Source of the DNA: an uncultured Chloroflexia bacterium | Lineage (GTDB): Bacteria > Chloroflexota > Dehalococcoidia > Dehalococcoidales > RBG-16-60-22 | DNA length: 64,000 bases | Assembly: GCA_963739395.1 (NCBI GenBank) | Contig: CAVUAE010000001.1 | Coordinates: 1,094,056 to 1,158,055, forward strand | Reading direction: 5' to 3' | Shown: positions 1-64,000 of the stretch, piece by piece | How positions within the stretch are numbered: position 1 is the stretch's first letter | How the letters are laid out: the number at the start of each line of letters is the position of its first letter | Notes under the pieces: generated by a model | Seen by the model: only the letters and a program-made list of their open reading frames with translations | Databases searched by the model: none | Told to the model about the DNA's origin: nothing | Position numbers and translations under genes: made by a program

Positions 1-1971
1 AAAGGAGCCACCATCTTCCCACAGAATATTGGTTTGGCAAGCACCTGGCAGCCAGACTTAATCGGTCGGATAACGACGACTATCCGCCAGCAGATGAGGA
101 CCGTTGGCATACACCAGGGTTTAGCTCCGGTACTCGATGTTACCCGCGACCCCCGCTGGGGAAGAGTGGAAGAGTCTTTCGGCGAAGACCCATACCTGGT
201 AGGGCAAATGGCGGTAGCTTACGTCCGGGGGCTGCAGGGGAATGATATTAAAAAGGGTATCGTCGCAACGACAAAGCATTTTGCCGGTCATGGCTTACCG
301 GAAGGAGGACTAAACTGCGCGCCATCGCATATCCCGCCGCGTTTATTCCGCGAGGTCTATCTTTATCCTTTCGAAAAGGCGGTCAAAGAAGGCGGCGTGC
401 TCTCGGTGATGAACGCCTACCACGAAATCGATGGCATACCATGTGCCGCTTCCGAAGAATTATTAACACATATTTTACGCAACGAATGGGGATTCGACGG
501 GGTGGTGGTTTCTGATTATTTCGCTATCGCCCAGCTAATGACCACCCATAAAATCGCCGCCGACTTAAGCGATGCTGCCGCGCTGGCGCTTCAAGCCGGG
601 CTTGATGTTGAGCTACCGTTTACTAACGCCTATGGAGAGCCGCTAGTAAAGGCGGTGAAAAAAGGAAAGGTTCCTATAGCTATTCTCAACCTCTCGGTAT
701 CGCGGGTATTGACTCTTAAGTACAGACTGGGGCTATTCGAAAACCCCTACGTCAACCCGGAAGCTGTCTTGAAGGTAACCGACACGCCGGTCGACCGGCA
801 GCTTGCCCTGGAGGCAGCGCATAAGTCGATTATTTTACTAAAGAATGATAAAAATCTACTCCCGTTAAATAAAGATATCCGCAGTATCGCGGTTATCGGT
901 CCTAACGCCGATAGCCAGAGGAATCTGCTGGGGGATTATACTTTCGCTTCCCACTCCGCCTTCGAAATAAAGAAAGATGAAAAGACCGGCGATGTCGGCC
1001 TTGTCATGAAAAATTTTAAAGAAGGTATGGTCGCTACACCCAAAGTAATCAGCGTCTTCGAGGGCATCAAAGCGGCCGTCAGTAAAAATACCAAGGTTTT
1101 CTACGCTAAAGGGTGCGATGTCCACAGTAGTAATAAAGACGGCTTTAATGAAGCTATTAAGGCGGCGCGGGGAGCGGATATAGCTATTGTTGTCGTAGGT
1201 GATAAGTCTGGTCTGATGCCGGACAATACCTCCGGGGAGATGCGCGACCGGGATATGTTAGCTCTGCCCGGCGTTCAGGAGGAGATGGTAAAAGCAGTTT
1301 ATGAAACCGGTACACCTGTCGTGCTGGTGCTGGTCAACGGGCGGCCATACACGATGCAATGGTTAGCGGAAAAAATACCCGCTATCGTCAATGCCTGGGA
1401 ACCCGGCGAAGAAGGTGGACGGGCAGTGGCTGACGTGCTTTTCGGCGACTACAATCCCGGCGGCAAACTGCCTATTTCCTTCCCGCTTAACGAAGGGCAA
1501 ATACCCACTTACTACGGACACAAACCATCCGGCAGGAAGTCAGACCCATGGACGGACTATGTTGATGGAAACGCCAGGCCGCTTTATGAGTTCGGTTACG
1601 GCTTAAGCTACACTAGTTTCGAGTTTAGTAACTTAAGAATAGAGTCAGCAAAAATACCCGTCAATGGTAAGCTTAAGATAACGGCCGACATTAAAAACAC
1701 CGGTAAAAGTGAGGGCGACGAGGTGGTCCAACTTTATATTAACGATGTCGTCGCTAGCGTTACCCGACCGGTCAAAGAGCTGAAAAGTTTCGAACGCGTC
1801 CACCTGAAACCCAACGAGAAAAAGACCGTCACTTTCGAGGTTGAGGCGGAGCAGCTTGCTTTTTACAACAGGAAAATGGAACGAAAAGTTGAGCCAGGTA
1901 TTTTTAAAGTAATGGTTGGCCGTTCTTCAGCGGACATTCTTTTAGAAGGAAAATTCGAAGTCACAAGGTAA
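1..1971 (+). CDS. Glycoside hydrolase family 3 beta-glucosidase (5' end outside window)
   Basis: Frame 1 is open from base 1 (KGATIFPQNIGLASTW...), so the ORF-track start at 34 is an internal TTG. GH3 hallmarks: RDPRWGRVEESFGEDP, KHFAGHG, GVVVSDY, and a C-terminal Fn3-like domain. Confidence 0.9.
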   Translation, partial: KGATIFPQNIGLASTWQPDLIGRITTTIRQQMRTVGIHQGLAPVLDVTRDPRWGRVEESFGEDPYLVGQMAVAYVRGLQGNDIKKGIVATTKHFAGHGLPEGGLNCAPSHIPPRLFREVYLYPFEKAVKEGGVLSVMNAYHEIDGIPCAASEELLTHILRNEWGFDGVVVSDYFAIAQLMTTHKIAADLSDAAALALQAGLDVELPFTNAYGEPLVKAVKKGKVPIAILNLSVSRVLTLKYRLGLFENPYVNPEAVLKVTDTPVDRQLALEAAHKSIILLKNDKNLLPLNKDIRSIAVIGPNADSQRNLLGDYTFASHSAFEIKKDEKTGDVGLVMKNFKEGMVATPKVISVFEGIKAAVSKNTKVFYAKGCDVHSSNKDGFNEAIKAARGADIAIVVVGDKSGLMPDNTSGEMRDRDMLALPGVQEEMVKAVYETGTPVVLVLVNGRPYTMQWLAEKIPAIVNAWEPGEEGGRAVADVLFGDYNPGGKLPISFPLNEGQIPTYYGHKPSGRKSDPWTDYVDGNARPLYEFGYGLSYTSFEFSNLRIESAKIPVNGKLKITADIKNTGKSEGDEVVQLYINDVVASVTRPVKELKSFERVHLKPNEKKTVTFEVEAEQLAFYNRKMERKVEPGIFKVMVGRSSADILLEGKFEVTR

Positions 1972-1982
1972 TACTTTAAAAA

Positions 1983-3599
1983 ATGAAAAAGCCAAGGCTT
2001 GCATTAGGCCTGGACATCGGCACGCAGGGTATTTCCGCCGTTGTTCTTGACATAGATAAACGCACCAAAATTCATGAGCATTCCCTTGATTATTGCCAGG
2101 ATGCGAGGCTGAATATCTTTGGCATCCGTAAAGAAGATTACATTTTACCTTCGGAATCTGAGGGAGAAGCCAGCCAGCCGCCGTTAATGTTTTTTGCGTC
2201 GCTGGATGCCATCTTTGACGACCTTAAAAAACATATACCTTTAAAGGATATCGTCGTCGTTAACAATTCTAGTCAGCAGCATAGCCACGTCTACCTTAAT
2301 CACGAGGCGTTATCGATTTTCAAAAAATTATCGGTAGAAGCATCAGCATCATCGGACCTCGTCAACCTGCTCAAAGACAGCCTCGCATATCAGCGCGCGC
2401 CGATATGGATGACCTCGAATACTGACGAACAGGCGGAACATATCCGTAAATATGTCGGCGGTAAAGAAAAAGCCATTAAATTATGTGGTTCGGATATACC
2501 TCTCAGATTTACCGGCGTAATCATGAGGCACGTCGCCCAGCAGTATCCGGAAATTTATGCACAGACAGACAATATCCAGCTAATCAGTAGTTTGGTCACT
2601 GCTATCCTTACGGGTAATTCAAAAACGCCCATCGACTACGGTAATGCCTGCGGCATGGTGTTGATGGATTACCAGCAACAAGCATGGTCGGATATCCTGA
2701 TAAAAGCCGCTGCCGATGGATTGGCCGGAGGTGAAGAGGTTTTTCGTAGCAAACTATCGACCATCGTCTCACCCTGTACAATCTCGGGTAAGATAGCTTC
2801 GTATTTCGTGTTCAAATACGGTTTTTCCCCGATGTGCCAGATTGTTGCCGGCTCGGGAGACAATCCGCAATCAAAGGTATTGGTAGGCGGTGATTTACTC
2901 AGTCTAGGCACGAGTCTTGTCTATATGGTATCCACCGATGGAGAAACCTTTGATATGAATGGTTTTGCTAACGCCATGTATGATGGCCTGGGTAAACCAT
3001 TCATCTTTAGCTGCCGCACCAATGGTACGATGGTTTGGGACAAGCTAAGAGAAATATATGGCTTGAAAAAAGAAGAATACGAACCTGCTGAGGAGGCATT
3101 GCGCCATACGCCTGTTGGACAAAATTTATTATTTTGGCAACCAAGGGATGAGTCATTCCCTCCTTCTGGCAAAATAGAAATGGTGAGGATTGGTAATGAA
3201 AAACCTGGTCTGGGCGCTGATTATGCCGGGCTTATCGAGACCACATTGGCTTCGGTATATTATCATTCACAAGATTTTTCAAAGAACACCAAAGAAAAAA
3301 TTTACGTTACCGGTGGCGCAGTTAATAGCCGTGAAATCATACGGCGAATTGCCGCGATATGGAGTCGGCCGGTAGTGACGCTGGACGAGTGCGGAGCAGC
3401 ATTAGGGGCAGCCATCGCCGGGGCTTATGCGTTTTTAAGGACATCGCCAAAAATAGAAAATATAGAGAAATTCAACGGCTTAGATTTTACTAAACAAAGC
3501 CAGCCGATTCAGCCACGGACTGACGATGTAGTAACTTTTCATCGTCCCGGTCGCTATCTGGACATTTTTGTCAAAGAAGAAGCAAGATTGCTGGTATAA
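1983..3599 (+). CDS. FGGY-family carbohydrate kinase (xylulokinase-like)
   Basis: N-terminal LGLDIGTQGISAVVLD phosphate-binding motif, GSGDNP, and YVTGGA near the C-terminus. Follows the GH3 gene after an 11-nt gap. Substrate cannot be assigned. Confidence 0.8.
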   Translation: MKKPRLALGLDIGTQGISAVVLDIDKRTKIHEHSLDYCQDARLNIFGIRKEDYILPSESEGEASQPPLMFFASLDAIFDDLKKHIPLKDIVVVNNSSQQHSHVYLNHEALSIFKKLSVEASASSDLVNLLKDSLAYQRAPIWMTSNTDEQAEHIRKYVGGKEKAIKLCGSDIPLRFTGVIMRHVAQQYPEIYAQTDNIQLISSLVTAILTGNSKTPIDYGNACGMVLMDYQQQAWSDILIKAAADGLAGGEEVFRSKLSTIVSPCTISGKIASYFVFKYGFSPMCQIVAGSGDNPQSKVLVGGDLLSLGTSLVYMVSTDGETFDMNGFANAMYDGLGKPFIFSCRTNGTMVWDKLREIYGLKKEEYEPAEEALRHTPVGQNLLFWQPRDESFPPSGKIEMVRIGNEKPGLGADYAGLIETTLASVYYHSQDFSKNTKEKIYVTGGAVNSREIIRRIAAIWSRPVVTLDECGAALGAAIAGAYAFLRTSPKIENIEKFNGLDFTKQSQPIQPRTDDVVTFHRPGRYLDIFVKEEARLLV

Positions 3600-3707
3600 T
3601 TATTCCATAATAAAAACTATGTTGGAGGGCACTTTTAAATGGTAAATACTAAATATGGTAAGTATGTAATTAGAAAATCGGTAACAAAACCAGAACCTTG
3701 ACCAACT

Positions 3708-4058
3708 ATGGAATGGATCGGCGAAACCGATTATAAAACCAACGTCACCTTTATGATCACCCGTGTGATGGCGCCGTGCAAAATGGAAGAGTACCCCCAT
3801 TCTCACGACTTTGACATGTATTTACATTTCATTTCATATGATTATGAACATATGGATGACCTGTTCGCGGAGATAGAAATCGGTTTAGGCGAAGAGCAGG
3901 AAATGCATACCATCACCTCACCAGCCAGCGTCTATATTCCCGCCGGATTAATACATTGCCCACTTATTTTCAAAAAAGTGGATAAACCCATTATTCTCTT
4001 TCATACCAGCATTGCGTCTAAATATGTAAAAAAAGAAGATTCAATTAAAAAACCTTAG
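3708..4058 (+). CDS. Small cupin-like hypothetical protein
   Basis: PHSHDFDMYLHF and YIPAGLIHCP resemble cupin metal-site motifs. No RBS at ATG 3708. An RBS-led ATG at 3639 is in frame but separated by TGA 3699-3701 (see findings). Confidence 0.5.
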   Translation: MEWIGETDYKTNVTFMITRVMAPCKMEEYPHSHDFDMYLHFISYDYEHMDDLFAEIEIGLGEEQEMHTITSPASVYIPAGLIHCPLIFKKVDKPIILFHTSIASKYVKKEDSIKKP

Positions 4059-4099
4059 ACATTACTGGAACTGTTACCCAAAAAATAAGGAGTAAACAA

Positions 4100-5077
4100 A
4101 TGAACCCTGACCTTACAGAATTATTAGACCCCGAACTAAAAGGACCTATCAAGATGATGTTAAGCCAGATGCCGCCAACCTCTTTCGACAATCTGCCTGC
4201 GGCGCGTGCCGCTTCCAAACAAATGATGGCAGCGATGAAAAATCAGATGCCAGTCATTCCAGGTGTCATTACCGAAGACAGAATAATTCCGGGTCCTAAA
4301 GGTGCTCCCGATGTAACCGTAAGAATCTATCGTCCAGAAAAACAGACTGGTTTACTTCCTGCCCTGCTCTGGATTCATGGCGGAGGCTATATGCTCGGTG
4401 AAATCGACCAGGAAGATTTTTCAGCAAAGCAATTCACGTTAGCCGGTAATTGCGTTGTCGTATCGGTAGAATACCGATTAGCTCCGGAGAATCCTTATCC
4501 AGCTCCACTAGAAGACTGTTATGCTGCTTTGAAATGGCTAGCAGCCCATACTGATGAGTTAAAGGTAGACCGTTCACGTATCGCCATCGGGGGTGCGAGC
4601 GCTGGGGGCGGACTTGCCGCTGGGCTGGCTCTTCTGGCACGCGACCGAGCCGAAGTTGAAATTATGTTTCAGTTATTAATCTATCCCATGATTAACGACT
4701 GCAATGTCACTCCTGCTAGTGATACCTTACCTGACACCCTTTTCTGGACCAGGGAAAACAATTTAATAGGCTGGCGCTCATACCTTGGCAGTAAACCTGG
4801 AGGCAAAGGAATCTCTTACTACGCAGCGGCTTTCAGAACTACCAAATTAGAAGGACTTCCTCCGGCGTATATAACTGTGGGTGACATTGACCTGTTTGCC
4901 CAGGAAGACGTTGAGTATGCACGTAGGTTAATTGCCGCCGGCGTCCCCACCGAACTTCATGTCTATCCCGGAGGCTGTCATGCTTTCGATATGCTCATCC
5001 CTGGTGCTGACATTTCTAAACGATTTACGTCCGATATACACCGGGCGTTAAAACGGGCACTTCACCAATCAGAATAA
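4100..5077 (+). CDS. Alpha/beta hydrolase, hormone-sensitive-lipase-like esterase
   Basis: HGGGY oxyanion-hole motif, GGASAGG nucleophile elbow, C-terminal CHAFD histidine. RBS AAGGAG upstream. Confidence 0.85.
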   Translation: MNPDLTELLDPELKGPIKMMLSQMPPTSFDNLPAARAASKQMMAAMKNQMPVIPGVITEDRIIPGPKGAPDVTVRIYRPEKQTGLLPALLWIHGGGYMLGEIDQEDFSAKQFTLAGNCVVVSVEYRLAPENPYPAPLEDCYAALKWLAAHTDELKVDRSRIAIGGASAGGGLAAGLALLARDRAEVEIMFQLLIYPMINDCNVTPASDTLPDTLFWTRENNLIGWRSYLGSKPGGKGISYYAAAFRTTKLEGLPPAYITVGDIDLFAQEDVEYARRLIAAGVPTELHVYPGGCHAFDMLIPGADISKRFTSDIHRALKRALHQSE

Positions 5078-5122
5078 ACAGAATTTAAGCCTTAAAACTT
5101 TCAGAACTTGAGGGTTACGTAA

Positions 5123-5929
5123 ATGAATGTTAAGGAAGTCGTCGAAATTGTATTAACGTTAAATGGTGGAAGAAAATTTGAAAAAACCTGCGACCAGCTT
5201 ATCGAAGGCAGCTGGGAGTATCAAGTGACCGGTATTGTTACGACATTTATGGCCACCGTCGAGGTAATTCGCCGGGCAATTAAAATGGGCTGCAACCTAA
5301 TCATTACCCATGAACCAACTTATTTTACTGGTTTAGACAACACAGACTGGGTAAAAGATGACTCGGTTTATCAGCAGAAAAAGGGTTTGATTGACGATAA
5401 TAAAATATCAATCTGGCGGTACCATGACCATATGCATAGCGGTAATGAAGACCTTATTTATGCCGGATTATTAAAAGACCTGGGATGGACGAAGTATTTA
5501 AACAAAGAATTCCCATTGCCGCATTGTTATACGATTCCTGTAACAGCAGTTAAAACTTTAGTTGGCTTTTTGAAGAAGACCCTCGGCATGAAGGTTATAC
5601 AAATCGTTGGCAACTCAGATATGAAATGCAGTCGAGTCGGCATACTAGTCGGCGGAGGCAGCCTTGGACTTGGCCGTGAAGAGATGCCAGCCAAGCTGAT
5701 GAACGATCAACAGCTGGATGTGATAATCTGCGGCGAAATCACCGAATGGACATTAAGCGCCTATGTTCGTGACGCCGCGGCTTTAAGCTTCAACAAAGCG
5801 ATGATTGTTGTAGGACATGAACGAAGCGAAGAACCCGGTATGAAAGAGCTGGCTAACCGACTACAGCCACTTTTAAAAGAAATTCCGGTTCAATTTGCAG
5901 ACGCCGAAGAGCCGTTTACATATCTATAA
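5123..5929 (+). CDS. NIF3-family dinuclear metal-centre protein
   Basis: NIF3 motifs ITHEPTYF, WRYHDHMH, VVGHERSEEPG. Confidence 0.8.
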   Translation: MNVKEVVEIVLTLNGGRKFEKTCDQLIEGSWEYQVTGIVTTFMATVEVIRRAIKMGCNLIITHEPTYFTGLDNTDWVKDDSVYQQKKGLIDDNKISIWRYHDHMHSGNEDLIYAGLLKDLGWTKYLNKEFPLPHCYTIPVTAVKTLVGFLKKTLGMKVIQIVGNSDMKCSRVGILVGGGSLGLGREEMPAKLMNDQQLDVIICGEITEWTLSAYVRDAAALSFNKAMIVVGHERSEEPGMKELANRLQPLLKEIPVQFADAEEPFTYL

Positions 5930-5957
5930 AATTACTTAATAGTTATTTAACTCTACC

Positions 5958-5973
5958 TACCACTGCACGAACA
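5958..5973. repeat. Left copy of 16-nt direct repeat TACCACTGCACGAACA (orphan dnaN 3'-end remnant)
   Basis: Identical 16-mer at 8421-8436. On the reverse strand it reads ATC CCA TTG TTC GTG CAG TGG TAG (IPLFVQW*), against dnaN's MPMFVQW*. Weaker similarity extends about 8-10 nt further. Confidence 0.8.
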
Positions 5974-6057
5974 ATGGGATGTCTGCCCTTTCATGCGTAC
6001 GTTTGTTCAGGCTAATTTGAAAAAATGTAGAATATTATTAGTCCGTTAATTGATAAC

Positions 6058-8229
6058 TCAACTAGCAAATTGGCTAATATCCCTGTAAAGTTGTTTTAAA
6101 TGATGGTCGGATAAATCTATCAGAGGTTCATACATGAAGGAATTGAGGTGGATAGCTTCCGGTGTCATCATTATGACCCTAGACAATAGTTTTCTAGATT
6201 CTTTGTCTGACGGAAATTTCTTTACAAAGTTGTCGAATAGCACTCTCGTTTGATTTCCACTAATATCTACTGTAACCGCGGGGTCATTTATTTTTTTTAT
6301 GATTGCTTTTTCAGCTTTGAGCCTTATTGCGATTGACAAAACGATTTTATTCTCAAGGTTAATAGTTTCGACATTATTGAGACAACACTCATCCGCCTGC
6401 TGAAAAATAAGAGAAATTACTGTGGTATTATCTGAGGTGATTGAAGGCGCAGGCGTAAATATAGTTCCATAGATAGATGCTAAATCGTTTAATGTAATCG
6501 AGTCTGTATCTGATTTGTAATGGAGTAATGACGTTAACTTTAAATACTCATGGTTAGATCGCCCTTTAGTATATTCAATAATGTTACGCGCCATTGGTAT
6601 AGTAGCTATTAGACAATTTTTATTGCCAGGCAGTTGATCTTTCCAACGTGTAAATGGAGTTCTTAAGCAATCAGCTTGTACCAATTTCACTTCTGATTCA
6701 GACTTGATTGACATCAGGCAATTCTCCCAATATACAGGAAGTCGGCTTTGTACTGTTCTAAAAAAATCAAAGTTATGAGTTAACAATAGAATTAGAAATT
6801 TTTTGGTTTCCTCTATTTCTTTCAAGTATTCAATGATCGCAAATTTGTTTTTGTAGTCAAAAGAATCTGCGATATCATCTAATACTAGAATAGTTTGATA
6901 ATCCTCTGTCTCACGTGCTCTTATCTCGTAAATTATATCTAATATATACAAAGCTCTTTTCTCGCCTGTACTTAATACACTTAACAATTCCACTTTATTC
7001 ATCTCACAGCGGTCAGTGCCATCTATATAATTAAAAGTTATTTTAGGTGTAATTTCCTTAAGAATCACTTCTTCTTGATTAGCTACTTCAATTTCGAAGG
7101 GTACTGTAAAACGTTCTTTAAAAATATTGATAACCTCTCGCCAACGAGTTTCTTGACTTCTTGCCTTATTAACAATTGAATCTATTTGTTTTTTACCTTC
7201 CTTAAAAACCTCAAGAAAATTTTTATAAAGTTCCTTCTCAGAAATTAGATAAGAAATCCATAGTTTCTTTTTGAAAGTATCAACACTAGCCAATTCAGGT
7301 AAAATTTTCATATTGTCTAATAGGTATTGATGAAACTTACGAAGTTCAGCATTACCCATAATCTTGAAATCAATTGAATTAAATTTATCCTTAAGTTCGG
7401 GATTATTTAATATTCGGTTTTCCTCTTCGGAAATAACTGCATCAAAATCAGATTGCGATGTAATTTCTGTTTTTTTAGAAGATGAATCTGATAGTAAAAT
7501 AGCATGTTTAGCGGAAAAGTATTTATTAGCTTTTAGGTTTTTTGATACAGTAGATGCGTTGTAGTGATTGAAGCCACCCTTTCTGAAATAATTTGAACTG
7601 TCGATAATTTCATTGTATTTATCAATATAGTCACACAACAAGGAATGCATGCCTGGTGATTTTAAAAAGGGTTCAGTCTTATCATTTATTACTTCGGAAT
7701 AAAGAATATCAGCAAAATCTGACGATGATGAATTAACATTATCTTGTAGTTTTGATAATAATAATGAACTGTCATTTGATTTATCATCGAAAGCTGATAG
7801 CATTAGTTGTTCAGCGTTCTTTTTTGTATTAGAAACTTTACCAATAGCTGATAATAGAGTAAGTCTAGAACTTTCAATAGATTTTGCTGTTGATTCGTAT
7901 TGTTTCCTTAATTCTTCGTCTACAAGCAAAGTAGATATACGTTCAGATTCGTATTTTTCGTCATATGAGTCAACGACAAATATATGAAGAGGGTTTAAAG
8001 AGTTACCTGTTTCGTCTTTAATATTACATAGTGCTGTTCTTTGAGTATAAATAGCGTCTCTAGGTTCTCTTGATTGGCTAAGGTCATTAAATACTTTTGC
8101 AAGGGATGTTTTCATTGCACCATTGGGAGCATAGAGTAAGAATGAGTTCGCATTAGTAGTAGCAAAGTCAAATTCATGTTTAAGTGCTTTTATTCCATAA
8201 CAATTTTTCAAATCAACGGAAATTTTCAT
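6058..8229 (-). CDS. AAA_13-like ABC-type ATPase with long coiled-coil insert and C-terminal effector-like domain (PrrC/RloC-like architecture)
   Basis: Degenerate Walker A LLYAPNGAMKTSLAKVF, ABC signature LSTGEKRALYIL, Walker B ILVLDDIADSFD, H-loop LLLTHNFDFF. About 300 aa of helical, low-complexity sequence lies between Walker A and the signature motif. The C-terminal 200 aa contain RNIIE...H...H. Confidence 0.65.
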   Translation of the reverse strand: MKISVDLKNCYGIKALKHEFDFATTNANSFLLYAPNGAMKTSLAKVFNDLSQSREPRDAIYTQRTALCNIKDETGNSLNPLHIFVVDSYDEKYESERISTLLVDEELRKQYESTAKSIESSRLTLLSAIGKVSNTKKNAEQLMLSAFDDKSNDSSLLLSKLQDNVNSSSSDFADILYSEVINDKTEPFLKSPGMHSLLCDYIDKYNEIIDSSNYFRKGGFNHYNASTVSKNLKANKYFSAKHAILLSDSSSKKTEITSQSDFDAVISEEENRILNNPELKDKFNSIDFKIMGNAELRKFHQYLLDNMKILPELASVDTFKKKLWISYLISEKELYKNFLEVFKEGKKQIDSIVNKARSQETRWREVINIFKERFTVPFEIEVANQEEVILKEITPKITFNYIDGTDRCEMNKVELLSVLSTGEKRALYILDIIYEIRARETEDYQTILVLDDIADSFDYKNKFAIIEYLKEIEETKKFLILLLTHNFDFFRTVQSRLPVYWENCLMSIKSESEVKLVQADCLRTPFTRWKDQLPGNKNCLIATIPMARNIIEYTKGRSNHEYLKLTSLLHYKSDTDSITLNDLASIYGTIFTPAPSITSDNTTVISLIFQQADECCLNNVETINLENKIVLSIAIRLKAEKAIIKKINDPAVTVDISGNQTRVLFDNFVKKFPSDKESRKLLSRVIMMTPEAIHLNSFMYEPLIDLSDHHLKQLYRDISQFAS

Positions 8230-8265
8230 ATTAACTCCTATGTATGGGGTTGAGAGTGTGCGTGT

Positions 8266-8294
8266 ATTATGCGCTTAGTGTTAAAATACGTCAA
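8266..8294 (-). promoter_or_regulatory. Sigma70-like promoter of the ATPase gene
   Basis: Reverse strand reads TTGACG - 17 nt - CATAAT, followed by RBS TAGGAG and ATG at 8229. Confidence 0.5.
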
Positions 8295-8363
8295 TATATG
8301 GGTAAAAAGAAGCGAGTAAAAAAAGCTTACAGTGGCTCGGCTCATTATTGGTCTGAACGTATG

Positions 8364-8391
8364 TAAAAAAAGGGGAGCATTTCTGCTCCCC
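8364..8391 (-). terminator. Rho-independent terminator downstream of dnaN
   Basis: 8-bp stem GGGGAGCA/TGCTCCCC (8372-8379 / 8384-8391) with loop TTTC. On the reverse strand it is followed by a 7-nt T-run (A-run 8365-8371 on plus). Confidence 0.7.
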
Positions 8392-8419
8392 CCTCGTTTT
8401 AATCAGGCTATTTCTTTAA

Positions 8420-9553
8420 TTACCACTGCACGAACATCGGCATGACAACGTGCGTGTAATTCTCTGACCCCACCGGACTGATAAGCCCCGGACTGGAAGG
8501 ATTAGTGATTGCCAGGGATACCTGCGATTCATGGAGGACGCTTAAAACATCGGTGAGGTACTTGCCGTTGAAAGCTATTTTGGCTTCGGCGCCCTCTACT
8601 GTGGCGTCGATTTCTCCAACGTCGTCGCCGATTTCTTCCGAGCGTGCCGAGACAGCCAGTTTGCCGGGATTCTTATCGTTGCTAGGTGTCACTACCAGGC
8701 GGACGATACCGCTGCCATCGCGCGCGAATATCGAGGCGGTCTTGGTGGCACGCAGGAATTCCGCCACGCTAACTATAACCCGTGTATTATAACTCTTGGG
8801 GATAAGCTGGGAGTAGTTAGGGAAGGTTCCCTGAACAAGCTGCGAGACTAATTCCGTACTCTTTAAACGGAACAAAACCTGACTCTTGTTGGGATTTAGC
8901 GTGAGGATAACGGCTTCTTCCTGGTCGCCGATAAGCCGATTTAATTCAGCTAAAGTGCGGGCGGGGATTATAACCTCGGTCTTCTCTTTGATTTTATCTT
9001 TAACCGGCATTTTAAAGACCGCCAGCCTGAAGCCATCAGCCGCAGCGAGGGTTAAGGCGCTACCTTCGAACTGGGTGCAGACGCCGGTCAGAACAGGACG
9101 TGATTCTTCGGTAGCGGCGGCGAAGACAACCTGGTTAATCGCCTGACGTAGAGCTTCAACTTCAACCTTGGTGGTGATGCCGTCATCAACGCTGGGGATG
9201 GGAGGAAATTCTTTAGCATCGACGCCGCTGATACGCGCTTCAAAACGGGCGCACTTAAGTCCTAATGTTTTCGTCTGCGGGGAGAGATTGACCGATATCG
9301 TTTCACCGGGTAATGAGCTAACGAATTCCGTAAGCAGTCGGGCTGGCACGGTAATGGAGCCCTCTTCTTCTATTTTGGCGCCAATCCAGCAGCTGATAGC
9401 CATTTCGAGATTAGTAGCGACGAGCTTCAAACGGCCTTCATCAGTGGCTAAAAGAACGTTATTAGTAATGGGCAAGGTCGTCCTGGTAGCTACCGCTCTC
9501 CCGACGATGCTCAATCCACGGTTAAGGTTTTCCTGAAGGCAGGTTAGTTTCAT
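8420..9553 (-). CDS. dnaN: DNA polymerase III beta sliding clamp
   Basis: 377 aa. MKLTCLQENLNRGLSIVGRAV... start, three-domain clamp length, C-terminal NYTHVVMPMFVQW. Confidence 0.93.
   Translation of the reverse strand: MKLTCLQENLNRGLSIVGRAVATRTTLPITNNVLLATDEGRLKLVATNLEMAISCWIGAKIEEEGSITVPARLLTEFVSSLPGETISVNLSPQTKTLGLKCARFEARISGVDAKEFPPIPSVDDGITTKVEVEALRQAINQVVFAAATEESRPVLTGVCTQFEGSALTLAAADGFRLAVFKMPVKDKIKEKTEVIIPARTLAELNRLIGDQEEAVILTLNPNKSQVLFRLKSTELVSQLVQGTFPNYSQLIPKSYNTRVIVSVAEFLRATKTASIFARDGSGIVRLVVTPSNDKNPGKLAVSARSEEIGDDVGEIDATVEGAEAKIAFNGKYLTDVLSVLHESQVSLAITNPSSPGLISPVGSENYTHVVMPMFVQW
8421..8436. repeat. Right copy of 16-nt direct repeat (functional dnaN 3' terminus)
   Basis: TACCACTGCACGAACA is identical to 5958-5973 and encodes the last codons of dnaN on the reverse strand. 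Confidence 0.8.
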
Positions 9554-9605
9554 GGTGCACCCCCAATAATAGCTTTGGTGGACTAGTATACAACATTATA
9601 CAGGA

Positions 9606-10091
9606 CTATTCAAGCTCAATGGTGCCGCTTTTACCGCCGCTTTTTTTCACGAGGCGGATATTCTCGATTTTCATGCCGCGGTCGACGGCTTTACACATAT
9701 CATAAATAGTAAGGGCAGTGACGGCAACGGCAGTCAGCGCTTCCATCTCCACGCCGGTCTTGCCGGTGCTGGAAACGGTGGCGGTGATGCCAATTGTGCT
9801 GGTGGCTTTATCTGGCGAGAACTCAATAGAAACATTACTGATGAGAATTGGATGACAGAGAGGGATGAGGTCGGGGGTTTTTTTCGCTGCCGTGATGCCA
9901 GCTAACTGCGCTGTGGTGAGGACGTCACCTTTGGCTACCTTACCACTCTGGATAAGCTTAAAAGTGGCGGGCTGCATCTTGACCACGCCTTTAGCAATGG
10001 CTATGCGGGCGGTGTCCTCTTTAGCGCTAATGTCCACCATACGAGGTCGCCCGGCGGCATCGACATGGGTCAGCTTTGATGTCTTTTTCAT
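9606..10091 (-). CDS. moaC: Cyclic pyranopterin monophosphate synthase
   Basis: LTHVDAAGRPRMVDISAK, PLCHP, GVEMEALTAV motifs; 161 aa. Confidence 0.93.
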   Translation of the reverse strand: MKKTSKLTHVDAAGRPRMVDISAKEDTARIAIAKGVVKMQPATFKLIQSGKVAKGDVLTTAQLAGITAAKKTPDLIPLCHPILISNVSIEFSPDKATSTIGITATVSSTGKTGVEMEALTAVAVTALTIYDMCKAVDRGMKIENIRLVKKSGGKSGTIELE

Positions 10092-10097
10092 CTTAAC

Positions 10098-11081
10098 TTA
10101 GCCCCCCACCTGGGAGAAAGGACGCCCCTTATGAACGATGCCTTCGGCGAGTTGATGTCCCCTGGGCTTATTGGCGGTGGCTTTGATAATTATTTCCTTA
10201 AGCTCCTCGACGGAGGCGCCGCGGCGGAGGGGTTCGCGTAAATCTATCTCATCCTCGTGGAGAAGGCAGAGGCGGAGTTTGCCATCCGCAGTGAGGCGGA
10301 GTCGGTTGCATTGATAACAGAAATGTTCGGTAACCGGGGTAATAAAACCTACCGTGCCTTTAGCGCCCGGGAAGCGGTAGTATTTGGCGGGTCCGTTGCC
10401 TTTATCCAGCTTGTATGGCTCCATCTTGCCTAAAAAGTCGAGCCGTTTTTTCATTTCTTTGACGGGGACGATGTCGTTAAAATTAAGACTTTCACCATTA
10501 ACAGGCATATGCTCGATGAAGCGTACATGCCAGCCGTCTTCGATGGTCTTGCGGGCGAAATCGGGGAGTTCGTCGTCGTTAATGCCAGCCATAACGACCA
10601 TGTTAATTTTAACGGGGGTGAGGCCTACTTTATTGGCGGTCTCGATACCTTTAAGCGTATCCTCAAGCTCGCCGCAGCGGGTAATTTGCTTAAAGCGTTC
10701 CGGCTTAAGAGTATCTAAACTCACGTTAACGCGCACTAAACCAGCCTTTTTAAGTTCAGCGGCGTACTTGGCGAGAAGGATGCCGTTGGTCGTCAGCGAA
10801 AGGTCTTTAATAGTTTTGATGCTAGCAATCATTTTTATTAGGTCGGGTAAGCCCAAGCGCACCAGCGGTTCGCCCCCGGTAATACGCACCCTGTCAATGC
10901 CGAGTTCGGCAGCGGCTTTAACGAGGGTGAAAATCTCCTCGTAACTCAAGATGTCGACGTGGGACATCAGCGAGATGCCATCCGGCGGCATGCAATAAAT
11001 ACAGCGCAGATTGCACCTGTCTGTCACCGAAATACGCAGGTAATTGATGCGACGCTGGAATGAATCGGCAAGCTTAGTCAT
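10098..11081 (-). CDS. moaA: GTP 3',8-cyclase (radical SAM)
   Basis: CNLRCIYC radical-SAM cluster motif and C-terminal CYQCNRLRLTADGKLRLCL. Start moved to ATG 11081 (MTKLADSF...), because the longer ORF-track N-terminus has no homology pattern and overlaps the divergent gene. Confidence 0.9.
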   Translation of the reverse strand: MTKLADSFQRRINYLRISVTDRCNLRCIYCMPPDGISLMSHVDILSYEEIFTLVKAAAELGIDRVRITGGEPLVRLGLPDLIKMIASIKTIKDLSLTTNGILLAKYAAELKKAGLVRVNVSLDTLKPERFKQITRCGELEDTLKGIETANKVGLTPVKINMVVMAGINDDELPDFARKTIEDGWHVRFIEHMPVNGESLNFNDIVPVKEMKKRLDFLGKMEPYKLDKGNGPAKYYRFPGAKGTVGFITPVTEHFCYQCNRLRLTADGKLRLCLLHEDEIDLREPLRRGASVEELKEIIIKATANKPRGHQLAEGIVHKGRPFSQVGG

Positions 11082-11188
11082 GTTATGCCTTCTAATTGGT
11101 ATTATACAGGAATGAAGAGGGAGTTTACAGTTGATACGAGGAGTAAAAGAGTATAGAATGGTGCGAACAACTGAAGAGAGGAGTTTTA

Positions 11189-12169
11189 ATGGATAATCAG
11201 GGATTTGGCAAAATGCTACAGGCGTTTCACTGGGAAGAGAAAGGGATAAAAGTCGCAACCGCTCTAGCCGATAAATTCAATGAGTATCTCAAAGGCAAAA
11301 CGCCAACGGCCGAGACCGCCTGGGCGTTTTCCAGGCAACTCATAAAAGAAAAGAAAAACAGCATCAGAAACTACATAGCCCTGGTGCTATATTGCCAGTT
11401 TATCCGGAACAATGACATGTACGTCGCTTTTCTGGAACTCGTCGACGGAGGGGAAGTAAGCGATAACCTGTATAAAAAGGTCGTTAAAGTATTCGGGGAG
11501 GAAGTAAGGGACGAGGTCTTTAGTGGAACGGGCGTTGCACCATACGGGACGCCAACGCCGGATAAACCGGCTTATATTCACCCGGTGCTTAAACGACTTG
11601 AGAAAAAAATCGGGTTCAAGACCTGTAGAGAGTTTTTGTCAGGCTGCTTAAGAAACCTGCGGGCGAGAGATTATGCAGAAGAACCGGGACGATACCGCCA
11701 AGCCGGAGACATAGATAAATACCTGATACAGAAAAAAGAAGGGTTCATAGCACAACTGGAAGACTTTCGGCGCGAGGGACGCATGTTTTTCGCCCAGGAA
11801 ATCACGGCGGAAGTTATAGAACTCGTAAAGAAAAACCCGGAAATGGGAGCGGGGAAAAGGAATGGCAACATTATTTACGAGACCAAGATACCGTATATGG
11901 CCAAACAATACCTCGCCGCAACCGACCCCATTTTAAAGCGTTACTATTCCTGCCACTGTCCCTGGGCGCGCGACGCTATAAAGAACGGTGACGTAAACAT
12001 AGCCAGGAATTTGTGCTATTGCAGCGGCGGTTTCATGAAGAAATCCTGGGAAGTGATTTTTAAACAGCCCTTGAAAGTGGAAGTGCTGGAAAGCGTATTA
12101 AGTGGAGGGGAATGCTGCCGATTTGCCATCCACTTACCTAAAGAGGCGCTGGCGGGTAAGAAAAAATAA
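11189..12169 (+). CDS. Cys-rich hypothetical protein
   Basis: Long ORF divergent from moaA. C-terminal Cys cluster CHCPW...CYCSGG...GGECCRF suggests a metal site. No family recognised. Confidence 0.5.
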   Translation: MDNQGFGKMLQAFHWEEKGIKVATALADKFNEYLKGKTPTAETAWAFSRQLIKEKKNSIRNYIALVLYCQFIRNNDMYVAFLELVDGGEVSDNLYKKVVKVFGEEVRDEVFSGTGVAPYGTPTPDKPAYIHPVLKRLEKKIGFKTCREFLSGCLRNLRARDYAEEPGRYRQAGDIDKYLIQKKEGFIAQLEDFRREGRMFFAQEITAEVIELVKKNPEMGAGKRNGNIIYETKIPYMAKQYLAATDPILKRYYSCHCPWARDAIKNGDVNIARNLCYCSGGFMKKSWEVIFKQPLKVEVLESVLSGGECCRFAIHLPKEALAGKKK

Positions 12170-12333
12170 GAGACGTCAAATATTTAAATTACACTCGTTG
12201 ATATAGCTGACAATCAACCTATTTGACTTAAATTGCGGCAAAACAGGTCAAGATTATTGCGCCATCCCGTATTATACTTACTTTACGAGGTGATAATACG
12301 AACGACCGGGGAAACATAGAAGCGGCACAGCGG

Positions 12334-13212
12334 ATGCAGGACTTTATCGAACGGCACGTGACGGATCCGATAACCCTGCATATGCTGGCTAAAGCGGCGG
12401 GGTATTCGCCGTGGCATGCCGCCAGGATTTTTAAGGAACTGACCGGTAAAACACCCTTCGAGTACATCAGGGAGTTAAGGCTGTCGCGCGCGGCTGAAAA
12501 ACTCCGGGACGAAGACACCAGAATAGTCGACGTCGCTCTTGATTTCGTCTTTGAATCGCACGAAGGTTTTACCCGAGCTTTTTCCAAACAGTTCGGCATG
12601 AGTCCGCGGGACTACACGAAAAACAAGCCGCCGTTAAAACTTTTTATGCCGGAACGGATTCGTGATTATTACCTTAGACTAGAAAAAGGAGAAAAAATCA
12701 TGGTCAGTAAAACAAAAGCAAGTACGGTTTTCGTGCAGGTTATCGACCGACCGGCCCGTAAGTTGGTAATCAGGCGAGGCATAAAAGCTCCCAATTACTT
12801 TGAATACTGCGATGAAGTGGGCTGCGATATCTGGAAAGAACTTTGCAATGTAAAAGAGGCGTTGTATGAGCCTATCGGGATGTGGCTGCCGAAGAACCTG
12901 GTCAAGCCGGGTACATCAGTCTACGCGCAGGGTGTGGAAGTGCCGGAGGACTTTAATGGTAAAGTGCCGGAAGGATGCGAAATCATCAAACTAAAGCCAT
13001 GCAAGATGATGGTCTTCCAGGGTCCGCCTTACGAGGATTGTGATTTCCAGCAGGCGATAGGCGACTTGTGGGAAGTAATGAAAAGTTATAACCCAGAACT
13101 ATATGGCTTTGCTTGGGCGGATGAAGACGGTCCGAGGTTTCAACTGGAGCCGCAGGGCTATCGCGGTTATATCGAAGCCAGACCGGTAAGACAGGTAAAT
13201 AAGAAAAAATAA
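12334..13212 (+). CDS. AraC-family transcription regulator with GyrI-like effector domain
   Basis: N-terminal HTH LAKAAGYSPWHAARIFKELTGKTPFEYIRELRL and SHEGFTRAFSKQFGMSP, followed by a C-terminal domain of about 150 aa. Confidence 0.85.
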   Translation: MQDFIERHVTDPITLHMLAKAAGYSPWHAARIFKELTGKTPFEYIRELRLSRAAEKLRDEDTRIVDVALDFVFESHEGFTRAFSKQFGMSPRDYTKNKPPLKLFMPERIRDYYLRLEKGEKIMVSKTKASTVFVQVIDRPARKLVIRRGIKAPNYFEYCDEVGCDIWKELCNVKEALYEPIGMWLPKNLVKPGTSVYAQGVEVPEDFNGKVPEGCEIIKLKPCKMMVFQGPPYEDCDFQQAIGDLWEVMKSYNPELYGFAWADEDGPRFQLEPQGYRGYIEARPVRQVNKKK

Positions 13213-13213
13213 G

Positions 13214-13804
13214 TTACATCGTCATCAGAATGGCGCGGGCTTTTTCCGCTGCCCGCGCCCGGTGACTGATTAGATTTTTCTCCCTCAAGGTTAATTCCGC
13301 CATTGTTTTCTCCAACTCCGGCAGATAAAAAACGGGGTCATAACCAAAACCATTAATGCCCCTCGGTTTATCAATAATCAGTCCCTGGCAAGAGCCGGAA
13401 CCAATTTCAACTCTGCCGCTAGGTTCAGCGATAGCGATAACGCAGCGGAACTGGGCGGCGCGGTTTTTAGACGGGGCATTCTTAAGTTTAGCCAGCAGGA
13501 ACTCGATTCTTTCAGTATCGGTGGCGTTTTCACCAGCAAAGCGACTGGAACGAACACCGGGCGCACCGCCAAGAGCATCAACTTCTAAACCAGAGTCGTC
13601 AGCGAGGGTGAGTAGATTGCTGGCGGAGGCAAAAGTGGTAGCTTTTAGGATGGCATTTTCTTCAAAGGTGGCACCGGTCTCGGTAACATCAATGGTAATG
13701 CCTAAGTCGGCGAGGGTAATGATATCAAATGGGATTTTGAAAAGCAGACGGCGGTACTCACGTAGTTTGCCTTTATTATTCGTTGCCAGCAAGAGTTTTT
13801 CCAT
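13214..13804 (-). CDS. rdgB: dITP/XTP pyrophosphatase (HAM1/RdgB)
   Basis: LLATNNKGKLREY, EETGATFEENA-like, FGYDPVF, SHRARA motifs. Confidence 0.92.
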   Translation of the reverse strand: MEKLLLATNNKGKLREYRRLLFKIPFDIITLADLGITIDVTETGATFEENAILKATTFASASNLLTLADDSGLEVDALGGAPGVRSSRFAGENATDTERIEFLLAKLKNAPSKNRAAQFRCVIAIAEPSGRVEIGSGSCQGLIIDKPRGINGFGYDPVFYLPELEKTMAELTLREKNLISHRARAAEKARAILMTM

Positions 13805-13812
13805 GGCGTTCG

Positions 13813-14349
13813 CTAATATTCGATACCTTTTCTGGCTTTGATGCCTTTATCAAAGGGGTGCTTGATTTTCACCATCTCAGTGACAAGGTCGGCGGCCTCG
13901 ATAAGCTTTTTAGCAGCATTGCGGCCGGTGAGGATAAGCTCGACATGGGACGGTTTATCTTTAATAAGCTGAATTACTTCCTTCACCTTGATAAGTCCTA
14001 GATGGCAGGCGTAATTAATTTCATCAAGCATTACCAGGTCGTATTTGCCGCTGGTTATGTCCTTACGGGAGGCGGTAAGGGCGGCTTTAGCTTGGGCTAT
14101 TTCTTTGGGATTAATTTCTTTATTATTACCGATGAAGTGACGTAAACCAAAAGCGGAAACTTTAACGTTAGGGAGGGTGGCGAGAGTTTTATATTCGCCC
14201 TGAGAAAAATGACCTTTAATAAAGAAAATAACTGATATTTTAAAACCATGCCCGGCCGCTCGGAGAACCGTGCCCAGCGCGGCGGTGGTTTTACCCTTAC
14301 CATTACCGGTGAAAATCTGAACCAAGCCTTTGGCGATTTTTCGAGGCAA
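13813..14349 (-). CDS. cobO: Cob(I)yrinic acid a,c-diamide adenosyltransferase
   Basis: P-loop TGNGKGKTTAALG, VMLDEINY, ILTGRNA motifs. Confidence 0.9.
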   Translation of the reverse strand: MPRKIAKGLVQIFTGNGKGKTTAALGTVLRAAGHGFKISVIFFIKGHFSQGEYKTLATLPNVKVSAFGLRHFIGNNKEINPKEIAQAKAALTASRKDITSGKYDLVMLDEINYACHLGLIKVKEVIQLIKDKPSHVELILTGRNAAKKLIEAADLVTEMVKIKHPFDKGIKARKGIEY

Positions 14350-14374
14350 AGAACTCCTTTTTTGGGGTAGTATT

Positions 14375-14941
14375 TTAAGCTCTTTTCAAGGCTTTTGGTC
14401 TGGTGCGGAAAAAAGTGGTGATGCCGATAAGCGCCGGTAATGCTATGCCATAGCCAATAAGGATAGGCTCGACTCTAAACGCAAGGTCGACAAGGGGCAA
14501 GGCAATAAAGGTAAAAGCCATCGCGGGGGTAACATTGCGTCTCCAAATAAGAATCAGTAGAGTTGGTATAGTGAGTATCAACATCGGAATGGTAACCAGA
14601 ACATATAAAATACCTATTGTGGTGCTGACGCCGCGGCCGCCGCGGAAACCGAGGAAAATGGGCCAGTTATGACCAGCGACTGCCGCTAAACCGGCGAGGA
14701 AGACAATCGGCTGGGACATACTGACTGTTTGAGCGATGAGGATAACCGCCGAGCCTTTGACGGCATCAATAATACCAACCAGAATGCCTGCCTTAGCGCC
14801 CAACTCATGATAAGCGTTAGCCGCGCCGGCATTTTCATCGCCTATACGACGGATATCACGCCCGACGGTAATACGACCCATGAGGTAAGACGTCGGCAAT
14901 GAGCCAAGGACATAACTTAGAACAATAATAAACCAAGGCAT
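14375..14941 (-). CDS. plsY: Glycerol-3-phosphate acyltransferase PlsY
   Basis: Polytopic membrane protein with GSLPTSYL, DIRRIGDENAGAANA, GFRGGRGVST. Start moved to ATG 14941, because the longer ORF would run into the tRNA-Leu gene. Confidence 0.85.
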   Translation of the reverse strand: MPWFIIVLSYVLGSLPTSYLMGRITVGRDIRRIGDENAGAANAYHELGAKAGILVGIIDAVKGSAVILIAQTVSMSQPIVFLAGLAAVAGHNWPIFLGFRGGRGVSTTIGILYVLVTIPMLILTIPTLLILIWRRNVTPAMAFTFIALPLVDLAFRVEPILIGYGIALPALIGITTFFRTRPKALKRA

Positions 14942-14956
14942 ATTTTTATCTCTTAG

Positions 14957-15037
<81 letters not shown>

Positions 15038-15208
15038 CTGCGCTAAAGCTTCTGGCCGATAAACCGGCTTATACAAAGTAATTTTAGGTGGGTATTGGGT
15101 GGGGTGTCAAGGATAAACTGAATGCTTTAAAAAAAGATACACGGCAACACAGTCTTCATACCGGTTGCCGTGTTAAGCCAGACTAATATCAAATTTTAGA
15201 TAATGATA

Positions 15209-15577
15209 TTATTTAAAACCGCGATTTGTGTAATTCATGAAGCCGATAATGACAGCCACAATAGCGAACAGCATTTCAAAAATAAGACCAAAATCGATGA
15301 TTGAACCCTCTAGGCGGACGGCATAAATAATTGCACCGACTAATGCCAGAACGCCAACGACCATTAAGCCCAAGGCTCTGGCTTTAGCGTTGGCTAGAAA
15401 AGCGAGACCAAGGCCGAGGATAGCGGCAACACAGGACATAGCGCCCCAATTCGATGTGCCAGTAGTGCCGGCTATACCATTAAAACTGGCCCAGGGTAAA
15501 AAGATAGCGGTGAAAAGTATCATAGCGCAGATGACTAATGTAGGCATATGAGCCTTAGATTTAAAACTGATATCCAA
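15209..15577 (-). CDS. Small integral membrane protein (about 4 TM helices)
   Basis: 122 aa, almost entirely hydrophobic helices. RBS AGGAGG upstream. Confidence 0.6.
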   Translation of the reverse strand: MDISFKSKAHMPTLVICAMILFTAIFLPWASFNGIAGTTGTSNWGAMSCVAAILGLGLAFLANAKARALGLMVVGVLALVGAIIYAVRLEGSIIDFGLIFEMLFAIVAVIIGFMNYTNRGFK

Positions 15578-15768
15578 TTTTATTCCTCCTATAAACTAAT
15601 TTACTTAAAAATTCCACTCGGATTATTTTTACGATAAACACCTCCTTAGAGAGTCTTAGAAGCGTGGTATTTTTTGATAATAATAGGAATATTGTAAGAG
15701 CTTATTTTAAGCCTGTCAAGGTAACTAATAAATAAAATGATGTTTTTGCGTAAAATTATTTATGAGTA

Positions 15769-15797
15769 TTGACAAATATCTCTTTTCGTATTATTAT
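15769..15797 (+). promoter_or_regulatory. Sigma70-like promoter, probably producing a leaderless mRNA
   Basis: TTGACA (15769-15774) - 17 nt - TATTAT (15792-15797). ATG at 15804 is 7 nt after the -10 element. Confidence 0.55.
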
Positions 15798-15803
15798 GCG
15801 CAA

Positions 15804-16076
15804 ATGACGATGTCGCAGAACGATATCAGACCCAGATTCGTTAAAGGGCAGAAGGTTGTCATCAAACCCGTTAATGAAAAAGGCGCTTCCAAACGGGAAT
15901 ATGACGTTAATGAATTCGCCGGCGAAATCGGCGAAATTTCAAACTACTATTATATTAACGTGGGTATCAACCAGGTTTTCTTTCTTTATAACGTGAAAGT
16001 TGGCAAGGAAAAGAAGGAAATAACGGTTTATGAGGACGAACTAGAGCCGGTTTTGTGGGAAGAGGAAAAGAACTAG
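15804..16076 (+). CDS. Hypothetical protein (90 aa)
   Basis: Start moved from 15762 to ATG 15804 because the consensus promoter lies inside the longer ORF. Confidence 0.5.
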   Translation: MTMSQNDIRPRFVKGQKVVIKPVNEKGASKREYDVNEFAGEIGEISNYYYINVGINQVFFLYNVKVGKEKKEITVYEDELEPVLWEEEKN

Positions 16077-16135
16077 GTTTTTAAGCGCGGCTAGTCAGGG
16101 GAAAAGGCAAACCGCGTTTTTTTGTTTAAAAAATT

Positions 16136-16211
16136 TGGAGGCGACGGGCGGATTCGGACCGCCGAATAGGGGTTTTGCAGACCCCCGCCTTAACCACTTG
16201 GCCACGTCGCC
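16136..16211 (-). tRNA. tRNA-Cys (anticodon GCA), CCA encoded
   Basis: Reverse strand GGCGACG-TG-GCC..GGC-G-GGGGT-CTGCAAA-ACCCC-TATTC-GGCGG-TCCGAAT-CCGCC-CGTCGCC-T-CCA; a perfect cloverleaf. Confidence 0.92.
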
Positions 16212-16298
16212 CTTCAAAGTGAAGCTTCAGGGTGAACCTTGACGTCTTTTATTCTATGATAAATCAGCTTACGATGCAATGTTTCATATAGTATCGTC

Positions 16299-16601
16299 TT
16301 AAAGGCGCTGGGTGAGGAACCACTGCCTGAATTCTGGGTGTTTCATGTTAGTGCCGCGGTCGAAATAGATTTCATACATCTCGCCCTCTGCGGTTTTGAC
16401 GCGATAATAATTGCGATGGCGACGTGTCCGCCAGGTCTTACTGGTCTCACTGGGCGCGAAGCCAAAATCTGGCCATGACTCCAGCACTTCGGTAATTATG
16501 TATTCACGCTCTTTAAACTTGAAAGACACAGGTACTTTAGCTTCAGTTTCTCCACCTCTCGTGATAACCTCTATCTTTTGACCGAAATAGCGTTCTGGCA
16601 T
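16299..16601 (-). CDS. Hypothetical protein
   Basis: ORF-track frame. The likely start is MPERYFGQK at 16601, since the longer form adds a hydrophobic stretch with no RBS. No family recognised. Confidence 0.45.
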   Translation of the reverse strand: MPERYFGQKIEVITRGGETEAKVPVSFKFKEREYIITEVLESWPDFGFAPSETSKTWRTRRHRNYYRVKTAEGEMYEIYFDRGTNMKHPEFRQWFLTQRL

Positions 16602-16729
16602 AAGTATTATTATGCTAACGGCGGCAAGGCTGAATGTCAACGTTTAATTTGCAGACTAATTCGTATATCTGTTAATCTAGGGCTGTAAGGCTTCGACCTG
16701 AAGGGGTCTCCTGAATAGGAGGTGCCGCG

Positions 16730-17767
16730 ATGAAACAAACCTATGCTACCGCCGGCGTGAATATCGACCTGAAGTCAAAAGTTATTTCCCAAATCGGCAA
16801 GTACGCCCGCGCTACCTTGCGTCCCGAAGTTTTAAGCGGGGTGGGGTTTTTCGGGGGACTTTTCGAGATGAAGGGCTATAAAAAGCCGGTCATCGTTTCC
16901 AGCGTGGACGGCGTGGGCACGAAGCTAAAGATTGCCGCCGTCTTGAATAAATACGATACGGTCGGCAAGGACATCGTCAGCCACTGCGTCAACGACATTT
17001 TCACCTGCGGCGCCGAGCCAATTTTCTTTTTGGACTATATCGCCGTTGGCAAGGTAGTGCCAAATAGGCTGGAAGCTGTTGGTAAAGGACTGGCGGAAGC
17101 CTGCAAAGAATTAGGCTGCGCGTTAATCGGCGGCGAAACAGCGGAGATGCCGGGCGTTTATAAAGGCGACGACTTCGACCTGGTGGGGTTCGTGGTAGGG
17201 GTAGTGGAAAAAGACAAGATAATGATGGGTAAGGATATTAAGGCGGGGGATGTGATAATCGCTTTGCCTTCGAATGGACTGCACACCAACGGATATTCGC
17301 TAGCGCGTAAGGTCTTCGGGGAAACAGCCAAGGATTTAAACAAAAGATACACAGAGCTGGGTGGGACTGTTGGTAATGTGCTGATGAAGACGCATATCTG
17401 TTATTATAACCAGCTAAAACCTTGGCTGAAAGACATTAAGGGGCTGGCGCATATTACAGGCGGGGGAATCGTGGGCAACCTGCCGCGCACTTTGCCCAAA
17501 GGTCTTGCCGCCAAACTCGATAGCAAGAAATGGAAAGTGCCGCCCATTTTTAACTTGCTTAAGAAAAACGGTGATGTCGATATTCAAGAAATGTACCGCG
17601 TGTTCAACATGGGCATCGGCATGGCGGTTATTTGTGCGACGGAGAATGTAAAAAAGCTGACCAAAGCTCTACCTGAAGCTAAAGTAGTGGGGGAAGTTGT
17701 TAAGCAAAAGGGAGAAGCGCGGGTAATTATCGACGGGCGGGGCTACCGGCAGGATAAAGTGGCATAA
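16730..17767 (+). CDS. purM: Phosphoribosylformylglycinamidine cyclo-ligase (AIR synthetase)
   Basis: DGVGTKLKIA, GGETAEMPG, HITGGG motifs. RBS AGGAGG upstream. Confidence 0.95.
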   Translation: MKQTYATAGVNIDLKSKVISQIGKYARATLRPEVLSGVGFFGGLFEMKGYKKPVIVSSVDGVGTKLKIAAVLNKYDTVGKDIVSHCVNDIFTCGAEPIFFLDYIAVGKVVPNRLEAVGKGLAEACKELGCALIGGETAEMPGVYKGDDFDLVGFVVGVVEKDKIMMGKDIKAGDVIIALPSNGLHTNGYSLARKVFGETAKDLNKRYTELGGTVGNVLMKTHICYYNQLKPWLKDIKGLAHITGGGIVGNLPRTLPKGLAAKLDSKKWKVPPIFNLLKKNGDVDIQEMYRVFNMGIGMAVICATENVKKLTKALPEAKVVGEVVKQKGEARVIIDGRGYRQDKVA

Positions 17768-17768
17768 G

Positions 17769-19205
17769 CTAAACCTTGTTAAACTCTAGTCGCAGTATAT
17801 TTTTCGTTTCAGGTCTAACTTTATACCGTTCATCAATACGATAACCGACTACCCAGATAATATCATCATCGGCGCAAACAATGGGGATATTGCGGCGCCA
17901 GGCTTGTGGGATTCTAGCGTCAATCATAAAAATATTAAGTTTCTTAGTCTGCGCCATGCCCAGCGGCTGAAAACGGTCGCCGTTTTGACGACGGCGGACG
18001 GATAGATTCTTCACCATTCTATCAAGGTCGAAGCGAGCGGAAAATTTATCAGGTTTTCCTCCCCAGCCTTTACCCCCCGCCTTTTTTTCGATAGCGGCAT
18101 TTATTTTCCAACCGCAAAATGACGTTTTACCGGGGATTTTTAGCTTAACTTTACCCGATAAAGAAGGGAAAGGACAAAGCGATACGGTTGCCGGCGCCAG
18201 AACGTAGTTATTATATTCTATCGTGAAATTAAGTCCAAAAGGCAGCCCGATAATTTTACCCGCGGGCTTTTTCAGAGACTCGATAATATCTTCGATGTGA
18301 CTGGACTCGATATCTTTGAGACTTCCCAGCAGTGATTCGATAGAAGACCGAAGAATTTGACGCTGCAGGGCGGGATGTAAAGCTAAAAAGTCTTTCTTTT
18401 TAATGGTGACCGATTTTTTACCGACCTGGACTATATTTTTAACAACACTATTTATTTCTTTTTCGATGAAGTCGAGGTCACCAGTAGCGGTGTGGGATAG
18501 GCGTTGTAGAGCTTGTTTAATTTGCGGATTATATTTACGGAGTAAGGGCAGCAGATGGAGGCGGATTTTATTGCGGAGAGGTTGGGTGGATAAATTGGAG
18601 GCATCGAGGCGGGGCGTAAGCTTGTGGTCGCGGCAATAGGTAACAGTTTCTTCGCGGTTCAAATCTAAAAGCGGTCGGATTACAGTAAGGCTGCCGCCAG
18701 AAACATTTAACTTGTTTAATGAAGAAAGTCCGCGCAGTCCTTTCGTCCCACTACCGCGGATTAGATGCATAAGCATCGTTTCGATATGGTCATCGGCGGT
18801 ATGACCTACAGCTACTTTCGTCGCACCCAATTTATCCGCAATGCTGGTAAGAAATTGATAGCGTACTTCACGCGCGGCTTCTTCCAGAGAAAGACGGTGC
18901 TGCTTCTGGTAAGACTTTACATCACGGGAGGCGATGGTGGCGGGGATACCAAGTTTTTTCGCGAGATTGGCAACATAACGAGCATCGGCAACCGAATCTT
19001 TACCACGTAACTGATGGTTCAGGTGGGCGACATGCAGGTCAATATCTAACTCATGCCGCAGGGTAGTGAGAATATGCAGTAAGCAAACGGAGTCAGGTCC
19101 GCCGGAAACCGCCACGACCAGCCGTTCATGGGGCGAAACTAGTTTATTTTCTTTAATAATTGCCAGAACTCTTTGTTCCGGTGAAGGAGTTTTCGCGGTT
19201 GGCAC
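17769..19205 (-). CDS. tilS: tRNA(Ile)-lysidine synthase
   Basis: PP-loop VAVSGGPDSVCLLH, HLNHQLRG, C-terminal TilS domain. Confidence 0.92.
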   Translation of the reverse strand: MPTAKTPSPEQRVLAIIKENKLVSPHERLVVAVSGGPDSVCLLHILTTLRHELDIDLHVAHLNHQLRGKDSVADARYVANLAKKLGIPATIASRDVKSYQKQHRLSLEEAAREVRYQFLTSIADKLGATKVAVGHTADDHIETMLMHLIRGSGTKGLRGLSSLNKLNVSGGSLTVIRPLLDLNREETVTYCRDHKLTPRLDASNLSTQPLRNKIRLHLLPLLRKYNPQIKQALQRLSHTATGDLDFIEKEINSVVKNIVQVGKKSVTIKKKDFLALHPALQRQILRSSIESLLGSLKDIESSHIEDIIESLKKPAGKIIGLPFGLNFTIEYNNYVLAPATVSLCPFPSLSGKVKLKIPGKTSFCGWKINAAIEKKAGGKGWGGKPDKFSARFDLDRMVKNLSVRRRQNGDRFQPLGMAQTKKLNIFMIDARIPQAWRRNIPIVCADDDIIWVVGYRIDERYKVRPETKNILRLEFNKV

Positions 19206-19222
19206 CTGTATCTTCCGCCTTT

Positions 19223-19870
19223 CTAACTGGTCTGGAGGATGAGTTTGCTGCGGTGTATAGCATCGGGGTATTTTTCAAAACCTAGGGCGGCGGTGACCTG
19301 CTCCGGTCTACCGGTGCCGCTAGCGTCGCAGCGCAGCCGCATACCGATGGTGCAAAAACCTTTACGCCATTCGGTAAGCCAGAGGTCATCGATCAAAGCG
19401 CGGAGGTCATACTTACGGAGTCCGGTGTCGCGCTGGTGCTGCCAGGGAAGGGTTTCTTTATCCAGCAGGGAGTTTATTGACGACTCGATTTCGTCCTTAC
19501 TATTTTCCGTGGCGACAGAGACGTTGTATTCCACTTGCCGGACCTGGGACTGCAGGGAGGGAATCGTGAGGGGAGTATTAAAAACGCCGCTGATGGTGAT
19601 GCCGCGCGGCAACTGCTGACTGACGGTGGCGGTAAAGGCATGGGGCGTCATGAATTTATCCAGCATAATGTCCATCAGCTCGACCTCGCTGGTGACGCCC
19701 ATAGCTAAAGCGAGCGCCAGGGAAATGCGGGGGTGCGGATTAAAACCCGCCGAGTAAGACAGGGCGATGCCGGCACGGTTAAGCGCCCGCTGCCATAACC
19801 GTATTAAGTCGAGGTGGGAGATATACTTAATTTCTTCCCCGCGACTGAACCTGATACGTAAACGCTGCAT
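19223..19870 (-). CDS. Radical-SAM-linked protein (TIGR03936/DUF2344-like)
   Basis: MQRLRIRFSRGEEIKYISHLDLIRLWQRALNRAGIALSYSAGFNPHPRISLA matches my recollection of this family. Confidence 0.65.
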   Translation of the reverse strand: MQRLRIRFSRGEEIKYISHLDLIRLWQRALNRAGIALSYSAGFNPHPRISLALALAMGVTSEVELMDIMLDKFMTPHAFTATVSQQLPRGITISGVFNTPLTIPSLQSQVRQVEYNVSVATENSKDEIESSINSLLDKETLPWQHQRDTGLRKYDLRALIDDLWLTEWRKGFCTIGMRLRCDASGTGRPEQVTAALGFEKYPDAIHRSKLILQTS

Positions 19871-19951
19871 AATAATAAATACTCCGAAAGAATGATAACA
19901 GCACTATATGGGGGTGTCAAAGAGAGTGGCAGAGGCGATAATTAGTTAAGA

Positions 19952-21112
19952 TTATTCATGAACCAGCAATGGATGTTGAGTGAAGAACCATCCTGGCCAT
20001 AAGCCTACAGATTCACTATATAATTTCGCCAGTAGTAGTTTGCCATCAACGTTAATCTGGATATCAGTAAATTGTATATTCCATGATTCCTTTGCTGAGG
20101 CAGCTATCCCGGCAGGGTCTTCAATACGCTCCTTTAAGAGCGAGACGTTCGCCTGGGCATTAGTGTCACTTTCATGATAAATAACTAAGGCGGTGTAATA
20201 TCCCTTTTCATCTTGACCAACACCAAAGCCGGAAGTGAGAAAATGTTTAAGCAGCGGACCGGGATTATCTATTTCAATGTCCTCTGGGCCGACGGTTTGA
20301 GATTCATCTCCCATAATGGCGGTGTAAGTGCCCAATCTGAATAATCCCTCGGCTAAAGAGGCGTACTCCGGCAGGTCGGCCAGACTATGACCTTGATTTT
20401 GACTGGCATCAATCATTAGCTTAACAGCCTCTACCGAAGGACCATAGAACAAATACTTATCGGTAACTGCCAGGGGCATAGCACGGCCTAACTCATCAAT
20501 ATGAGGAGGCAGCAATCTTGTAGTAAGGTGGTTCTGTAAACCATCGCCCCAGCTATGGATGGTAATGCCGCGATATTCTTCGGTAGTGTAATCCTCTTTT
20601 GCCCAAGAAGGCCATTCATCTTGATGGCTTAAGGTATCTTTGGTGGCTTGAGGGTCGAATCTACCGATAGCGGCAACTCCTATTTTCGGTGTCATGCCGA
20701 ACTGGATTTCTGCATCGACACAAGTGACATCATAGCCGATGTATTCTTTCCTATTAGTTTCCTTAATTATTGGTTCAAAGGCGAAACGTCCATAGCCGGT
20801 AATATATGAGCCTGATGCCGCTGCCATCATCACGATATCATCCTTATTAACCGCGTTGTACATATCCTCCGGCTTGGTTAAGACGATACCGGCATCTTTA
20901 TAGATACGGGCGTAATCAAGGAGGGTGAAAGAAAAAGGCATGCCTTCGCCCACCGCGGACGCTGGCACCAGATTAAGGAGTTCCATGAAAGTATTGGATG
21001 TTTCGGTTTCAGAACTCCCGTCGCAGCTAGCGAATACAGGTAGAATTAATATCAAGACGCTCAAACAAACCAGGAGACATAGGCAATGACTTAGTATCTT
21101 TTTCCTAATCAT
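19952..21112 (-). CDS. Secreted lipoprotein, function unknown
   Basis: Start chosen at MIRKKILSHCLCLLVCLSVLILILPVFASCDG, a signal peptide with a lipobox-like FASC. Confidence 0.6.
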   Translation of the reverse strand: MIRKKILSHCLCLLVCLSVLILILPVFASCDGSSETETSNTFMELLNLVPASAVGEGMPFSFTLLDYARIYKDAGIVLTKPEDMYNAVNKDDIVMMAAASGSYITGYGRFAFEPIIKETNRKEYIGYDVTCVDAEIQFGMTPKIGVAAIGRFDPQATKDTLSHQDEWPSWAKEDYTTEEYRGITIHSWGDGLQNHLTTRLLPPHIDELGRAMPLAVTDKYLFYGPSVEAVKLMIDASQNQGHSLADLPEYASLAEGLFRLGTYTAIMGDESQTVGPEDIEIDNPGPLLKHFLTSGFGVGQDEKGYYTALVIYHESDTNAQANVSLLKERIEDPAGIAASAKESWNIQFTDIQINVDGKLLLAKLYSESVGLWPGWFFTQHPLLVHE

Positions 21113-21167
21113 GGCAATGGAAATTATAAGCCCAGAGTGATGAGAAGTCAATAGAAAAGAACCTTAA

Positions 21168-21236
21168 ACCATACCGGTGAAAACCGGAATCCAGTAAAAA
21201 CAGGTAATAACTGGATCCCGTTTTTCAACGGGATGG
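21168..21236. repeat. Structured intergenic repeat, copy 1
   Basis: CCATACCGGTGAAAACCGGAATCCAGT...ACTGGATCCCGTTTTTCAACGGGATGG, forming three small hairpins. Second copy at 37105-37172. Confidence 0.8.
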
Positions 21237-21266
21237 GGTTGAGGGAAAAAGGGGAGGATAAAACGA

Positions 21267-21608
21267 TTATTTTTGTGAAGTTACACTTTTTGATTTAGCG
21301 TATAACTCTAGAAGTTTGAACATCTGATCAAGATGAAACTGAATTCTGCCATTCTCATAATCTGGAATTTTACTAATGATAAATCCGGGTTTTCCCTTAT
21401 TTTTTCCACCTATGCCAAATCGTTGTTCTTTGTCTTTAAGCGCCATTTTGTTTATATAATCGAGTGTTTCTCTAGCTGCAATACTTAAAGCAGTGGAGTA
21501 CATCTGTTTATAAAGCTTATCAATCTCTCCCTTATCAAATAGTTTCTTAATATTTAAGCTCAAGTTTCCTATGATATTTTCTACTATGTTTATTCTAGGT
21601 GAAACCAT
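21267..21608 (-). CDS. AT-rich hypothetical protein (113 aa) immediately downstream of nrdJ
   Basis: Starts 10 nt after the nrdJ stop on the same strand. Codon usage and composition differ visibly from nrdJ. No recognisable motif. Confidence 0.55.
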   Translation of the reverse strand: MVSPRINIVENIIGNLSLNIKKLFDKGEIDKLYKQMYSTALSIAARETLDYINKMALKDKEQRFGIGGKNKGKPGFIISKIPDYENGRIQFHLDQMFKLLELYAKSKSVTSQK

Positions 21609-21618
21609 ATTTTACCTC

Positions 21619-24219
21619 TTAGCACTTCGTATACCCGCAAGCCGGGCAGTGGTAGCAGCCTTCCTGGAAAACAAGCAGATTTTGACATTCCGGACATTGT
21701 TTTAACTGCCCGACCATGGTTTTTGAAAGTCCATAGTCCTCGGTCTTGGGCTTATCGCCGCCGTTGATGTGCTTTTCCAGTACGCTGGCAATAGCATCGG
21801 CGCAAGAAAGGATAGACTTACCTTGTTCCCAAGCAATAGTAGGGCAGCGAATACCGCGCAGCTGCTTTACTACCTGAGCCACATCTACTCCTGAACGTAA
21901 GGAAAGAGAAATTAGGCGGCAAATAGCTTCTAGTTGTGCTGATGCACAACCGCCGGACTTACCGAGGGTGGAAAATACCTCAAAGATGCCCTTGTCATCG
22001 TAATTAACAGTAATATATAAAGAGCCGCAGCCGGTATTGACCTTGGTTGAAGTCCCTTTAATTTCAGTAGGTCGCTTGCGCGGGGTACGGCTGACGGGGT
22101 CTTCGGCTGGTTTTTCTGGTTTTTTGCCGGTGGTCAGCACCTGGCTATCCCGCGAGCGGTCACGGTAGATAGTGATGCCTTTAAGTCCTTCTTCATAAGC
22201 GAGCATGTAAGCGTGGGCGATATCATCACGGGTGGCGGACTGGGGGAAGTTGATAGTTTTGGAGACGGCGTTATCGGTCGAGCGCTGGAAAGCCGCCTGC
22301 ATTTTCACATGCCATTCCGGGGTGATTTCATGGGCGGTGACGAATACACGCTTAATATCATCGGGTACATTCTTGATGTCGGCTAAATGCTCGCCTTCCG
22401 CCAGCTTTTTCATCAGTTCGTCGGAGTAAAAGCCGCCTTTTTTCGCTGCGTCTTCAAAATAGGGATTTACCTCAACGAAGGGCGTACCGTCGAGAACGGT
22501 TTTAGTGTAACTCAAAGCAAAGAGAGGTTCGATGCCGCTGGAACAGCCGGCAATCATGCTTAAGGTGCCGGTGGGGGCGATGGTGGTGCGGGTGGCGTTG
22601 CGTACTTTAGGTCCGTTAGGCACATCATAAATACTGTCCTTAAAAGCCGGGAAAGTACCCCGCTCCTTTGCCAGCTCTACCGAGGCTTTAAAGGCTTCCT
22701 CACCGATAAAACGCATTAGTTTTTCTGCAACGTCAAGCGCTTCCTCGGAGTTATACGGCACGCCAAGCATCACCAGCATATCGGCAAAGCCCATGATGCC
22801 CAGGCCGATTTTACGCGTCTTTTTAGTCATTTCCTCTATCTGGGGCAGGGGGAATTTATTAACATCAATAACATTATCCAGGAAACGGATGGCTGTTTTA
22901 ACTGTTCTCGCTAGCTTGGGGTGGTCGATTTCGTAGCCGCCGCCCTTCTTTTTCATCATGCGGGAGAGGTTAATAGAAGCCAGGTTACAGGACTCGTAGG
23001 GGAGTAGAGGCTGCTCGCCGCAGGGGTTAGTGCTTTCAATTCTACCGAGATGCGGCGTAGGATTAGCCTCGTTAATGCGGTCGATGAAGATAATCCCAGG
23101 GTCTCCCGTGCGCCAGGCCATGTCCACGATTTTTTCGAAGACCACTTTAGCGTTGAGCTTGCCGGTGACCTCTTTAGTATGGGGATTGATTAATTCATAA
23201 TCGGCGCCTGCCTTGACCGCTTCCATATAGTCCGCTGTCAAAGCCACAGAGAGATTGAAATTAGTCAGCGCGGTCATTTTTTCTTTAGCGGTGATGAACG
23301 TCATAATATCGGGATGATTGATGTTCAGGATGCCCATGTTAGCGCCCCGCCGCGTACCACCCTGCTTGGTGACGTCGGTGACGGTATCGAAGGCGCGCAT
23401 GAAGGAAACCGGTCCGCTGGCGACGCCGCCGGTAGAGCCGACCACATCGTTTTCCGGGCGAAGACGGGAGAAGGAAAATCCCGTGCCGCCGCCGCTTTTA
23501 TGAATAAGCGCGGTGTATTTCACGGCGTCAAAAATAGACTCCATGGAGTCTTCGACAGGGAGGACGAAGCAAGCGGAAAGCTGCCCCAGCTTTTTACCAG
23601 CATTCATCAACGTGGGAGAATTAGGGAGGAATTCCAGATTGTACATCAGCTTGAAAAAGTCATCTTCAACAGATTTAGCATTAGCTTTAGGACTATAAAT
23701 TAACTCCGCGGCAGCGATGGCTTTGGCTACCCGTCGGAACATTTCTTCCGTTGTTTCTATAATTTTACCTTTGCTGTCTCTTAATAAGTAGCGTCTTTCC
23801 AGCACCTGTCGAGCTGTGTCGGTCAGGCCATTAGCAGTGATTGTGTCTTTAGGATTTTTTACTTCGGTTTCGGTGTCCATTTCGGCTTTGACCTCCTCTA
23901 CTGGCGTTGGTACTGGTTCCGCTTGGGGTTTTTCGGCATTAAGCACTTCCATCACCATGGCTTCGATTTCCGCTTCGGTGGGCATTCTGCCGTGGGGAGC
24001 CTGGCGAGAATGTCGGTCCACCAGTTCCTCCATGCCCGGCAAAGTGGGCAATGCTTGCGACTGCGCTCTTTCCAGTCGCTCAATAACCTGCCCTGTCAGT
24101 TTTTCCACGAGCTTACGGTCGCGGATACCCATGGCGGCGGCGTTATCGAAGACGATGCGCGCTATCTGACTTCGATTAACGGAAGAAGCGTTCCTCTTGC
24201 CGGCGTGATTATTCAACAC
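21619..24219 (-). CDS. nrdJ: Class II (adenosylcobalamin-dependent) ribonucleotide reductase with an N-terminal extension of about 140 aa and a C-terminal Zn ribbon
   Basis: LERRYLLRD, SACFVLPVEDS, NPCGEQPLLPYESCNLASINL, TIAPTGTLS, C-terminal CPECQ...CYHCPACGYTKC. GTG start with AAGGTAGGAG RBS. Confidence 0.93.
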   Translation of the reverse strand: MLNNHAGKRNASSVNRSQIARIVFDNAAAMGIRDRKLVEKLTGQVIERLERAQSQALPTLPGMEELVDRHSRQAPHGRMPTEAEIEAMVMEVLNAEKPQAEPVPTPVEEVKAEMDTETEVKNPKDTITANGLTDTARQVLERRYLLRDSKGKIIETTEEMFRRVAKAIAAAELIYSPKANAKSVEDDFFKLMYNLEFLPNSPTLMNAGKKLGQLSACFVLPVEDSMESIFDAVKYTALIHKSGGGTGFSFSRLRPENDVVGSTGGVASGPVSFMRAFDTVTDVTKQGGTRRGANMGILNINHPDIMTFITAKEKMTALTNFNLSVALTADYMEAVKAGADYELINPHTKEVTGKLNAKVVFEKIVDMAWRTGDPGIIFIDRINEANPTPHLGRIESTNPCGEQPLLPYESCNLASINLSRMMKKKGGGYEIDHPKLARTVKTAIRFLDNVIDVNKFPLPQIEEMTKKTRKIGLGIMGFADMLVMLGVPYNSEEALDVAEKLMRFIGEEAFKASVELAKERGTFPAFKDSIYDVPNGPKVRNATRTTIAPTGTLSMIAGCSSGIEPLFALSYTKTVLDGTPFVEVNPYFEDAAKKGGFYSDELMKKLAEGEHLADIKNVPDDIKRVFVTAHEITPEWHVKMQAAFQRSTDNAVSKTINFPQSATRDDIAHAYMLAYEEGLKGITIYRDRSRDSQVLTTGKKPEKPAEDPVSRTPRKRPTEIKGTSTKVNTGCGSLYITVNYDDKGIFEVFSTLGKSGGCASAQLEAICRLISLSLRSGVDVAQVVKQLRGIRCPTIAWEQGKSILSCADAIASVLEKHINGGDKPKTEDYGLSKTMVGQLKQCPECQNLLVFQEGCYHCPACGYTKC

Positions 24220-24252
24220 AGCTCCTACCTTAATAACAGCAATTCCATTTAT

Positions 24253-25080
24253 CTATCCATCTAAAAAAGAAAGAGATACAATATATCTATTTACTCCGTA
24301 CCCAAACCCTTTTATTTCAGAAGGGAAACGTTTTTTCCCCTTACCGAACTTATATTGTAAATCTCCCTTTAGCAGTGTATTGAAATTGTAGGCATCATGT
24401 AATATAGAGGGTGGATTTACGTTTTTATTTAATGGTGAAAATAAAGTATTACCAATCTTTTTCTTCTTAGGCCATGATAACTGAAGTGAATTTGGTTGGT
24501 TTTTACGTGGTGTCCATTTTGAAACATAACAAGGTTTTTGACTAGTTTCAGAGACTCTTATTGCAGCTGATTGTATTGAGACTTTGAATAAATCAGCCAA
24601 ACGCTCAATAGATTGTATTGACGTTCCTAGTTCATCTAAGTATTTGCTAAACACTGATGTTGGCATCAATAACTCTGTGGCAGCCTCATCACATAGTTTT
24701 TCTACGACTTTAGAACGTTTTCTTTGTACAACTTGCGGATTGAATGTCCTGTGTTCAATAGTATTTATATATTGTTCCAATTTTAACGCACTATATAATA
24801 AATGTCCGATTTCATGGGCACAAGAAAAATTTTGTCTTACCAAAGGGTCATTTATATTTAGTTTTATTTTAGATCCACTATCAAATCGTAGAAGGACACC
24901 TCCAGATTTACCCGCTTTGCCAAGGTCCGTTTTTTCAATGCTTTGAACTCCAACTAAAGAAGCATATTCTTCTGATAAAAATGGTGGGTTATCATGCCCT
25001 CTTTTGGCTATCAACTCGGTTACAAGCTGTCGCGCCCGTTCAATAATTAGTTCAGAAGCTGTTTCTAACTTAATAACCAT
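24253..25080 (-). CDS. ImmA/IrrE-family (COG2856-like) zinc metallopeptidase with an uncharacterised C-terminal domain
   Basis: HEXXH motif in FSCAHEIGHLLYS, followed by the downstream EAATELLMP typical of ImmA/IrrE. About 95 aa of unknown C-terminal sequence. AT-rich. Confidence 0.75.
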   Translation of the reverse strand: MVIKLETASELIIERARQLVTELIAKRGHDNPPFLSEEYASLVGVQSIEKTDLGKAGKSGGVLLRFDSGSKIKLNINDPLVRQNFSCAHEIGHLLYSALKLEQYINTIEHRTFNPQVVQRKRSKVVEKLCDEAATELLMPTSVFSKYLDELGTSIQSIERLADLFKVSIQSAAIRVSETSQKPCYVSKWTPRKNQPNSLQLSWPKKKKIGNTLFSPLNKNVNPPSILHDAYNFNTLLKGDLQYKFGKGKKRFPSEIKGFGYGVNRYIVSLSFLDG

Positions 25081-25082
25081 AA

Positions 25083-25421
25083 TTACTTTTCGTATTTTGA
25101 CATATAGTCGTTTATCTGCTGCTCTTTTAAAGGAATGAGTTTCTTCATTTCTTCATCCATTACTAAGTCAATAGGATCTTTGTTTTGTCTTCCTTCTACT
25201 CCATATAGAGCTCGGATAAGACTCTTACGTTGGGCATCATTTGTTGTTTTACGTGGTTCATGTATACAACTGTGTAGCACTTCTTTTAAGGAATAAGGAA
25301 GATAATCATATTTTTTTATTGGTATTTTATAATACCCGAACCACAGTCTAATGTCTTGCCATAACGTTCTTTTTGTGATTTGCCTATGTGTCTTTTTATT
25401 GATAAATTCTTCTATCTCCAT
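25083..25421 (-). CDS. AT-rich hypothetical protein (112 aa), partner of the ImmA-like gene
   Basis: Its stop lies 2 nt from the ImmA-like start. RBS GGAG before ATG 25421. No obvious HTH seen by eye. Confidence 0.55.
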   Translation of the reverse strand: MEIEEFINKKTHRQITKRTLWQDIRLWFGYYKIPIKKYDYLPYSLKEVLHSCIHEPRKTTNDAQRKSLIRALYGVEGRQNKDPIDLVMDEEMKKLIPLKEQQINDYMSKYEK

Positions 25422-25465
25422 GTTTCACTCCAGACAAGATATTACATGCTTTATTATTATAACAT

Positions 25466-26002
25466 TCATCGCCGCTTCCTCCGCGGGGGCTTTGTCTTTT
25501 TTACAGGCATTTCGTCTTGCTTAAAGAGGGGGAGCTGGTCGGCGGGGGGTAAAGGGGCATGGTCGGCGAGGTCATCCACTTCTTCCTTGAGCGTAGTGAT
25601 ATCTTCAAACTCGCGATAAACGCTGGCGAAGCGGATATAAGCAATATGGTCAGTCTTTTTAAGTTTTTGCATAACAAGGTCACCGATATAAAAACTAGCA
25701 ATTTCGGCATGGCCGGACTGATAAAGCTTGCCTTCTATTTCGTCAACGAGCTTATTTACAGTACCGGAGGGTAGAGGTCTTTTTTCGCAGGCTTTACGGA
25801 TGCCCGCTAGTAACTTCTCGCGGTCGAACTCCTCACGGCGTCCATCCTTCTTAATGACAAAAAGACTGGCGCGCTGCAAGCGCTCGTAGGTGGTGAAACG
25901 CAAGTCACACCGCAGACACTGGCGTCGGCGGCGGACACCGTCGTTCACGTCGCGCGAGTCGATTACCTTGGAGTCGTTATAGCCGCAGAAGGGGCAGTTC
26001 AC
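25466..26002 (-). CDS. nrdR: Transcriptional repressor NrdR (Zn ribbon + ATP-cone) with an extended basic C-terminal tail
   Basis: CPFCGYNDSKVIDSR...RRRRQCLRCDLRFTTYE Zn ribbon, followed by an ATP-cone. GTG start with GGAGG RBS. Tail ...PVKKTKPPRRKRR. Confidence 0.93.
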   Translation of the reverse strand: MNCPFCGYNDSKVIDSRDVNDGVRRRRQCLRCDLRFTTYERLQRASLFVIKKDGRREEFDREKLLAGIRKACEKRPLPSGTVNKLVDEIEGKLYQSGHAEIASFYIGDLVMQKLKKTDHIAYIRFASVYREFEDITTLKEEVDDLADHAPLPPADQLPLFKQDEMPVKKTKPPRRKRR

Positions 26003-26012
26003 CTGCCGACCT

Positions 26013-26067
26013 CCACAAATTATTGTATCGAGGTCTATAATTTACCACTACAGGTTGTGTTTGTCAA
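26013..26067 (-). promoter_or_regulatory. nrdR operon promoter with two tandem NrdR-box-like palindromes
   Basis: Boxes CCACAAATTATTGTAT (26013-26028) and CCACTACAGGTTGTGT (26045-26060) each match about 12/16 of the remembered consensus acaCwAtATaTwGtgt and are spaced 32 nt apart. Reverse-strand TTGACA (26062-26067) - 17 nt - TAAATT (26039-26044) overlaps box 2. Confidence 0.5.
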
Positions 26068-26157
26068 TGGGGTCTCACGTGTGAAACATGTTAAAATATT
26101 ATTAAAATTTTTACTTTACCGCAATACCGCAATAGGCTATGATTATTTTGAAGAAAA

Positions 26158-27474
26158 ATGATGAACTACCAGCAAGCTCTGGACTATTTATTGAAGTTCG
26201 CTGATTATGAGCGCCTGCCGCGCTCGGGAATTGTGTGGGACCTGAAGCGTATCGAACGACTGCTGGCAAGACTGGATAATCCGCAGAACTTCGCGCGGTC
26301 GGTACATGTAGCGGGGACGAAAGGGAAGGGCAGCACTTCTGCGATGATAGCGTCGATTTTGCATAGTGCCGGTTATAAAGTGGGACTTTATACCTCCCCC
26401 CACCTCCTCTCTTACACAGAACGCATACAAGTTAACGGCAAGCCCATCGCCGAGGCAGACTGGGCGAAGCTGGTTGAAATTATACAGCCGCATGTCGAAG
26501 CGGAGAATGCGCTGGGCGACCTCGGGCAATTAACGACTTTTGAAATTTTTACGGCGATGGCGTTCCTCCATTTCCAGCGAGTGAAGGCGGACTGGCAGGT
26601 GCTGGAGGTGGGCTTAGGGGGACGGCTCGACGCCACGAACGTAATCCAGCCGCAGGTGTGCGTGATAACGTCCATCAGCTTCGACCACATGGACGTACTG
26701 GGGGATACGCTGGCGAAAATAGCCGGGGAGAAATGCGGCATCATCAAGCCGGGGGCGGATGTCGTGACCGCGCCGCAGTTCCCGGAAGCTCTAGAGGTCA
26801 TCAAGCGGGTGTGTACGGAAAAGAACGTCCGCCTGATAAAAGTGGGGCAGGACGTTACATGGGAGAGGGTTGGCTTTAATCAAAAGGGGCAGAGTTTCCG
26901 CGTGAAGGGACTGAAGGGAAAATATAAGTTAAGGATTCCACTGCTGGGTTTGCACCAGCTGGAGAACGCCGCCAATGCCGTCGCCGCCGCGGAACTGCTC
27001 CAGGAAAAAGACGCGAAGATATCATCCAAAAACATCGCCGAGGGACTAGCCAAAGTGGACTGGCCGGGTCGCTTACAGGTCTTGAGGAAAAAGCCGTGGG
27101 TCGTCGTCGACGGGGCGCATAACGCTTACTCGATGAAGCGACTGGTCGAGGCGATAGAGGAGTATTTTAAGTACGACAAGGTGAAGCTGATTTTAGGGTT
27201 CGGGGCGGATAAAGACATAGCGGGCATGGCGGCGGAGGCGGCGGAATTAACGAGCGACATCATCCTGGTGGCGTCCAAGCACCCGCGGGCGGTAAAGGCG
27301 GAGGCTTTAGTAGCCGAGTTCCAGAAGCACCGGGTGACGCCGCGCTTGGCGGAGAGCGTAAAGGACGCGATGAAACTGGCGCTGGGGGAGGCGGGACCTA
27401 AAGACCTTATCTGCGCGGCGGGGAGCATCTTTGTGATTGCCGAGGTGATGGAGGGATTTAAAAACCCTCTCTAA
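26158..27474 (+). CDS. folC: Bifunctional folylpolyglutamate synthase/dihydrofolate synthase
   Basis: HVAGTKGKGST P-loop, GLYTSPHL, LEVGLGGRLDATN, DGAHN motifs. Confidence 0.92.
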   Translation: MMNYQQALDYLLKFADYERLPRSGIVWDLKRIERLLARLDNPQNFARSVHVAGTKGKGSTSAMIASILHSAGYKVGLYTSPHLLSYTERIQVNGKPIAEADWAKLVEIIQPHVEAENALGDLGQLTTFEIFTAMAFLHFQRVKADWQVLEVGLGGRLDATNVIQPQVCVITSISFDHMDVLGDTLAKIAGEKCGIIKPGADVVTAPQFPEALEVIKRVCTEKNVRLIKVGQDVTWERVGFNQKGQSFRVKGLKGKYKLRIPLLGLHQLENAANAVAAAELLQEKDAKISSKNIAEGLAKVDWPGRLQVLRKKPWVVVDGAHNAYSMKRLVEAIEEYFKYDKVKLILGFGADKDIAGMAAEAAELTSDIILVASKHPRAVKAEALVAEFQKHRVTPRLAESVKDAMKLALGEAGPKDLICAAGSIFVIAEVMEGFKNPL

Positions 27475-27541
27475 CTCTCCCTTTACAAAAGGGAGAGGAT
27501 GAATTTTTACTCTTTCGTAAAGAGGAACCAAGGGAGTTTTT
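27460..27541. repeat. Direct repeat A flanking the DUF559 gene
   Basis: AAAAACCCTCT..CTCTCCCTTTACAAAAGGGAGAGG...CTCTTTCGTAAAGAGG.A.CAAGGGAGTTTTT contains two hairpins. A near-copy lies at 27897-27985. Confidence 0.8.
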
Positions 27542-27896
27542 ATAAATTGTTAAGCTTTTGTTCAATTACTTCAATTACACCATCAATATTGTTGAATATA
27601 TCTATATTCGTGAACCTTAGAACTGTTAATCCCATACTCTCTATAAACTCATCTCTGATCCAATCGTATTTTTTTGTATTGTTGGAAAAATGTTGTCCAC
27701 CATCTACTTCAACCACTAACATTGCTTTATGGCAATAGAAGTCAGCAATATATTCTCCCAAAGGCTTTTGACGTGAGAACATAAAACCTTTTAGCTGTTT
27801 CATCCTAAGCTTAGACCACAATAATTTTTCAGCATCTGTCATGTTGTTTCTAAGTTCTTGGGATAGCTGCTTCAATTTTGGGTTATATAGATGCAT
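27540..27896 (-). CDS. DUF559 (Vsr-like endonuclease fold) protein
   Basis: LRNNMTDAEKLLWSKLR...GFMFSRQKPLGEYIADFYCHKAMLVVEVDGGQH matches the DUF559 pattern. Confidence 0.85.
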   Translation of the reverse strand: MHLYNPKLKQLSQELRNNMTDAEKLLWSKLRMKQLKGFMFSRQKPLGEYIADFYCHKAMLVVEVDGGQHFSNNTKKYDWIRDEFIESMGLTVLRFTNIDIFNNIDGVIEVIEQKLNNL

Positions 27897-27985
27897 AAAA
27901 ACCCTCTTTTGTCTCCCTTTAAAAAAGGGAGAGGTAATTCCTTTTCCGTCTCCCTCTTTCGTAAAGAGGGATAAAGGGAGTTTTT
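27897..27985. repeat. Direct repeat B flanking the DUF559 gene
   Basis: Same two-hairpin unit as 27460-27541, in the same orientation. Confidence 0.8.
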
Positions 27986-27990
27986 CTAAC

Positions 27991-28014
27991 GCCGAGGTGA
28001 TGGGGGGGTTGAAA
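27991..28014. repeat. Second copy of the folC 3' terminus
   Basis: GCCGAGGTGATGGGGGGGTTGAAA against folC's GCCGAGGTGATGGAGGGATTTAAA at 27439-27462 (21/24 identical). The two copies bracket repeat A, DUF559 and repeat B. Confidence 0.75.
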
Positions 28015-28023
28015 CATGCAAAA

Positions 28024-28926
28024 TTACTTCAGTCCTAACGGAAGATAATTAGCTACAAATCGATATGTATCTGCACCTGAATCCGTAGTTTCAATTTTAT
28101 TATGGAAAAATGAATGAATAAAATTTATTGTTGAATCATTTATATTATAGGTTGTACCAAGAATTCTTTTATTTGATAAATCGGCATTATTAATAAGTAA
28201 TTTTAGAGTTGTTTGATCATACCCAAAACCTATAAACACAAGATTAAAAGCATCTCTTATTGCTGCTTGAGCATCACGGAAATCATTTGTATCATCTAAC
28301 CGATCTGATGTAATTCTGATACCTTCCGCAGCATTTTTAAGTATTCCCGCAACACTAAAACTCTCTCCGTAGTTTATTTCTGGATAACGGCCAAGACTTC
28401 CATGAGCATGTATAATTTTAAGAGTAGCTAGTTTTTGCGTGGCATGTTGGGTTAAGTCATCTGGGCAGTTATACTGTATATTTTTGTGTAAAAAGTGTTC
28501 TAGTGATCTATCGTAATTTAAAGTAACAAACACAATATTATTCGCATTTGGTTTATTATTTTCAAAATCTAACACATTGTATAAATGACTATACCAATCT
28601 TTTTGAGGAAATAAATAATCTGTTCTTTCGAGAGGTAATAATGTATAGGCTATTGCATATGCACCGATTTCTCTAAATTTGCTCTTTTTTTCAAGAAATA
28701 TATCTATTGTTGGATAACTAGTGTATTTTAAAGCTTCAGCGAAATTGTCGGCAAGTAAATTGTCAAATTTATTATGTGCAAGAGTATTAACGTGATTTAT
28801 ATTGATTCCAGAGATCATTATGGTTTTAAGTTCTGTACCTAATGGTAGGCCATAAGGTTTACTCGCTCTAGCCCCAAGAACAAATACTGTCTTTTTATTA
28901 AGATCGATTGGTTGTATTTCTACCAT
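28024..28926 (-). CDS. Stand-alone SIR2-like (SIR2_2 / ThsA-type) protein, putative NAD+-consuming effector
   Basis: Four blocks are collinear with the ThsA SIR2 domain: VFVLGARASKPYGLP (GAGxS loop), VTLNYDRSLEHFL (TTNYD), IIHAHGSL (catalytic His), VFIGFGYDQTTL. Very AT-rich. ATG 28926 lies 3 nt after the ribD stop, with SD GGAGGAG inside the ribD 3' end. Confidence 0.7.
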   Translation of the reverse strand: MVEIQPIDLNKKTVFVLGARASKPYGLPLGTELKTIMISGININHVNTLAHNKFDNLLADNFAEALKYTSYPTIDIFLEKKSKFREIGAYAIAYTLLPLERTDYLFPQKDWYSHLYNVLDFENNKPNANNIVFVTLNYDRSLEHFLHKNIQYNCPDDLTQHATQKLATLKIIHAHGSLGRYPEINYGESFSVAGILKNAAEGIRITSDRLDDTNDFRDAQAAIRDAFNLVFIGFGYDQTTLKLLINNADLSNKRILGTTYNINDSTINFIHSFFHNKIETTDSGADTYRFVANYLPLGLK

Positions 28927-28929
28927 TTT

Positions 28930-30015
28930 TTATCTCCTCCCCTCCACCACAATATCCACCCCGCTCTTATAAACCTTCTCAACCTTTAACTTATAAGCCT
29001 TAGCTAAGTCCGTAATATTAAGCTCGCCGACGGCGTCGGTGCCTTTGCCCAAGATTTTGGGGGCGATAATCACCACCACCTTATCCGCCAAACCCAGTCT
29101 TAAGAAAGAGGTAATCACCTCCCCGCCCCCCTCCACCAAAAGCGACGTGATTTCACGCTCGCCTAGAGATTTCAACAGTTTTTTTAAGTCCATTTTATCC
29201 TGACTATCCGGCGGGATAATTAAGACCTCGATGCCCATCTTTTGCAGGGCGGCGAGCTTGGCTTTAGTCGCATGGGTAGTGGTGGCAACGATAGTTTTGG
29301 CTTTATTTTGGTTTTTCAGCACCTTAGCGTCGAGGGGAATCCTTAGCGTGGAGTCCAGAACTATGCGGAGTGGATTTCTGCCTTTGACTAGTCGCGTGGT
29401 CAGCTCGGGGTTATCTTTTGTCACCGTGCCTGCGCCGACTAAAATAGCGTCGTTAGTAGCGCGTAGTTGATGCGCCAGTTTCTGGGACTCCGGGGAGCTA
29501 ATCCAGCGTGAGGAGCCTTTAGCGGTGGCGATGCGCCCGTCCAGCGTCTGCGCCCACTTAAGCGTGACGTAAGGGATGCCGGTAGTACGGTGCTTGATAT
29601 ACTTTTCGTTCAGAACAAGGCAGTCCGCCTCCAGCACGCCAACCGTCGTCTTAATCCCCTTCTGGTTCAGGAGTTTCACACTTTCGCCGCGCATCTTGGG
29701 GTCGGGGTCAAGCATGCCGATAACTAAACGCCCGATTTTACTTTTGATAATGGCGTCGGTGCAGGGTGGGGTCTTGCCGTAATGGCGGCAGGGCTCTAAA
29801 GTAACGTAAAGCGTCGCTCCGGCAACGGATTCTTTAGCTTTTTTAAGCGCATCCACCTCCGCGTGGTCGAGTCCAAAGGCGTGATGATACCCCTCCCCGA
29901 TAATCCTCCCGTCCTTCACGATGACGGTGCCCACCATAGGATTGGGGGAGGTTTTGCCCAGTCCCTTACGCGCCAGCTTTAAAGCCAGCCGCATGTATTG
30001 TTCGTCATTAACCAT
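28930..30015 (-). CDS. ribD: Riboflavin biosynthesis deaminase/reductase
   Basis: HAEVDAL and TLEPCRHYGKTPPC deaminase Zn motifs plus a C-terminal reductase domain. Start moved to ATG 30015 (MVNDEQYMRLAL...), because the longer ORF merely translates the tandem repeat. Confidence 0.92.
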   Translation of the reverse strand: MVNDEQYMRLALKLARKGLGKTSPNPMVGTVIVKDGRIIGEGYHHAFGLDHAEVDALKKAKESVAGATLYVTLEPCRHYGKTPPCTDAIIKSKIGRLVIGMLDPDPKMRGESVKLLNQKGIKTTVGVLEADCLVLNEKYIKHRTTGIPYVTLKWAQTLDGRIATAKGSSRWISSPESQKLAHQLRATNDAILVGAGTVTKDNPELTTRLVKGRNPLRIVLDSTLRIPLDAKVLKNQNKAKTIVATTTHATKAKLAALQKMGIEVLIIPPDSQDKMDLKKLLKSLGEREITSLLVEGGGEVITSFLRLGLADKVVVIIAPKILGKGTDAVGELNITDLAKAYKLKVEKVYKSGVDIVVEGRR

Positions 30016-30027
30016 AGTGAGGCTATT

Positions 30028-30160
30028 ATAACGGAAAATGGTGAGTCTGTCGAACCATAACGGAAAATGGTGAGTCTGTCGAACCATAACGTAAAGAGGT
30101 GAGCCTGTCGAACCATAACGTAAAATGGTGAGCCTGTCGAACCATAACGTAAAGAGGGGA
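30028..30160. repeat. Tandem repeat, 29-nt period, about 4.5 copies
   Basis: Unit ATAACG[G/T]AAA[A/G][T/A]GGTGAG[T/C]CTGTCGAACC starts at 30028, 30057, 30086, 30115 and 30144, with no spacers. Confidence 0.9.
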
Positions 30161-30238
30161 GAATGCTAAAAAGCAAACGTCAAAGTTGCGTATGGTGAGG
30201 CTGATTTGTTAAAATTAATGTTTGGATTACGTTTACAC

Positions 30239-30314
30239 GGGCCGTTAGCTCAGTTGGTAGAGCAGTGGACTTTTAATCCATTGGTCGCAGGTTCGAATCC
30301 TGCACGGCCTACCA
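30239..30314 (+). tRNA. tRNA-Lys (anticodon TTT), CCA encoded
   Basis: GGGCCGT-TA-GCTC..GAGC-A-GTGGA-CTTTTAA-TCCAT-TGGTC-GCAGG-TTCGAAT-CCTGC-ACGGCCT-A-CCA. Confidence 0.93.
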
Positions 30315-30348
30315 AAGTTTCCAATAAAAAATCGCGAGTTATATTTAT

Positions 30349-31338
30349 TTACTTTTTAGCAATCGGCATCAGCGGCACCTTAGGGTCGGGGAAGCCGGGT
30401 CCCACAAAAGAGAACACCAACGATAAAGCCATATCGTCGATACGCTGGAAATCCATTTGTTGCACGGTCTCCGGCACAGGATACTGCCAGTTCATCTGTC
30501 GAAAAGCTTGCCCTATCATTATTCCTGAACCATGTAACTCGCTCGCATGGGTGACGCAATAAGCCATGGCCGCCCCGCCATCCTCGGCGGGGATACTCGC
30601 TGTATAACCGGGCATGGCGGGCATCTTAAAATCTTTGAATCTCTTTTTAAATTCCTCCATCATTTCCGGAGTTATCGCCGGTACACTGCGGGGCATACCG
30701 ACGCCCGCCGGAATGAAGGTAAAGACGGAAACGCCTGTTTTTTCTGCCGATCCCAGTTCATTTGCCAGCGACTTCATGAGGGAAGAAGCGGCGGCTTTGG
30801 TCGCGCAGTAGGTAGCCGGTCCCACCGGGGAGCAGAAAGCTGTTGCCGAAAAGGTTACCACGCCGTGATGTCTTTCCACCATACCGGGCACGAAAAGCAG
30901 TATGCCGATAAGCGTGCCGCGCGCCGCTATCTGATATTGGCGGTCTAATTTATCGACCGTGGCTTGTAATACCGGAGTGCCGAGGGACATAATCATGGCG
31001 TTGTTCACCAGGATGTCTACCTTACCGAACTTTTCAAAAGCCTTATCCGCCATGTTTTTCATTGAGGCTTCATCGGAGACATCGGTTTTTACAAAAAGCG
31101 CTGTCCCCGGTTTGTTCTCGCTGTTAATGAGGTCTTCGACGTATTTCCCTTCTTCCGGGATGACGTCGGCAATCACAACTTTAACCCCCAGCCATGCCAG
31201 GCTACGCGCTACACCCACCCCAACGTTACCTGCCCCGCCGGTAACTACCGCTACGTCGCCAGCTAGGGCATCTTTTTTTAAACCCGTTTTGTCCATACTA
31301 AGTGGAGCAATGCGCAATCTTTCATTCATATCTACCAT
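30349..31338 (-). CDS. Short-chain dehydrogenase/reductase family oxidoreductase
   Basis: TGGAGNVGVGVA cofactor motif, NNA, YCATKAA (YxxxK). Confidence 0.85.
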   Translation of the reverse strand: MVDMNERLRIAPLSMDKTGLKKDALAGDVAVVTGGAGNVGVGVARSLAWLGVKVVIADVIPEEGKYVEDLINSENKPGTALFVKTDVSDEASMKNMADKAFEKFGKVDILVNNAMIMSLGTPVLQATVDKLDRQYQIAARGTLIGILLFVPGMVERHHGVVTFSATAFCSPVGPATYCATKAAASSLMKSLANELGSAEKTGVSVFTFIPAGVGMPRSVPAITPEMMEEFKKRFKDFKMPAMPGYTASIPAEDGGAAMAYCVTHASELHGSGIMIGQAFRQMNWQYPVPETVQQMDFQRIDDMALSLVFSFVGPGFPDPKVPLMPIAKK

Positions 31339-31472
31339 ATTAATACCTCCGTCAAACGATTCTATAAATAAAATTATCCAGATTTTAGCATCTTTCGAGA
31401 ATAAACGCCAACTCTAATGATTTAGTAATCGTCCTGTACAACCTACCAAAGCTCCTCAAGACTTTTAATCCC

Positions 31473-34046
31473 CTAAAGCGCTACCCGCTGTTTATTCCGG
31501 TTCACAAAGTACTTAACGACCTCGAACCATAAGACGCTTACCAAACCGGATCCGACACCGATAAGAACATCAACCGCGGTTAGGATTTCAAAGTGGAAGA
31601 GGTCGCGAAGCCAGGGCACGTAAATCACCAGCCCGAGGAAGACGATGGCGGAGACAAGAATCCACCTTAAGGCGATGTTGCGGGCGCGGAAGCTCGCTAT
31701 TATCGACGTCGACCAATTGCGATTGGTGAGAATCAAGCCGAGGTTGGCGATGACGAGGGTGGTGAAAGTGAGAGTGCGCGCTTCGGCGTCGCCGAGGTTA
31801 AACACCAGGCTTAACTTATAAATCGCTAAAGTAATAGCGAGGACAATAGCGCCCTGCAATAGGCTCAAGCCAACTGTTCTGCCATTGAAAAGCGGTTCCT
31901 TACGGTCGCGGGGAGGGCGGCGCATTATGTTAGACTCTTCTGGCTCCGCCTCAAAGGCAATAGAACAGGCGGGGTCGATAATCAGCTCCAGAAAGACAAC
32001 GTGTACCGGGTATAAGACAAGGGGCCATTGAAACAAAACCGGTATTAAAGAGAGTCCGGCAATTGGCACATGTATCGCCAGGATATACGCCATAGCTTTA
32101 CGGAGATTATCAAAGATGCGCCTGCCTAAGCGTATGGCTTTTACAATGGAAGACATATCGTCATCCAGCAAGACGAGGTCGCCGGCTTCACGGGCGACAT
32201 CAGTGCCCCTGCCGCCCATAGCAATGCCGATATTGGCGGCTTTTAGAGCGGGGGCATCATTAACGCCGTCGCCGGTCATAGCGACGATTTCGCCGTTAGC
32301 CTTGAAGGCGTTGACCAGACGCAGCTTTTGCTCCGGTATAACGCGGGCGAAGATATTGACCGTCATAATACGCTTTTTCAGTTCTTTATCAGTCATTTTA
32401 TTTAGCTCGGCGCTGGTAATGACCTTATCCGGCTCCTTTAAGCCTATCTGCTGCGCGATATTCTGGGCGGTAATAGAATAGTCGCCGGTAATCATCACTA
32501 CACGGATGCCGGCGTTATAGCACTCTTTTATCGCCTCTGGTACGGAAGGACGAATTGGGTCGGCAAAGCCTATCAGCCCCAGGAAGTCGAAATTAAAGAC
32601 GTGCTGATTACCCGGCAGCGCCGTCTGTTTAAAGCTGGCTTTAGCCACCCCCAGCACTCTTAGTCCCTCGCCAGCCATCTCGCTTATTCTATCGTGAAGC
32701 TCATGCGCCCGTTTAGCATCGAGGTGGCAAAGGTCGATAATGGCTTCGGGGGCGCCCTTGGCGGCGATAACGTAGTCCTGCCGTTCACGTGACTGCCAGA
32801 CCCGCGATAGTGCCATCAGCTCCCGCGATAGAGAGTATTCCTTCATCAGCTCCCAATCGTCATGCAAGTGCTCGGTGAGGGTGGGATAGTTTTCGCCTAA
32901 CTCCCATAAAGCCTTTTCCATGGGGTCGAAGGGGTTGGTCTGGCTGGCAAGGATGCTGAACTCAATCAAACGATGGAACTTTTCCGGCGGGGACTCTTCA
33001 AGACTCCCCTCGATACCGAAAAACTCGCCAGAAGCGAAAATCTTACTCACGGACATGCGGTTGATGGTCAGGGTGCCGGTTTTATCGACACAGAGGACGG
33101 TATTCGAGCCGAGGGTTTCAATAGCCGCTACGCGGCGGGTTAATACCTGGCTTTGCGAAATGCGCCAGGCGCCGATTGCCAGGAAAATCGTAAGCACTAC
33201 GGGGAACTCCTCCGGCAGGATAGCCATCGCCAGGGTGATGCTCGCCAGCAGTCCGTCCAGCCAATTACCGATGGTGAGACCGTAAATGACTGCTAATATA
33301 ATACAAAGCGACACGGCAATCAGGGCGATATTGCGGACGAAACGACCAGTTTCTTTCTGGAGGAGCGTTTCCTCCGTCTCGATGTTTTGCAGGGACTTGC
33401 CGATACGCCCGAACTCGGTATGGATGCCGGTGGCGGCAATACGCGCTATTCCCAGTCCGCTGACAACCAGCGTGCCCGAATAGATAAAGGGCGATTGGTC
33501 ACCGCCGGGGCGTTCCATTTTCCTTGCCTCGTCAAGGCATTCCAGCTTGTGCACGGGGACGGATTCACCGGTGAGAAGTGATTCTTCAACCATCAGGTTA
33601 TTGCATGCCAGCACAATACCATCCGCCGGCACGCGGTCACCCTCCGAGAGAACGACAATATCGCCACACACCACCTCGCGTCCGGCAATTCTCCTGGTGG
33701 TACGGTCGCGGATGACCATGGCGCGCGGACTGGAAAGGTCGCGCAGAGCCTCTAGAGTACGCTCCGTTTTACGCTCCTGATACAGGGTAATGCCGAGAAT
33801 AACACCGACGAAGAAAAGCAGTAGCAGAGCTTCTTGGACATCGCCGAGAATCATGTAGATGACGCCGCCGGCGATGAGGAGCAGCAGCATTGGTTCACGC
33901 ACCACACTGAAAGCGATAGCGAGAAAACTGCGTTTTTTGGCGGAGGGGATTTCATTAAAGCCCTCGCGCTTAAGCCTTTCCGCCGCCTCTTTCTCCGAGA
34001 TGCCGTTAATCAGGTGCAGCTTATTCAAATCATAAATATTATCCAT
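31473..34046 (-). CDS. Cation-transporting P-type ATPase (type II, Ca2+/Mg2+-like)
   Basis: LTGESVP, CVDKTGTLT, MITGD, TGDGVNDAPALK, about 10 TM helices. The start could be ATG 34046 (GGGA 9 nt upstream) or 34058. Confidence 0.9.
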   Translation of the reverse strand: MDNIYDLNKLHLINGISEKEAAERLKREGFNEIPSAKKRSFLAIAFSVVREPMLLLLIAGGVIYMILGDVQEALLLLFFVGVILGITLYQERKTERTLEALRDLSSPRAMVIRDRTTRRIAGREVVCGDIVVLSEGDRVPADGIVLACNNLMVEESLLTGESVPVHKLECLDEARKMERPGGDQSPFIYSGTLVVSGLGIARIAATGIHTEFGRIGKSLQNIETEETLLQKETGRFVRNIALIAVSLCIILAVIYGLTIGNWLDGLLASITLAMAILPEEFPVVLTIFLAIGAWRISQSQVLTRRVAAIETLGSNTVLCVDKTGTLTINRMSVSKIFASGEFFGIEGSLEESPPEKFHRLIEFSILASQTNPFDPMEKALWELGENYPTLTEHLHDDWELMKEYSLSRELMALSRVWQSRERQDYVIAAKGAPEAIIDLCHLDAKRAHELHDRISEMAGEGLRVLGVAKASFKQTALPGNQHVFNFDFLGLIGFADPIRPSVPEAIKECYNAGIRVVMITGDYSITAQNIAQQIGLKEPDKVITSAELNKMTDKELKKRIMTVNIFARVIPEQKLRLVNAFKANGEIVAMTGDGVNDAPALKAANIGIAMGGRGTDVAREAGDLVLLDDDMSSIVKAIRLGRRIFDNLRKAMAYILAIHVPIAGLSLIPVLFQWPLVLYPVHVVFLELIIDPACSIAFEAEPEESNIMRRPPRDRKEPLFNGRTVGLSLLQGAIVLAITLAIYKLSLVFNLGDAEARTLTFTTLVIANLGLILTNRNWSTSIIASFRARNIALRWILVSAIVFLGLVIYVPWLRDLFHFEILTAVDVLIGVGSGLVSVLWFEVVKYFVNRNKQRVAL

Positions 34047-34148
34047 GATAATTCCCATAAAGAAACCCGCAGGACGGTCAGTCCCACGGGTTTGTTCTCC
34101 GTTGCTTGAGCCCGGCTCTCCTCAATGAGGGCCTGTTCTGAACTCTAA

Positions 34149-34178
34149 TATTTTAACTTAGGATGGGAGAAGTTGTCA
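34149..34178 (-). promoter_or_regulatory. Putative promoter of the P-type ATPase gene
   Basis: Reverse strand TTGACA (34173-34178) - 18 nt - TAAAAT (34149-34154), followed by a leader of about 100 nt containing the hairpin AAACCCG...CGGGTTT. Confidence 0.4.
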
Positions 34179-34223
34179 ATCAGGATTAGCACGGGTTTTT
34201 GTTATGACCTCACCCCCTTTAGT

Positions 34224-34249
34224 TCCCCCTCTCCGTATACGGAGAGGGG
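34224..34249. repeat. Perfect 26-nt palindrome CCCCCTCTCCGTATACGGAGAGGGGG
   Basis: Lies just downstream of the flavoprotein gene stop, so it is a probable transcript-end hairpin. It shares the CTCTCC/GGAGAG core with the hairpins flanking DUF559. Confidence 0.6.
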
Positions 34250-34267
34250 GTTAGGAGGAGAGGTTAA

Positions 34268-34876
34268 TTATTTTTTGGGTGGTAATGGAGGAGGCGCCCA
34301 AGAACCCGACGTGGGTTTGGTCGTTAGCCATTTGCCAGTCATCTCTAACATGGGTATCTTAACGTCGATATTCTGACGTCGCACCTGTATCATGTCCACC
34401 ACGTCGAAGCCGCAGGTCTGGAGGACGCGCTCAAGAGTAGCGGACGAGGATACCGTGCCATTGCCAGAACCACCGGCATAGGATATACCGATAGCGGGCG
34501 TGCCACCACCCATAGGGAAGCCGGGACGTGGAGCGGCGCCGGGTTTAAAAAGAGTACGGCGGAAGCGGTCGAGGAAACAGCGCATACTCTCGCTTAAGTC
34601 ACCGAAATAGACCGGATTAGCGAAGACAAGGACGTCGGCGGCTTTCACTTTAGCGATGATTGACGCTAAATCGTCGTCGATAATACAGCGGCTTTCCCTG
34701 CGGCAGAGTCCCCAGCCATCGGGGTCGCACTGGCGGCAACGCTCCAGTTTAAGCTCGGTGAGGAAGATTACCTCCGATTTACCTTTGCCGGCAGCGATGC
34801 CTTTCTGGATGGCTTTGATACAGCTAGCGGTCTGCCCCTCGCGGTTGCGGCTGCCGGATATTATAAGAACGTTCAT
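34268..34876 (-). CDS. NADPH-dependent FMN reductase / iron-sulfur flavoprotein-like
   Basis: MNVLIISGSRNREGQT flavodoxin-like start, Cys cluster CRQC...C, VFANPVYFG. Confidence 0.75.
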   Translation of the reverse strand: MNVLIISGSRNREGQTASCIKAIQKGIAAGKGKSEVIFLTELKLERCRQCDPDGWGLCRRESRCIIDDDLASIIAKVKAADVLVFANPVYFGDLSESMRCFLDRFRRTLFKPGAAPRPGFPMGGGTPAIGISYAGGSGNGTVSSSATLERVLQTCGFDVVDMIQVRRQNIDVKIPMLEMTGKWLTTKPTSGSWAPPPLPPKK

Positions 34877-34923
34877 AGGATACCTCCACGGACATTATAT
34901 AAAAGCATTATATCACGATATTG

Positions 34924-36138
34924 CTAAATCTTCTCTATCACCAGCAGGCTATAGCCCCGCCGCCGCTCTCGCGTTTTTATACGGAGCAATTTTTTAGATT
35001 CTATATAGTCGGCGAGGCGGGTAATGGCGGTGGAGCCGGAAGATAAAATAATAATACCTTTATCACTTAGGTTAGCGGTCATCTGGTCGATAGCCATAAA
35101 AGAGGCTTTTTTGCCTTCCTCTTCACGTATCGAGCCGATAAAGAGGTCGTTTTTTTCTGTGGGATTCAAGTCTAAACCAACTTGATGCAGGATGTTAATG
35201 CTTTCGGGAAGACAACTATTTAAAACAAGATTACGCTGTGAATATCGAAGAGCCAACAAGTCCCTATCAATAAGGGTTATTGATTTAGGTTTTAATAATT
35301 TCCATAGTGCTACGGCAATATGCCCCTGACCGGGGTTAAGGACTACAGCGTTTTTGGTTTGTTTACTCCCCACTTCCCTTAAAGCGTTTATTATCATTTC
35401 AGTACCGTAACTTAAAGAGTCGAACTCCGGCAAGCCATTAGCCGTCTGAATTTGGTACTCCAATTTTCCCAGGCTTATGGTGATTTCATCGCGGTGATAG
35501 ATGCCACGTTCTAAAGAATTTTGGGTGGGCAAAGGCGGGGTTGTTGCGTCAAGGAATCTGTAATGAAAAACTGTATGTCGCGCCTGATTATTCTTAAGTA
35601 TAACCTCCGTTCCGGGAGTATCTTTTAGAATTTTAACTATCTTCTCTTCCAGCGGGGCAACGACCACTATCGTTATAATTCCGCCAGGCGCTAGATAATA
35701 ACGTGCCTCCCGTAAAAGGTAGGTGATTATCGTTTCGCCGGCATGGTCGGGGATGTTGCATACCATGAGGTCGAAGTCGTTTCTTTTGACGTCGTCGTAA
35801 CCTAAGCTACCGTAGATTTCTATATCAGTTAGTCCATTAAGCACTGCGTTTTGCCGTGAATATTCCACTGCCAGGGCATCTCTATCGAATAGGTGCACAG
35901 TACTATCGGGGTAGAGGTTTTTAAGCGTGAGACCTAAAGGACCGTAACCGCAACCGACGTCCAAAATACGTTGACAGGAAGGATAGTTAGAGTCAACGAT
36001 AGTACGCAAGAGGAACTTCGTCCCGCTATCAATATCGTGGGCGCTGAAAAGTTGCTGGGAAGTCTTAAACTGTAGGCCTTTCCCCCCGGCGCGAAAACTC
36101 ACTGTTTTATGATAAAAGACGTCCGTGTGTATTGGCAC
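34924..36138 (-). CDS. Tandem-domain class I SAM-dependent methyltransferase (RsmC/RlmG-like)
   Basis: ILDVGCGYGPLG motif I and VCNIPDH (NPPxH-like) in the N-terminal half; a degenerate second MTase-like half. Confidence 0.7.
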   Translation of the reverse strand: MPIHTDVFYHKTVSFRAGGKGLQFKTSQQLFSAHDIDSGTKFLLRTIVDSNYPSCQRILDVGCGYGPLGLTLKNLYPDSTVHLFDRDALAVEYSRQNAVLNGLTDIEIYGSLGYDDVKRNDFDLMVCNIPDHAGETIITYLLREARYYLAPGGIITIVVVAPLEEKIVKILKDTPGTEVILKNNQARHTVFHYRFLDATTPPLPTQNSLERGIYHRDEITISLGKLEYQIQTANGLPEFDSLSYGTEMIINALREVGSKQTKNAVVLNPGQGHIAVALWKLLKPKSITLIDRDLLALRYSQRNLVLNSCLPESINILHQVGLDLNPTEKNDLFIGSIREEEGKKASFMAIDQMTANLSDKGIIILSSGSTAITRLADYIESKKLLRIKTRERRRGYSLLVIEKI

Positions 36139-36153
36139 AATATTTAACCAATG

Positions 36154-37017
36154 TTATTTTAAATAATTCGACGCAATCAAAAAACCGATAAGGCAACTGA
36201 TAGCGATAGGGGGTAAAGCGGGCATGGGCTTACCCTTTAACCAGTATCTTTGTATAACGAAGGCGCCGATTAATCCGATGATGCCGAAAGCACCGGTGAG
36301 AATGGCGGCATTCATGTTATAGAAGAAATAGACGGAATTCGCCAGCATTAATGGAAAGCCGATATCCCCTCCACCCAGGATGGTATGCTCGCGTTTATCC
36401 GCCGCTTCATTTTTCAATTCTCCAACTTGCACTGCCTGTATGCCGAGTTTCAGGTCACTGGTTTTCTTGGGGAAGATAAAAGCGGGTAGAGAAGTCGCGC
36501 CGGAAAGTTTATCTGCCATCCAGACCATCAGACCGAAACGCACGGCAAGAACATCGTAGATAGAGATAATCAGCATAAAAATCATGAACGTCCACGGTGA
36601 AAGTATATATCCAAAAATGGCGCCGGCGGCAGCCAGGGCTATTAGCAGGAGGATATCATGCAGCCAGATTTTTGACCATAGTAACCAACCAGTGCCGGCA
36701 ATCAACGCTAAGGCATATGATGCGGGGTCGGGCATGAAAAAGATGGTGACAATGAATACTCCCCAGGCAAACATTAAAGCGAATAATATACGGAAGAAAA
36801 AACGAAGTTTATTCAAGGGAATAAAAAAGAGGATAACAACCACGACCACCACCACCCCGAAAAAGTAGAGTAAAATTGGCCAGAGCGAAACATCAGGGGA
36901 GACGATTTGTTGTTCTTCGACGAATACTTTTTCATAGGTGGCGATAAAAAGTGAAAGCGCCAGCGCCACCGCCATCACCATGATACTCCAGAGGTAGGGT
37001 CCGATTTTAAATTTCAT
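36154..37017 (-). CDS. Presenilin/signal-peptide-peptidase-like intramembrane aspartyl protease
   Basis: Polytopic protein with all three family signatures in order: IYDVLAV (YD), LGGGDIGFP (GxGD), MPALPPI (PAL). Confidence 0.75.
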   Translation of the reverse strand: MKFKIGPYLWSIMVMAVALALSLFIATYEKVFVEEQQIVSPDVSLWPILLYFFGVVVVVVVILFFIPLNKLRFFFRILFALMFAWGVFIVTIFFMPDPASYALALIAGTGWLLWSKIWLHDILLLIALAAAGAIFGYILSPWTFMIFMLIISIYDVLAVRFGLMVWMADKLSGATSLPAFIFPKKTSDLKLGIQAVQVGELKNEAADKREHTILGGGDIGFPLMLANSVYFFYNMNAAILTGAFGIIGLIGAFVIQRYWLKGKPMPALPPIAISCLIGFLIASNYLK

Positions 37018-37104
37018 GCTTATTTCAATATATATGATAGGTTATGATTTTACAATTAAGGTGGTGTCGTTTGGATTGAACTTTGTTTACGCACTTCTTT
37101 CAAG

Positions 37105-37172
37105 CCATTCCGGTGAAAACCGGAATCCAGTCATGTGCCATATCAACTAGATCCCGGCTTTCGTCGGGATGG
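37105..37172. repeat. Structured intergenic repeat, copy 2
   Basis: CCATTCCGGTGAAAACCGGAATCCAGT...CTAGATCCCGGCTTTCGTCGGGATGG; compare 21168-21236. Confidence 0.8.
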
Positions 37173-37315
37173 TTTGTGGTAAATGGGGGACAAGGTAGTA
37201 AGGTGGGGTTTTCAGTTAGATATAAAAAGTATAAGTGATTGGCGGTGTAACTCAAACAAGCCAATATAGTATAATAATTACGTCACTTTTTCACGTAAAT
37301 TTCACGGAGGCAATC

Positions 37316-39163
37316 ATGGCTCATGGATACATGGAGAAGATACTATGGGTGGATTTAACTAAAGGTAGATTTAATGAAGAACCGCTTGATGAAAATATCG
37401 CGCGGCAATTTATTGGGGGTTATGGGGTTGGGGCTAGAATACTTTTCAGTCGTATGAAAGCGGGTGTTGACCCGCTCGGACCGGATAATATCCTTGGCTT
37501 TACCACGGGTCCGTTAACCGGCACGCAGGCTATCTCCGGCACTCGTTACACGATAGTTGGCAAATCGCCTTTAACAGGCGGCTGGGGCGACGCCAACTCC
37601 GGCGGGCATTTTGGGGCTTTTTTAAAGTTTGCCGGCTATGACTTCGTGTTTTTCACGGGCATTGCTCCCAAGCCGGTTTATCTCTTTATCGATAATGGCA
37701 AAGCCGAACTTAAGGATGCCGGACACCTCTGGGGCAAGGATACATATGATACCGAGGATATGATAAGAGCGGAACTGGGCAAGGACACGGAAATTGCCTG
37801 TATCGGACCGGGCGGAGAAAAGCTGTCACTCATCGCCGGCGTGGTGCATTTAAAGGGCAGCGTTGCCGCACGTTCTGGGCTTGGAGCGGTCATGGGGTCG
37901 AAGAAACTAAAAGCCGTGGCGGTAAAGGGCAATATGAAAGTGCCTGTTTATGATGAACAAGCCGTTAAAGACTTAAGGAAAAAATACCTGGCTTCGCTGG
38001 GTGGGCACGTCAGCATCCTGCGGAAATTCGGCACGACGTTTACCACCGCCAGCAGCATTGAAGCTGGTGATTCGCCGGTGAAAAATTGGGGTGGAACGGC
38101 GATTAATGATTTTCCGAATGCCGCTACGTTGGGCGGCGAAGCGGTTGATGAAAGACGCTTAAAACATATCGCTTGCTGGCAGTGTCCGGTCGGCTGCGAA
38201 GCCACGATGAAAGAGGGCACCGGTGAATATAAATACGCTGCCGGTTCTTACCGTCCCGAATATGAGACCATCGCCATGCTCGGCAGCAATTGCTTGAACA
38301 GTAACATCGATTCGATTATAAAAGCCAACGATATCTGCAATCGCCTTGGCATTGACACTATTTCCGCCGGCGCGGTTATTGCCTTCGCCATGGAGTGCTA
38401 CGAACATGGACTAATCACGAAAAAAGATACCGACGGCATTGACCTGACATGGGGCAACCATCGGGGGTTGGTAGCCATGACCGAGAAAATAGGTTTACGC
38501 CAAGGTTTCGGCGATATACTGGCGGACGGCGTGAAGGTTGCCGCGCAAAAGATAGGCAAGAATGCCGCGGATTATGCGATGCATGTCCACGGACAGGAAG
38601 TGCCTGGGCATAATCCTATCGCTACTTCGGCGATGGCGACGACTTATCTCACTAACGCCACCCCGGCACGTCACACCCAAGGGTCGGAGGAGCACCATAA
38701 CCCAGGATTATTGCCGGATATCAACCGTCAGCTATATGCAGGCAGGGGGGAGGCGCATGCAAAGGGCAGCAACTTCCAGCACGCATTGATGTGCTCCGGC
38801 ACCTGCCTTTTTGTGAACTCGGCTTTCCCGGATACCCATGGCATTGCCAATTTCATACAACCGGTTACCGGCTGGGATGTTACGACCGACGACCTGGTGT
38901 TTATTGGCGAGAGAATCGAAAACATGCGCCAGGCTTTCAATTTGCGGGAGGGTATCGACCTGACGAAATTCACAATATCCGGTAGATTGCTCGGCAAGCC
39001 GCCACACAAAGCTGGCGCGTTAGCTGGTGTAACGGTGGATGACGAAACGATGATAAAGGACTACTATAAAGTGATGCAGTGGGACCCCGTTACGGGCAAA
39101 CCGGGCAAAAAACGAATGCAAGAACTGGGATTGGGAGATGTGGCGGCGGAACTGGGACTTTAA
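37316..39163 (+). CDS. aor: Tungsten-type aldehyde:ferredoxin oxidoreductase
   Basis: ILWVDLTKG start, AOR N-domain, [4Fe-4S] ligands CWQCPVGC...C. Start moved to ATG 37316, which has RBS GGAGG. Confidence 0.9.
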   Translation: MAHGYMEKILWVDLTKGRFNEEPLDENIARQFIGGYGVGARILFSRMKAGVDPLGPDNILGFTTGPLTGTQAISGTRYTIVGKSPLTGGWGDANSGGHFGAFLKFAGYDFVFFTGIAPKPVYLFIDNGKAELKDAGHLWGKDTYDTEDMIRAELGKDTEIACIGPGGEKLSLIAGVVHLKGSVAARSGLGAVMGSKKLKAVAVKGNMKVPVYDEQAVKDLRKKYLASLGGHVSILRKFGTTFTTASSIEAGDSPVKNWGGTAINDFPNAATLGGEAVDERRLKHIACWQCPVGCEATMKEGTGEYKYAAGSYRPEYETIAMLGSNCLNSNIDSIIKANDICNRLGIDTISAGAVIAFAMECYEHGLITKKDTDGIDLTWGNHRGLVAMTEKIGLRQGFGDILADGVKVAAQKIGKNAADYAMHVHGQEVPGHNPIATSAMATTYLTNATPARHTQGSEEHHNPGLLPDINRQLYAGRGEAHAKGSNFQHALMCSGTCLFVNSAFPDTHGIANFIQPVTGWDVTTDDLVFIGERIENMRQAFNLREGIDLTKFTISGRLLGKPPHKAGALAGVTVDDETMIKDYYKVMQWDPVTGKPGKKRMQELGLGDVAAELGL

Positions 39164-39167
39164 TAGG

Positions 39168-40628
39168 CTATCGGCTTAATTTCTGAATAATTTCGCCCTT
39201 ATTATCACGGATAACTACCTCTAAAGGCATCTGACCGGGGAGGGTATGGGTAGCGCAGCCCATGCAGGGGTCATAGGGACGGAAAGCCATTTCCACCATG
39301 TTGAGCAAACCTTCAGAAGCCGGCTGTCCTTTTTTGATTAAGCTCTGGGCGGCTTTCTTAATGGACATGTTCATCGCCGGGTAGTTATGCGCCGAGGCGA
39401 CAATCATGTTGACTTTCTGGATGATGCCATTTTTATCAGTCTTATAATGATGGATGAGAACACCGCGCGGCGCTTCGACAATGCCGATGCCTTCATCTGG
39501 GGTGGCAGTGGGGATAGTACGGACATCGGGACTGGTTATTTCTTTATCACGGCAGAGTTCTAGCAGGCGCTCGGAAGCATAAAGAAGCTCGATGAGTCGC
39601 GCCCAGTGGAAAGCCATGGTGGCGTGAACCGGTTTACCGCCGAGGGTCTTATACATTCTTTCGTATTCCGTCTGGGCTAGCGGCGTCGCCATCCCGTCGG
39701 CGGCGTTAAGGCGGGCTAAAGGACTAACGCGGTAAATGCCGCTGTCTTTACCTTCCACAAAACCTTTCCAGCCGACTTTTTTCAGGAAGGGGAATTTCAT
39801 ATAAGTCCAGGGTTCGGTGTGCTCGGCGATATAGTACAGATACTGGTCGGCTTTGAATTTGACAACTTCTTTGCCATCCTGGTCGACCAGACGTAAAACG
39901 CCGTCGTAAAAATTCACTTTATTTTGAGCGTCCACCAACCCCATATAATAACTTTTCATGGTGTAGATATCGCCGGTGACGAGAGCTAAATATTCTTTAT
40001 TGCTTAAAACGACGTCGTTAAAGAGCTTGAGACTAAACTGGGCAAAGTCCACCAACGATTTGGCTTTATCCTCGAAGTCCTTGCGCTCCTCCTCGTTAAT
40101 CGACTTACTCATGCCGCCGGGAATGCCGCAGACGGGATGGGTAGCTTTGCCGCCGATGGTCGCCTGGATACTTTGAGCGTAAGCGCGATGCTTAATGACC
40201 TCACCGCCTATCTTAAGTCCGACTTTATTCACTACGCCGAGTATATTTCTTTGTGCCGGGTCGCTCATGGGACCGACAACAAAGTCCGGGGCGGAGAGAG
40301 CGTAAAAACAGGCGATATGGGAGTGGATGATATGGGCGCAATAAAACAATTCGCGTAATTTTTTAGCGGTAGGCGGTGGGTCGACATGGTAGACGGCATC
40401 AGTGGTTTTCGCCGAAGCCATGTGGTGCGCGCCGGGGCAGACGCCGCAGATACGGGGCACGATGCGTGGCATTTCTTCCACCGGACGACCCTCGCAGAAT
40501 TTCTCAAAACCGCGTAGTTCCGGTATCTGAAGATAAGCATTTTCCACGTCGCCAGCGGCATTGAGAAATATCTCTATCTTGCCGTGTCCTTCAAGTCGGG
40601 TAATGGGGTCGATGCTAATTTTCACCAT
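39168..40628 (-). CDS. mvhA: [NiFe] hydrogenase large subunit, group 3c (Mvh-type)
   Basis: RLEGHGKI, RICGVCPGAHH, C-terminal DPCMGCATH. Confidence 0.92.
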   Translation of the reverse strand: MVKISIDPITRLEGHGKIEIFLNAAGDVENAYLQIPELRGFEKFCEGRPVEEMPRIVPRICGVCPGAHHMASAKTTDAVYHVDPPPTAKKLRELFYCAHIIHSHIACFYALSAPDFVVGPMSDPAQRNILGVVNKVGLKIGGEVIKHRAYAQSIQATIGGKATHPVCGIPGGMSKSINEEERKDFEDKAKSLVDFAQFSLKLFNDVVLSNKEYLALVTGDIYTMKSYYMGLVDAQNKVNFYDGVLRLVDQDGKEVVKFKADQYLYYIAEHTEPWTYMKFPFLKKVGWKGFVEGKDSGIYRVSPLARLNAADGMATPLAQTEYERMYKTLGGKPVHATMAFHWARLIELLYASERLLELCRDKEITSPDVRTIPTATPDEGIGIVEAPRGVLIHHYKTDKNGIIQKVNMIVASAHNYPAMNMSIKKAAQSLIKKGQPASEGLLNMVEMAFRPYDPCMGCATHTLPGQMPLEVVIRDNKGEIIQKLSR

Positions 40629-40640
40629 ATAATAAATCCT

Positions 40641-41603
40641 TTAGCTCTTAGGGAGTCTTTTTCTCTTTAAGAGTGATTCTGCCATACCAAAGCGGTAGAA
40701 AGTTCCCGCTGGGTCGACCACTTCCTCTAACATTTTATTAATTTCTTCGGGGGTTTCTCCCTGATAGATGGAAGCGATAGCGCTTAACATCTTGGCGCCC
40801 TGGTCGGCAACACCTTCCGGCGGACCGAAACAGCCGCGACAGGGCATATTGGCATTAACACAGCTCATCCCGCAGCCGCCGCGTGTGGCAGGACCGCAAC
40901 AAATAATTCCTTGTTCCAGTAGACATTTCTTGGGGTCGGTGATAATTTCATGGGGGCGATAAAACTTGGTTATCTTCTTATTTTCTTTAATACGGTCGCA
41001 GTCGTCACAGCAGGTTTTGTCGGAAGCAATTATCGAGCCAACTTTTGGTAATTTGCCCGTGGCATAAAGGTCAACCAGCTTTAAAATAAGGGTTACGGGC
41101 GGAGGACAGCCGGGAACATAATATTCCACCGGTACCACCTGCGCCAGTGTCTTTACGGTATCAAATAATTCAGGCAGTTCCAATTCGCCCTCGTTTACTT
41201 TAGTTTCAACCTGCGGTAAGATTTTTTTCTCATTATTGTTGGAAGTGATTTCAATATAAACCCGTTGTAATATATCGTTACGCGTGGTGAAATTTGCCAG
41301 TGCCGGGATGCCGCCGAGGCAGGCGCAAGCGCCGAAAGCTACCAGCACTTTAGATTTTTGGCGTAAGAGTTTGGCGAGTTCTTCCTGTTCGGTGTTGCGG
41401 ATAGCGCCGTTAAACAGGCATAAGTCGATGCTTTTATCCTGCATTTCTCTAATGTGGTGATATTTAAAGTCCATGGCGATGGGCCAGAGGATGACGTCAA
41501 CCAGGTTGGCGATATCCAGTATTTTCTCGTTCGTATCGAGGATAGCCATATCGCAGCCGCCGCAGGAAGCCGCCCAATAGATTGCCAGTTTCGGTTTAGC
41601 CAT
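40641..41603 (-). CDS. mvhG: [NiFe] hydrogenase small subunit (Mvh-type)
   Basis: WAASCGGCD, GACACLGG, and C-terminal Cys clusters. Start at 41603 (MAKPKLAIYW), overlapping the mvhD stop; 41618 is possible. Confidence 0.88.
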   Translation of the reverse strand: MAKPKLAIYWAASCGGCDMAILDTNEKILDIANLVDVILWPIAMDFKYHHIREMQDKSIDLCLFNGAIRNTEQEELAKLLRQKSKVLVAFGACACLGGIPALANFTTRNDILQRVYIEITSNNNEKKILPQVETKVNEGELELPELFDTVKTLAQVVPVEYYVPGCPPPVTLILKLVDLYATGKLPKVGSIIASDKTCCDDCDRIKENKKITKFYRPHEIITDPKKCLLEQGIICCGPATRGGCGMSCVNANMPCRGCFGPPEGVADQGAKMLSAIASIYQGETPEEINKMLEEVVDPAGTFYRFGMAESLLKRKRLPKS

Positions 41604-42018
41604 TGGCGCCGTCTCCATTCCTGTCGAAGGGTCCCAGCTTCCTTACCTGCTCCGTCATTTCATTAACGAGGGCGGCAAAAAGGTCGCCCTCCGAGGCTGA
41701 TATCCATTCCAGACGCACCCTTTCATCTTCAATGCCGAACTGCGCTAGCATTTTCTTGAGGAGGGGCATACGCCGGGCGGTCTTTTTGTTGCCGTCCTGA
41801 TAATGGCAGTCGCCGATATGGCAGCCGCAAACGAGGACACCATCGGCACCCTGCTTAAAAGCTTCTAATATAAATGTTGGCTCAACGCGACCGGAGCACA
41901 TGACGCGTACTATCCGGACGTTAGGAGCATATTTTTTCCGCGATGTGCCAGCGAGGTCAGCCCCGGTATAGGAGCACCAGTTGCAGAGGATACCCACAAT
42001 CTTGGGTTCGAAGCTCAT
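41596..42018 (-). CDS. mvhD: Hydrogenase/heterodisulfide reductase linker subunit MvhD
   Basis: ILCNWCSY, MCSGRV, VCGCHIGDCHY motifs. Confidence 0.9.
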   Translation of the reverse strand: MSFEPKIVGILCNWCSYTGADLAGTSRKKYAPNVRIVRVMCSGRVEPTFILEAFKQGADGVLVCGCHIGDCHYQDGNKKTARRMPLLKKMLAQFGIEDERVRLEWISASEGDLFAALVNEMTEQVRKLGPFDRNGDGANG

Positions 42019-44024
42019 GACAGCACCCCCTCGATTTCCGCCATGATTTCTTCAGTGGTAAAGTGCCTGCCTTTGATGGCGCCGCTGGGGCAAGCTGCGA
42101 CGCAGGTGCCGCAGCCTTTGCAGAGAGCCTCGTTAACTCGGCAGACCTTTTTCTCTTCATCGAAGCTAATGGCTTTATAAGGACAGAGGTCGATACATAT
42201 TTTGCATCCAGAGCATTTTGCCTCGTCGATAACAGCGATGGCGGCTTCAATCTCGACCTTGCCTTTAGCGATTAGTGCCAGCACCCGAGCCGCTGCGGCC
42301 GATGCCTGGGCGACGGTATCCGGGATGTCCTTGGGACTCTGGCAACAGCCGACGATATAAACGCCGTCCGTGGTGGTAGCCACGGGGTCAAGCTTGGGGT
42401 GTTTTTCCAGCAAGAAGCCATCGGCTTTGCGACTCAACGTTAAAATCCTGGCGAGTTGTTCGGTATCGGGGCGGGGCTCAAGAGCGCAACTTAAAATAAC
42501 CATATCTACGGAGAGACGCCGATTACGGCGTACCAGCGTGTCTTCCACCATGACTACCAGCCTGCCTTTTTCTTCGGGAGTTTCAGTTAAATCAGTAACC
42601 TCGGCAGCCTTGCCGCGGATAAAGTTAACCCCTTCCTCCTGTAAGCGCTCGTAGAACTCTTCGTAGCCGGAGCCGGCACAGCGCATATCGATATATAGCT
42701 GGTAAACTGCCGCCTCTGGCAATTTCTCCCGCAATAAATGGGCAAACTTAAGCGAGTACATACAGCATACCCGCGAGCAATATTTATGATAATTAGTATC
42801 GCGGCTGCCGATACAGTGCAGGATAGCGACAGTCTTCGGCTCGGAGCCGTCTTTAAGTACCACCTTGCCGCCGGTGGGACCGGAGGCGTTGGTCAGTCTT
42901 TCGAACTCCAAGCCGGTATAAACATTATTTAAGCGACCGTATCCCAGCTGGTAAATCTTGGCGGGGTCGAACTGTTGGAAACCGGTAGCGACGATAATGT
43001 TGCCGATTTCAATTTCTATAATTTCATCTTTTTGGTCAAAATTAATGGCTTCCGCCTCGCAGCCGAGTTGACCCTGCTTGGGGATGCCTTTTTGACATAA
43101 GCGGCAGACATCTTTCTTGCCTTCAGCCAAGCCTTTAAGGTGACGGCAGTTCTTAGCGTCTATAATAGCTTTATTGGGGACGGCGTAAGGGGAGGGGATA
43201 TAGATAGCCTTGCGCTTGCCCAAGCCGCAGTCGAACTCATTGGGCACGGAGGTGGGGCAAATTTCAGAGCAGCGCCCGCAGCCGGTGCATTTGACCGAAT
43301 CGATATATCTAGCCTTTTTCTTGATTTTAGCCTTGAAGTTGCCGATATAGCCGGATAATTCGACTAGCTCGCTGTAAGCTAATAAGTCAATATTACGATT
43401 TTGTCCGACGCTGGTCATCTTGGGCGTTAGAATACAGGCGGCGCAATCAAGGGTGGGGAAGGTTTTATCGAACATCGCCATATGTCCGCCGATGCTGGCA
43501 TCTTTTTCCAGAAGGTAAACCTTATGACCTGAATCGGCGATTTCTAAAGCCGCCTGAATGCCCGCCACCCCTCCGCCAATGACGAGCGTAGAGGGATTCA
43601 TGGCTACTTCTTTGGTTTCCAGAGGCTCTTGTAAGGCAACGCGGTGGACGGCGGCGCTGACCAGGGCTTTGGCTTTTTCCGTCGCCATATCTTTATCAGT
43701 ATGCACCCAAGAGCACTGCTCGCGGATATTCGCCATTTCAAAAAGGTACTGATTTAAACCGGCATCCTGGCAGGCGCGACGGAAAGTAGGCTCGTGCATC
43801 CGTGGCGAGCAGGAGGCGACGACGACGCGGTTCAAACCCAGTTTTTTAATATCCTCTTTTATCAGGTTCTGGCCGGGGTCGGAGCACATGTATTTATAGT
43901 CGCGCGCAACCGCAACGTTAGGTAGACTGCGGGCGAATTCGGTTACTTTGGAGCAATCGACAATGCCGGCGATATTGCTGCCGCAGTGGCAGATATAAAC
44001 ACCGATTTTTGGCTCCATTTTCAC
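42015..44024 (-). CDS. hdrA: Heterodisulfide reductase subunit A (FAD, multiple Fe-S)
   Basis: VIGGGVAGIQAALEIA FAD motif; ferredoxin motifs CTGCGRCSEICP, CSGCKICIDLCP, CKGCGTCVAACP. Confidence 0.92.
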   Translation of the reverse strand: MKMEPKIGVYICHCGSNIAGIVDCSKVTEFARSLPNVAVARDYKYMCSDPGQNLIKEDIKKLGLNRVVVASCSPRMHEPTFRRACQDAGLNQYLFEMANIREQCSWVHTDKDMATEKAKALVSAAVHRVALQEPLETKEVAMNPSTLVIGGGVAGIQAALEIADSGHKVYLLEKDASIGGHMAMFDKTFPTLDCAACILTPKMTSVGQNRNIDLLAYSELVELSGYIGNFKAKIKKKARYIDSVKCTGCGRCSEICPTSVPNEFDCGLGKRKAIYIPSPYAVPNKAIIDAKNCRHLKGLAEGKKDVCRLCQKGIPKQGQLGCEAEAINFDQKDEIIEIEIGNIIVATGFQQFDPAKIYQLGYGRLNNVYTGLEFERLTNASGPTGGKVVLKDGSEPKTVAILHCIGSRDTNYHKYCSRVCCMYSLKFAHLLREKLPEAAVYQLYIDMRCAGSGYEEFYERLQEEGVNFIRGKAAEVTDLTETPEEKGRLVVMVEDTLVRRNRRLSVDMVILSCALEPRPDTEQLARILTLSRKADGFLLEKHPKLDPVATTTDGVYIVGCCQSPKDIPDTVAQASAAAARVLALIAKGKVEIEAAIAVIDEAKCSGCKICIDLCPYKAISFDEEKKVCRVNEALCKGCGTCVAACPSGAIKGRHFTTEEIMAEIEGVLS

Positions 44025-44027
44025 TCC

Positions 44028-44903
44028 TTAAATAAACTTTGCCAGGGCTTTTTTCACCGGCACGATGCTGGTTTTTAGTCCCAGGTCTTTTTCATCGAGA
44101 CCGAAAGCCACACCCATCAACTGGGTAAAGAACAGGACTGGTAAATGATAATTGGTCTTATATTTCCGGTTTACCATCGCTTGATAAGCATCTACATTCA
44201 GCTGGCATAGCGGGCAGCCGGTAACCATTACTTCCGCCCCGTTACTGACGGCTGATTCCAACAGCTTTTTTATCAACTCCAGCGATGCATCTTCCTCGGA
44301 AATAATGAGAGAACCGCCACAGCAGGCGCTCTTGAACGGGAAGTTCACAGGTGTTGCCCCTAGAGCTCTAACCAGTCTATCCATATACCTGGGGTTTTCA
44401 GGGTGGTCACGTCCGAAAATAGGGCGTACTTCCTGGCAGCCGTAGTAGCAAGCCACTTTTAAATCTGTCAGGCTCTTTTTAACTTTATTCATAACGGCTT
44501 CGTAGCCGACATCATTGACGTAAACATCGAGCACCTTGCGCACTTTGACTTTACCGGTGTAGGTAAGGCCGCCAGCCGCTAAAGCCTCATCTACTTCTTT
44601 TTTTACTTTAGGATACTCATGCAGGTACTGATTGGTGCGACTTAAAAATACGTAGCAGGAACTGCACGGAGCGATTAAATCGCCATTCATTTTCTCCGCC
44701 AGCGCCAGGTTGCGGGCGCAAACGGCAAAGGAAGCCTGTTCGTGAAGGGTATCATAGGGTACGGTGCCGCAACAGTTCCAATCCGGGATTTCCTTGAATT
44801 CTAAATCCAATACCTTATTTACGGCATTAATCGACCAGTCGAATGCCCGGCCGAAGCCTTCAGGAGAGAGGCCGCACCCTGGAAAGTAAGAATACTGTTT
44901 CAC
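44028..44903 (-). CDS. hdrB: Heterodisulfide reductase subunit B (two CCG domains)
   Basis: CCGTVPYD and ACCGGSL CCG motifs, plus YYGCQ. Confidence 0.9.
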   Translation of the reverse strand: MKQYSYFPGCGLSPEGFGRAFDWSINAVNKVLDLEFKEIPDWNCCGTVPYDTLHEQASFAVCARNLALAEKMNGDLIAPCSSCYVFLSRTNQYLHEYPKVKKEVDEALAAGGLTYTGKVKVRKVLDVYVNDVGYEAVMNKVKKSLTDLKVACYYGCQEVRPIFGRDHPENPRYMDRLVRALGATPVNFPFKSACCGGSLIISEEDASLELIKKLLESAVSNGAEVMVTGCPLCQLNVDAYQAMVNRKYKTNYHLPVLFFTQLMGVAFGLDEKDLGLKTSIVPVKKALAKFI

Positions 44904-45466
44904 CAGGTACCTCCGTTAGACTCCGCTTTTTTAATGATAGCCTTAAGTTGCTTGATGCCCTCCGGCTTCATTTTGTCTATTTTTATTGATACACGTTTAT
45001 GCAGGAATAAATTGATGGCTATGGGAAGCATTGTTAGTGCCTTAAATGGATTGGTGCGCAGGTAGTAGCTGACCATCATCCAAAGTTCGGATATTCGCCC
45101 GCCTCTAAGGATAAATCTATTAAAGCCCTTGTACATCCTCGGTGTGGTGGTGTGTTTATTAGTGATATTGCTGCGAGCGGAAAGACTTTCTAAAACATGC
45201 ATCAAACGGGTTATTTTGACATCTCTGGGGCAGCGTACGACACATAAATAGCAGGAAAGGCAGAGCCACATGCTATTGGCGGATAGTACTTTTTCCCGCA
45301 TGCCGGCCCGTGCCATAGCGATGAGGTGAGAAGGGGAATAATCCATCTTATAGGCATTAGGGCAGGAAGCTGTGCAGGTGCCGCACTGGATACATACTTT
45401 TATATCTTCCCCGCCTGGTATCGAGCATATTTCATCGATAAACGTAGCTTTTTTAGCTTCGGGCAT
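44900..45466 (-). CDS. hdrC: Heterodisulfide reductase subunit C (2x[4Fe-4S])
   Basis: CIQCGTCTASCP and CLSCYLCVVRCP. Confidence 0.9.
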   Translation of the reverse strand: MPEAKKATFIDEICSIPGGEDIKVCIQCGTCTASCPNAYKMDYSPSHLIAMARAGMREKVLSANSMWLCLSCYLCVVRCPRDVKITRLMHVLESLSARSNITNKHTTTPRMYKGFNRFILRGGRISELWMMVSYYLRTNPFKALTMLPIAINLFLHKRVSIKIDKMKPEGIKQLKAIIKKAESNGGTW

Positions 45467-45639
45467 TAAGTTCTCCCTGAAGAACGGTATATAAAAAGGT
45501 TTTCCTTATTGTTTCCCTATTATTAATTATAGTATAAAAGTGTCACAAGTTAAATAACAGGTAGAAAATACCTAATTTAAAGGCTTTTTGATATCCGGTA
45601 GGCAGAATCATAGCTATGAGCAAGCAACCATACGCAACG

Positions 45640-45668
45640 TTGACCGGAAAATATGCCGATGGTACAAT
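45640..45668 (+). promoter_or_regulatory. Sigma70-like promoter of the moaD-like/selenoprotein unit
   Basis: TTGACC (45640-45645) - 17 nt - TACAAT (45663-45668). Confidence 0.5.
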
Positions 45669-45694
45669 ATTTTCACCATCGAGGATATTAGGCT

Positions 45695-45976
45695 ATGTTT
45701 AAAGTCGTGATACCGATGTACGGTCTACGCCGCGAAATTACGGAAAAACGCGAGGTTGAAGTAGAACTGCGCGATGGGGCGACGATGTCGGAGGTAATCG
45801 CGGCGATGAAAAAGCAAATACCTTCCTTGGAAGGGCCGGTTATCCGCCGCGGTGAAAACCGCCTCGTCGAGCAGTACAAATTTAACGTCAATGGTAAATT
45901 TTACTTCGATGGTCAGGATTTCGAATTGCATAAGGGCGACCGCATTGCGTTACTGGTGCCTATGACCGGCGGATAA
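45695..45976 (+). CDS. MoaD/ThiS-family ubiquitin-like sulfur carrier
   Basis: 93 aa ending ...RIALLVPMTGG (C-terminal Gly-Gly). Confidence 0.8.
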   Translation: MFKVVIPMYGLRREITEKREVEVELRDGATMSEVIAAMKKQIPSLEGPVIRRGENRLVEQYKFNVNGKFYFDGQDFELHKGDRIALLVPMTGG

Positions 45977-46025
45977 ATTTCATCATTTAATAATTTAAGT
46001 TTAGTGTCTACTAAAGGAGTATATT

Positions 46026-47711
46026 ATGGCGGAAAATAAGTTAACCCCTACTTACGAAGTGCTAAGTCCCTGGGCGGAAGCCGACCCCATTCCACTAAAA
46101 GGTCTTTCACCACGACTGGATAAACTGGACGGCAAGAAAATCGGCTTACTATGTAATAATAAGCGCGCCGCCCCTCTTATTCTTGATGTGACGGAAGCGC
46201 TAATTAAAGAAAAATTCCCCACCGCCAAGATTAGTAAATTCTTCGCCCGTTCATTCTCCGTGTCCTCTCTAGAAAAGGACAGGGAAGGGGAGTTTGACGA
46301 CTGGCTCAAGGGAGTGGATGCGGTTATCGCCGCCGTGGGCGACTGAGGGGCATGTACCAAGTACCTTGTGTACGACGCAATTTATATCGAGGCTAAAGGC
46401 AAACCCACAGCAACCTATGTCTTCGAACATTTTCATAACGACGCCATGTCCGCGGCATCCAGTAAAGGCATGCCGGTAATTAGAGTTGTGCCGGAGAACA
46501 TCGTCTCCGAGTCCACCGTCGAAGAGGATATCGAAGCCGCCGTTAAAAAAGCATTTAGTAACGTCCTCGCTGTTTTAACCAAACCGTTGACCGACGAGGA
46601 AAAAGCGCCCAAGCGCCGCGAACCGGAGAATCCGCCACGCCTTATTTTCAAGGGCACCCTAGCGGAGATTAACAGGTTTTTCTACCAGCGAGGCTGGACA
46701 GATGGTCTCCCCATTATCCCTCCCACCGAAGAAGCTGTTGCCGAAATGATGACCGGCACCGACCTTCCCGCCGACCACCTGGTAGAAAAGCTGGAACCAC
46801 GCTTGGGCAAAGCCACGGTTGAGAAAATAGCTATAAATGCCGTTATGGCGGGCTGTCTGCCGACCTATATACCATTACTCATCGCTGGCGTACAGGCTTT
46901 AGCGTCAAACCCTGTCTGCGGTATGATGGCAGCCAGCACCGGCTCATTCTCGCCCTTCTGGTTTATTAATGGGCCTATCGCTAAAGATATCAACCTCCGT
47001 TCGACCTATGGCGCCGCCAGTCCGGGTGATATCGCAAATGCTTCCTTCGGGCGGGCGATGGGTTTAATAACAAAAAACATCCGCGGCATCCGCAAGCAAA
47101 TCGAGGATATGGGCGTCCTGGGTAATCCCGGCAAGTACTCCTTTGTAACAGCGGAAAACGAGGAAAACAGCCCCTGGGAGCCTTTTCATGTCGAGCGGGG
47201 CTTTAAGAAAGAAGACAGCACCCTTTCCCTGATGTTCCCGCAGTCTTACCAGCAGATGATGCCCTTCGGTACGGACGCTAAAGGCATACTGGCGACCGTA
47301 GTTGGAAGTCTTGTGCCGGCGCGTATGGGTGCTTTCGGTTTACTGCTAACCCCCACCAACGCCGGTTCACTGGCTAAAGATGGCTGGAGTAAGAAAAAGG
47401 TTAAAGAGTATATCATTAAAAACGCCGTCGTGCCCGAGGGTTATTATAAAAGGCTCGGTCTGGACGACAGCAAACCTTTCGACCGTGGTAATGTAGTGAT
47501 AACCGGCGCGGCAAATAAAGATGCTATTCTAGTGCCCAACCCACGCGACCCCGACCCCGTGCAGATTTTTGTTTACGGCGGCTTTGGCTCATGGATGGGC
47601 TTATTGCAGGGCGGTCCCCCACCGATTACTAAAAAGGTAGAGCTACCGAAGAACTGGGCGCAGCTCGTTAAAAAATACAAAAACGTCGTGCCTAATTACT
47701 TAAGATACTAA
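46026..47711 (+). CDS. Putative selenoprotein (UxxC motif): ORFs 46026-46346 and 46368-47711 joined through in-frame TGA 46344-46346
   Basis: The two ORFs share one frame, separated by TGA plus 7 sense codons. Readthrough gives ...VDAVIAAVGD-U-GACTKYLVYDAIYIE.... The downstream ORF has no RBS. A candidate hairpin lies at 46354-46373. Sec use is shown by fdhA in this window. Confidence 0.6.
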
Positions 47712-47760
47712 GTTTACAGCCTAAATACATAGCTAAAAAGAGAGGGAACGTCCCCCTTTT

Positions 47761-49026
47761 TCAGTGTTGGCTTTCTATCCAGGCTGTGATGTCATCGACT
47801 ACGGTCTTGGCGACATTGCCGGGCTGCTGATATTCCGAAGGGGTTGATTTACCAGTGCCGCTGATGAAAAGATGGTTGAGGTCGGGGTATGTTTTATAGG
47901 TGATATTTTTCTTCTCCTTTAGGCCGTCGACCCACGCGTTGAAGTCCTTCATAGTAACCTGATAATCTCTTTCTCCTTGAAGGATGAACATTGGCACGGC
48001 TAAACTCATAGCTGTAGCGATTACGTTATATTCCGCCAGGTCCTCCCAGTAAGCTTTACCCGCCCCCATAACAACCTCGCCTTCTCTGATATCCAGCTCT
48101 TTAATTTTTTTTACTTGTTGTTCGATGGCTTTAATCTGTACGGCTACGCTAGTGTTGGGTGTCCCGGCCAGAGAAGCCAGGTAGTTATATTGGTCCAAGA
48201 TAGCGTCGCCTAGATTTCTCGTAAGTCCGGCGAGGATAATTAAACCTTTAATCCGGCCGTCTTGAGAGGCGATTCTGGGGGCAAGCATGGCACCCAGACT
48301 GTGCCCCAGGACGTAGATACGCTGGGTATCGATCCCTTTGGTTTCAGCAAGCAGAGTAACACCAGCCAGTGCGTCGTCAATGGTCTCTTCTTGCACAGTC
48401 AGAGAATTGATAGTAGCGGCTGTTTCTTGAGGATATTGCTTGGTCCTTTTTTCATAACGGAGTACAGCGATGTTCCTGGAAGCCAAGCCCCAGGCAAGGT
48501 CCTTGAAGGGCTTATTAGCGCCCACAGTCTCATCCCTGTCATTGGGACCGGAGCCGTGCACCAGTACTATAGCCGAGAAGGGTCCTTCACCTTTAGGCAT
48601 GGATAACGTCGCTGGTAAAAGCCATTTACCAGTTCCGATAGTAACCTCGGTTTCGGTAAACAAGTCGGCATCAGCATACTCAGGAGGGCTGTAGTTTGGT
48701 GCAGCACTTGAGGGCCGGAAAAACAAACCGGCTATTTTCTTTTCGGCATTGTAGGTTAGCTGAATATCGAGCGCTGCTTTGCCAAATTTGCAGGTGACAA
48801 ATACCAGTGCAGAGTCATTCATTTGACTGGTTCTGGTACCGATAACATTCTCGAAAGTGCCTACTTGAGAAATTATGGCATTCCATATCTCTTGAAGCTT
48901 AGCAGGTGGTACTTGTTCTGACATGGTTTTGTCAAAGAATTCTACCGCCTTCTCGAATTGTTTTTTCACTACAAGGTTCACCCATTCTACAGCCTGTTGT
49001 TCCAGCTGGTTCAAATTATTCTTCAT
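47761..49026 (-). CDS. Alpha/beta hydrolase with N-terminal helical domain
   Basis: VLGHSLGA nucleophile elbow, HGSGPNDRDE, C-terminal DLNHLF. Confidence 0.8.
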   Translation of the reverse strand: MKNNLNQLEQQAVEWVNLVVKKQFEKAVEFFDKTMSEQVPPAKLQEIWNAIISQVGTFENVIGTRTSQMNDSALVFVTCKFGKAALDIQLTYNAEKKIAGLFFRPSSAAPNYSPPEYADADLFTETEVTIGTGKWLLPATLSMPKGEGPFSAIVLVHGSGPNDRDETVGANKPFKDLAWGLASRNIAVLRYEKRTKQYPQETAATINSLTVQEETIDDALAGVTLLAETKGIDTQRIYVLGHSLGAMLAPRIASQDGRIKGLIILAGLTRNLGDAILDQYNYLASLAGTPNTSVAVQIKAIEQQVKKIKELDIREGEVVMGAGKAYWEDLAEYNVIATAMSLAVPMFILQGERDYQVTMKDFNAWVDGLKEKKNITYKTYPDLNHLFISGTGKSTPSEYQQPGNVAKTVVDDITAWIESQH

Positions 49027-49253
49027 CTAATTCTCCCTTCCTGCGGTATATGGTTGACAACCCATTCTATTTTTAAAAAGTTTTAAGACAGCGAGGGATA
49101 ATTTTCTTTTTATTACAAATACTATCATAATATTCAAACCACATATATTCAAGCTGTTTTTAGAGTATCCGGTTTAACCACGTCCCAGCCGATAAGCCGG
49201 TTAGGCGGTACTAAGTCAACCGCCCCTTTTTATTTTGATTATAATGTTCAGTG

Positions 49254-49282
49254 TTGACAAAACATATTGAAAGTATTATAGT
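49254..49282 (+). promoter_or_regulatory. Promoter-operator copy 1, upstream of the GbsR-like regulator gene
   Basis: TTGACA-AAACATATTGAAAGTAT-TATAGT. Nearly identical to 50170-50198. Confidence 0.6.
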
Positions 49283-49311
49283 GTTCATTAGTAAGAATAT
49301 GGGAGGATATT

Positions 49312-49770
49312 ATGGATATTTCTAATGCCGAACGAAGTTTTATCGAAGAAGTTGGGGTGGTTTTCGAGCAGACTGGTCTACCGAGAATGGTCGGCAGGCT
49401 TTTCGGCTGGCTGCTTATTTCCGACCCTCCCTATCAATCCCCTGGCGAATTAGCCGAGGTATTACAAGCCAGCAAAGGCTCCATCAGCACTTCCGTCAGG
49501 TTAATGACACAGCTAGGCTTTATCGAACGGCATGTTATTCCCGGTTCGCGTCACGACCATTTTCGGTTACAAAAAGACGCTATTCAAAAAGTCATTAAAC
49601 ACGGCTTAGAACAAGAGATAACGATGTTCAAGGCACTCTCGGAACGCAGCCTTGAAATGATGAAAGATATACCAGCGAAAAGAAAAACCTGGCTTAAAGA
49701 AATGCAGAGTCGTTATACCTACCTGGAAAAAGCCTTCCCGGCTCTGTTAGAGAAATGCGATAGCGAGTGA
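49312..49770 (+). CDS. GbsR/MarR-family winged-helix transcription regulator
   Basis: GLPRMVGRLFGWLLISDPPYQSPGELAEVLQASKGSISTSVRLMTQLGFIER fits the GbsR-type wHTH pattern. Confidence 0.75.
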   Translation: MDISNAERSFIEEVGVVFEQTGLPRMVGRLFGWLLISDPPYQSPGELAEVLQASKGSISTSVRLMTQLGFIERHVIPGSRHDHFRLQKDAIQKVIKHGLEQEITMFKALSERSLEMMKDIPAKRKTWLKEMQSRYTYLEKAFPALLEKCDSE

Positions 49771-49804
49771 AACAGGTTTCACGTTTTTAGGTACCCCCGG
49801 ATTA

Positions 49805-50059
49805 TTAGTGATACTTGAGTTTTAAATATACCAGAAACAGCGCGCTGATAAGCGGTAGTATATTCATATAAAGTACATAATACTCTGGCTTTGTAATCCC
49901 ATATAAAATTAGAAAAAGCGATTGCGCCGAAACGAAATACAAAAACATCAAGGATAGGTCCGTCGTTTTTTTAGTGGTAAAGCTCCGGTAGGCTTGGGGG
50001 ATAAAGCGGACCGAAGTGAATATCCCGGCTATCACCCCGAAAATTGACGCCAAATCCAT
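49805..50059 (-). CDS. SemiSWEET / PQ-loop family transporter (3 TM)
   Basis: 84 aa, three TM helices, RFIPQAYRSFTTKKTTDLS PQ-loop motif. Confidence 0.8.
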   Translation of the reverse strand: MDLASIFGVIAGIFTSVRFIPQAYRSFTTKKTTDLSLMFLYFVSAQSLFLILYGITKPEYYVLYMNILPLISALFLVYLKLKYH

Positions 50060-50169
50060 ACTTACTCTCCTTGTTAATACTAGTGGTTTTATTCTTACTT
50101 GTAGTATAATCTCTCCTGCGTTAGGTATTCAACAAAACCTTTATAGCCAAATATTTAATCAGTATAGTA

Positions 50170-50198
50170 TTGACAAAACATACTAAAAGTATTATAAT
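50170..50198 (+). promoter_or_regulatory. Promoter-operator copy 2, upstream of the SPFH gene
   Basis: TTGACA-AAACATACTAAAAGTAT-TATAAT. The spacer contains the palindrome ATACT-AAA-AGTAT. Confidence 0.6.
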
Positions 50199-50230
50199 AT
50201 ATAAAAATAAAGAAAAAGGAGGATAAAAAA

Positions 50231-51094
50231 ATGTACTGGATTTATATCGTAATAGGTGTCATTCTTTTACTGCTTCTGCTCTCGTTAAGGACGGTCAGAC
50301 CCGTTAACCGCGGTCTGGTGGAAAGGTTTGGTAAATATAATAGGTTCGTGATGCCAGGCCTGCTCTTCCTTATTCCCTTCGGCATCGAAAGGCTCCTCAG
50401 GGTCAACATCACGGAAATGATGGTTGATGCCGGTGGGCAGGAAATTATAACCAGAGACAGTCTGAACGCCCAGGTGGATGCCCAAGTTTACTTTAAGGTA
50501 AAATCCGACGAAGAAAATGTGAAGGCTTCCGTGTACAATGTCTATAACTACAAGATTCAGATAGTAGCCCTAGCCAGAACCACCCTAAGGAACATAATTG
50601 GTACGATGAACCTGATGGAAGCCAATAGTGAGAGAGGCAAGATAAACAAATCCCTCTATGACCAACTCACTGTTGAGACTAAGAGTTGGGGAATTGAAAT
50701 CGTCAGAACGGAACTGAAGGAGATCAATCCTCCAGGAGGGGTGCAGGAGGCAATGAACAACGTTGTCGTTGCTAATAACCAGAAAATAGCAGCTGTTGAC
50801 TTTGCAACTGCTACTGAAACGAAGGCAGATGGTGAGAAGAGAGCCAAGATCAAGCAGGCTGAAGGGGAGAGGCAAACTCTTATCCTAAAGGCTGAAGGTG
50901 AGGCGCAGGCTATCAAGCTGGTTAACGAGGCAGCCAACAAGTACTTCATCGGCAACGCTCAAACGTTACGGAAACTAGAAGCGGTAGAAAAATCTTTAAC
51001 TACCAATTCCAAGGTAGTGCTGCCAGCTAGCCAAAGCCTGGTGAACGTCATTGGTGATTTAGCCGGTATAAGCAATAAAAAGACGGAAAAATAG
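50231..51094 (+). CDS. SPFH/Band-7 (stomatin-prohibitin-like) membrane protein
   Basis: N-terminal TM helix, then RTVRPVNRGLVERFGKY, an SPFH core, and a C-terminal coiled coil (AEGEAQAIKL). Confidence 0.88.
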   Translation: MYWIYIVIGVILLLLLLSLRTVRPVNRGLVERFGKYNRFVMPGLLFLIPFGIERLLRVNITEMMVDAGGQEIITRDSLNAQVDAQVYFKVKSDEENVKASVYNVYNYKIQIVALARTTLRNIIGTMNLMEANSERGKINKSLYDQLTVETKSWGIEIVRTELKEINPPGGVQEAMNNVVVANNQKIAAVDFATATETKADGEKRAKIKQAEGERQTLILKAEGEAQAIKLVNEAANKYFIGNAQTLRKLEAVEKSLTTNSKVVLPASQSLVNVIGDLAGISNKKTEK

Positions 51095-51117
51095 AACGAT
51101 ACAACGACAAGAGAAGT

Positions 51118-51146
51118 AGAGGGGGCGTTAAGTCCCCCTCTTTCGC
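51118..51146 (+). terminator. Terminator-like hairpin after the SPFH gene
   Basis: AGAGGGGG-cgttaagt-CCCCCTCT followed by TTCGCTT; the T-run is weak. Confidence 0.5.
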
Positions 51147-51166
51147 TTCATAAATTATTATAATAA

Positions 51167-52417
51167 TTAAGTTCGATTTAAAACTTGAAAGCCATTTCCT
51201 CGAGGAAGATAGTTTAATTCAAATGAACTTGGTAAAGGATTTTGAGCATTGTTATTCCTAATACAAAACAGTTGCCACCACAGTGTTTGATTCGAATCAT
51301 TGGGATTGATATTTTTCTTTTGAATTATTTGGTGCCATATAACAACGCCACTCACTAAGGGTGCGGATTTTAGAGCTTGAGCTATACTTTGACCGAGATT
51401 GAAAAACTGATTTAGACCGTAGAAATCGGGCGTGTATAAATAAATCACAGCAGGAGAGTTTTGTGTCAATTGTTTACGTGCATCATTAATAAGGTCATAT
51501 ATGGCATTAACATGATCAGGGGTTATTTCAAAATGTACGACAACAACTTTAGGATTTCGGTAATAAATTAAACCATTACGATTTTCCTTGTGACATTTAT
51601 GGCATATTCCTACATAAGTAGTTTGATTACCTACACCACAATTAATCATAAAATTCCTAATTGGCTCAGGAACATGTTCTTCTGGACCGAAAGGTTCGAA
51701 TGCGGTTGTTACTATATCTTTATCGTTAGGTAAGAGAATAGTTGTTTCAACTTCGAAGCTACCAATAGAACAAGAAAAAGCCTCACCTTTTAGTAATAAT
51801 GCCTCTATACTTCTCACAAGATTAGGGATGACAGTTTTATTTGGTATTTGTTTTGTTGATATATATATCCCGTAATTAGTAGTTGAGTGGTCTAATAAGG
51901 AACTAACAAGGGAAATTATTTCTGAACGCATATCATCAATCAGAATAAATTGTGGTGTTATAATGTTTCTTGCTTTACATTCGATATATGCAGGAAGTCC
52001 TCCAATAGATATTTCAAAGTCAGGCGTGGCTGATTTACCAGCTTTTAATGAAATAATGGGTTGTTTTAGTATATTTACGTAAGACCAAGCAACTGTTGCT
52101 TCTATTTCCGTAGCACAAAATTCCGCAATGGATTGTTTTGACCGTTTTATAAGTTGGTTAAAGAAGACATCATCGGTGATAACTTTTCCATCTGAACGAC
52201 GAGTCGGAAAATTAGATAATTCTCGCATAATCTTGGAGAAACTCAAAGCCCTTACTATATCTTGATTTACACTCGGATCTTTAGACGCATATAGAGCGCG
52301 TTTTAAGGGATGCATTTTTTCTTTGCAGTTATTGTTCCACTGTGGACCAAGCTGTACTTTCAGCCATTTTAAGAGAGTATTTACATCGGCATTTTCAGTA
52401 TCAATTAAGTAGTTCAT
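51167..52417 (-). CDS. AT-rich orphan protein with a PD-(D/E)xK nuclease-like motif
   Basis: 416 aa. E(x)n...TPDFEISIGGLPAYIECKARN fits the E...PD...ExK pattern. The rest is unrecognisable. Flanked by AT-rich non-coding DNA. Confidence 0.5.
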   Translation of the reverse strand: MNYLIDTENADVNTLLKWLKVQLGPQWNNNCKEKMHPLKRALYASKDPSVNQDIVRALSFSKIMRELSNFPTRRSDGKVITDDVFFNQLIKRSKQSIAEFCATEIEATVAWSYVNILKQPIISLKAGKSATPDFEISIGGLPAYIECKARNIITPQFILIDDMRSEIISLVSSLLDHSTTNYGIYISTKQIPNKTVIPNLVRSIEALLLKGEAFSCSIGSFEVETTILLPNDKDIVTTAFEPFGPEEHVPEPIRNFMINCGVGNQTTYVGICHKCHKENRNGLIYYRNPKVVVVHFEITPDHVNAIYDLINDARKQLTQNSPAVIYLYTPDFYGLNQFFNLGQSIAQALKSAPLVSGVVIWHQIIQKKNINPNDSNQTLWWQLFCIRNNNAQNPLPSSFELNYLPRGNGFQVLNRT

Positions 52418-52639
52418 TAATATCTATTTTATATGGTAAAAAATAAAAAATAAATATGATTTTCTCATCTTCCTTATGATTTTTTAGTAGTTAACTTAAA
52501 TAATTAAAATTTTCTCATCAGGGTAAAAACATTCTAGCAGTGTACTTCAGTGGGTGCAAGAGAAACGTTCTTATCACGAAAAGCTAGATTGGCTTGCGGT
52601 AAAAGTCGGTATAGTTTAAAATGTTAGCATAATTGAATA

Positions 52640-52740
52640 TTGCCACTAGGGGAGCTGAATGGCTGAGAGTTCCCCCGATGAAGTCGGGGGACTGACCCTT
52701 TGAACCTGAACTCGGTAATGCGAGCGTAGGGAAGTGAAAA
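52640..52740 (+). promoter_or_regulatory. TPP (THI-box) riboswitch aptamer
   Basis: CACTAGGGGAGC...GGCTGAGAG...ACCCTTTGAACCTGAACTCGGTAATGCGAGCGTAGGGAAGTG matches the conserved THI-box core. Confidence 0.88.
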
Positions 52741-52742
52741 CC

Positions 52743-52785
52743 AAAACCAGAAGTAGGTTCCCCTTAAGCTTCTGGTTTTAATATT
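52743..52785 (+). terminator. Riboswitch expression-platform terminator
   Basis: AAAACCAGAAG...CTTCTGGTTTT stem, then TAATATTTTT. RBS AGGAGG and ATG 52802 follow. Confidence 0.7.
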
Positions 52786-52801
52786 TTTAGGAGGCGCGAA
52801 T

Positions 52802-53863
52802 ATGGCTGACATGCCGGAAATAGGTAAAATATCCCCGGAAATTTTTAGCGAGTTAATTTATCCGCGGCTGGGCGCGAAAAGCAAAAACATCTTGGTGGGA
52901 CCGCAGCATGGCGTGGATGTAGGCATTGCGGAAATAGGGGGCAAGGCGGTATCATTCACCACCGACCCCGTTTTTATCGTGCCGGAATATGGTTGGGAGA
53001 GAGCCGCCTGGTTTGCTATCCATATCATTGCGTCGGACTCCGTTACCAGCGGGCTTAAGCCTAAGTTCTTAAGCATCGACCTTAACCTGCCGATGGAGAT
53101 GACGAAAAAACAGCTGGAGATAACTTGGGATATCATTCACCGCGAGTGTGAAAAAATGGGGATAGCGGTAATCACCGGTCATACCGCCCGCTATGAAGGT
53201 TGCCATTATCCGATGGTCGGGGGCGCTACTCTTATTGGCGTTGGTGAACTTGATGAATACGTTACCCCTAAATTCTGTAAAGCCGGCGACAAAATAATCA
53301 TTACCAAAGGTCCGGCCATCGAAGCGACTGGCATTTTTGCCGCGATGTTACCTGGTGTCATTACCGAAAAATATGGTACGGAGCTTAACCATAAAGCTCA
53401 ACAGGTCTTTTATAAAATGACCGTCGTCGAGGACGCCATAACCGCGGTCAGTGTTGGCGTTCGGGATAAGGGTGTTACTGCCATGCACGACGCTACCGAG
53501 TGTGGCATTTGGGGCGGATTATACGAAATCGCTCAAGCCTCGGGGTTAGGCGTGAGGGTGGAAAAAGAAAAAATCGTGGTTGAGGAATCAGTCGAAGAGG
53601 TTTGTCGTTTATTCGGCATCGACCCTTATGCCTCTATCAGCGAAGGTACATTGATAATTGCCTGCAAAGAACGTAAAGCTGCGTCGGTAATCGAAGCGCT
53701 GACGCAAAAGGGCATTAAATCATCAATCGTCGGCAAGCTGACGCAATCGGACAAAGGCATGGTGTTAGTAGAAAACGGTAAAGAAAAGAAGCTGGAACAC
53801 CCCATTGTTGACCCGTTCTGGCGGGCTTTCTACGGGGCGCTGGAGAAATATAAGACCACTTAA
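52802..53863 (+). CDS. PurM/HypE/ThiL-superfamily (AIR-synthase-related) protein under TPP control
   Basis: GVDVGIAEIGGKAVSFTTDPVFIVP and AVITGHTARY resemble the HypE/ThiL N-domain ATP-binding pattern. Sits directly behind the TPP riboswitch. Confidence 0.7.
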   Translation: MADMPEIGKISPEIFSELIYPRLGAKSKNILVGPQHGVDVGIAEIGGKAVSFTTDPVFIVPEYGWERAAWFAIHIIASDSVTSGLKPKFLSIDLNLPMEMTKKQLEITWDIIHRECEKMGIAVITGHTARYEGCHYPMVGGATLIGVGELDEYVTPKFCKAGDKIIITKGPAIEATGIFAAMLPGVITEKYGTELNHKAQQVFYKMTVVEDAITAVSVGVRDKGVTAMHDATECGIWGGLYEIAQASGLGVRVEKEKIVVEESVEEVCRLFGIDPYASISEGTLIIACKERKAASVIEALTQKGIKSSIVGKLTQSDKGMVLVENGKEKKLEHPIVDPFWRAFYGALEKYKTT

Positions 53864-53895
53864 TTAAGTTAAGCAATCCTATTTGTTCTACGTCT

Positions 53896-54007
53896 GTCAT
53901 CCTGAGCGAGGCGAAGGATCTCGGGGTGGTGTTGTTTTCCTTTCGTAGAATGTGTTTATCCTCCGCCGCCCCGAGATTCTTCAGTCGCTTTGCTCCTTCA
54001 GAATGAC
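53896..54007. repeat. Long imperfect inverted repeat (intergenic repeat family)
   Basis: The left arm GTCATCCTGAGCGAGGCGAAGGATCTCGGGG pairs with the right arm CCCCGAGATTCTTCAGTCGCTTTGCTCCTTCAGAATGAC. Confidence 0.75.
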
Positions 54008-54090
54008 AAACAGGGCGCAATGAGATAAAAGTCATTTCCATTAGCCTCGGCATAAGATTATGCTTATAATGAGTGTTGGAGAAAGTATGT

Positions 54091-55275
54091 ATGAACAAAG
54101 TATATTTGGATAATACTGCCGGCGCGCCCGTTCTCCCGGAAGTTAAACAGGCGATGTTGCCTTATTTTGGAGAAATTTTTGGCAACCCCCAGTCTTTACA
54201 TGATTGGGGTGATACGGCGCGGCAAGCTGTGGATAATGCGCGGGAAAAGGTAGCCAGTCTTATCGGCGCCAGTCCTGAGGAAATTATATTTACCAGCGGC
54301 GGCACCGAGAGCAATAATCTAGCTGTTAAAGGTATTGCATTGGCTCAGCAGTCTAAGGGCAAACATGTGGTGGTCTCCGCAATAGAACATTTTTCAGTCC
54401 TGCACTCTGCCAGAACGTTAGAAAAATGGGGCTTCGAGGTTACCGAGGTACCGGTAGATAAATACGGCGTCGTCAATCCCGATGATGTGAAGAAAAGTAT
54501 TAGAAAAGATACCGTTCTGGTTTCTATCATGCACGCCAACGGCGAGATAGGCACCATTGAGCCGATTAAAGAAATCGCGGCCATCACCCGGGAAATGAAA
54601 ATCTCTTTACATACAGACGCCGTTGCGACCGCGGGGACAATACCAGTCAACGTTAACGATCTTGACGTGGACGCTTTAAGCTTGGCCGGCAACCAGTTCT
54701 TCGGCCCTAAAGGAACCGGCGCTTTGTGGGTGCGCAAGGGTTTGAGGCTGATGCCTCTCCTCGATGGCGGTATACAAGAAGGTGGGCGTCGGGGTGGCAC
54801 TGAAAATGTGCCGGGCATTGTCGGATTGGGTGTAGCGGCGGAAATCGCGGCGGCGCAAATGCAGTCCCGGATAAACCAGCTGACGCCTATGCGCGACTAT
54901 TTACTCGATGAGTTGCCGCGCCGGGTCGGGCATGTGGTAGTCACCGGTCATCAGCAGAATCGTTTGCCAGGGCATGCCAGCTTTTGTGTGGAGTTCATCG
55001 AGGGGGAAGCCATGCTGATGCTCTTAAACAGCAAAGGCATCGCCGTTTCCAGCGGTTCAGCCTGCACCTCGCGGGCGCTTAAGGCGTCCCATGTGCTTAT
55101 AGCGTTAGGTCTTTCTCATGAAATTGCCCAGGGCTCGATACTCTTTACCCTGGGGTTGGATAACACTAAAGTAGATATTGAATATGTTCTGGAGACCATG
55201 CCACCAGTCGTTGACAGGCTGCGGAAAATGTCTCCGCTCTATGATAAATACGTAAAAGCTGACAAAGGAGGATAA
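54091..55275 (+). CDS. nifS: Cysteine desulfurase (NifS/IscS type)
   Basis: [26 protein letters not shown], catalytic SSGSACTS. Start at ATG 54091. Confidence 0.92.
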
Positions 55276-55276
55276 C

Positions 55277-55663
55277 ATGCCGGTATATAACGAAAAAGTA
55301 ATGGACCATTTCATGAACCCGCGTAACGTGGGTGAAATTGAAAACCCGGATGGCGTCGGTGAGGTAGGTAATCCCGTCTGTGGGGATATGATGACCTTCT
55401 ATATCAAGGTCAAGGACAACAAACTCGCAGATGTTAAGTTCAAAACCTTCGGATGCGGGGCGGCTATTGCTGTTTCAAGCATGGTCAGTGAGATGGCCAT
55501 GGGCATGACGCTGGAAGAAGCGATGAAACTCACTCCCGCAGCGGTGGCGGACAACCTGGAAGGGCTGCCTCCAAATAAGATGCACTGCTCCAATCTAGGC
55601 GCCCAAGCTTTACATGAGGCAATCAAACAGTACCAGGGCAAGCAAAAAAAGAAGCTGAAATAG
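55277..55663 (+). CDS. iscU: Fe-S cluster scaffold (IscU/NifU N-domain)
   Basis: GNPVCGDMM, FKTFGCGAAIA, MHCSNLG cluster-ligand motifs. Confidence 0.92.
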   Translation: MPVYNEKVMDHFMNPRNVGEIENPDGVGEVGNPVCGDMMTFYIKVKDNKLADVKFKTFGCGAAIAVSSMVSEMAMGMTLEEAMKLTPAAVADNLEGLPPNKMHCSNLGAQALHEAIKQYQGKQKKKLK

Positions 55664-55798
55664 ACAACAGCCAGGATACCGCTAAAGATGAAGCTCATAC
55701 CTGCCCCTATTGTGAAGAAGAGATAGCTGACGCAGCTTTCCCATACTGTCAGGCCTGCACTATAAAAGACAAGGAAACCGTAGACGGAGGCTAGAGAT

Positions 55799-56299
55799 AT
55801 GGCGAAGCAGGAAAAGACCACCAAAAAAGAAAAAATGACCATCGTCGTCTTCAGCGGCGAACTGGATAAAGCCCTGGCGGCTTTTATACTGGCGACCACC
55901 GGCGCTAGCATGGGGATGGATGTCAGCATGTTTTTCACCTTCTGGGGATTGAATATCCTTAAGAAAAACAAGGGTGGGCCGGGTGGCAAGGGGATACTGA
56001 AAAAGATGCTCAACTTTATGAACCGGGGCGGTTCAAAACGGTTAAAGCTCTCGAAGTTCCATATGTTTGGCATGGGCACGGCGATGATGAAGAAGTTCAT
56101 GAAGGAAAGCCACCTGCCTTCTATCGACGAGTTCATCCAGATGGCAAAGGACATGGGTGTGAAAATGGTTCCTTGTTCCACATCTTGTGGGGTGATGGGC
56201 TTGGGTGAAGGCGCCTTCCGTGAAGAGGTTGGCAGCCTGGCCGGTGCCGCCTTTTTCCTGAACGAAGCCCGCCAGTCCAAAGTGACCCTATTTATTTAG
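55799..56299 (+). CDS. DsrE/DsrF-like sulfur-relay family protein
   Basis: MTIVVFSGELDKALAAFILA...FFTFWGL pattern, and adjacency to tusA. Confidence 0.6.
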   Translation: MAKQEKTTKKEKMTIVVFSGELDKALAAFILATTGASMGMDVSMFFTFWGLNILKKNKGGPGGKGILKKMLNFMNRGGSKRLKLSKFHMFGMGTAMMKKFMKESHLPSIDEFIQMAKDMGVKMVPCSTSCGVMGLGEGAFREEVGSLAGAAFFLNEARQSKVTLFI

Positions 56300-56315
56300 T
56301 TGTGAGGAGCGAAAT

Positions 56316-56546
56316 ATGAAAGCAGACCAGACTTTAGACTGCGTGGGTTTGTATTGTCCCATGCCTATCGTGAAAACGGCGCAGAAAATCAAAGAGCTTA
56401 AGACAGGTGAGGTGTTGGAGGTGATGGCTGATGATAAAGGCATCAAGCAAGACATGCCCGCCTGGGCGCAGGCTACGGGCAACGAATTTTTAGGTGTAGA
56501 AGAATCTAACGGAGAAATTAAAGTTTACGTTAGAAAGAAAAAGTGA
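56316..56546 (+). CDS. tusA: TusA/SirA-family sulfurtransferase
   Basis: LDCVGLYCPMPIVK (CPxP motif); 76 aa. Confidence 0.88.
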   Translation: MKADQTLDCVGLYCPMPIVKTAQKIKELKTGEVLEVMADDKGIKQDMPAWAQATGNEFLGVEESNGEIKVYVRKKK

Positions 56547-56623
56547 TAATTGAATGCCGTTCGTGACGTGAAAAAAGAGGGGGCAATAAAAAGCCCCCTC
56601 CAATTATTTCTACTAGTTAAGTT

Positions 56624-57967
56624 TTACATTATCGGCATGTATTTCTTGAGTTCATACTCGGTAACTTGCGTGCGGTATTCGTCCCATTCTTTTTTCTTGT
56701 TTTCAATAAAGGAATTGAAAACATGCTCACCGAGGGCTTCTCGCACTAGTTTGCTGCCTTCCGTTAACGTGATAGCTTCGTCCAGGCTGCCCGGAAGCAT
56801 ACTGATGCCGTGTTTTTTCCTTGCTTCGGCACTCATTTCGTACACATTTGCCTCGATAGGAGCTGGAGGGGTCAGGTTATTCTTGATGCCATCCAAACCG
56901 GCGGCTAACATGACGGCGAAACAGAGGTAAGGATTACAGGCAGGGTCGGGCGACCGGAATTCAATGCGCGTGGCTTTTTCACGTCCAGGGCGATATTCCG
57001 GCACACGGATTAGGTCGGAACGATTACGCCTTGCCCAGGAGAGGTAAACGGGGGCTTCATAACCCGGTACCAGACGTTTATAAGAGTTGACCCATTGATT
57101 GCAGACGGCAGTAATCTCCGGCGCGTGCTTAAGCAAGCCAGCGATATAACTCTTGGCTTCCTTGGAAAGGCTATAGGCATCCTTGGCATCGAAGAAAGCG
57201 TTTTTCTCGCCCTTGAATAATGATTGATGCACATGCATACCGGAGCCATTGATACCGAAGACCGGCTTAGGCATAAAGGTGGCGTAAACGCCATTCTTTA
57301 GCGCAACCTCCTTAACCACCAGGCGGTAGGTCATCACGCTATCTGCCATGGTGAGAGCATCCGTATATCTCATATCAATTTCGTGTTGGCTATTGGCGAC
57401 CTCATGATGAGCATATTCCACACCAATGCCCATTTTTTCCAATTGGATAACGGTATCCCGTCGTAACTCGATAGCAGCGTCGTGGGTGGTAAGGTCGAAA
57501 TAGCCACCTTGGTCAAGGAACTCAGTGCTGTTGCCGTCTTTAAAATAGAAGTATTCAAGCTCGGGTCCGACGTAGTAGGTATAACCGAGGTCAGCTGCTT
57601 TTTTCAGGTTCTTTTTCAGGACATAACGGGGATCGCCTTCAAAAGGCTGACCTCCCGGCATGAGGACGTCACAGAACATGCGGGCGGTAGCGCGATGGTC
57701 TGGCGGATTCCAGGGCAACAGCTGCCAGGTATCCGGGTCGGGCATGGCGACCATATCACTTTCATCGATACGGGCGAACCCCTCTATCGAAGAACCGTCA
57801 AAACCCATCCCTTCCTCTAATGCCCCTTCCAGTTCTTCAACGGTAATAGCGAAACTCTTGAGTATTCCTAGAATGTCGGTAAACCAAAGCCAGATAAATT
57901 TAACATCATGCTCCTTAGCCATCTTGAGGATGTACTCATTGGCTTCGGCTTTACTCCTTTTCTTCAT
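56624..57967 (-). CDS. glnA: Glutamine synthetase type I
   Basis: FDGSSIEGF, GINGSGMHVHQSL, NRSDLIRVP motifs. Confidence 0.95.
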   Translation of the reverse strand: MKKRSKAEANEYILKMAKEHDVKFIWLWFTDILGILKSFAITVEELEGALEEGMGFDGSSIEGFARIDESDMVAMPDPDTWQLLPWNPPDHRATARMFCDVLMPGGQPFEGDPRYVLKKNLKKAADLGYTYYVGPELEYFYFKDGNSTEFLDQGGYFDLTTHDAAIELRRDTVIQLEKMGIGVEYAHHEVANSQHEIDMRYTDALTMADSVMTYRLVVKEVALKNGVYATFMPKPVFGINGSGMHVHQSLFKGEKNAFFDAKDAYSLSKEAKSYIAGLLKHAPEITAVCNQWVNSYKRLVPGYEAPVYLSWARRNRSDLIRVPEYRPGREKATRIEFRSPDPACNPYLCFAVMLAAGLDGIKNNLTPPAPIEANVYEMSAEARKKHGISMLPGSLDEAITLTEGSKLVREALGEHVFNSFIENKKKEWDEYRTQVTEYELKKYMPIM

Positions 57968-58206
57968 CGCTCCCTCCTAATACGCCGTTATAACAACATT
58001 TAACCAATAGATATTTACATTATACACCTAATTATTAACGACAGGAATATGCCCTGTTTATAAATGATTTTGTTTATATATTTTACGTTTATGATAAGTT
58101 TGAATTCGATATTAACAAAACGTTTAGAGAATTTATGAAAATATTTATGATCTGTTTACTTTTTTACGAATAATATTAATTGAAATATCTAACTAATAAA
58201 ACTCTT

Positions 58207-59019
58207 ATGAAAAGACGCATTATCAGGCGAGTCAGGTCTGTCAGTTCAGCGGCTGGTGTCGCTCAAGGTCAACCGGGGGGATTGAAGTTATTAACCAATG
58301 ATATTTTGAAACAATTCAATCCTTCCATACTTGGTTTGGGCGATGTTAATACACCTTGTCAGGAAATAGAAGCCATCGCCGCCGTATTTGACCTCTCCGG
58401 TTTTACCACATTTTGTAATCAGGTTGATGCTTATTTGGCTATCCCATCGTTTCTCAATAATTTCTTCGAATGGCTTTTTGGCAGTATCGTCTATGGTCTC
58501 ACTGATGAGGAAGGCAATCGCACTTATTTTTGGGCAGACCTGCCGATACTTGTAAAATTCACTGGCGACGGCATTCTCGTTGTTTGGAACTCCCATAAAA
58601 TGAAGGAAGACCAAATTTGCCGTTTAGCTGCCACCCTTTACAATATCTGTAATGCCTACCGACAGGATTTTTATCCCCAGATAAACAGCATAGTTAATAA
58701 ACCGCCAACTGTACTCCGCTGCGGTTTAGCGAGAGGGAAAGTTTTTAGCGTAGGCAATGGCAACGATTATATCGGTCATTGTATTAATACTGCTTCAAGA
58801 CTTTCAGGTCTCACTCCTTTAACTATTTGTTTCCCCCACCGCGGATTTGCGGTACAGGAATATATGCCTCCGGAATATGCGCGGCTTTTTGTGTTAAAGA
58901 ATGTTGCTATCCGCGGCGTCGGTGAAGACGAGCGGATATGGGTAGTTAAAGAAGAATTTGATAATTTGTCGGAAAGAAACAAGGCTATGTTTCGCAGCTC
59001 TGAAAGCGTGACTGTATAA
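58207..59019 (+). CDS. Minimal class III nucleotidyl cyclase (cyclase homology domain only)
   Basis: Metal Asp motifs AVFDLSGFT and KFTGDGILVVW, RCGLARGKVFSV, and the transition-state motif GHCINTASRL. No sensor or TM domain. The start could be ATG 58207 or TTG 58180; neither has a good RBS. Confidence 0.7.
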   Translation: MKRRIIRRVRSVSSAAGVAQGQPGGLKLLTNDILKQFNPSILGLGDVNTPCQEIEAIAAVFDLSGFTTFCNQVDAYLAIPSFLNNFFEWLFGSIVYGLTDEEGNRTYFWADLPILVKFTGDGILVVWNSHKMKEDQICRLAATLYNICNAYRQDFYPQINSIVNKPPTVLRCGLARGKVFSVGNGNDYIGHCINTASRLSGLTPLTICFPHRGFAVQEYMPPEYARLFVLKNVAIRGVGEDERIWVVKEEFDNLSERNKAMFRSSESVTV

Positions 59020-59057
59020 GCAGCCGCTATCCGACTGCGAGAAAAAGGGGAACGACA

Positions 59058-60197
59058 ATGGTTAATAGTTTAGAAAAAACAGGATTTAGAAAAATATTTC
59101 CAGGCAACACCGAGCGGGATAATATCATGCGTTTAGAGTTGCTTTGTGGCGCTGACAAAGAAACGGAAAATGATACGCGGTTGTCGGATTTGCTGGAACA
59201 GGTTATCATGATGACCCAGCGTACGCTTAATGCCGAGGCGGCTTCGGTGCTTTTATTCAGGGATAATGACCAGGAGTTATATTTCGAAGCTGTTACTGGT
59301 CCTGTCGGCAAAGCGTTGCGGCAAGTAAGATTAAGCTCTCAATACGGCATTGCCGGTCAGGTAGTACGCACCGGCAAACCACTGATTGTAAATGATGTTA
59401 CTCGTAGCACGAATTTTCATAAGGTCATTGACGATACTACCGGTTTTTATACTAAATCGTTGGTTTGCGCCCCTCTAAGCATCGGTCGTAAAGTTCTTGG
59501 CGTAATTGAAGTGCTCAACAAATGCGAAGGAAGAACTTTCGACGAGGATGATATGGAAACCGTTGTTTCCGTGGCTAATACTACCGCTATGGCGGTTGAA
59601 AATACCCGAATCCGCCAAACTTTAATGGAAGCCTACAAAAATACCATTGTGGCGCTGGCGGCAGCTGTTGATGCCAAAGACCCTTATACACGGGGTCATT
59701 CTGAAAGAGTAATGGGATACGCATCCAAGGCTGGCATAGTGCTTTCCTTCTCTGCTGATGAGATAGAGACGCTGGAATACGCAGGCATCCTCCATGATAT
59801 TGGCAAATTAACTATTGATTCCAGTGTGTTGACCAAGTCTGAACCTTTAACATCAGGAGAATGGGAGATAATGCGTACCCATCCAGTTACCGGGGCGGAC
59901 CTTTTAAGAGAGATTCCTTTTTTGGAAAATGCTGCCGAGCTTGTGCTTAGCCACCATGAAAGGTACGATGGCACGGGTTATCCCAAGGGACTAAAAGGTG
60001 ACGATATACCCTTAGGCGCCCGCCTCATTGCCGTGGCTGAAGCTTTTGACACCATGACTACCGACCGGGCTTACCGCTCGGCTTTGCCTATTGATATAGC
60101 CGTTAAAGAGCTCAACATTTGCGCCGGCACTCAATTCTGTCCTATGGCGGTTAAAGCCTTAATTGAAGGACTACGCCTCAACGAGTGTGGCAAGTAA
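59058..60197 (+). CDS. GAF-domain HD-GYP phosphodiesterase
   Basis: GAF core (AEAASVLLFRD...GIAGQVVRTGKPLIVNDV...VLGVIEVLNK), then HD-GYP motifs GILHDIGKL and SHHERYDGTGYPKGL. Confidence 0.85.
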   Translation: MVNSLEKTGFRKIFPGNTERDNIMRLELLCGADKETENDTRLSDLLEQVIMMTQRTLNAEAASVLLFRDNDQELYFEAVTGPVGKALRQVRLSSQYGIAGQVVRTGKPLIVNDVTRSTNFHKVIDDTTGFYTKSLVCAPLSIGRKVLGVIEVLNKCEGRTFDEDDMETVVSVANTTAMAVENTRIRQTLMEAYKNTIVALAAAVDAKDPYTRGHSERVMGYASKAGIVLSFSADEIETLEYAGILHDIGKLTIDSSVLTKSEPLTSGEWEIMRTHPVTGADLLREIPFLENAAELVLSHHERYDGTGYPKGLKGDDIPLGARLIAVAEAFDTMTTDRAYRSALPIDIAVKELNICAGTQFCPMAVKALIEGLRLNECGK

Positions 60198-60452
60198 ATT
60201 GAGCTAGAGTCACCCGCACTTCAGAGTAACAATCTCTACCATAGCTTTAAGGTATCTCTTTTTGCCATTTTTACTTTCCCTTTGATAATTTCCGTTGTGC
60301 TCCTATGTATTCCAGCTTGAAATAAATACCGCTATTTGGTAATAATAGGTAGGGAATTTTCCTTTTATAGTACGACGGCCAGTTTGGCTTGCCTTTTCCT
60401 CTGAAACTGCGCCGCTTTCTCACGCAGAGAGGACAGTTTAGCGAGGGACATA

Positions 60453-60968
60453 ATGAGCGTTAAAGAAGACAGTACAAGCACGAAAATAGCCAGTCTGCCG
60501 GATGAAAAAGATATTACGGATGCCGTAGCTAAGGTACTGTCATCTTATAAAGGAGAAAAAGCCGAATTAATCCCTATCCTGCAGCAGGTGCAGCAGAAGC
60601 TAGGTTATTTGCCGCTAGTGGCAATGAAAAGTATCTCCAGTTTTGTCAGAATGCCGGAAAGCACCGTCTTCGGTGTGGCAACGTTCTACGCCCAGTTCAA
60701 ATTCAAGCCTGTGGGACGCAACATTATTAAGGTCTGCCGCGGCACGGGCTGCTATGTCAAAGGGTCGCCGCGTATCCTCGAGGAATTTGAAAAACAGCTT
60801 GGCATTAAAGACGGCGGCACCACCAAGGACATGGAATATTCACTGGAAACAGTCGCTTGCTTTGGTTCTTGCGCCCTGGCGCCCGTCGTCGTCGTTAATG
60901 ATAGGGTGTACGGTCGCATGACGCCGGAAAAAGCCAGGGAGCTGATTAAGGTCAAGGGGACGGCATGA
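60453..60968 (+). CDS. nuoE: NuoE/HndA-like [2Fe-2S] subunit
   Basis: CRGTGCYVKG ... CFGSCALAP cluster motifs. Confidence 0.88.
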   Translation: MSVKEDSTSTKIASLPDEKDITDAVAKVLSSYKGEKAELIPILQQVQQKLGYLPLVAMKSISSFVRMPESTVFGVATFYAQFKFKPVGRNIIKVCRGTGCYVKGSPRILEEFEKQLGIKDGGTTKDMEYSLETVACFGSCALAPVVVVNDRVYGRMTPEKARELIKVKGTA

Positions 60969-62881
60969 ATTTTGAAGAACTAAAAAAGAAAGCCGAAAAG
61001 CAGTGGCAGGCAGCGCAAAAAAGCGCTAAGACCCGTATTAATATTGGTATGGGCACTTGCGGTATTGCTGCCGGCGCTGAAGCCGTTCTGGCTGCCCTCC
61101 AGCAAGAGTTAAAAAAGAATAATCTTGAAATGGATATTATTCAAGTTGGCTGCATCGGTTTTTGTTATGCCGAGCCGATAGTGGAAATAACCAAGCCCGG
61201 CAATGCGAGCATTTTCTATGGCAACTTAACACCGGAATTGATGGCGGAAATCGTCCGCGACTATCTTGTCGGTGATAATCCGCGTCCCGACCTGGCTCTA
61301 GGTTATCGCGGCGAAGGCTCAAGCGACGGAATTACTCCACTAGCCGAGTCTCCCGTATTTAAACCTCAAGTGCGTCTCGTTATGCGTAACTGTGGCAATA
61401 TCGACCCCTCATCTATCGACCATTATATCGCTAACGGCGGATATTCCGGACTCCAACGTGCTCTAAAGATGAAACAACAGGAAATTATTGATGAAATTAA
61501 AAAGTCGGGACTCCGCGGTCGGGGCGGTGCCGGCTTTCCTACCGGTAATAAGTGGCAGTTCTGTCATGATGCCAACGGCTCGCCGAAATATATTATCTGT
61601 AACGCCGATGAAGGCGACCCTGGCGCTTTTATGAACCGCGCTGTTTTGGAGGGCGACCCACACGCTGTGCTGGAAGGTATGCTCATCGGTGCTTATGCCA
61701 TCGGCGCCTCCGAGGGCTATATCTACTGCCGTGCCGAGTATCCGCTGGCTATCCAGCGTCTTATGAATGCCCTGGAACAAATGAAAAAGTATGGTTTATT
61801 GGGCGAGAATATCATGGGCTCCGGTTTCAATTTCCATATCAAGATAAAAGAAGGCGCCGGAGCTTTCGTCTGTGGCGAGGAGACGGCGATGATGGCTTCC
61901 ATCGAAGGCGCCCGCGGCATGCCCCGCCCCCGTCCGCCCTTCCCGGCGCAGTCCGGACTCTGGGGCAAACCGACCAACATTAATAACGTCGAGACATGGG
62001 CGCATGTTTCGGCCATTATGCAGAAAAACGCAACTTGGTGGTCGGCTTATGGCACTCAAGGCAGCAAAGGCACCAAGACATTTTCGCTGGTGGGTAAAGT
62101 CAACCGCACCGGCTTAATTGAAGTGCCGATGGGTATCACCCTGCGCGAGGTTATCTTCGGCATCGGTGGCGGCATCTTCGGTGATAAAATATTTAAGGCT
62201 GTCCAAACCGGCGGGCCCTCCGGCGGCTGCCTGCCAACCAGCTTCCTCGATACGCCGGTAGATTACGAAACACTGGCACAAGCCGGCTCTATCGTGGGTT
62301 CCGGCGGCATGGTCGTTATGGACGAAGACAACTGCATGGTGGATGTCGCCCGTTATTTCCTCACCTTTACCCAGCTGGAGTCCTGCGGCAAGTGCATCCA
62401 GTGTCGCTGGGGCACCAAGCAAATGCTGGATATTTTAAACGATATATGTGCCGGCAAAGGTAAACCCGGCGATATCGACTTGCTGCTGGAAGTTGGCGAT
62501 GCAGTGAAAAACGGCTCGCTTTGCGCACTCGGCGGCACGGCACCTAATCCGGTACTCACGACTATCCGCTACTTCCGCGATGAGTATGAAGCTCATATTA
62601 ATGAAAAACGCTGTCCGGCGCTGGCCTGTAAGGCGCTGGTCCAATATTATATCGACGCGGATAAATGCATCGCCTGCGGCGCTTGCGCGAAAGTTTGTCC
62701 CGTCACCGCGATTACCGGCGCCAAGGGTATGGTGCACGTTATCGACCAAAGTATATGTATTAAGTGCGGCAGCTGCTATGATGTCTGCCCTAAAAAGGTT
62801 CGCGCAGTGACTAAGGTCTCCGGCGAGCCTATCAAAGCTCCCGACAAGCCTATCCCGATAAAAGGTAAGGCCAAGCCATGA
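60965..62881 (+). CDS. nuoF: NuoF/HndC-like NAD(P)H-binding flavoprotein subunit with extra Fe-S domains
   Basis: GLRGRGGAGFPTGNKW, ESCGKCIQCRWG, C-terminal CIACGACAKVCP and CIKCGSCYDVCP. ATGA overlaps link it to both neighbours. Confidence 0.9.
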   Translation: MNFEELKKKAEKQWQAAQKSAKTRINIGMGTCGIAAGAEAVLAALQQELKKNNLEMDIIQVGCIGFCYAEPIVEITKPGNASIFYGNLTPELMAEIVRDYLVGDNPRPDLALGYRGEGSSDGITPLAESPVFKPQVRLVMRNCGNIDPSSIDHYIANGGYSGLQRALKMKQQEIIDEIKKSGLRGRGGAGFPTGNKWQFCHDANGSPKYIICNADEGDPGAFMNRAVLEGDPHAVLEGMLIGAYAIGASEGYIYCRAEYPLAIQRLMNALEQMKKYGLLGENIMGSGFNFHIKIKEGAGAFVCGEETAMMASIEGARGMPRPRPPFPAQSGLWGKPTNINNVETWAHVSAIMQKNATWWSAYGTQGSKGTKTFSLVGKVNRTGLIEVPMGITLREVIFGIGGGIFGDKIFKAVQTGGPSGGCLPTSFLDTPVDYETLAQAGSIVGSGGMVVMDEDNCMVDVARYFLTFTQLESCGKCIQCRWGTKQMLDILNDICAGKGKPGDIDLLLEVGDAVKNGSLCALGGTAPNPVLTTIRYFRDEYEAHINEKRCPALACKALVQYYIDADKCIACGACAKVCPVTAITGAKGMVHVIDQSICIKCGSCYDVCPKKVRAVTKVSGEPIKAPDKPIPIKGKAKP

Positions 62882-64000
62882 TGATTACATTAACGATTGA
62901 CGGCGTAAAAGTTTCGGTGCCTCAAGGGACTACCGTGCTGGAAGCCGCCCTTAAGGCTGGCGTCTATATCCCCACCCTCTGCTACGACGCCGACCTTAAG
63001 CCTTATGGAGCTTGCCGTCTCTGCATCGTGGAGATTGAGAAAATGCGCGGTCTGCCTCCTTCCTGTACCACCGAGGCGACTGAAGGCATGGTCGTCCACA
63101 CCGAAACGCCCGCTGTGAATCGTTCCCGCCGTATAACCATGGAGCTTATTATGGCGAACCACCAGGGCGAATGCCTGACCTGTTTCAAGAATCAGAACTG
63201 TGAATTGCAAAAAGTGGCGCGCTACCTCGGCGTCGATGAGACGCATTATAACCGACTCCGTAAGCGAACGAGAGTTGTCCCCGTTGATGATAGTAACCCC
63301 GCCTATGTGCGCGACATGAATAAATGTATCCTTTGCGGGCGTTGTTGGCGCGCCTGCCACGAAGTAACCGGCATCGACGCGATTGACATGTTATATCGCG
63401 GGGATGTGGCTACGGTCGGCGGACTGGGGGATAAACCCATCTTAATTTCTCGCTGCGAGACCTGCGGCGAATGCGTTGCCCGCTGTCCCACGGGCGCGCT
63501 GACTTTTAAAGAGAGTCGTCTCGTCACACGTGAGGTCAAGACCACCTGCCCTTACTGCGCGGTGGGCTGTCAGGTTTACTTGGGCATTCGCAGCGGCGAG
63601 GTTATTAGCGTCCGTGGGAATAAAGAAGGACCATCTAATCAAGGACATCTCTGCGTTAAAGGGCGTTTCGGCGTGGCGGATTTTATCCATCATAAAGACC
63701 GCCTCACCACTCCCCTGATTAAAAAGAACGGTAAGTTTGAAAAAGCTAGTTGGGATGAAGCTCTTAATTTAGTAGCCAGTAAACTTAAAACTTTTAAGCC
63801 TTATGAGGTCGGTGTCGTTTCCTCGGCGCGGAGTACCAACGAGGCTAGTTATTTAATGCAGAAGTTCGGACGGGCTGTTCTGCATACCAATAACGTCGAC
63901 CACTGTGCCCGTCTTTGACATGCTCCTACCGTGGCCGGTCTGGCCACCACCTTCGGCTCCGGGGCGATGACCAATAACATCGACGACTTCGCTAATGCCA
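62878..64000 (+). CDS. fdhA: Formate dehydrogenase alpha subunit, selenocysteine-containing (3' end outside window)
   Basis: NuoG-like N-terminus (CRLC, CILCGRCWRAC, CETCGECVARCP), MopB start TTCPYCAVGCQV, HLCVKGRF. In-frame TGA 63916-63918 in [27 protein letters not shown]. Confidence 0.9.

Follow-up and report, generated by a model that had tools for sequence, protein, structure and literature searches.

A fixed pairing of a divergent class III cyclase with a GAF-HD-GYP protein in Dehalococcoidales: a candidate relay between cAMP and c-di-GMP

The gene pair, its promoter and its neighbourhood

The window analysed here is a 64-kb stretch of DNA from an uncultured member of the Dehalococcoidales, in which two adjacent genes on the forward strand encode a divergent class III nucleotidyl cyclase (ORF1) and a GAF-HD-GYP protein (ORF2). 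The pair and its upstream region are laid out as follows.

57968 to 58206, no strand: divergent spacer between glnA (minus strand) and the cyclase gene, with further GTTTA(T/G) boxes inside
58122 to 58176, plus strand: candidate promoter/operator, three GTTTA boxes followed by a -10-like hexamer
58122 to 58128, plus strand: box 1, GTTTAGA
58143 to 58149, plus strand: box 2, ATTTATG
58154 to 58159, plus strand: box 3, GTTTAC
58171 to 58176, plus strand: -10-like hexamer, TAATAT
58207 to 59019, plus strand: ORF1, 270 aa, starting MKRRIIRRVRS
59020 to 59057, plus strand: intercistronic gap of 38 nt, with an SD-like AAGGGGA at 59045 to 59051
59058 to 60197, plus strand: ORF2, 379 aa

Both reading frames and the 38-nt gap lie where an earlier note on this DNA had placed them, and every motif quoted in it was found (FDLSGFT, KFTGDG, RCGLARGKV and GHCINTASRL in ORF1, HDIGK and HHERYDGTGYP in ORF2). 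The same holds for its description of ORF1 as lacking a recognisable ribosome-binding site behind an AT-rich spacer: the upstream sequence contains no Shine-Dalgarno sequence, and the spacer has 24% G+C vs 47% across the window. The AAGGGGA of the intercistronic gap sits 7 nt ahead of the ATG of ORF2; in the orthologous loci the gap measures between 4 and 254 nt, and about 36 nt in most. We place the start of ORF1 at the ATG at 58207 and not at the TTG at 58180 because the homologues share an MKR or MKK start, which falls at this position in 34 out of 34 aligned sequences. Furthermore, the -10-like hexamer at 58171-58176 is conserved, so that the transcript start would fall 3' of the TTG.

The three boxes are spaced in a register of 21 and 11 nt. 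All 45 orthologous loci, like the window itself, carry the consensus T.AC.AAATGTTTAGAC-N13-GTTTATGnTTTGTTTAY-N11-TAatAT ahead of the cyclase gene, and on both strands of 540 kb it has only nine other matches at one mismatch or fewer. A search of the whole window against Rfam assigned nothing between glnA and the cyclase gene to an RNA family, and the upstream element is thus taken to act as DNA; the ATG follows it by only 41 nt in some loci, and several orthologues appear to be leaderless. Direct repeats in an 11-nt register that replace the -35 element are the typical layout for activators of the OmpR/PhoB/GlnR type, and the promoter would be driven by an activator of this kind. A GlnR-like gene adjoins the pair in many genomes, and we would guess that its product binds the boxes. 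In L001, the closest relative, such a GlnR-like gene (Trans_reg_C, 222 aa, positions 5094-5762 on the minus strand) separates glnA from the cyclase gene; the window lacks it. We considered a nitrogen regulon and found no support for it in motif sharing, since the boxes are not common to glnA or GOGAT and were not found upstream of either in the 540 kb of flanking sequence.

The earlier note proposed conservation of the gene pair as a check, and the co-occurrence is borne out. With ORF1 as the query, each of the 45 unique Dehalococcoidales genomes had the two genes side by side in one orientation, and an independent search with ORF2 gave 24 loci, all with the pair adjacent. Across loci the identities of ORF1 and ORF2 to the window proteins co-vary (r = 0.87). 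The position of the pair between glnA/GOGAT genes and nuoEF-like genes is fixed in the 45 genomes, and in about 35 of the 45 loci the neighbours are glnA, GOGAT genes or a GlnR-like regulator. Directly downstream, 24 of 52 loci carry an orthologous metallo-beta-lactamase (MBL) gene; the one in L003 (8044-8811) encodes 256 aa. Two of the four members of this third family that were tested reached the cut-off of Pfam PDEase_II, with scores near the cut-off, and their PDB matches were weak and of the RNase J type only. In a sister Chloroflexota clade the orthologous GAF-HD-GYP gene is instead preceded by a canonical, Pfam-recognised cyclase gene (241-243 aa) which overlaps its start. The linkage has therefore outlasted a replacement of the cyclase type, which would be surprising if the two products had no direct functional link. 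None of eight loci examined from the wider cyclase family has a GAF-HD-GYP partner, and within that family the pairing belongs to the Dehalococcoidales clade alone.

The cyclase and its predicted product

The product of ORF1 can be divided into the following parts.

Residues 1-21: basic N-terminus, predicted to be disordered
Residues 53-247 (approximate): catalytic core, a stand-alone class III cyclase homology domain
Predicted catalytic residues: D62 and D121 (metals); K117 and D187 (base); R171, N194 and R198

The earlier note's assignment of ORF1 to the class III cyclases stands on fold and on profile homology, although no curated family library recognises the protein. ORF1 gave no match at E ≤ 1 to Pfam (including PF00211, Guanylate_cyc), NCBIfam or PADLOC, and 0 of 62 family members matched PF00211 at E ≤ 0.01 (the member L054 gave E 0.0034, below the cut-off). 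When the AF2 model of ORF1 (pLDDT 85.6) was searched against the PDB with Foldseek, the top 50 matches were class III cyclase domains without exception, with E-values from 3.5e-9 to 5e-7 and target-length-normalised TM-scores (TMt) of up to 0.70. Sequence identity to the class III adenylyl cyclases CyaC and CyaB is 16-21%, and detection of the cyclase by PDB sequence search needed a broad family profile (A2), which found CyaC (1wc0) at E 1.1e-7 in an alignment that pairs KFxGD, RCGI and xGPxxNxAARLQ; ORF1 alone or a profile of close homologues (A1) returned only chance matches, such as nanobodies and linker proteins. Comparison of the ORF1 family with a canonical PF00211 cyclase by hhalign gave a probability of 88.6%. 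On the modelled structure and this profile homology, ORF1 is a class III cyclase fold, and its family, which amounts to some 400 clusters at 50% identity, goes unrecognised by Pfam.

Residues D62, K117, D121, R171 and N194 are invariant among the 62 family members, which span 26-53% identity, and conservation of D187 and R198 is 90% or more. D62, D121, N194 and R198 align with their counterparts in CyaC and in the canonical cyclase, and K117 aligns to K1057 of CyaC. D187 lies seven residues before N194, the same spacing as that of the CyaC specificity residue Thr1139; the equivalence is one of spacing, and HMMER pairs D187 two residues earlier in CyaC. ORF1 is thus like CyaC (Spirulina platensis, 1WC1) and CyaB (Pseudomonas aeruginosa, 3R5G) in its fold, the two metal Asp, the base Lys and the transition-state Asn and Arg, and unlike them in having no sensor domain, in failing PF00211, and in carrying several conserved cysteines and family-specific N- and C-terminal extensions.

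In class III cyclases a Lys combined with Asp or Thr denotes ATP as the substrate, and Glu combined with Cys denotes GTP. By this rule the Lys117/Asp187 pair would predict that ORF1 uses ATP, and the nucleotide specificity, which the earlier note had held to be unreadable by eye, would be in part readable. That the family makes something non-canonical, be it cCMP, cUMP or another nucleotide, with the GAF-HD-GYP protein as its dedicated receptor, appears improbable to us. Such a product would fit a family that is invisible to PF00211, the presence of the uridylate cyclase AnPycC (8jsz) among the structural matches of ORF1 (query-length-normalised TM-score, TMq, 0.53), and the pocket Lys that clade D PycC likewise keeps (PMC11224242). 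Against this, Lys117/Asp187 would be the canonical adenine pair, no PycC chain in the PDB is as near in sequence to the family profile as the adenylyl cyclase CyaC, and the sister clade has cyclases of the ordinary Lys/Ser type.

Likeness to the cyclases of Pycsar antiphage systems, to which the earlier note had drawn attention, is confined to a small single-domain signal generator with a class III fold, and the comparison fails beyond that point. In Pycsar the effector joins a CAP-type cNMP-binding domain to a TM or TIR module (PMC11224242) and the system resides in defence islands, whereas Pfam finds no CAP-type cNMP-binding domain, TM segment or TIR domain in ORF2, and the pair lies in core, housekeeping synteny that is vertically conserved in 45 of 45 genomes with the same GAF-HD-GYP partner in each. 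That the pair serves defence, as a Pycsar-like or another abortive-infection system whose effector is the GAF-HD-GYP protein, is accordingly very hard to credit, even if the small cyclase without a sensor would suit one and distant family members do occur in defence-like settings (an AbiTii fusion in P0212, and a TIR-only neighbour by ParDE in L054). The PycC models of PADLOC do not match ORF1 at E ≤ 1. Three of 62 relatives match them weakly (E 2e-4), and these matches were rejected as generic because the models give an ordinary cyclase E 9e-22. Finally, 2.9 million viral contigs yielded a single weak match.

The GAF and HD-GYP domains of ORF2

ORF2 is a GAF domain joined to an HD-GYP domain, as the earlier note had it, with Pfam GAF and HD_5/HD matches at these positions.

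Residues 42-180, approximately nt 59181 to 59603, plus strand: GAF domain
Residues 202-358, approximately nt 59661 to 60131, plus strand: HD-GYP domain (HD_5/HD; HD_5 at E 2e-37)

The structural prototype of this architecture, PmGH of Persephonella marina (4MCW/4MDZ), aligns over its full length (4mcw residues 6-349 to ORF2 residues 21-366, E 1.5e-53). The closest PDB relatives of the ORF2 GAF are Lcd1, PDE2A, PDE10A and CyaB2, and with the exception of PmGH all GAF-only PDB matches at E ≤ 1e-8 are cNMP-binding GAFs; the domain is nearer to these (8.6e-21 for the closest solved GAF, that of Lcd1) than to the GAF of PmGH (2.4e-14). The ligand contacts of PDE2A GAF-B, which we take to be S424, F438, D439, I458, A459, Y481, V484, D485, T488, T492 and E512, fit the 1mc0 sequence in 11 of 11 identities at one constant offset. 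In ORF2 seven of them are identical (S63, I98, A99, D125, T128, T132 and E151) and the other four are exchanged (V484 for Ile, F438 for Val/Ala, Y481 for His and D439 for Thr/Ser), and nine of the 11 contact positions are invariant across 45 ORF2 orthologues. By sequence, the GAF belongs to the cNMP-binding kind.

The alternative that the two genes are co-regulated but not producer and receiver, so that the GAF would sense 2-oxoglutarate, glutamine or a similar metabolite and the cyclase would signal to other receptors, is distinctly unlikely. The GAFs of NifA and PtsP provide a precedent for such sensing, the nitrogen-assimilation neighbours in about 35 of 45 loci would be in keeping with it, and ORF2 has partial NCBIfam matches to PtsP (E 4e-13) and NifA (E 1.5e-11). 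However, the matches to cNMP-binding GAFs are far stronger (78 bits for Lcd1 and 74 for PDE2A vs 48 and 44 for PtsP and NifA), the positions of the cNMP phosphate and ribose contacts are invariant, and glnA and GOGAT lack the promoter boxes in their upstream regions.

In the HD-GYP domain H214, H246, D247, H299, H300, E301, D331 and G307-Y308-P309 are invariant in the 45 orthologues. ORF2 shares the metal ligands, GYP and RxY[K/R] with PmGH, which has a trinuclear centre with Glu185 as the third-metal ligand; the corresponding residue is Tyr210 in the window and Tyr, His or another non-acidic residue in all orthologues, which places ORF2 in the binuclear subclass of HD-GYP proteins. The c-di-GMP-binding determinants of HD-GYP domains are RxY[K/R] and KPG (10.1101/2021.11.05.467447). 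The first reads RAYR in the window protein, with R/Y/R kept in 34-41 of 45 orthologues, and the second, which contacts Gua2, is KPG in PmGH vs KSE in the window protein, with KPG retained in 29-31 of 45. The NKFDE motif is preserved only in part.

It could also be supposed that what the cyclase makes is itself the substrate of the HD-GYP domain, with feed-forward control through the GAF, making the pair a cNMP homeostat in which c-di-GMP has no part. We regard this as unlikely, though it deserves a hearing: cyclase and hydrolase share one operon, the regulatory GAFs of PDE2, PDE5 and PDE10 are among the nearest solved GAFs, and KPG, which grips the second guanine, has been lost from the window protein. 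As a substrate, cGMP exerts feed-forward control of this sort in mammalian PDE2 and PDE5, and Aravind and Koonin reportedly assigned the eukaryotic cNMP phosphodiesterases to the HD superfamily in 1998, which would also favour a homeostat. So would the absence of any GGDEF gene from the window and its flanks: a motif search for GGDEF, EAL and other cyclase genes found none in the 64-kb window and 540 kb of orthologous flanks, too small a sample from which to judge a genome-wide absence, and our search of the literature on diguanylate cyclases in Dehalococcoidia found nothing informative. On the other side, GYP is invariant, RxY[K/R] (34-37 of 45) and KPG are kept in most orthologues, and the separate class-II-PDE-like MBL gene of 24 of 52 loci would be redundant. 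Moreover, all of the HD-GYP enzymes reviewed in 10.1101/2021.11.05.467447 use c-di-GMP or cGAMP.

The proposed relay and its precedents

The best explanation of these observations, in which we have moderate confidence, is a two-gene second-messenger relay encoded in one operon, in which cAMP gates the hydrolysis of c-di-GMP. ORF1 would act as a homodimeric, sensor-less class III cyclase that most likely converts ATP to cAMP. Lacking a sensor, it would probably be controlled chiefly at the level of transcription. Binding of the cNMP to the GAF of ORF2 would switch on the binuclear HD-GYP domain allosterically, which would then cleave c-di-GMP, probably to pGpG, so that a cAMP signal would bring c-di-GMP down. 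The MBL protein encoded by the third gene in about half of the related genomes, resembling class II phosphodiesterases, would probably remove the cNMP; the gene appears to have been lost from the lineage of the window. The pair is thus most likely a hard-wired link of two second messengers and not a phage defence system.

The producer-receiver arrangement proposed in the earlier note gains from the conserved pairing (45/45 and 24/24), the cNMP-type GAF and the pairing in the sister clade; as a type of wiring it is not new. Tlr0485 of Thermosynechococcus vulcanus is, like ORF2, a GAF-HD-GYP protein, and by its description it follows the cAMP-to-c-di-GMP logic proposed here. Its activation by cAMP is said to have been found by Enomoto and colleagues in 2020. 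It is described as a cAMP-activated GAF-HD-GYP c-di-GMP phosphodiesterase (10.1101/2021.11.05.467447; PMC8846402), so that a cAMP-activated GAF-HD-GYP is established in principle; these two sources report no operon-encoded dedicated cyclase for Tlr0485, whereas ORF2 is paired with a minimal cyclase and a conserved promoter. Two further proteins join the same messengers in other ways. Lcd1 of Leptospira interrogans (5W10) also links cAMP and c-di-GMP, but its cAMP-binding GAF is fused to GGDEF and serves c-di-GMP synthesis, as opposed to the degradation proposed for ORF2. In Bd1971 of Bdellovibrio bacteriovorus, cAMP or cGMP turns on c-di-GMP hydrolysis by an EAL domain (PMC6717892), the cNMP-binding domain being of the CAP type, where ORF2 combines GAF with HD-GYP.

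There is a slim chance of a more unusual pathway, in which either the cyclase family makes a nucleotide other than cAMP or cGMP or these genomes have no diguanylate cyclases, and the GAF-HD-GYP protein would be both receptor and hydrolase of a messenger new to HD-GYP. The GlnR-like regulator and the three-box promoter would possibly connect such a self-contained pathway with nitrogen assimilation. Should the genomes lack diguanylate cyclases, the substrate range of HD-GYP proteins would need rethinking.

So far, signalling from cAMP to c-di-GMP by way of GAF-HD-GYP has been a matter of one cyanobacterial protein in vitro; the logic proposed here would make it a fixed operon across an order of mostly uncultured and environmentally important anaerobes. 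That a widespread cyclase family is missed by domain libraries means that censuses of cyclic-nucleotide signalling undercount families of this kind. With a generator, a receiver and often a candidate remover of the signal encoded together behind a conserved promoter, the locus offers a minimal system in which a whole relay may be reconstituted.

Linkage of the gene pair and its promoter

Both genes described in the earlier note, together with their spacing and all of the quoted motifs, were found in the window as claimed:

58207-59019, + strand: ORF1, a divergent class III cyclase-like protein of 270 aa
59058-60197, + strand: ORF2, a GAF-HD-GYP protein of 379 aa, 38 nt after ORF1

A mechanical ORF list sets the start of ORF1 further upstream, at TTG 58180; all 34 aligned homologues begin with MKR or MKK at the ATG position, and a conserved -10-like hexamer (58171-58176) would place the transcript start 3' of this TTG. 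The reported lack of a ribosome binding site before ORF1 behind an AT-rich spacer was borne out, the spacer having 24% G+C against 47% for the window and no Shine-Dalgarno sequence. AAGGGGA lies 7 nt 5' of the ORF2 ATG.

Scanning of one genome per species identified ORF1 relatives in 44 genomes, all Dehalococcoidales or Dehalococcoidia MAGs. In 45/45 unique loci, one of which is cut by a contig end, the next gene on that strand is an ORF2 orthologue (59-82% identity), after gaps of 4-254 nt (mostly about 36 nt). In the reciprocal search, started from ORF2 in metagenomes, the cyclase gene comes immediately before 24/24 full-length orthologues of at least 58% identity whose upstream sequence was long enough. 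Conservation of the pair across genomes was confirmed from both sides. The identities of the ORF1 and ORF2 orthologues to the window co-vary (r = 0.87), which fits joint vertical descent of the pair.

The pair sits between nitrogen-assimilation genes and nuoE/nuoF-like genes, a setting which is housekeeping synteny and not a defence island. On the nitrogen side the neighbours are glnA, GOGAT subunits, or a 222-aa winged-helix (Trans_reg_C) regulator with a weak match to the GlnR N-terminal domain. The regulator gene is found near the pair in many loci besides that of the closest relative, L001, and is missing in the window, where a 240-nt spacer (57968-58206) rich in GTTTA boxes remains:

L001, 5094-5762, - strand: gene for the 222-aa regulator, between glnA and the cyclase gene
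Window, 58122-58176: promoter element of roughly 65 nt, with three GTTTA boxes in a 21- and 11-nt register and a -10-like TAatAT; the same in loci L001-L050

The window and all 45 loci have in common, 5' of the cyclase gene, T.AC.AAATGTTTAGAC-N13-GTTTATGnTTTGTTTAY-N11-TAatAT. This element is kept in 46/46 loci despite protein identities of only 55-84%, and elsewhere in 540 kb (both strands) only nine matches to the consensus with at most one mismatch occur. Its direct repeats keep an 11-nt register; 11 nt separate them from the -10 element, and there is no good -35. Such a layout is that of promoters activated by OmpR/PhoB/GlnR-type regulators. The element looks like a binding site for a winged-helix activator, and to name the regulator acting on the boxes would be a guess. 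In several orthologues the cyclase ATG is about 7 nt after the -10 element, which suggests leaderless transcripts and fits the absent ribosome binding site before ORF1.

Other features of the region were also recorded. In L004 (8126-10776, - strand) and 13 further loci, the space separating the pair from the nuoE-like gene holds two genes convergent to that for GAF-HD-GYP, one for a GAF-PAS histidine kinase and one for a GerE-type response regulator; the window lacks both. A NifS-like, NifU-like, DsrE-like and TusA-like cluster (window 54073-56546) just upstream of glnA is also kept in L001 and other glnA-adjacent loci. A TPP riboswitch (Rfam RF00059, 72 bits; 52638-52749, + strand) lies upstream of a 353-aa ORF (52802-53863).

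The ORF1 cyclase family

The assignment of ORF1 to the class III cyclases held for fold and profile homology, but the curated libraries were all silent: Pfam (including PF00211), NCBIfam and PADLOC gave zero matches at E<=1, and PDB sequence searches, whether with ORF1 alone or with a close-homologue profile, returned chance matches only. The AlphaFold2 model, with 34 homologues as input, was confident (mean pLDDT 85.6; disorder is predicted for residues 1-21), and the top 50 PDB structures matched to it by Foldseek are without exception class III cyclase catalytic domains (lowest E 3.5e-9), including CyaC, CyaB, Cya2, soluble and receptor guanylyl cyclases, photoactivated cyclases and, at rank 40, a Pycsar uridylate cyclase. 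Exhaustive profile searching yielded a family that forms 396 clusters at 50% identity; most of its proteins stand alone and are 255-290 aa long. Profile A2, made from 62 diverse members (26-53% identity), matches the adenylyl cyclase CyaC (E 1.1e-7) with KFxGD, RCGI and xGPxxNxAARLQ aligned, and hhalign of A2 against an ordinary PF00211 cyclase gave a probability of 88.6%.

D62, K117, G120, D121, G122, P167, R171, G190 and N194 are invariant in 62/62 members, and D187 and R198 are conserved in at least 90%; judged from the alignment, these include both metal-binding Asp, the base-contacting Lys, and the Asn and Arg of the transition state. Asp187 precedes Asn194 by 7 residues, the spacing of the CyaC specificity residue (Thr1139-Asn1146, counted in the A2 alignment) and also that of the adenine-specifying Asp of class IIIa enzymes. 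The Lys117/Asp187 pair predicts ATP as the substrate, with Asp187 as the specificity residue being something we infer, since HMMER aligns it two residues off relative to CyaC. That ORF1 makes a non-canonical product instead appears very doubtful. C51, C70, C138, C148, C172 and C192 are invariant in the Dehalococcoidales clade (C208 at least 90%), C172 and C192 being near-invariant throughout the family.

Distant members (37-50% identity) had no GAF-HD-GYP partner in the loci inspected, their genes lying after mfd or valS or in mobile or defence-like spots. Among distant members in defence-like or mobile settings, P0212 has an N-terminal AbiTii domain, that of L054 (genes at 5001-5930 and 6197-6859) adjoins a TIR-only (ThsB-like) protein and ParDE, and that of L055 is found amid RadC, AAA_24 and DUF3871 genes. 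An HD-GYP enzyme and a cyclase are natural neighbours in L128 as well, where a REC-HD-GYP response regulator (2372-3601) is directly followed by a REC-fused class III cyclase (3611-4933).

The link of this minimal cyclase to Pycsar-type phage defence, raised in the earlier note, did not survive comparison and is extremely improbable. ORF1 has no PycC match in PADLOC, and the weak PycC matches in the family are generic, given that these models also pick up an ordinary cyclase at E 9e-22. ORF2 has no TIR domain, TM segments or CAP-type cNMP-binding domain; conservation of the pair is vertical, and a single weak family match was found in 2.9 million viral contigs.

GAF and HD-GYP domains of ORF2

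Pfam places GAF at residues 42-180 and HD_5/HD at residues 202-358 of ORF2. Among solved structures PmGH is the closest relative; this structural prototype of the GAF-HD-GYP type has the same domain make-up and aligns full-length (E 1.5e-53). With the GAF domain alone, all PDB matches better than PmGH are cNMP-binding GAFs, namely Lcd1 with cAMP (5W10; E 8.6e-21), PDE2A GAF-B (E about 1e-19), PDE10A, PDE5, PDE6 and CyaB2. At the 11 residues which we take to be the cGMP contacts of PDE2A GAF-B (the set fits the 1mc0 sequence at one constant offset), ORF2 shows seven identities, two conservative changes and two differences (His for Tyr481, Thr for Asp439). Of the 11 positions, nine do not vary among 45 orthologues, and the guanine-selective Asp439 position is always Ser or Thr. 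Sensing of another metabolite by this GAF domain is quite improbable.

The HD-GYP metal ligands and the GYP are invariant in the 45 orthologues. Where PmGH has the Glu that binds the third metal, ORF2 and its orthologues have Tyr or His, which places ORF2, unlike PmGH, in the binuclear subclass; this subclass usually stops at pGpG (10.1101/2021.11.05.467447). The c-di-GMP-specifying RxY[K/R] is RAYR in the window and is kept in 34-37 of the 45, while KPG, present in about 30 of them, reads KSE in the window. No diguanylate cyclase genes were seen in the window or in 540 kb of flanks. A cNMP homeostat, in which the HD-GYP domain would degrade the cyclase product, is unlikely.

Cyclase replacement and the proposed relay

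A sister clade carries another cyclase before the GAF-HD-GYP gene, and in some loci of two Chloroflexota clades an MBL-fold gene follows:

L081, 3189-3914: canonical cyclase, 241 aa (PF00211, E 7e-22); 3911-5089: GAF-HD-GYP gene, 52% identical to ORF2; 4-nt overlap of stop and start
L140, 3273-4004: canonical minimal PF00211 cyclase, 243 aa; 4001-5185: GAF-HD-GYP gene, orthologous to ORF2; 4-nt overlap
L003, 8044-8811; L013, 10189-10956; L037, 10065-10832; L143, 5226-5993: MBL genes, 256 aa

Since L140-L142 share the arrangement of L081, two very different cyclase types occupy the same position before orthologous receivers. Of the comparative evidence, this swap speaks most strongly for a direct functional link. 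In L143 the MBL gene comes after the GAF-HD-GYP gene, and its product is 56% identical, without gaps, to a Dehalococcoidales MBL protein, the two belonging to different Chloroflexota clades. The gene is directly downstream of the GAF-HD-GYP gene in 24/52 Dehalococcoidales loci and absent from the window. Of four MBL proteins tested, two attain the gathering score of the Pfam model of class II cAMP phosphodiesterases, the family scoring near or above this cut-off, and a weak score was obtained on the anti-Pycsar Apyc1 model; the gene is a candidate remover of cNMP.

The producer-receiver reading proposed earlier is partly supported, by the linkage of the pair, the cNMP-type GAF and the cyclase swap. 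The best-supported reading as a whole, which we consider somewhat probable, is that cAMP from ORF1 gates c-di-GMP hydrolysis by ORF2. ORF1 would be a sensor-less adenylyl cyclase under transcriptional control, its cAMP would bind the ORF2 GAF and switch on c-di-GMP hydrolysis, and in many relatives the MBL phosphodiesterase would clear the cAMP. The logic of a cAMP-gated HD-GYP is already known: the principle has been published for the GAF-HD-GYP protein Tlr0485 (10.1101/2021.11.05.467447; PMC8846402), and Lcd1 and Bd1971 are analogues. New here is that the proposed relay is fixed as an operon with a conserved promoter, that domain libraries miss the partner cyclase family, and that the module occurs again with a canonical cyclase.
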